From: a virus | Taxonomy: Duplodnaviria > Heunggongvirae > Uroviricota > Caudoviricetes | Virus record (IMG/VR): IMGVR_UViG_2698536454_000011 | Strand: one strand, 5' to 3' | DNA: 4,020 nt | Shown here: positions 1-4,020 of the stretch, piece by piece | Layout: each line of letters begins with the position of its first letter | How positions within the stretch are numbered: position 1 is the first letter of the stretch | Notes under the pieces: model-generated | The model's input: the letters and a program-made list of their open reading frames with translations, nothing else | The model's database searches: none | Told to the model about the DNA's origin: nothing | Made by a program: the position numbers and the translations under genes

Positions 1-1014
1 CACATCCCACGCCTTGCGCTGTGTGGTCAGGTACGCATTACAGGTGATGCGCGGCTCCGTGCCGCCAAAACCGTCCGGCACCGACTGGTCGCAGTACTGG
101 CCGATGACATACAGCGCCCATTTATCCACATCTGCCGCACCAAGACGTTTCCCCATGCCGTAGCGCGGATGGGTCAGCATATCCCACAGACACCAGGCCA
201 TGTTGTTGCTGTATGCTGGCTTAAACGTTCCGTCCCAGATACCGCTGTATTGCCGCGTCTGCGGGTTATAGTTCGACGGCACCTGCAGAATGCGCCCGCG
301 AAGATGATAATTACGGCTCACCTGCTGGCTGCCGAACTGCTCCGAGTCCACCTGCACGCCGACCAGTGCCGTGTTCGGGTAGCACTGTTTCACATCGATA
401 ATTTCGGTGTATGACGACCAGAGCGTTTTGTTCTGCAGCTGGTCTGTGGTGCTGTCCGGCGTCATCCTGCGCATCCGGATATTAAACGGGCGCGGCGGCA
501 GGTTATCCACCACCACCGAGGCCAGATACTGTGAAGTGGTTTTGCCCTTAATGGTGATGTCTTTTTCTGTCACCCAGCCACCGTTACGTTGTATCTGAAC
601 CAGCAGGCGGACTTCCGACGGATTCCTGTCCCCCTTTGAGGTGGTTTCCACCAGTGCCTGCACACCGAAGGTAAAGCGCAGACGGTCGATATTTGCAGAC
701 GTGATGGTCCGGGTGATCGGCGTGTCATATTTCACTTCCGTACCCAGCACCGTCTCGGAGCCGGAGGATTCAAATCCCTCCGGCGGAGTCTGCTCCTGCT
801 CACCTGCCCGGAACACCACCGTGACACCGGAGATGTTGGTATTCCCCTCAGTGTCCAGCACCGGCGTATTGTTCAGCAGCACGCTTTTTAATCCATCCAC
901 CGGACCTTCAATCGGCCCTTCACTGATGGCATCAATCACACTCAGCAACTGCGTGGATTTCAGGTTGTCCTTCGCTTCGCGCGGGGTATGCCCCTTACTG
1001 CTGCCTTTACCCAT
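1..1014 (-). CDS. J: Tail tip / host-specificity central fibre protein J, N-terminal 338 codons; gene continues beyond position 1 of the window (3' end not in window)
   Basis: Minus-strand frame starting at ATG (plus-strand 'cat' at 1012-1014) reads MGKGSSKGHT..., and the frame is open to position 1, where it reads ...NNMAWCLWDMLTHPRYGM...DGFGGTEPRITCNAYLTTQRKAWDV. Both stretches match lambda gpJ as I recall it. Absent from the ORF track only because it has no stop inside the window. GGAG lies 8 nt upstream of the ATG. Confidence 0.95.
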   Translation of the reverse strand, partial: MGKGSSKGHTPREAKDNLKSTQLLSVIDAISEGPIEGPVDGLKSVLLNNTPVLDTEGNTNISGVTVVFRAGEQEQTPPEGFESSGSETVLGTEVKYDTPITRTITSANIDRLRFTFGVQALVETTSKGDRNPSEVRLLVQIQRNGGWVTEKDITIKGKTTSQYLASVVVDNLPPRPFNIRMRRMTPDSTTDQLQNKTLWSSYTEIIDVKQCYPNTALVGVQVDSEQFGSQQVSRNYHLRGRILQVPSNYNPQTRQYSGIWDGTFKPAYSNNMAWCLWDMLTHPRYGMGKRLGAADVDKWALYVIGQYCDQSVPDGFGGTEPRITCNAYLTTQRKAWDV

Positions 1015-1022
1015 TCGTCATG

Positions 1023-1026
1023 CTCC
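1023..1026 (-). promoter_or_regulatory. Shine-Dalgarno (GGAG) for J
   Basis: Plus-strand 'ctcc' at 1023-1026 gives GGAG on the minus strand, 8 nt upstream of the J ATG at 1014. Confidence 0.55.
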
Positions 1027-1036
1027 ATAAACGACA

Positions 1037-1056
1037 AAACCGCCCGGAGGCGGTTT
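1037..1056 (-). terminator. Perfect 8-bp stem / 4-nt loop hairpin in the I-J spacer, followed on the coding strand by a T-rich tract; candidate attenuator, RNA-stability or partial intrinsic terminator element
   Basis: Plus-strand 1037-1044 'aaaccgcc', loop 1045-1048 'cgga', 1049-1056 'ggcggttt' (exact reverse complement). On the minus strand this reads AAACCGCC-UCCG-GGCGGUUU followed by UGUCGUUUAU and then the J ribosome-binding site. Confidence 0.35.
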
Positions 1057-1074
1057 CACATAAAACATTTTGCA

Positions 1075-1722
1075 TCAGCGACCAATCACCACAACCTGAC
1101 CACCGTCCCCTTCGTCTGCCGTGCTGATCTCCTGAGAAACCACCCGCGACCCCACACGCATTTCACCGTACAGAACAGGCAAAACATTGCCCTGAGCAAC
1201 CATGTTATCCAGTGAGGAAAAATAGGTGTTCTGTTTGCCGTTATCTGTACTGGCTGCCGTGGACGTCCTGGCTTTCGGTGCCAGCATCTGCGCCACACCG
1301 CCCAGGATCATACTGGCCCCTGCCGCATACATGCCCGATACAGCCGCGGCACCCAGCCAGCCCACAGGGTTCCACCATGCCACCGCAATCAACGCCGCCC
1401 CCAGCACCACCTGAAACACACCGCCACTTTTAGCTCCCGCCAGACGCGGCACGATATGGATCACGGCACCATTTGCCAGCGGCTCATTAAGACGGGCAGA
1501 TAATTCGGTTTCACCTGCATCACGCCCGGCAATGCGCACCTGATACCAGCCGTCATTCAGTTTCTGACGAAACGCCGGGAGCTGTGTGGCCAGCGCCCGG
1601 ATGGCTTCGGCCCCCGTTTTCACACGAAGGTCGATGCGGCGGCCAAATCGTTGCAAATCCCCGTAAAGGCAGATGCGTGCCATGCCCGGTGACGCCAGAG
1701 GGAGTGTGTGCGTCGCTGCCAT
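1075..1722 (-). CDS. I: Tail tip assembly protein I (215 aa); ubiquitin-like N-terminal region ending in Gly-Gly, hydrophobic Gly/Ala-rich middle segment, conserved C-terminus
   Basis: ORF-track protein MAATHTLPLASPGMARICLYGDLQRFGRRIDLRVKTGAEAIRALATQLPAFRQKL...TDNGKQNTYFSSLDNMVAQGNVLPVLYGEMRVGSRVVSQEISTADEGDGGQVVVIGR matches lambda gpI at the N- and C-termini as I recall it. Position is between K and J as in lambda. Start lies inside the 3' end of K. GAGG is about 12 nt upstream of the ATG. Confidence 0.93.
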   Translation of the reverse strand: MAATHTLPLASPGMARICLYGDLQRFGRRIDLRVKTGAEAIRALATQLPAFRQKLNDGWYQVRIAGRDAGETELSARLNEPLANGAVIHIVPRLAGAKSGGVFQVVLGAALIAVAWWNPVGWLGAAAVSGMYAAGASMILGGVAQMLAPKARTSTAASTDNGKQNTYFSSLDNMVAQGNVLPVLYGEMRVGSRVVSQEISTADEGDGGQVVVIGR

Positions 1723-2363
1723 TTGTCGGTATACCTCTCTCGTTTGCTCAGTTGTTCAGGAATATGGTGCAGCAGCTCGCCGTCGCCGCAGTAAATAGCG
1801 GCATGATTCGGCACCGATGAACCAAAACAGCACAGCAGCACATCGCCCGGCTGCGCCGCTGACAACGGCACCTGATACAGCCCTGTGGCCTCCAGATTAT
1901 CCAGATAGAGATTCTGACCGTTACGCCACCAGTCATCCCCGCGATGAAAATCCGGCATCTCAATCCCCGCCAGATGGTAAGCATCCCGGAACAGCGTGTA
2001 ACAGTCCGTCACCCCGTGCTCAAAGCGCCGCCCGGTGAGATGCGGCACACAGCGGAATTTATGAATCTCACCCCGGCAGACCAGCCACCACGGCAAATCA
2101 CTCTGCACCTGCAGCCGCCGGTCAGCCTCACTCAGCCAGGGCAGACCACCGGGGTGGCTGTGGACCAGCGCCACAATCTCACCCTGCATTTCTGCCCGCA
2201 GCCAGTCTTCCGGCGACATACGGAAATACGCCTCCGGCTCACCGGAGATATTCACGCAGGGGAAATATCTTTCCCCCTCCGGCGTGCTTACCACGAAGCC
2301 GCACGACTCCGCTGGCGCACATCGCCGGGCGTGCGCCAGAATCGCTGATTCTGTCTGTGTCAT
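1620..2363 (-). CDS. K: Tail tip assembly protein K, long form (247 aa): N-terminal JAB/MPN (JAMM) metalloprotease-like domain plus C-terminal NlpC/P60 cysteine-peptidase-like domain. The classically annotated 199-aa lambda K corresponds to an internal start at 2219
   Basis: ORF-track protein MTQTESAILAHARRCAPAESCGFVV...ALVHSHPGGLPWLSEAD...GVTDCYTLF...PNHAAIYCGDGELLHH... From M49 (MSPEDWL...) onward it matches lambda gpK as I recall it. The stop overlaps I by 103 nt, the same geometry as lambda. The 5' boundary is uncertain between 2363 and 2219. Confidence 0.85.
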   Translation of the reverse strand: MTQTESAILAHARRCAPAESCGFVVSTPEGERYFPCVNISGEPEAYFRMSPEDWLRAEMQGEIVALVHSHPGGLPWLSEADRRLQVQSDLPWWLVCRGEIHKFRCVPHLTGRRFEHGVTDCYTLFRDAYHLAGIEMPDFHRGDDWWRNGQNLYLDNLEATGLYQVPLSAAQPGDVLLCCFGSSVPNHAAIYCGDGELLHHIPEQLSKRERYTDKWQRRTHSLWRHRAWHASAFTGICNDLAAASTFV

Positions 2364-2368
2364 GGGAT

Positions 2369-3067
2369 TTACTGCGAAAGTTTGTTAATGGAAAGGAAGC
2401 CGCCAAAGTTGCCGACATTATTGCGAAACTTACAGCCACTCAGGCATTTGCTGCATTTATCCTTCGTGATATCGGACGTCGGCTGGTCATATTCATCCGC
2501 GACCGCCGGACCGTTATAACCGCACTCATCACCGCGATAGGTCCAGGTGCAGGTATTAGCCAGCATGATGCGCCCCGGAAAAACGGCACCATCCGTTTCA
2601 GTCGGCGTGGACAGTACAAAGGAGGCACTGACCGCGCTCAATTCGCTGCACTGCTCGATGCGCCAGCGGCTAATCACCTCCTGCTCCGGATCGGCGTCGC
2701 TGTTTCCGTTGACGAAGTTCACCGCATCCAGAAAACGGGCGTAAACCTTACGCCGGACCACCGTTCCGCCGACCAGACTCTGCAGATCTTCCGCCATCCC
2801 GGTGACCATACCGTGCAGGTTAGAAACCGTCAGTGTCGGACGGGCAGCACTGCCCTTGCCGTTCAGTTCAAATCCTGTCCCCTGAATGGGGTATGCCTGA
2901 TACTGCCGCCCCTGCCAGGTAACCGGCTCACCTTTTTCGTTCTGCTCATTACAGAAAAAATAACGTTCACCACCGACCTCTGTCAGATCGATTTCCCAGA
3001 GCACCACCTGGGCTGACTGAGTGAGGCGTGTCGTCTCATGATGTGTTTCCTGTGGAATATCCTGCAT
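2369..3067 (-). CDS. L: Tail tip assembly protein L (232 aa), with C-terminal cysteine cluster (iron-sulfur cluster-binding in lambda gpL)
   Basis: ORF-track protein MQDIPQETHHETTRLTQSAQVVLWEIDLTEVGGERYFFCNEQ...ANTCTWTYRGDECGYNG...KDKCSKCLSGCKF...LSINKLSQ matches lambda gpL as recalled, with the same length. GGAGG is 5 nt upstream of the ATG. Position is between M and K. Confidence 0.95.
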   Translation of the reverse strand: MQDIPQETHHETTRLTQSAQVVLWEIDLTEVGGERYFFCNEQNEKGEPVTWQGRQYQAYPIQGTGFELNGKGSAARPTLTVSNLHGMVTGMAEDLQSLVGGTVVRRKVYARFLDAVNFVNGNSDADPEQEVISRWRIEQCSELSAVSASFVLSTPTETDGAVFPGRIMLANTCTWTYRGDECGYNGPAVADEYDQPTSDITKDKCSKCLSGCKFRNNVGNFGGFLSINKLSQ

Positions 3068-3072
3068 CAGAG

Positions 3073-3077
3073 CCTCC
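3073..3077 (-). promoter_or_regulatory. Shine-Dalgarno (GGAGG) for L, overlapping the M stop codon
   Basis: Plus-strand 'cctcc' at 3073-3077 gives GGAGG on the minus strand, 5 nt upstream of the L ATG (3067). The M stop TAG occupies 3077-3079. Confidence 0.6.
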
Positions 3078-3406
3078 TATGCCACGACCTGTTCAAAATC
3101 TGCCGTTATGGTTACCCACAGCGCCCCCACGCTTGCCGACCATTTACGACAAACCACCCTGATCGGTTTCCAGTCATAAGGTGGCGTCCACTGAAATGCA
3201 CGGACGCCACCGTGCCGTTCCAGAAAGGCTTTTAAAGATGGGTGTTCACATTTACGAACACGTATCGTCACGCTGTAAGTCGACAACTGGTTATTCAGTC
3301 CCGCCGCACGACGCTGTTCATAACCATCGCCCAGCTTCACTGTCACCACTTTCGGCTCTGATACCACATTCATATCCGGGCGCACTTTCCAGTGAAACGT
3401 CTCCAT
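3077..3406 (-). CDS. M: Tail tip assembly protein M (109 aa)
   Basis: ORF-track protein METFHWKVRPDMNVVSEPKVVTVKLGDGYEQRRAAGLNNQLSTYSVTIRVRKCEHPSLKAFLERHGGVRAFQWTPPYDWKPIRVVCRKWSASVGALWVTITADFEQVVA matches lambda gpM as recalled, with the same length. Its ATG overlaps the H stop codon (TAATG). Confidence 0.95.
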   Translation of the reverse strand: METFHWKVRPDMNVVSEPKVVTVKLGDGYEQRRAAGLNNQLSTYSVTIRVRKCEHPSLKAFLERHGGVRAFQWTPPYDWKPIRVVCRKWSASVGALWVTITADFEQVVA

Positions 3407-4020
3407 TACCGATATGCTCCACTTAACCGACCACCATCACGGGCCTGCTGTTGCATAAAGTCCGCTGCCGCTTTTTTCCCGAGGTCATAAACCGCCTTCA
3501 GGGCAGCCGGACCTATCTGCCCGTTCGTGCCATCGTTATTGATCTCGATGTTGTACTGCGGGGAAAACATCGCCATACCTGAACCCCCAATATCCGCCAC
3601 AACCCCCAGCTTACCGTCAGCACCACGACGCAATGGCAAAATGGCTTCAGGTCCCGCTTCCCCCATCACACCCGCGCCTTTTGCAAAAGCAAAAAACGTC
3701 GGACGGTTAACCACCGTGCCACTGTAACGACTCAAATCAGCAGACTGATAAATCCCCCCATTGGCATTCAGGGAAAGGCTGCTGAGATCAAATCCCAGTA
3801 CACTGCCAATCCCTTTTATCGATTTCATCATGGTTGCCTGCGCCAGGATTTTCGCCATATCTGACAGCACAGAAGAGGTGAAGGATTTGAAATTGAGTTT
3901 GCCGGTAGTGACAAAAGTTGTAAGCGTCGTCTCAGCACCGTCTGGCAGATCCTGAAATTCCTGAGAGAATAGTGGACACCAAATATGGTGGACGCTATCC
4001 ATGAAATCATTAACCGCAGT
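3406..4020 (-). CDS. H: Tail tape-measure protein H, C-terminal ~204 codons; gene starts beyond the window end (5' partial)
   Basis: The minus-strand frame is open from the window edge (4020) to the TAA at 3406-3408. The track ORF 3406..4002 starts at an internal Met; the codons upstream (...TAVNDF-MDSVHH...) contain no stop. Position immediately upstream of M, and the Gly/Ala/Ser-rich C-terminus, are consistent with a lambda-type tape-measure protein. Confidence 0.9.
   Translation of the reverse strand, partial: TAVNDFMDSVHHIWCPLFSQEFQDLPDGAETTLTTFVTTGKLNFKSFTSSVLSDMAKILAQATMMKSIKGIGSVLGFDLSSLSLNANGGIYQSADLSRYSGTVVNRPTFFAFAKGAGVMGEAGPEAILPLRRGADGKLGVVADIGGSGMAMFSPQYNIEINNDGTNGQIGPAALKAVYDLGKKAAADFMQQQARDGGRLSGAYR

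Follow-up and report, generated by a model that had tools for sequence, protein, structure and literature searches.

[quoted passage not shown] In the pLS20 conjugation operon (conAn) intra-operon terminators were argued to limit spurious transcription, and both their function and their bypass were shown experimentally (PMC8191782). At the junction of the tail genes I and J, GenBank records annotate a (putative) rho-independent terminator in the phages N15, phiKO2, HK639 and mEp234, and the hairpin that occupies this junction in lambda-type phages carries no annotation in the four lambda-type records we checked. Here, we provide a structural and comparative analysis of this lambda-type element. 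It shares with the P22/L late operon and with pLS20 the position of an intrinsic terminator, here a putative one, between the genes of a long operon of which the legitimate transcription is terminator-resistant.

The I-J spacer of a lambda-type tail module

The window, i.e. the whole stretch of 4,020 nucleotides that was analysed, contains a lambda-type tail module on the minus strand in the order H'-M-L-K-I-J', and all long ORFs lie on this strand. The module is composed as follows:

3406-4002+, minus strand: H', C-terminus of the tape-measure protein (ORF and match to lambda tail protein)
3077-3406, minus strand: M (ORF and match to lambda tail protein)
2369-3067, minus strand: L (ORF and match to lambda tail protein)
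1620-2363, minus strand: K, with JAB and NlpC/P60 domains (ORF and Pfam)
1075-1722, minus strand: I, tail assembly protein I, 215 aa, stop codon UGA at 1077-1075 (Pfam Lambda_tail_I, E=1.3e-24; annotated as I in lambda-type phages)
1015-1074, minus strand: I-J intergenic spacer, 60 nt, the sole sizeable non-coding gap of the module (ORF coordinates)
1-1014, minus strand: 5' part of J, the tip attachment/host-specificity protein, first 338 residues, AUG at 1014-1012 (Pfam FNIII-A_GpJ, E=1.5e-42; J in relatives)

The translation of J starts with MGKGSSKGHTPRE. A previous sequence-only reading of this DNA had described the I-J spacer as the only intergenic gap, and the coordinates agree with it, the 60 nt of this spacer comparing with 9 nt between M and L, 5 nt between L and K, a single base (3406) shared by H and M, and an overlap of 103 nt between K and I (1620-1722), which are read in different frames. 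The K ORF (1620-2363, minus strand) encodes 247 aa with Prok-JAB from residue 3 followed by NlpC/P60, and K is annotated in the lambda record J02459 at 14276-14875 with 199 aa only; the start of K in this old record is probably placed too far downstream.

A similarity search with positions 850-1250 of the window matched 106 phage records, showing 99% identity to Escherichia phage PhiR47_1. Lambda 15271-15669 is 95% identical to this I-J region, and the lambda I-J gap, likewise of 60 nt (15445-15504), carries no annotation. This 95% identity together with the established biology of lambda would place the locus in a late operon driven by pR'; the window itself contains no pR', qut or Q.

Structure and terminator score of the hairpin

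An inverted-repeat search returned two arms of 8 nt, 1037-1044 (AAACCGCC) and 1049-1056 (GGCGGTTT), which are 100% complementary and separated by 4 nt, confirming in structure, position and strand the perfect 8-bp stem with a 4-nt loop reported before at 1037-1056. On the mRNA (minus) strand the hairpin reads AAACCGCC-UCCG-GGCGGUUU followed by UGUCGUUUAU, resulting in a spacer of the layout UGA-N18-AAACCGCC-UCCG-GGCGGUUU-UGUCGUUUAU-GGAG-N8-AUG. Read as a terminator, the same strand gives GAAA-CCGCC-UCCG-GGCGG-UUUUGUCGUUU, with the following elements:

1049-1056, minus strand: 5' arm of the hairpin, AAACCGCC, with the GC core CCGCC at 1053-1049 and AAA as A-tract; 2 of 8 columns variable in 70 sequences
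1045-1048, minus strand: loop UCCG, closed by C-G and forming a C(UNCG)G tetraloop (plus strand CGGA); read from the sequence
1037-1044, minus strand: 3' arm of the hairpin, GGCGGUUU; invariant in 70 of 70 distinct lambda-type sequences
1029-1039, minus strand: U-rich tail UUUUGUCGUUU, the first three U's of which also pair with the A-tract; T-tail score 3.81
1023-1026, minus strand: Shine-Dalgarno sequence of J, GGAG, 8 nt 5' of the AUG; read from the sequence

The stem consists of eight perfect pairs (five G-C and three A-U) with a 4-nt loop and falls within the range of ~5-14 bp typical of the GC-rich stems of intrinsic terminators, and the predicted fold of the hairpin alone has an energy of -13.2 kcal/mol. 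UNCG tetraloops are known for their stability, and the C(UNCG)G tetraloop is present on the mRNA strand only. The tail has the character of a U tract, though an interrupted one, with four contiguous U's and 8 U's among 11 nt. The stem begins 18 nt past the stop codon of I and lies in an intergenic position co-directional with all six genes. From the general behaviour of terminators the release point of the RNA would be expected within about 1036-1032. At the position of the J Shine-Dalgarno sequence, a ribosome-binding site is annotated in the lambda h434 imm21 record.

We scored every candidate composed of a hairpin and a tail on both strands by a discriminant d, the sum of the hairpin energy per length and a weighted T score, using a formula that reportedly goes back to d'Aubenton-Carafa 1990 and serves here for ranking only. 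With d=19.3 the I-J site is the sole candidate of the window, both strands considered, for which the discriminant is positive, and the best of 40 dinucleotide shuffles of the 4-kb strand scored 6.5, none reaching this value. The perfect 8-bp inverted repeat taken alone is not unusual, the window containing five perfect repeats of at least 8 nt within 40 nt; it is the combination of hairpin and U tract that is unusual. Two longer perfect inverted repeats lie in coding sequence, at 3180-3211 in M (10 nt, 12-nt loop) and at 2312-2339 in K (9 nt, 10-nt loop), and scanning of both strands found no U tract after either of them.

The lambda equivalent of the site has a d of 18.6 and ranks 4th of 11 on the lambda late strand. 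Within the same scheme, the lambda sites which we take from their map coordinates to be tI, the rexB-end terminator, tR2 and t_oop score 16.6, 19.0, 25.0 and 29.6, respectively. The I-J site scores in the range of tI and the rexB-end terminator and qualifies as an intrinsic terminator by the discriminant. It resembles these and other lambda terminators in its architecture of hairpin plus U tract and in its comparable discriminant, but whereas those end transcription units or are controlled by N, the I-J site lies inside an essential late operon and in front of an essential gene. The sequence-only reading had taken the interrupted U tract as an argument against a strong terminator. This argument falls away as three U's had been counted as part of the stem, while the standard reading gives the tail UUUUGUCGUUU and a score like those of tI and the rexB-end terminator, and the equivalents in N15, mEp234, HK639 and phiKO2 are annotated rho-independent terminators with an uninterrupted U6-7. 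A terminator scanner run on the window did not flag the I-J site, which its stated rules explain by an extension of the stem through three G-U pairs, leaving only 4 T in the tail window; our own scan for hairpin plus tail recovers the site as well as the known terminators of lambda. The antisense strand, which is without such a U tract, scores negative in every family, and we rejected a bidirectional or antisense terminator.

Further late gaps of lambda (J02459, plus strand) contain sense terminator-like hairpins, namely 6101-6114 (D-E), 7164-7179 (E-FI), 18920-18935 (J-lom) and 19613-19632 (after lom), with d = 22, 10, 9 and 40, which makes the I-J site a member of a series of such hairpins that punctuates the late operon.

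Conservation among lambda-type relatives

Our comparison of lambda-type relatives covers 70 distinct sequences from 113 loci, in which the variability is distributed as follows:

Stem arms: 2 of 16 columns variable, 0.12 deviating sequences per column
Loop: 3 of 4 columns variable, 7.25 deviating sequences per column
Upstream spacer: 18 of 18 columns variable, 4.5 deviating sequences per column
Third codon positions of I and J: 86-92% variable, 5.4-6.8 deviating sequences per column
Codon positions 1+2: 32-73% variable, 1.1-1.4 deviating sequences per column

The stem is less variable than codon positions 1+2, and one of the two variable columns of the 5' arm is a C->U change that retains a U-G pair. 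The loop occurs as UCCG, UGCG (lambda), UCAG and CCCG, and in the tail the first four U's are invariant, with G5 and G8 varying to A. The hairpin persists where the rest of the spacer is unrelated. In a Citrobacter werkmanii prophage (L106), of which I and J are both 66% identical, AACCGCC-TCCG-GGCGGTTTTGTCGTTT is intact within an unrelated spacer of 71 nt, and the L303-type spacer retains hairpin and tail in unrelated surroundings. In a Citrobacter meridianamericanus prophage (L090) the gene sodC sits between the I stop codon and the hairpin, the latter still being located directly 5' of J. This sodC (L090:2149-2863) is encoded on the opposite strand and specifies a periplasmic Cu/Zn superoxide dismutase of 174 aa (Pfam Sod_Cu, E=9e-35). 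Other insertions between I and J are morF in phi80 and inserts of 246-336 nt in BP-4795 and in the locus L108; the I-J junction is a moron insertion hotspot.

The exact 22-mer CCGCCTCCGGGCGGTTTTGTCG is found once per contig in 80 viral contigs and in four different I-J spacer contexts, and the other hairpins of the lambda late operon are unrelated to it in sequence, so that we rejected a REP/BIME-like dispersed repeat. It also occurs in two unrelated contexts, L295:6779-6800 (minus strand) and L362:1258-1279 (plus strand), the former separating an endolysin-like from an HNH-like gene in a GC-rich phage contig and the latter lying 3' of a small phage gene in another contig, each followed by a Shine-Dalgarno sequence and a start codon. 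Convergence on an optimal small terminator is the likely origin of these two occurrences, with transfer as the alternative, and they fit a generic terminator design.

The scan of genome contigs returned mostly lambda control-DNA contamination and added little diversity. The exact lambda I-J sequence was present in low-coverage contigs of Neobacillus, Pseudomonas, Shewanella, Bradyrhizobium, Chromatium and Amycolatopsis assemblies (L091-L105, L113-L116, L120), some of them of ~48.4 kb, and its presence in these unrelated assemblies is almost certainly contamination by lambda control DNA. E. coli ECMA0423, CP178302 (L119, L121), shows scattered indels, a hairpin degraded to GGGACCGCCTCCCGGCGGCTGTG and an apparent identity of I and J of 34-48%; the I-J indels of ECMA0423 look like sequencing or assembly error and not like real divergence.

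Equivalent elements in distant phages

A sense hairpin of different stem sequence followed by a U tract is present at the I/J junction of N15, phiKO2, HK639, mEp234, the BP-4795/Stx type, Tls, Klebsiella P1 and C119. Five of these read:

N15: GCCACC-UCCG-GGUGGC-U7; terminator annotated at 15307-15330
phiKO2: GCCACC-UUGC-GGUGGC-U7; terminator annotated at 15298-15320
mEp234: GCCACC-UUCG-GGUGGC-U6; terminator annotated at 14409-14430
HK639: GCACCC-AAUU-GGGUGC-U7; terminator annotated at 19137-19160
BP-4795/Stx-phage type: ACAGGCACCC-UCCG-GGGUGCCUGU-(C/U)GU5

The annotated terminators of N15, phiKO2, HK639 and mEp234 agree with the element in the window in junction, strand, orientation, a GC stem of 6-8 bp, a 4-nt loop, the spacing from stem to AUG and a U tract leading directly into the J ribosome-binding site, UAUGG(A/G)G. 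They differ from it in the stem, which is GCCACC/GGUGGC or GCACCC/GGGUGC instead of CCGCC/GGCGG, and in the uninterrupted U6-7 with a d of 29-43 compared to 19 in the window. Tls, Klebsiella phage P1 (Webervirus) and C119 (Rogunavirus), of which the J proteins are ~31-33% identical, have a sense-only terminator-like hairpin at I/J with d = 20, 36 and 24; an independent terminator scanner also calls the sites of Tls and P1, and a promoter scanner found no usable promoter before J in these two phages. Ten of the 15 junction types sampled carry hairpin and U tract. The hairpin is missing at I/J in ES18, MagusPhagus, Lana, Koroua and a Xenorhabdus prophage, where the two genes overlap or are separated by 0-14 nt, and the element is therefore dispensable.

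Within single families the variation is too sparse for significance, and the cross-family comparison alone is informative. In the N15 type 99.3% of cells pair, all changes being one-sided and wobble-compatible, and 133 of 500 shuffles reach the observed value (not significant); the BP-4795 type shows one true C-G<->U-A compensation with one mismatched intermediate (74 of 500 shuffles, not significant). Across families 96.3% of cells pair compared to 82.0% in shuffles, the covariation score is 0.546 compared to 0.243 (for both, 0 of 500 shuffles) and 4 of 8 pairs change on both sides, in an alignment that is loop-anchored, of equal length, fitted to the structure and built from related blocks, the shuffle statistics thereby overstating independence. 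Slid-partner controls of this cross-family alignment are 33-56% paired. From these sequences we take at least three or four independent compensated differences across families to be evident. Every one-sided stem change results in a G-U pair in the sense RNA where the antisense RNA would have an A-C mismatch, and the selected structure therefore lies in the late mRNA. Conservation of the stem with compensatory changes in related phages, which had been put forward earlier as a check on the hairpin, is thus seen both in the 70 sequences and in the cross-family comparison.

The equivalents come in several arrangements. In BP-4795 the I-J spacer of 246 nt (L123:955-1200) opens with a strong terminator on the antisense strand, TCCCGCAG...CTGCGGGA followed by T7 (d=25.9), and ends with a sense terminator; this arrangement recurs in L130 and in many Stx-phage loci (L212-L252). 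The ~170 nt between the two terminators could be a small antisense transcription unit or an sRNA, and a search of the long BP-4795-type spacers against Rfam gave no match. In mEp234 (L129:455-503, 1113-1164) near-duplicate cassettes of terminator, U tract and ribosome-binding site precede both I and J, reading AAACCACC-UACG-GGUGGUUU-UUUUAUGGGGGCAGCAUG and GCCACC-UUCG-GGUGGC-UUUUUUAUGGGCGCAAUAUG, and in phiKO2 (L418:264-308) terminators flank I on both sides, after a 'putative moron'. The cassettes of these two phages suggest a portable terminator-RBS module. UGUCG directly follows the stem in three families, i.e. in the lambda type (UUUUGUCGUUU, 1032-1036), Klebsiella P1 (UUUUUGUCGUG, L415 ~930-936) and BP-4795 (UGUCGUUUUU, L123 ~1150), a recurrence which may be chance.

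Discussion

The I-J element has the anatomy of a terminator and is specific for the sense strand, its stem and proximal U's are under purifying selection, and it has compensated equivalents including canonical terminators. We consider it probable that the hairpin and the U-rich tail constitute a factor-independent (intrinsic) terminator or attenuator on the late-mRNA strand, positioned between the tail-assembly genes and J. Among the options listed by the sequence-only reading, a partial terminator or attenuator is still the best class of explanation, and a processing site has found no support. RNase III requires dsRNA of ~20 bp or more, and the stem has 8 bp, or 11 bp with the G-U extension, the extended lower helix showing no covariation; the covariance models of Rfam returned nothing at 1015-1074, and the only two matches, located in other parts of the window (E = 3.7 and 6.7), are at chance level. 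A leader-peptide attenuator using a 16-codon ORF across the hairpin was rejected as well. This ORF is in frame with I and J, the lambda-type spacer having a length of 59 to 61 nt; of 44 distinct lambda-type spacers only 21 have its AUG, no Shine-Dalgarno sequence precedes it, and other families do not have this ORF. Folding of the spacer predicted no alternative antiterminator structure.

According to the terminator model, a polymerase transcribing the U-rich tail would pause at the weak rU:dA hybrid, the GC stem with its C(UNCG)G cap would fold in the RNA exit channel and the transcript would be released a few bases into UUUUGUCG. As judged from lambda biology, Q-modified polymerase from pR' would read through and J would be made in lytic growth, and polymerase lacking the Q modification would stop before the 3.4-kb J and the accessory genes beyond. 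The transcription stopped in this way may comprise leak-through, spurious intragenic starts and moron promoters in the prophage, and transcripts ended or trimmed at the hairpin would gain an exonuclease-resistant 3' hairpin. Termination is probably partial, and possibly weakened by the ribosome finishing I, as the U tract is interrupted and the hairpin lies only 18 nt past the I stop codon. In a Q-antiterminated operon any effect on the stoichiometry of J should be small during lytic growth. A promoter scan of the I-J spacer found none, and a search of the literature for 3'-end mapping, in vitro termination or read-through data on the lambda I-J site found none either.

We know of no late antitermination in the virulent T1-like phages, and the terminator at their I/J junction sets this junction apart from the P22/L late operon and from pLS20. 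Our prediction that virulent relatives lack the terminator was refuted by the hairpins of Tls, P1 and C119 in front of the essential J, and the stopping of only non-antiterminated polymerase is therefore not the whole story, so that we widened the explanation. In Tls and C119 the stem begins 6 nt past the I stop codon; this distance amounts to 16-19 nt in lambda, N15, mEp234, HK639 and Klebsiella P1, and to 21-30 nt in L303, L106 and phiKO2. For lambda tR2, termination in vivo depends on the distance from a stop codon, rising from <10% at 5 nt via 0.12-0.8 at 17-18 nt to a maximum beyond ~27-30 nt, as the hairpin is kept from folding by the terminating ribosome (PMC4824070). Set against these values, the distances suggest that the I/J terminators may be partly gated by translation of I. 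To a wider proposal, according to which the I/J terminator would be a translation-gated checkpoint across lambda-type tail modules, with the ribosome finishing I occluding the hairpin and letting polymerase pass and an uncoupled polymerase stopping before J, we assign a small chance. If true, it would explain why virulent phages without known antitermination tolerate a terminator before an essential gene and why the element is retained even where Q makes the terminator nearly invisible.

Other roles of the hairpin have to be weighed against termination. It might mainly be a stabiliser of mRNA that, once the long J message has been cut endonucleolytically, stops 3'->5' exonucleases and thereby protects the upstream tail-assembly message, or that stabilises the J segment from its 5' side. 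For its size the hairpin is very stable (-13.2 kcal/mol with the C(UNCG)G tetraloop), it adjoins a 3.4-kb gene presenting a large target for RNases, and it is present in temperate and virulent phages alike, independently of antitermination. Such a barrier needs no U tract, yet a U tract follows the stem directly in every family with its first four U's being invariant in the lambda type, and I is a low-abundance assembly protein with no obvious need for more upstream message. We regard stabilisation as the main role as unlikely; the role is compatible with termination and the two may coexist. That the hairpin is without a function of its own, being either a terminator left behind by a former moron insertion or the joint at which recombination produced a mosaic boundary, would be in line with the insertions accepted by the junction (sodC in L090, morF in phi80, 246-336 nt in BP-4795 and L108) and with similarity ending, in several comparisons, right at the 5' border of the hairpin. 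A relic would decay, however, whereas in the 70 distinct sequences the stem varies less than non-synonymous codon positions and compensated equivalents persist from lambda to T1-like phages of which J is only ~31-33% identical, rendering a hairpin without function very improbable.

The close association with J raises the possibility that the element serves the translation of J, with the hairpin preventing long-range pairing of the J ribosome-binding site and the U-rich tail acting as an enhancer, or, in a variant, with a lower helix between the U-rich stretch after the I stop codon and the J Shine-Dalgarno sequence being unmasked by the ribosome finishing I. The cassette of hairpin, U tract, Shine-Dalgarno sequence and AUG travels with J, adjoining it despite the sodC insertion; at least five unrelated sequences are found upstream of it in the N15 type, the distance from stem to AUG is 16-24 nt in most families, and in minimum free energy folds of lambda-type spacers UUUU is paired with GGAG. 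In BP-4795, Tls and P1, however, a stretch of variable sequence separates the hairpin from the J start, at a distance of 44-53 nt. For the lower helix, 95.5% of pairing is observed and shuffles average 95.6%, with 697 of 1000 attaining the observed value. Variants that break a pair, A-C and C-A, occur frequently; the L303-type spacer has no such helix, and neither L106 nor other families have a counterpart of the same form. Lacking covariation and recurrence and frequently broken, a lower helix sequestering the J Shine-Dalgarno sequence was rejected as a conserved feature, and we hold a primary role in J translation to be doubtful to a high degree.

As a summary, the sequence comparisons indicate that the I-J element is a real element of a known kind, the intrinsic terminator type, being under selection at a deeply conserved position, its function as a terminator being the putative part. 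The I/J site is no accident of one phage: its hairpin and U tract are under purifying and compensatory selection from lambda via the N15/HK97-like and Stx tail modules to virulent T1-like phages. Even virulent phages retain a putative terminator ahead of an essential gene. Annotations of lambda-type prophages could include an explicit I/J terminator feature, and in lambda engineering insertions into the I-J spacer should not be regarded as neutral. The site offers a well-defined and easily mutated test case for the roles of intra-operon terminators, the candidates being insulation of the prophage from spurious transcription, attenuation of a large distal gene and gating of transcription by translation.

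What the first reader, a model, noticed from the sequence alone, without database searches (positions are those of the whole stretch)
1620..2363. K is a two-peptidase fusion: JAB/MPN metalloprotease motif plus NlpC/P60 Cys-His motif
Within one 247-aa tail assembly protein the sequence shows a complete JAMM motif (E19 ... H68-S-H70 ... S78 ... D81) and, further downstream, an NlpC/P60-like catalytic arrangement: Cys121 in 'GVTDCYTLF', His187 in 'PNHAAIY', and a polar His199/His200 in 'GDGELLHH'. This JAB + NlpC/P60 architecture in lambda-type K proteins has been noted in comparative-genomics literature, but the substrates and the role of either peptidase in tail tip assembly are, to my knowledge, not biochemically settled. 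Both catalytic centres appear intact in this copy.
Basis: partly seen in the sequence, partly recalled or inferred. Interest (0 to 1): 0.55.

Follow-up and report, generated by a model that had tools for sequence, protein, structure and literature searches.

The report
Lambda tail protein K: two peptidases
The gene is an ordinary, intact copy of phage lambda's tail-tip assembly protein K, a fusion of a JAB/MPN metalloprotease and an NlpC/P60 cysteine peptidase that has been described since 2003-2006, and whose substrates have still not been shown by experiment.

Summary
Pfam finds Prok-JAB (residues 3-105, E=4.7e-14) and NlpC/P60 (residues 111-224, E=1.7e-12). An AlphaFold2 model is very confident (pLDDT 97.2, pTM 0.91). 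Its two halves match solved JAMM deubiquitinase-type enzymes (PfJAMM1, Rpn11, CSN5, AMSH) and NlpC/P60 endopeptidases (MepS/Spr). Both catalytic sets are among the roughly 20 positions that are at least 90% conserved in 108 homologues of 32-78% identity. The gene lies in the canonical H-M-L-K-I-J tail-tip cluster of a lambdoid phage, 96-99% identical to K of lambda relatives.

The architecture is already published. So is the proposed mechanism: JAB cuts the ubiquitin-like N-domain off the neighbouring protein I after a conserved Gly-Gly (Iyer et al. 2006). Recent work fits this. K is absent from virions, only the C-terminal part of I is seen, and in F-pyocin the N-domain of the I homologue is removed by an unidentified protease.

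One useful by-product: the lambda reference sequence lacks one G in K, so RefSeq and GenBank carry a 199-aa K without the catalytic Glu.

Verdict: real, ordinary, already known; moderate-to-low interest.

The parts
1620..2363 (-). K gene (tail-tip assembly protein K), 247 aa plus stop
   Evidence: ORF list. 99.2% identical to K of phage PhiR47_1. Best match is PHROG 30, 'minor tail protein'. Annotated as K or C40 peptidase in related phages.
2040..2363 (-). JAB/MPN+ metalloprotease domain (residues about 1-108)
   Evidence: Pfam PF14464, residues 3-105, E=4.7e-14. PDB sequence hit 2kks, E=2.7e-6, with the motif residues aligned. Foldseek hits to PfJAMM1 5ld9/5lda (TM 0.67-0.69, rmsd 2.5 A), Rpn11, CSN5 and AMSH.
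2307..2309 (-). E19, JAMM general-base Glu
   Evidence: Conserved in 102 of 108 homologues.
2154..2162 (-). H68-S69-H70, zinc-ligand histidines of the JAMM motif
   Evidence: H68 and H70 are invariant in alignment A2.
2121..2132 (-). S78-x2-D81 of the JAMM motif (D81 is the third zinc ligand)
   Evidence: D81 is invariant and S78 is at least 90% conserved.
1686..2033 (-). NlpC/P60 (C40) papain-like cysteine peptidase domain (residues about 111-226)
   Evidence: Pfam PF00877, residues 111-224, E=1.7e-12. Foldseek hits to MepS/Spr (8xup, 2k1g), 7v6s and 9ubf, TM 0.55-0.69.
2001..2003 (-). C121, catalytic nucleophile at the N-terminus of helix 121-131
   Evidence: DSSP of the model. 102 of 108 homologues have Cys.
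1803..1805 (-). H187, catalytic His at the start of strand 187-193
   Evidence: 103 of 108 homologues have His.
1764..1769 (-). H199 (third triad residue) and H200
   Evidence: H199 is conserved in 103 of 108 homologues and H200 in 98 of 108.
1635..1676 (-). C-terminal helix of K (residues 230-243), encoded inside the overlap with gene I
   Evidence: AlphaFold2 DSSP and pLDDT. Conserved among close relatives. Distant homologues align only to about residue 226.
1620..1722 (-). Out-of-frame overlap of K (3' end) and I (5' end). It is 103 nt if I starts at ATG 1722, or 64 nt if I starts at ATG 1683.
   Evidence: Both reading frames are conserved in close relatives. There is no X_XXY_YYZ slippery site in the overlap.
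1075..1722 (-). I gene (tail-tip assembly / plug protein I), the predicted substrate of K
   Evidence: Pfam PF06805, E=1.3e-24. PDB chains of the lambda tail (8iyk and others) match the family profile.
1420..1683 (-). N-terminal ubiquitin-like domain of I (residues 14-101), ending in G-A-K-S-G100-G101. The predicted JAB cleavage site lies after 1420.
   Evidence: Pfam match to residues 14-97. The G-[AS]-K-x-[GA]-G motif is conserved in nearly all of 9 diverse phages. The ubiquitin-like assignment and cleavage prediction are from PMC1779556.
2369..3067 (-). L gene (context)
   Evidence: Pfam PF05100, E=1.6e-99.
3077..3406 (-). M gene (context)
   Evidence: Pfam PF05939, E=1e-39.
1..1014 (-). 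5' part of the J gene (context), starting MGKGSSKGHT

Best explanation
This is a functional copy of lambda-type tail-tip assembly protein K. It is a cytoplasmic, non-structural maturation enzyme made of an N-terminal JAB/MPN+ zinc metalloprotease and a C-terminal NlpC/P60 Cys-His-His peptidase, modelled as one compact body.

Shown here: both folds, both complete catalytic sets, their conservation, and the conserved position of the gene between L and I.

Inferred mechanism: during formation of the tail-tip initiator (J, then I, L, K), the JAB centre recognises the ubiquitin-like N-terminal domain of protein I. It cuts the peptide bond after the conserved Gly-Gly (I residues 100-101 here). This releases the N-domain, so that only the C-terminal 'plug' part of I stays in the tip. 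This is the same chemistry as archaeal JAMM enzymes that cut the ubiquitin-like SAMP proteins.

The role of the NlpC/P60 centre is the least certain step. Because K is not found in particles, the most likely role is a second cut in a tail protein (I or another tip component), not cell-wall digestion.

Confidence in the identity and architecture is about 0.97. Confidence that JAB processes I is about 0.55. The single figure given covers the whole statement.
For: Architecture:
- Pfam finds both domains above the curated cut-offs.
- AlphaFold2 model: pLDDT 97.2, pTM 0.91.
- Foldseek against the PDB matches the N-half to PfJAMM1 (including 5lda, the complex with ubiquitin-like SAMP2), Rpn11, CSN5 and AMSH, and the C-half to MepS/Spr-type endopeptidases.
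- Conservation in 108 cluster representatives of 32-78% identity: E19 94%, H68 96%, H70 95%, S78 90% (plus T), D81 96%, C121 94%, H187 95%, H199 95%, H200 90%. Only about 20 positions reach 90% (alignment A2).
- Spread: 1762 phage records carry a homologue and 1724 of them cover at least 80% of the query, that is, both domains. 2781 clusters at 50% identity match.

Context:
- H-M-L-K-I-J order is present in 7 of 8 diverse phages sampled, hosted by Mannheimia, Burkholderia, Pseudomonas, Rhizobium, Escherichia (HK022-like), Salmonella and Klebsiella (T1-like).
- The I family ends its N-domain in G-[AS]-K-x-[GA]-G, followed by a hydrophobic stretch, in nearly all of the 9 sequences aligned.
- The best NCBIfam match of the JAB half is desampylase, below threshold.

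Literature:
- The prediction that JAB of K releases the ubiquitin-like domain of I at its C-terminal Gly (PMC1779556).
- K was not detected by mass spectrometry in lambda virions, and only I residues 135-223 were modelled (PMC10721106). The same picture holds in Ur-lambda (PMC12617516).
[quoted passage not shown] The K homologue PA0639 is absent from particles and its deletion gives tip-less tubes. The protease is unidentified (10.64898/2026.02.24.707460).
Against: - No experiment links K to cleavage of I.
- The AlphaFold2 model of a natural K-I fusion (P0034) did not dock the Gly-Gly tail of I into the JAB site. pLDDT was below 50 for the tail and 50-70 for the ubiquitin-like part, with pTM 0.53. 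The alignment for the I part was shallow, so this is uninformative rather than negative.
- The ubiquitin-like fold of I was not independently confirmed here. Pfam and PDB sequence searches found only the I family itself.
- In the virion, I becomes visible only at about residue 134, 33 residues after the Gly-Gly. The real cut site is therefore unknown.
- When PA0640 was expressed alone in E. coli, its N-domain was lost to host proteases (same preprint). A dedicated phage protease is therefore not strictly required.
Confidence: 0.6

Rival explanations
1. The NlpC/P60 half is a peptidoglycan endopeptidase. It would be carried in the tail in small amounts and used at infection to open the cell wall, like the g14 peptidase of the Rhodobacter gene transfer agent. 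On this view JAB has a separate or accessory role.
For: - The closest solved structures of the C-half are cell-wall endopeptidases such as MepS/Spr and C. difficile autolysins.
- There is a weak match to TIGR02219, 'putative phage cell wall peptidase'.
- RcGTA g14 (NlpC/P60 only) degrades peptidoglycan and is needed for tail formation (PMC7296036).
Against: - K was not detected in lambda virions by mass spectrometry and was not resolved in three cryo-EM studies (PMC10721106, PMC12617516). PA0639 was likewise undetected in F-pyocin particles (10.64898/2026.02.24.707460).
- PMC12617516 states that lambda virions contain no such enzyme.
- K has no signal peptide or wall-binding module. Its N-terminus is the JAB domain.
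- The TIGR02219 score is 23.6 against a cut-off of 81.9.
Confidence: 0.15
2. K is mainly a chaperone or scaffold for the J-I-L tip complex, and the peptidase motifs are conserved for structural reasons such as zinc-stabilised folding rather than catalysis.
For: K is classically described as an assembly factor that is absent from the product (PMC12617516, PMC10721106). The F-pyocin authors call PA0639 a 'maturation factor' without invoking catalysis (10.64898/2026.02.24.707460).
Against: The residues conserved include ones with purely catalytic roles: E19 and S78 in JAMM, and the C121 nucleophile with H187 and H199. These are among the very few columns that are at least 90% conserved at a median identity of 38%. 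Inactive MPN- and NlpC/P60 pseudo-enzymes typically lose exactly these residues (general knowledge of the families).
Confidence: 0.1
3. One of the two centres is the unknown protease that converts the tape-measure protein H to H* (removal of the C-terminal piece).
For: PMC12617516 states that it is unknown how H cleavage is catalysed. K is the only protein in the tail gene cluster of this window with peptidase domains found here.
Against: H cleavage occurs after tail assembly, inside the tube (PMC12617516). K acts early on the tip and is absent from finished tails (PMC10721106). Nothing computed here links K to H.
Confidence: 0.08
4. The ORF is a decaying prophage remnant or an annotation artefact with no function.
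For: Many database relatives are truncated or fused ORFs. The lambda reference itself carries a shortened K.
Against: The ORF is intact and full length. It is 96-99% identical to K of plaque-forming phages. All catalytic residues are present. The flanking genes M, L and I are intact, and the parts of H and J inside the window are open.
Confidence: 0.02

Closest known systems
Bacteriophage lambda tail-tip assembly protein K (gpK; 'TAPK' of Iyer, Burroughs & Aravind 2006)
   Same: Same gene. It has the same position between L and I, the same length (247 aa in resequenced lambda PV340536), about 96-97% protein identity to lambda-group K, and the same JAB plus NlpC/P60 architecture (PMC1779556).
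   Different: Nothing of substance. The reference lambda record (J02459/NC_001416) shows a 199-aa K only because one G is missing.
Archaeal JAMM desampylases (PfJAMM1, PDB 5ld9/5lda; HvJAMM1-type, NCBIfam NF041370)
   Same: Same MPN+ fold and a complete JAMM motif. They are the best structural matches of the N-half (TM 0.67-0.69, rmsd 2.5 A). They cut after the C-terminal Gly-Gly of a small beta-grasp protein, which is the reaction predicted for K on I.
   Different: Sequence similarity is far below the family cut-off (29.7 against 130 bits). K is fused to a second peptidase. There are no E1-like conjugation partners in the phage cluster, so only peptide-bond processing of a precursor is expected, not deconjugation.
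NlpC/P60 cell-wall endopeptidases (E. coli MepS/Spr, PDB 2k1g, 8xup)
   Same: Papain-like fold. The Cys is at a helix N-terminus, the His on the following sheet, and a third polar His follows.
   Different: K has no signal peptide or lipobox, is cytoplasmic, and is not found in particles. The substrate is probably a protein rather than murein (inference).
RcGTA g14 / TIGR02219 phage NlpC/P60 peptidase
   Same: It is encoded in a siphovirus-type tail-tip cluster and is required for tail formation (PMC7296036).
   Different: g14 has only the NlpC/P60 domain (150 aa). It is reported to degrade peptidoglycan and is possibly carried in the tail lumen. K scores 23.6 against a cut-off of 81.9 for that family.
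F-pyocin PA0639 / PA0640 pair of Pseudomonas aeruginosa
   Same: These are homologues of K and I in a lambda-like tail. PA0639 is absent from particles and needed for tip assembly. The N-domain of PA0640 is removed during maturation (10.64898/2026.02.24.707460).
   Different: The domain content of PA0639 was not checked here. The paper does not assign the cleavage to PA0639.

Membership tests
JAB/MPN+ (JAMM) metalloproteases | MPN alpha/beta fold | tested here: met
   Pfam PF14464 scores 52.7 bits against a cut-off of 25. Model pLDDT is 97. Foldseek probability is 1.00 to PfJAMM1, Rpn11, CSN5 and AMSH.
JAB/MPN+ (JAMM) metalloproteases | Complete motif E-x(n)-H-[ST]-H-x7-S-x2-D | tested here: met
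   E19, H68-S69-H70, S78 and D81 are present with exact x7 and x2 spacing. They align to the motif of 2kks.
JAB/MPN+ (JAMM) metalloproteases | Motif conserved in the homologues (distinguishes MPN+ from inactive MPN-) | tested here: met
   90-96% conservation of each residue in 108 representatives. H68, H70 and D81 are invariant in A2.
JAB/MPN+ (JAMM) metalloproteases | Zinc binding and (iso)peptidase activity | not testable with these tools
   Needs metal analysis and an enzyme assay.
NlpC/P60 (MEROPS C40) peptidases | Papain-like alpha+beta fold | tested here: met
   Pfam PF00877 scores 47.7 bits against a cut-off of 23. Foldseek hits to MepS/Spr, 7v6s and 9ubf.
NlpC/P60 (MEROPS C40) peptidases | Cys at a helix N-terminus, His on a beta-strand, and a third polar residue 10-12 residues later | tested here: met
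   C121 starts helix 121-131. H187 starts strand 187-193. H199 ends strand 196-199. All three are conserved at 94-95%.
NlpC/P60 (MEROPS C40) peptidases | Export signal or cell-wall-binding module, as in murein endopeptidases | tested here: not met
   The N-terminus is the JAB domain, and no other domain is found. No signal-peptide predictor was run; this is judged from the sequence and the model.
NlpC/P60 (MEROPS C40) peptidases | Cleavage of gamma-D-Glu-mDAP or other murein bonds | not testable with these tools
   Needs a sacculus or muropeptide assay.
Lambda-type tail-tip assembly protein K | Encoded between L and I in the H-M-L-K-I-J cluster | tested here: met
   The window has this order. 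The same order is seen in related and distant phages.
Lambda-type tail-tip assembly protein K | High sequence identity to K of lambda-group phages | tested here: met
   99.2% to PhiR47_1, and 96-97% to other lambda-like phages. PHROG 30 E=3e-164.
Lambda-type tail-tip assembly protein K | Needed for tail assembly but absent from the virion | not testable with these tools
   From the literature only (PMC10721106, PMC12617516).
TIGR02219 phage_NlpC_fam (RcGTA g14 type) | Score above the curated cut-off | tested here: not met
   23.6 bits against a cut-off of 81.9.
NF041370 desampylase | Score above the curated cut-off | tested here: not met
   29.7 bits against a cut-off of 130. This is a resemblance in mechanism only.

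The most novel reading that the evidence does not exclude
K and I together form a self-contained viral 'ubiquitin-like pro-domain' checkpoint. The ubiquitin-like N-domain of I blocks docking of the tip to the tape measure and tube until K's JAB centre cuts after Gly100-Gly101. The NlpC/P60 centre then makes a second cut in the hydrophobic linker, between the Gly-Gly and residue 134 (lambda numbering). That would explain why only the last 90 or so residues of I are seen in virions and why two different peptidases are kept fused. K would then be the unidentified protease of the 'proteolytic checkpoint' reported for F-pyocin.
Probability: 0.3. Interest if true: 0.55.

Novelty: already known. Interest (0 to 1): 0.3.

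Why it matters
The fusion itself is textbook-level comparative genomics, so the finding adds no new kind of system. Its value is practical. It points to one of the few lambda genes whose biochemical role is still open.

Three pieces of evidence now make a 20-year-old prediction directly testable with simple point mutants and mass spectrometry:
- K is absent from virions.
- Only the C-terminal plug of I is present in the tail.
- The N-domain of the I homologue is removed in F-pyocin by an unknown protease.

If the prediction is confirmed, this would be a minimal JAB/ubiquitin-like processing pair working without any conjugation machinery.

The reference-sequence error also matters. Anyone analysing the 199-aa RefSeq/GenBank K will miss the JAB catalytic Glu. 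One review saw only the 'peptidase' domain for that reason (PMC7291167).

Tried and rejected
1. Programmed -1 frameshift from K into I. I is in the -1 frame of K, with a 103-nt overlap. Rejected: there is no X_XXY_YYZ site in the overlap. The K-I fusion proteins in the databases are singletons with different junctions (K214, K217, K222, K227, K241 and K246 joined to various I residues). That pattern fits sporadic indels or assembly errors.

2. AlphaFold2 docking test, using the natural fusion P0034 (K1-222 plus I6-215).
- Two MAFFT alignments were unusable because K tails or the whole NlpC half were placed under I (A3, A4).
- A cleaner alignment (A5) gave a confident K part only. The ubiquitin-like part had pLDDT 50-70, the Gly-Gly tail was below 50, and pTM was 0.53. 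The test was uninformative.

3. Independent confirmation that the N-domain of I is ubiquitin-like. A profile search of PDB sequences and a permissive Pfam scan returned only the I family itself. The low-confidence model shows a beta-beta-alpha-beta-alpha-beta order, which is compatible with a beta-grasp but is not proof.

4. Search for a solved K structure. There is none; the best PDB sequence hit is the stand-alone JAB protein 2kks. No solved chain covers both domains.

5. BFVD comparison. Full-length two-domain matches exist at 28-33% identity, but with rmsd about 14 A. The relative domain orientation is therefore not corroborated by those models.

6. Literature searches for biochemistry of K found none. 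Anantharaman & Aravind 2003 (PMC151301) is not held in the library.

7. Terminator and promoter scan of the window: counts were at chance level and nothing was relevant to K.
Full report
**What is in the window.** All long, family-supported ORFs lie on the - strand and form the lambda tail-tip module:
- the end of H (3406 upward);
- M (3077..3406, Pfam Phage_min_tail);
- L (2369..3067, Phage_tail_L);
- K (1620..2363);
- I (1075..1722, Lambda_tail_I);
- the start of J (from 1014 downward, MGKGSSKGHT...).

The DNA is 96-98% identical to lambdoid coliphages such as PhiR47_1 and mEp460 over positions 2-3920.

**Check of the observation.** The ORF 1620..2363 encodes 247 aa.
- E19, H68-S69-H70, S78 and D81, with the exact JAMM spacing H-x7-S-x2-D;
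- C121 in GVTDCYTLF;
- H187 in PNHAAIY;
- H199 and H200 in GELLHH.

This is far beyond a chance motif match:
- Pfam reports Prok-JAB (residues 3-105, 52.7 bits, cut-off 25) and NLPC_P60 (residues 111-224, 47.7 bits, cut-off 23).
- An AlphaFold2 model built on 97 homologues has mean pLDDT 97.2 and pTM 0.91, so the two domains are modelled as one compact body.
- In that model C121 opens helix 121-131, H187 opens strand 187-193 and H199 closes strand 196-199. This is the canonical NlpC/P60 arrangement.
- Foldseek against the PDB matches the N-half to PfJAMM1 (5ld9, and 5lda in complex with ubiquitin-like SAMP2; TM 0.67-0.69, rmsd 2.5 A), Rpn11, CSN5 and AMSH.
- It matches the C-half to MepS/Spr, 7v6s and 9ubf (TM 0.55-0.69).
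- No solved chain covers both halves with a sensible rmsd. No K structure exists in the PDB by sequence.

**Conservation.**
- A search of 1.84 billion cluster representatives found 2781 relatives at E up to 0.001.
- In 108 near-full-length representatives (32-78% identical, median 38%), only about 20 positions are at least 90% conserved.
- Those positions include E19, H68, S69, H70, S78, D81, C121, H187, H199 and H200. The alignment tool independently lists the same columns.
- Of 1762 phage genomes with a tblastn match, 1724 cover at least 80% of K, that is, both domains.

**Context and likely mechanism.**
- The order H-M-L-K-I-J recurs in 7 of 8 diverse phages sampled, whose hosts are Mannheimia, Burkholderia, Pseudomonas, Rhizobium, Escherichia (HK022-like mEp235), Salmonella and Klebsiella (the last two T1-like phages). 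Sometimes a small inserted gene lies between K and I.
- The neighbouring protein I has an N-terminal domain of about 90 aa (Pfam PF06805).
- In nearly all of the 9 diverse I sequences, that domain ends in G-[AS]-K-x-[GA]-G. The final Gly is invariant.
- This motif is followed by hydrophobic segments and a C-terminal domain. In this window the Gly-Gly is I residues 100-101 (1420..1425).

Iyer, Burroughs and Aravind (PMC1779556) identified this domain as a ThiS/MoaD-type ubiquitin-like beta-grasp. They described K as JAB plus NlpC/P60. They proposed that JAB releases the ubiquitin-like domain by cutting at its C-terminal glycine.

Later structural work fits that proposal:
- K is not detected in lambda virions by mass spectrometry, and only I residues 135-223 form the lumenal plug (PMC10721106). 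The same picture holds in Ur-lambda, where K's location is called unknown (PMC12617516).
- The K homologue PA0639 is absent from particles, and its deletion gives tip-less tubes.
- The authors state that the cleavage mechanism is unresolved (bioRxiv 10.64898/2026.02.24.707460).

I therefore commit to this model: K is a cytoplasmic maturation enzyme whose JAB centre removes the ubiquitin-like domain of I. The steps differ in how well they are supported:
- Shown: folds, motifs, conservation and synteny.
- Inferred: that I is the substrate, and that the cut falls after the Gly-Gly.
- Open: the job of the NlpC/P60 centre. A second cut in a tail protein seems more likely than murein digestion, because K is not in the particle and has no export signal.

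**Rivals considered.**
- A virion-borne murein hydrolase, by analogy with RcGTA g14 (PMC7296036). The absence of K from particles and a TIGR02219 score of 23.6 against a cut-off of 81.9 argue against it.
- A purely structural chaperone. Conservation of residues with purely catalytic roles argues against it.
- The unknown protease that converts H to H*. The timing and location of that cleavage argue against it.
- A dead prophage ORF. The intact, highly conserved sequence argues against it.

**Things tried that did not help.**
- I used the second structure job on a natural K-I fusion (P0034) to see whether the Gly-Gly tail of I docks in the JAB site. After two unusable alignments, the third gave a confident K part but a poorly defined I part. 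pLDDT was 50-70 for the ubiquitin-like domain, below 50 for the tail, and pTM was 0.53. The test says nothing either way.
- Sequence searches could not link the N-domain of I to ThiS/MoaD directly, so that assignment rests on the 2006 paper.
- A programmed K-to-I frameshift was considered, because I lies in the -1 frame with a 103-nt overlap. There is no slippery heptamer, and database fusions are singletons with scattered junctions.

**By-product: the lambda reference.**
- NC_001416/J02459 lacks one G in K codon 45/46 relative to this window and to mEp460. Translation from the proper ATG therefore runs into a stop, and K is annotated as 199 aa from Met49.
- Independently sequenced lambda records carry the extra base. 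These include PV340536, LC730321 (48,503 bp), KT232076, DE3, imm21 and imm434.
- K is annotated as 744 nt in PV340536.
- The 199-aa form lacks E19 and the first strands of the JAB fold. A 2020 review that analysed it reported only a 'peptidase domain' (PMC7291167).

**Comparison with the known, and verdict.**
- The protein is a member of lambda K, of JAB/MPN+ and of NlpC/P60 on every defining feature that sequence and structure prediction can test.
- It is not a member of the desampylase family or of the TIGR02219 family. It resembles them only in mechanism and context respectively.
- Nothing distinguishes this copy from other K proteins.
- Novelty: already known.
- Interest: modest (0.3). The architecture would not surprise a specialist. 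The finding does point at an old, still open question that is now easy to test.

Noticed in passing
window 2226-2232 (- strand, K codons 45-46); lambda NC_001416 about 14266: The lambda reference sequence (J02459/NC_001416) lacks one G that is present here, in mEp460 and in independently sequenced lambda isolates. RefSeq and GenBank therefore carry a 199-aa K starting at Met49, without the catalytic Glu of the JAB domain. This is most likely an error in the original (1980s) reference sequence, copied into a few later records.
   Followed up: yes
window 1620-1722 (- strand): K and I overlap out of frame by 103 nt (64 nt if I starts at ATG 1683). Annotations of I disagree: 215/223 aa from the first ATG, 200-202 aa from Met14, and 182-190 aa from GTG at 1623. 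In distant phages I starts 1-4 residues before the first strand, which corresponds to Met14. The GTG start used in mEp460 and PV340536 would cut off the first strand and part of the helix of the N-domain.
   Followed up: partly
database proteins P0034, P0274, P0286, P0322, P0116, P0015, P0070, P0080 (K-I) and P0007, P0026, P0032 (L-K): Fused K-I and L-K ORFs occur in public assemblies, and two PHROG families model them (phrog_28576, phrog_30). Nearly all are singletons or very small clusters, with different junctions. This suggests indels or assembly errors in prophages rather than real fusions.
   Followed up: partly
window 1420-1437 (- strand), I residues 96-101: The G-A-K-S-G-G motif at the end of the N-domain of I is conserved as G-[AS]-K-x-[GA]-G in nearly all of 9 diverse phages, with the final Gly invariant. 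It is followed by about 30 hydrophobic residues before the part of I that is visible in virion structures (from residue 134 in lambda).
   Followed up: partly
window 3921-4020: The closest phage genomes match the window only up to about position 3920. The last 100 bases, which lie inside gene H, diverge. This suggests a mosaic recombination junction within the tape-measure gene.
   Followed up: no
window 1039-1058 (between I stop 1075 and J start 1014): There is a perfect 8-bp GC-rich inverted repeat. On the - strand it reads AAACCGCC-TCCG-GGCGGTTT, followed by a T-rich stretch and then the GGAG and ATG of J. It looks like a terminator or attenuator hairpin, but the consensus scan did not flag it.
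   Followed up: no
BFVD hits of the K model: In other phages the two domains occur separately. Examples are JAB-only 'tail assembly/tail component' proteins of Caulobacter phage Seuss and Colwellia phage 9A. NlpC/P60 also occurs fused to very long J-like proteins of about 1480 aa. The two peptidases therefore behave as independent modules of the tail-tip cluster.
   Followed up: no

Follow-up and report, generated by a model that had tools for sequence, protein, structure and literature searches.

The window, by which we mean the whole 4,020-nucleotide stretch of DNA analysed, carries all of its real genes on the minus strand, in the order H-M-L-K-I-J of the lambda tail-tip module, as read from the open reading frame listing and Pfam. 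It takes in the 3′ end of H (3406-4002 and beyond; Tape_meas_lam_C), M (3077-3406; Phage_min_tail), L (2369-3067; Phage_tail_L), K (1620-2363; 247 amino acids plus stop; Prok-JAB and NLPC_P60), I (1075-1722; 215 amino acids plus stop; PF06805, Lambda_tail_I) and the 5′ part of J (1-1014; FNIII-A_GpJ, E 1.5e-42; 87-100% DNA identity to lambda). I is the tail tip assembly or plug protein gpI, and J, the central tail fibre, is the docking partner of its C-terminal region. This gene order puts I between K and J, as in a tail module of the lambda/T1 type; the first-pass annotation of the stretch had noted K next door. The 3′ end of K and the 5′ end of I overlap by 103 nt (1620-1722, minus strand); lambda is annotated alike, and the overlap is present in distant K-I pairs too. 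The lambdoid coliphages PhiR47_1, mEp460 and cdtI share 95-98% DNA identity with the window over nearly its entire length. An Rfam scan of the window returned no family, and two plus-strand reading frames antisense to the I segment (1212-1433 and 1226-1414) had no PHROG match and are therefore regarded as mechanical reading frames.

The 60-nt spacer between the stop of I (1075) and the start of J (1014) holds a hairpin (1020-1068, minus strand) with a GC-rich inner stem, AAACCGCC / GGCGGUUU, a UCCG loop and then UUUUGUCGUUU. Its folding energy is -22.9 kcal/mol (z -3.2), none of 200 shuffles folds as well, and it is nearly identical in lambda. The hairpin is terminator-like in look and was not flagged by a consensus terminator scan of the window; a role in mRNA stability or attenuation within the Q-antiterminated late operon is conceivable.

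Domain anatomy of I

I represents an unexceptional allele of its phage lambda counterpart, the tail-tip protein I. It matches PF06805 over residues 14-97 (E 1.3e-24, 86.9 bits, against a gathering cut-off of 23.8) and lambda gpI (PDB 8iyk_I) with E 1e-106, and belongs to PHROG 32, 'tail assembly protein'. Pfam, AlphaFold2 (AF2) and Foldseek together delimit a ubiquitin-like (Ubl) β-grasp domain at residues 14-97 (1432-1683). Its tail, G96-A-K-S-G-G101 (1420-1437), is the presumed processing site on the grounds of conservation and of a published prediction (PMC1779556). There follows an uncharged, Gly/Ala-rich hydrophobic segment, residues 102-149 (1276-1419), which composition, a shuffle test and AF2 helices equate with helices H1/H2 of lambda gpI. 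Residues 150-215 (1078-1275) form the C-terminal structural region, comprising the plug and the β-strands that dock onto gpJ, assigned from identity to lambda gpI (61/66). All of these features lie on the minus strand. Translation bears out the codons and sequences first quoted for the domain end, with G100 encoded by GGC (1423-1425) and G101 by GGT (1420-1422), residues 91-101 reading VPRLAGAKSGG and residues 102-149 reading VFQVVLGAALIAVAWWNPVGWLGAAAVSGMYAAGASMILGGVAQMLAP. The span then given for the feature, 1303-1425, begins at G100 but stops at residue 140, and the hydrophobic segment reaches residue 149 (coordinate 1276).

The start codon of I is uncertain between Met1 and Met14. In many homologues and database annotations (200-amino-acid forms) the first residue is the one that corresponds to Met14 (MARICLYG), and residues 1-13 (1681-1722, minus strand) are modelled with low confidence and lie outside the Pfam domain.

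An AF2 model of I was made with a 40-sequence alignment of diverse representatives (A1). Across residues 11-90 it has a pLDDT of 79-89 and a predicted β-grasp topology, with the elements in the order E14-19, H21-26, E29-33, H37-56, E60-64, E67-69, H74-78 and E87-92. Foldseek matches of this domain in the PDB were all Ubl proteins, SAMP1, MoaD and Urm1 first and then ubiquitin and SUMO; the SAMP1 match had E 5.6e-4 and a TM-score of 0.70 on the target, and the top matches all scored about 0.7. Model and search thus agree with the earlier proposal that residues 1-101 are ubiquitin-like. Confidence falls below 50 for residues 95-178. Low confidence outside the N-terminal domain is expected, because the C-terminal part acquires its fold only once the tip is assembled, when its strands add onto gpJ (PMC10721106).

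To define which residues at the domain end are conserved, we used 60 diverse, near-full-length representatives of I, with which alignment A1 agrees. G101 is kept in 51 of the 60 and in at least 90% of A1. G100 is glycine in just 16 of the 60 and is often a gap. G96 (59/60) and A97 (50/60) are both at or above 90% in A1, and P92, G108, G135 and G142 are invariant in both sets. Among close lambdoid homologues the pair is Gly-Gly in 101 of 103, and the corresponding sequences of two relatives with solved structures are GSKQSG-LFQ and GSKTGG-LFQ. By number, Gly-Gly pairs in I are unremarkable, with three observed (at 100, 141 and 207) against 3.1 expected from composition, so that the significance of this pair comes from its position at the domain end and from the conservation of G101. 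The Gly-Gly that the first-pass annotation had pointed out therefore holds in part across the family: G101 holds family-wide, but G100 varies and the di-glycine is a trait of the lambdoid subgroup. Since G100 is variable, ubiquitin-style recognition of Gly-Gly is no rule of the family. By these counts, what the family has in common is one terminal glycine with a hydrophobic helix, starting [VLI]-[FL]-Q, directly behind it; a single terminal glycine with its following segment was already described as such by Iyer et al. in 2006 (PMC1779556).

The hydrophobic segment

Residues 99-149 make up a 51-residue run free of charge, a length reached by only 9 of 20,000 composition-preserving shuffles. 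Within it, the 48 residues of 102-149 are 40% Gly plus Ala, against 24% in the remainder of I. The Gly/Ala-rich stretch of about 45 residues noticed at first sight behind the Gly-Gly is thus real, slightly longer, and uncharged beyond chance. AF2 predicts helices at 101-117, 119-127 and 131-146, with low confidence. The Kyte-Doolittle mean over 19 residues peaks at 1.70 near residue 111. Judged over stretches of about 19 residues against a threshold of 1.6, H1 (102-120) scores 1.70 and H2 (120-138, 130-148) a moderate 1.13-1.25 in this allele; lambda gpI has two peaks above 1.6.

In closed lambda tails the corresponding segment forms helices H1/H2 within the tip lumen, and in the open tip bound to LamB gpI is visible only from residue 167 on, the H1/H2 density being gone (PMC11101478). 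TMHMM predicts H1/H2 of lambda gpI to be transmembrane, and insertion into the outer membrane has been proposed (PMC12617516, PMC11101478). The segment had been described as either membrane-inserting or buried; from the lambda structures (PMC11101478), both appear to apply, at different stages.

K and its linkage to I

Pfam places a Prok-JAB domain at residues 3-105 of K (E 4.7e-14) and an NLPC_P60 domain at residues 111-224 (E 1.7e-12). Read from its sequence, K carries an intact JAMM catalytic motif, HSHPGGLPWLSEAD (residues 68-81; 2121-2162, minus strand), recovered with the pattern H.H.{7}S..D. Eight diverse homologues of K all keep the Glu19 (in ESCG) that lies upstream of the motif; the NlpC/P60 domain has Cys120.

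Lambda-type records give K a length of 199 amino acids (OM418626: 14276-14875). An intact frame of 247 amino acids, whose ATG closely follows the stop of L, is present in both lambda and the window, and the two share 100% identity in the upstream DNA. The 199-amino-acid form lacks about 48 JAB residues, including the conserved Glu19 (window 2220-2363, minus strand; L002 1833-1976). As it cuts into the JAB domain in this way, the true start of K is probably the upstream ATG at 2363.

We surveyed the neighbours of I in IMG/VR loci found with single distant I proteins as queries (35-41% identical to the window I). A K gene with both JAB and NlpC/P60 domains lies directly upstream and overlaps I in 47 of 49 stand-alone homologues, the two exceptions being at contig edges. 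A JAB domain was not detected in four loci in which I is fused to a J-like protein, and in the three of these whose upstream reading frames were read (L132, L134, L135) the upstream K is NlpC/P60-only. JAB thus tracks stand-alone I and not I-J fusions, which points to the JAB half of K, rather than the NlpC/P60 half, as the partner of a releasable Ubl. The linkage pattern itself was noted in 2006 (PMC1779556).

The I-J fusions (L132 2653-5085, L134 2668-3915 and L135 2395-6090) come from distant phages and have an I-like region N-terminal to a large J-like protein. That region starts like a Ubl and contains one hydrophobic helix and the motif GDPIPVVYG; in L134 the sequence ...ALMPGG still stands directly ahead of the helix. 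The gene upstream of each of the three encodes a short NlpC/P60-only protein. Natural K-I fusion proteins also occur among the entries (P0002, P0004, P0006, P0018 and P0095). These are joined inside the 103-nt overlap, are without the JAB N-terminus and, except for P0004 (two members), form single-member clusters; for these reasons we judge them most likely to be frameshift or annotation artefacts or pseudogenes, not programmed frameshift products.

Mosaicism relative to lambda

Lambda gpI (PDB 8IYK/8IYL/8K35/8XCG, 9E7M) is the product of the same gene at the same position in M-L-K-I-J, with the same K overlap. It has 223 residues against 215 in the window I, and alignment upholds the earlier impression that the two differ in length and in the middle. 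Residues 1-55 are identical throughout (55/55); identity drops to 33/46 over residues 56-101, the C-terminal third of the Ubl, and to 15/34 over residues 102-135, where there are also two 4-residue deletions in the H1-H2 turn, and returns to 61/66 over residues 150-215. The GAKSGG tail is common to both proteins, whereas residues 152-157 read TSTAAS in the window I and TPRIQT in lambda. The window I is an allele of the mEp460/PhiR47_1 type.

At the DNA level, identity to lambda is 87-100% from position 1 to about 3000, outside a patch at 1231-1535 (minus strand; residues ~63-164 of I) in which it is 50-70%, with an island of 83-90% at 1261-1320. Megablast of gene I to lambda gives two pieces that cover 69% of the gene. 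With a low-identity patch between high-identity flanks, I therefore has an internal mosaic patch, which confirms and locates the lambdoid mosaicism first suggested for its middle segment. Strong divergence sets in again at 3001-4020, which holds the 5′ end of L, M and the 3′ end of H.

Among close homologues of I, variability is highest at residues 111-140 and 151-160, and Gly-Gly and MLAPK stand between 34 and 60 residues apart. What varies is thus the stretch that runs from the end of H1 through the turn into the start of H2. Covariation of the hydrophobic block with the C-terminus of gpH was considered and rejected, as at least four gpH C-terminal types occur with essentially the same block across 80 IMG/VR loci. 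The hypervariable H1-H2 turn reassorts independently of gpH and of the remaining I. It might be under diversifying selection linked to outer-membrane entry or to exclusion systems.

Two features of the gpH C-terminus were seen along the way. Four otherwise divergent C-terminal types, RDGGRLSGAYR, RDGGLFSGGGR, RRDGGLYSA and RRDGGMLSG, all keep an R-D-G-G motif some 6-9 residues before gpH ends (window 3409-3440, minus strand; L003-L082). The cut that converts gpH to gpH*, whose site and enzyme are reported as unknown (PMC12617516), lies upstream of it. Within the H/M region, which is 33-67% identical to lambda, an island of about 90% DNA identity at 3481-3540 (minus strand) corresponds to H residues ~25-44 from the C-terminus and encodes INNDGTNGQIGPAALKAVYD. 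In lambda structures the gpI trimer holds a segment of gpH, and this sequence sits where that segment begins.

Discussion

The architecture described here was recognized by Iyer, Burroughs and Aravind (Genome Biol 2006), who found a Ubl in tail assembly protein I of lambda and T1, described a conserved C-terminal glycine, a glycine-rich linker and a C-terminal domain, and put forward K as the enzyme whose JAB domain would set the Ubl free with a cut at its C-terminal-most glycine (PMC1779556). The window I shares with that TAPI/TAPK family (2006; PF06805 with a Prok-JAB/NlpC/P60 neighbour) the Ubl, the terminal glycine, the Gly-rich linker, TAPI-C and the K and J flanks. [quoted passage not shown] For lambda, a 2025 plenary summary reports cleavage of the Ubl off gpI by gpK, attributes this to the deubiquitinating domain of gpK, and adds that cleavage occurs only after gpI engages other tip proteins, so that stepwise assembly is enforced (PMC12908700). 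Our literature search for a primary paper on this cleavage gave the conference summary only. Cryo-EM of lambda shows gpI residues 135-223 or 134-222 only, as a trimeric plug that supports the C-terminal coiled coil of gpH (PMC10721106, PMC12617516; PDB 9e7m), and another lambda model (among PMC10721106, PMC12617516 and PMC11101478) shows gpI from residue 101; gpK is absent from the virion (PMC10721106).

The F-type pyocin plug PA0640 and its gpK homologue PA0639 (PDB 25vf) have the same architecture (E 1.9e-21 over residues 11-201). The PA0640 plug holds the tape-measure C-terminus and loses its N-terminal region on maturation; by mass spectrometry that region is absent from mature particles and present in assembly-stalled mutants. 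Deletion of PA0639 leaves tip-less F-pyocin tubes, which its authors interpret as a proteolytic checkpoint. The Ubl tail of PA0640 is GSKQSG, as against GAKSGG in the window I, and the F-pyocin is a tailocin, not a phage.

We consider it very probable that I is made as a precursor, consisting of a Ubl of the ThiS/MoaD/SAMP type, a two-helix hydrophobic hairpin and a C-terminal plug, from which K, through its JAB domain, frees the Ubl near G101. The precursor would join the nascent tail tip in the order J, then I, L and K. Once I sits in the tip, the JAB/JAMM domain of K would cut at or beside G101 and free the Ubl, and the remaining ~114 residues would stay in the virion as a trimer. This mature fragment would plug the tube and hold gpH until receptor binding, which during infection would open the tip and let the I helices exit, probably into the outer membrane. 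The Ubl would most likely serve as a removable solubility tag, by which the hydrophobic hairpin is kept from misbehaving in the cytoplasm, and as a steric checkpoint that holds an incomplete tip back from docking to gpH and the tube. Our own analysis contributes the domain anatomy of I and its predicted fold, the conservation pattern of its glycines, the finding that the JAMM site of K is intact, and the linkage, across distant phages, of the K JAB domain to stand-alone I; cleavage by gpK, the plug structure and the loss of the N-terminal domain come from the literature. From the two together we infer the exact scissile bond, the chaperone or checkpoint role of the Ubl and membrane insertion. 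Processing of I by K is predicted for the window allele from its sequence and reported for lambda in the conference summary. The pairing of a ubiquitin-like protein with a JAB peptidase that had been read from the sequence at the outset is thus upheld by the fold, G101, the intact JAMM motif and the linkage, but with one glycine, not Gly-Gly, as the family-wide signal.

Could something other than the JAB domain remove the Ubl? K also contains an NlpC/P60 domain with Cys120, and when PA0640 is produced by itself in E. coli, host proteases take off its N-terminal region, so that removal does not strictly depend on a dedicated protease. We nevertheless hold it unlikely that the NlpC/P60 half or a host protease does the work while JAB has another job. 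JAB accompanies stand-alone I and was not detected at the I-J fusions, whereas NlpC/P60 is present at both kinds of locus, and the plenary summary names the deubiquitinating domain. JAB/JAMM enzymes are moreover the class that cuts after the C-terminal glycine of Ubl proteins, as is generally known and is discussed in PMC1779556. That the Ubl is never cut, and stays in the virion as a flexible domain invisible to cryo-EM averaging, we regard as very unlikely. [quoted passage not shown] Against retention stand the report of gpI cleavage by gpK (PMC12908700) and the F-pyocin homologue, whose N-terminal peptides are found only in assembly-stalled mutants; the tip lumen around the gpH coiled coil also appears to offer little room for three 100-residue domains (judged from PMC10721106 and PMC11101478).

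The fate of the hydrophobic segment is less settled. It is possible, if on balance doubtful, that the segment is purely buried, gripping the gpH C-terminus in the tip and never entering a membrane: in closed tails the helices do lie in the lumen around gpH (PMC10721106, PMC11101478), only H1 tops the Kyte-Doolittle threshold in the window allele, and membrane insertion is a proposal that has never been visualised. Against this, H1/H2 are gone from the tip in the LamB-bound open state and point towards the membrane (PMC11101478), and the occurrence of one I block with at least four gpH C-terminal types means that the block is not tailored to a single gpH partner. The closest folds, SAMP1, MoaD and Urm1, and the conserved terminal glycine could also suggest that the released Ubl is a true modifier, activated at that glycine and then conjugated or thiocarboxylated like ThiS, MoaD or SAMP. 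We give this almost no credence. Among the six genes of the 4-kb window there is no E1-like or E2-like reading frame or domain, to our knowledge the lambda genome has no such gene either, and in an N-terminal Ubl fusion release alone is enough to explain the conserved glycine. Another role for K, raised as speculation by Hör et al., is that its JAB domain, besides maturing I, would strip Ubl proteins conjugated by the host (Bil-type defence) off the central tail fibre J, beside which K is active while the tip is being assembled; this strikes us as a distinctly long shot.

The proposed release of the Ubl from an I precursor by K has parallels in cells. Eukaryotic fusions of ubiquitin to ribosomal proteins and archaeal SAMP fusions (cut by a JAMM enzyme) likewise begin with a Ubl that ends in glycine and is freed by a dedicated peptidase. 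Fusion and dedicated release are as proposed for I; the cargo of I is a virion component with a hydrophobic N-terminus, and no reuse of the I Ubl as a modifier is known. Phage T5 has a trimeric plug at the same place in its tip, the plug domain of pb3, for which interaction with the outer membrane has also been proposed (PMC10721106). That plug is an insertion in the hub protein, and has neither a Ubl domain nor JAB-mediated release (PMC10721106).

The finding in the window I is real but already known, having been predicted in 2006 and recently reported as shown experimentally for lambda, and the checkpoint account is that of lambda and F-pyocin studies already published or soon to appear. What the window adds is one more allele of I, the observation that a single terminal glycine is conserved and not Gly-Gly, a map of lambdoid I variation, and the pattern of a JAB domain that tracks stand-alone I and goes undetected beside I-J fusions. 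In this system a virus would use a ubiquitin-type tag and a deubiquitinase-type enzyme as a checkpoint in the assembly of a tail component that is hydrophobic and probably acts on membranes.

Follow-up and report, generated by a model that had tools for sequence, protein, structure and literature searches.

Organization of the tail gene cluster and the K reading frame

The DNA analyzed here (the window) is a stretch of 4,020 nucleotides from a virus of the class Caudoviricetes (IMG/VR record IMGVR_UViG_2698536454_000011), in which the minus strand encodes a portion of a tail gene cluster of the lambda type, in the order M-L-K-I-J. All features described below lie on that strand and are given in window coordinates unless a lambda position is stated. 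The 3' end of H (3406..4002) is followed by M (3077..3406; Pfam Phage_min_tail), L (2369..3067; Pfam Phage_tail_L, E = 1.6e-99), K (1620..2363), I (1075..1722; Pfam Lambda_tail_I on residues 14-97, phrog_32), which comprises a ubiquitin-like domain and a C-terminal plug domain, and the start of J (ATG at 1014). K matches phrog_30 (minor tail protein) with E = 3e-164, and this match and the M-L-K-I-J gene order together place it in the lambda gpK family. The nearest phage record is mEp460, with 98.2% DNA identity across K; lambda DNA is 96.9% identical to the K gene of the window.

Both the list of open reading frames and direct inspection of the sequence give a K frame of 247 codons plus stop, running from an ATG at 2361..2363 to a TGA at 1622-1620, as a preliminary description of this DNA had reported. 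This ATG is the first possible start for K: the frame is closed by a stop 8 codons further upstream, and no other start codon intervenes. The L stop codon, TAA (2369..2371 on direct check), is followed by ATCCC and then by the K ATG, leaving a gap of 5 nt, and pairing of the region upstream of Met1 with the anti-Shine-Dalgarno sequence is calculated at +0.7 kcal/mol, that is, no Shine-Dalgarno at all; the earlier description of this junction thus holds. The classical lambda K is shorter. In J02459, the interval 14276..14875 is labelled 'K (tail component;199)', a 199-residue product that corresponds to initiation at the internal codon Met49 (2217..2219; lambda 14276), and a Shine-Dalgarno-like GGAGG (2231..2235) does lie 11 nt before that codon, as had also been noted. 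The predicted N-termini are accordingly MTQTESAILAHAR from Met1, which we infer to be the true start, and MSPEDWL from Met49, and the difference between the two models is an extension of 48 codons (residues 1-48; 2220..2363). An open stretch of this length would arise by chance with a probability of (61/64)^48, or ~0.10, and is unremarkable alone. The evidential weight therefore falls on profile matches, conservation and structure, which for the extension go far beyond chance.

The extension completes a predicted JAMM/MPN+ domain

The zinc motif of a JAMM protease, H68-S69-H70-x7-S78-x2-D81, is present in K as HSHPGGLPWLSEAD (residues 68-81; 2121..2162), in agreement with the preliminary description. 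The glutamate that completes the motif, E-x(n)-H-S/T-H-x7-S-x2-D, is E19, encoded by a GAG codon at 2307..2309 within AESCGFVV, and it lies upstream of Met49, again as first described. Its assignment as the catalytic, water-positioning residue draws on conservation and on alignment to the E-x-C-G segments of characterized structures. When K was compared with PDB sequences using phmmer, residues 7-109 aligned to 2KKS, a JAMM-like protein, which pairs APAESCGF with LPNEACGL; the family profile likewise aligns E19 with the glutamates of 2KCQ (YPEEGCGF) and PfJAMM1 (SVEVCGF). The full set of motif residues (E19, H68, S69, H70, S78 and D81) is contained in the 247-residue protein.

Profile searches give the same picture. 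The 247-residue K scores 52.7 bits against Pfam Prok-JAB (PF14464), with residues 3-105 covering profile positions 3-113 of 114, so that the domain envelope begins at residue 3, well before residue 49. The form beginning at Met49 scores 23.8 bits, under the curated gathering threshold of 25 bits, and residues 1-48 by themselves match profile positions 3-41 (E = 5.8e-5). An AlphaFold2 model built from an alignment of 89 sequences (A1, described below) has a mean pLDDT of 97.1; it was used in place of a single-sequence run, which gave a pLDDT of 35 and was discarded. In the A1-based model, a helix (residues 3-15) and two strands (21-27 and 30-36) from the extension are part of the N-terminal domain, which adopts the MPN fold and superposes on PfJAMM1 over 107 residues, and a Foldseek search with the K model recovered the same families. 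A product starting at Met49 would begin in the middle of this predicted fold, which bears out the earlier expectation that such a protein would lack part of the MPN fold together with its catalytic glutamate.

The closest known proteins on the JAMM side are the prokaryotic JAMM/MPN+ proteases of PF14464, among them Pyrococcus furiosus JAMM1 (5LD9/5LDA, a SAMP2 deconjugase), the Haloferax desampylase HvJAMM1, and DSY2949 (2KKS). Unlike these, K has an NlpC/P60 domain fused to the JAMM domain and functions in the assembly of phage tails, with its peptidase role being a prediction; its score against the NCBIfam desampylase model is 29.7, far under the equivalog cut-off of 130. The NlpC/P60 (C40) domain occupies residues 111-224 (1692..2033), scoring 47.7 bits against NLPC_P60 (PF00877; cut-off 23) over profile positions 1-105 of 105, with conserved D120, C121, H187, H199 and H200, so that the catalytic Cys and His are both conserved, and the predicted model has a papain-like fold in this region.

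The last 21 residues of K (227-247; 1620-1685) are very poorly conserved, with a mean column identity of 0.12 compared with 0.54 in the NlpC/P60 core, and they coincide with the overlap onto the start of I in another frame.

Conservation of the extension among relatives

When 1.84 billion representatives were searched exhaustively with HMMER, 2781 relatives of K were returned. Full-length relatives of 230-260 residues, at 35-61% identity, align query residue ~4-10 to their own residue ~4-12, which puts the N-termini of these proteins in register with Met1. Conservation was quantified in A1, which contains 89 sequences (the query and 88 homologues at 32-59% identity to it). Within A1, G22 and N38 of the extension are invariant, E19 is Glu in 99% of sequences (and in 96 of the 97 unique K proteins from the genomic loci described next), and P17, C21 and F47 are conserved at 92% or above; these six positions are among the best-conserved columns across the 88 homologues. 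The remaining motif residues behave comparably, H68, H70 and D81 being invariant and S69 and S78 conserved at 94% or above. Mean column identity is 0.41 over residues 1-48 and 0.46 over residues 49-110.

At the nucleotide level, we gathered related genomic loci with a 13-sequence alignment, obtaining 72 non-truncated loci from Escherichia, Citrobacter, Budvicia, Gilliamella, Pasteurellaceae, Oceanisphaera and others. In 71 of the 72, the frame continues uninterrupted to a start codon no more than a few codons away from Met1, with no stop or frameshift in the extension. Relative to two relatives at 88% identity, codons 2-48 carry 12 synonymous and 3-4 non-synonymous changes, giving a Nei-Gojobori dN/dS of 0.06-0.08; across all comparisons the extension has a dN/dS of 0.04-0.5, similar to that of the remaining gene (0.11-0.31). 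The extension is thus conserved at the amino-acid level with synonymous-dominated change, a substitution pattern that indicates purifying selection, and the 48 codons are real coding sequence. The three computational checks suggested in the preliminary description, on the profile envelope, on amino-acid conservation and on stops or frameshifts, all favored the long form. A parallel scan of viral contigs yielded relatives at 96-100% identity only, and served for the census of insertions and deletions reported below and not for the tests of divergence.

One K subfamily, found in prophages of Pseudescherichia, Phytobacter, Rahnella and Erwinia (four loci), has a shorter N-terminus in which D-E-V-C-G/A replaces P-x-E-x-C-G, with the glutamate kept and Pro17 lost. 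In these loci the L stop and the K start share bases in a TGATG.

The L-K junction and probable initiation at Met1

In most of the 45 distinct L-K junctions, the distance between the L stop and the K start is -1 to +11 nt. The two codons overlap as TGATG in loci of the Enterobacter, Atlantibacter and Erwinia types, Pasteurellaceae carry GGGGT or GAGGT within the end of L, and the lambda-like group has no Shine-Dalgarno whatever at the K start; a few loci have 250-870 nt inserted between the two genes. The stop/start proximity typical of a translationally coupled pair is therefore found at L-K not only in the window but across relatives. This conserved juxtaposition fits termination-reinitiation coupling, and K initiation is most likely coupled to translation of L, such that ribosomes terminating on L would re-initiate at the K ATG 5 nt downstream.

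The tight junction is broken in seven of the loci. Carriers of an L-K insert include several Budvicia and Pasteurellaceae prophages, and in Stx2 phage 1717 (NC_011357.1, 49823-51342) K is immediately preceded by an anti-repressor gene (ant); in that phage, similarity to the window sets in only around codon 9 of K, a gene annotated with 193 residues.

Two further in-frame codons, GTG24 and GTG37, were considered as starts and rejected: both lie downstream of E19, the N-termini of the family align to Met1, and their Shine-Dalgarno sequences are weak or misplaced.

The Met49 codon and its upstream GGAGG

The preliminary description had left two readings of the locus, either that the long form is the functional enzyme or that two isoforms are made. 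The first of these is the one that the data support. The second would have the 247-residue protein accompanied by a 199-residue product initiated at Met49 from the GGAGG, in which the NlpC/P60 domain is intact and the JAB domain reduced to a crippled remnant, both proteins being used in tail-tip assembly. Several observations give this idea some appeal. The GGAGG pairs with the anti-Shine-Dalgarno sequence at -9.5 kcal/mol, as strong as the start of L (-10.2 kcal/mol), and it stands 11 nt before the ATG that ends at 2219, whereas Met1 has no Shine-Dalgarno of any kind; gene callers often pick the Met49 start; and Iyer et al. noted that the K versions of some prophages consist of the NlpC/P60 domain alone (PMC1779556).

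Comparative evidence points the other way. Position 49 is Ile in 64% of A1, and of the 134 K sequences taken from the loci, 103 have ATG as codon 49 and the other 31 have ATT, ATC, ATA, CTG or GTT; these 31 include three near relatives of the window K (one with ATA, two with CTG). The GGAGG lies within GAG-CCG-GAG-GCG, the codons for E42-P43-E44-A45, and it is kept in two Stx-type relatives in which codon 49 is ATC. Since no ATG follows it there, the coding sequence for E-P-E-A explains the element; more distant relatives have neither the GGAGG nor Met49. The spacing of 11 nt also exceeds the usual optimum for a Shine-Dalgarno, and in the AlphaFold2 model the Met49 product would begin inside the MPN fold. 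We accordingly regard production of both isoforms as unlikely, and a second isoform conserved across the family is unsupported by these comparisons. Within the lambda-like clade, Met49 might still act as an occasional, adventitious start. A narrower version confines the idea to this clade, where Met49 and a strong GGAGG coincide. There, a 247-residue JAMM plus NlpC/P60 form and a 199-residue NlpC/P60-only form might be made in a ratio set by L-K coupling and serve different tail-tip steps, with one of them, for example, processing the ubiquitin-like domain of gpI and the other having a role elsewhere; this version, too, seems to us improbable.

A separate short transcript from an internal promoter was also considered and rejected, with no sigma-70-like promoter being found in window positions 900-2500.

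A missing base in the lambda reference sequence

The origin of the 199-residue model can be traced to a single nucleotide. The lambda reference reads GGAGGCTATTTCCGTATG where the window and every other sequence read GGAGGCGTATTTCCGTATG, so that one G, at window position 2229, is absent from J02459/NC_001416 (between lambda 14266 and 14267). In the extract of NC_001416.1 covering 13300-15600, the gap falls at positions 966-967, within GGAGGC-TATTT, compared with GGAGGCGTATTT in all other lambda and lambdoid sequences examined. It is 10 nt upstream of the annotated lambda K ATG. Because of this one missing G, the lambda RefSeq sequence translated from the upstream ATG (lambda 14133) goes out of frame after 45 residues, and only a 76-codon open reading frame remains.

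Among ~130 loci, the G is absent only in NC_001416.1 and its parent, J02459.1. It is present in LC730321 (Lambda_AGU, 48,503 bp), PV340536 (Lambda), KT232076, DE3, HK630 and a lambda imm21 hybrid. In addition, at least 10 contigs are identical to the lambda reference at all 2301 aligned positions bar the one-base gap; these represent lambda DNA present as a contaminant in assemblies of unrelated genomes, together with two contigs from IMG/VR. In a MutaMouse study, '14266 C>CG' is tabulated among the constitutional differences between its lambda-gt10 transgene and the reference, with nothing said about K (PMC6760142, Table 5), and the same variant list contains 137 AG>A (PMC6760142). Our literature search found no explicit statement tying the 14266 G to the K frame, the variant table being the one place where the base appears. 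The most economical reading of these comparisons is that the missing G is an error in the 1982 lambda sequence and not a real strain difference. Read with the G, the sequence of lambda itself encodes the same intact 247-residue K.

Contigs identical to lambda, 23 in the genome contig set and mostly at ~1x coverage, occur in assemblies whose labels include Neobacillus, Pseudoxanthomonas, Pseudomonas, Chromatium, Shewanella, Enterococcus, Paenibacillus, Bradyrhizobium, Kitasatospora and Vibrio, and they evidently reflect contamination of public genomes by lambda control DNA.

Considering all of the above, we favor a reading in which K is translated from the ATG at 2363 as a 247-residue cytoplasmic tail-assembly peptidase with a complete JAMM/MPN+ domain and an NlpC/P60 domain, and in which the 199-residue K is an annotation artefact; we give this a probability of roughly 0.88. 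The artefact would have arisen when, with the G omitted and the upstream part of the gene out of frame, the next in-frame ATG with a GGAGG was taken as the start, the short model afterwards being copied into other records and also picked by some gene callers. The opposite position takes the 199-residue form as the genuine product and the 48 codons before it as a non-functional relic or an independent small open reading frame. It can appeal to the 199 residues given by the lambda reference and UniProt TIPK_LAMBD, to the assumed viability of lambda with the published sequence, to the lack of a Shine-Dalgarno at Met1 and to the out-of-frame 76-codon frame upstream in the reference, but it is very improbable given that, in a set of ~130 sequences with six independent records of lambda or its derivatives, J02459/NC_001416 alone lacks the G, and that the extension is under purifying selection, holds the most conserved JAB residues and is required both for the Pfam threshold and for the predicted MPN fold.

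Annotation status of K

The two gene models coexist in public databases. The short model is found in RefSeq lambda, UniProt TIPK_LAMBD, DE3, HK630 and the imm21 hybrid, the last of which annotates the GGAGG as a ribosome-binding site; KT232076 begins K at GTG37, giving 211 residues; and the long model is used for mEp460, PPompW, Gifsy-2 and a 2025 Lambda record. Protein clusters of 247 and 199 residues have thousands of members each, with the PF14464 annotation on the 247-residue ones only. The exact K of the window occurs on at least 1000 contigs, annotated with 247 residues as 'C40 family peptidase' or 'Predicted metal-dependent protease of the PAD1/JAB1 superfamily'. Entries that NCBI PGAP names 'C40 family peptidase' or 'phage tail protein' (247 residues; E. 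coli prophages, mEp460, cdtI, PPompW and Gifsy-2) are identical or near-identical to it and follow the same long model, mEp460 YP_007112090.1 having 247 residues and Gifsy-2 STM1046 being a 245-residue 'Lambda gpK homolog'. The 247-residue gene model is therefore correct but already known, and is the prevailing annotation of this exact protein; the two-domain architecture of K was likewise published in 2003-2006.

The orthologue in lambda is gpK (TIPK_LAMBD; J02459 AAA96551, 199 residues), which occupies the same place between L and I and is ~97% identical to the window K over the common 199 residues. Residues 1-48 are missing from the reference entry for gpK owing to the one-base gap in the reference DNA, whereas LC730321 and PV340536 encode the same 247-residue form as the window. 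That the missing G at lambda 14266 explains the truncated reference K is a useful correction and not a discovery, but one with practical consequences: K as given in RefSeq NC_001416 and UniProt TIPK_LAMBD has a JAMM domain from which the initial helix, two strands and the catalytic glutamate are missing, and a 'K' cloned by reference coordinates would be a truncated and probably JAMM-dead protein. Interaction maps, complementation experiments, structure predictions and CRISPRi designs built on NC_001416 would be affected.

A candidate role for full-length K in processing gpI

The presence of a JAMM motif in lambda K has been reported (PMC300881), and K proteins have been described as a JAB domain joined to NlpC/P60 and encoded adjoining gene I, the product of which has an N-terminal ThiS/MoaD-like ubiquitin fold with a conserved terminal glycine (PMC1779556). 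On this basis Iyer et al. proposed in 2006 that the JAB domain of K releases the ubiquitin-like domain from gpI (PMC1779556). In the full-length protein, residues 1-108 are predicted to form a complete JAMM/MPN+ metalloprotease domain (E19, H68, H70, S78 and D81), and residues 111-226 an NlpC/P60 cysteine peptidase domain (C121, H187 and H199). The JAMM domain could then cut the ubiquitin-like N-terminal domain off gpI after a Gly-Gly, freeing the plug domain. In the I protein of the window, the ubiquitin-like domain (Pfam residues 14-97) is followed by AKSGG (residues 97-101; 1420-1434) and then by hydrophobic VFQVVLGAALIAVAWW, making the ubiquitin-style Gly-Gly of AKSGG a plausible candidate cleavage site for K. 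In the lumen of the lambda tail tip, residues 135-223 are the only part of gpI resolved (PMC10721106), and cleavage by the JAMM domain would free this C-terminal plug domain. Zinc binding, peptidase activity and cleavage of gpI by K are in each case predictions, and the 247-residue form makes directly testable a hypothesis now twenty years old, that K is a deubiquitinase-like enzyme clipping the ubiquitin-like domain from gpI.

For the second domain, the closest known proteins are NlpC/P60 (C40) peptidases such as MepS/Spr, CwlO and LytE. K differs from them in having neither a signal peptide nor cell-wall-binding domains, and gpK is absent from virions, where mass spectrometry did not detect it (PMC10721106); for these reasons a peptidoglycan substrate for K would be conjectural.

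The start of I is itself annotated inconsistently, in a mirror image of the K problem. The I frame from the ATG at 1722 has a Shine-Dalgarno of -9.3 kcal/mol and carries Lambda_tail_I on residues 14-97, while the mEp460 RefSeq record and PV340536 (Lambda) begin I at a GTG at 1623 that overlaps the K stop (GTGA), a choice that costs ~20 residues of the ubiquitin-like domain. The K/I overlap is probably 103 nt, or 64 nt if I starts from the ATG at 1683. Finally, the spacer that separates the stop of I (1075) from the start of J (1014) contains a stable hairpin, AAACCGCC-UCCG-GGCGGUUU, followed by a U-rich run (1030-1061); its minimum free energy is -16.2 kcal/mol, with z = -4.4 relative to shuffled sequences, and it went uncalled by a simple terminator scan.
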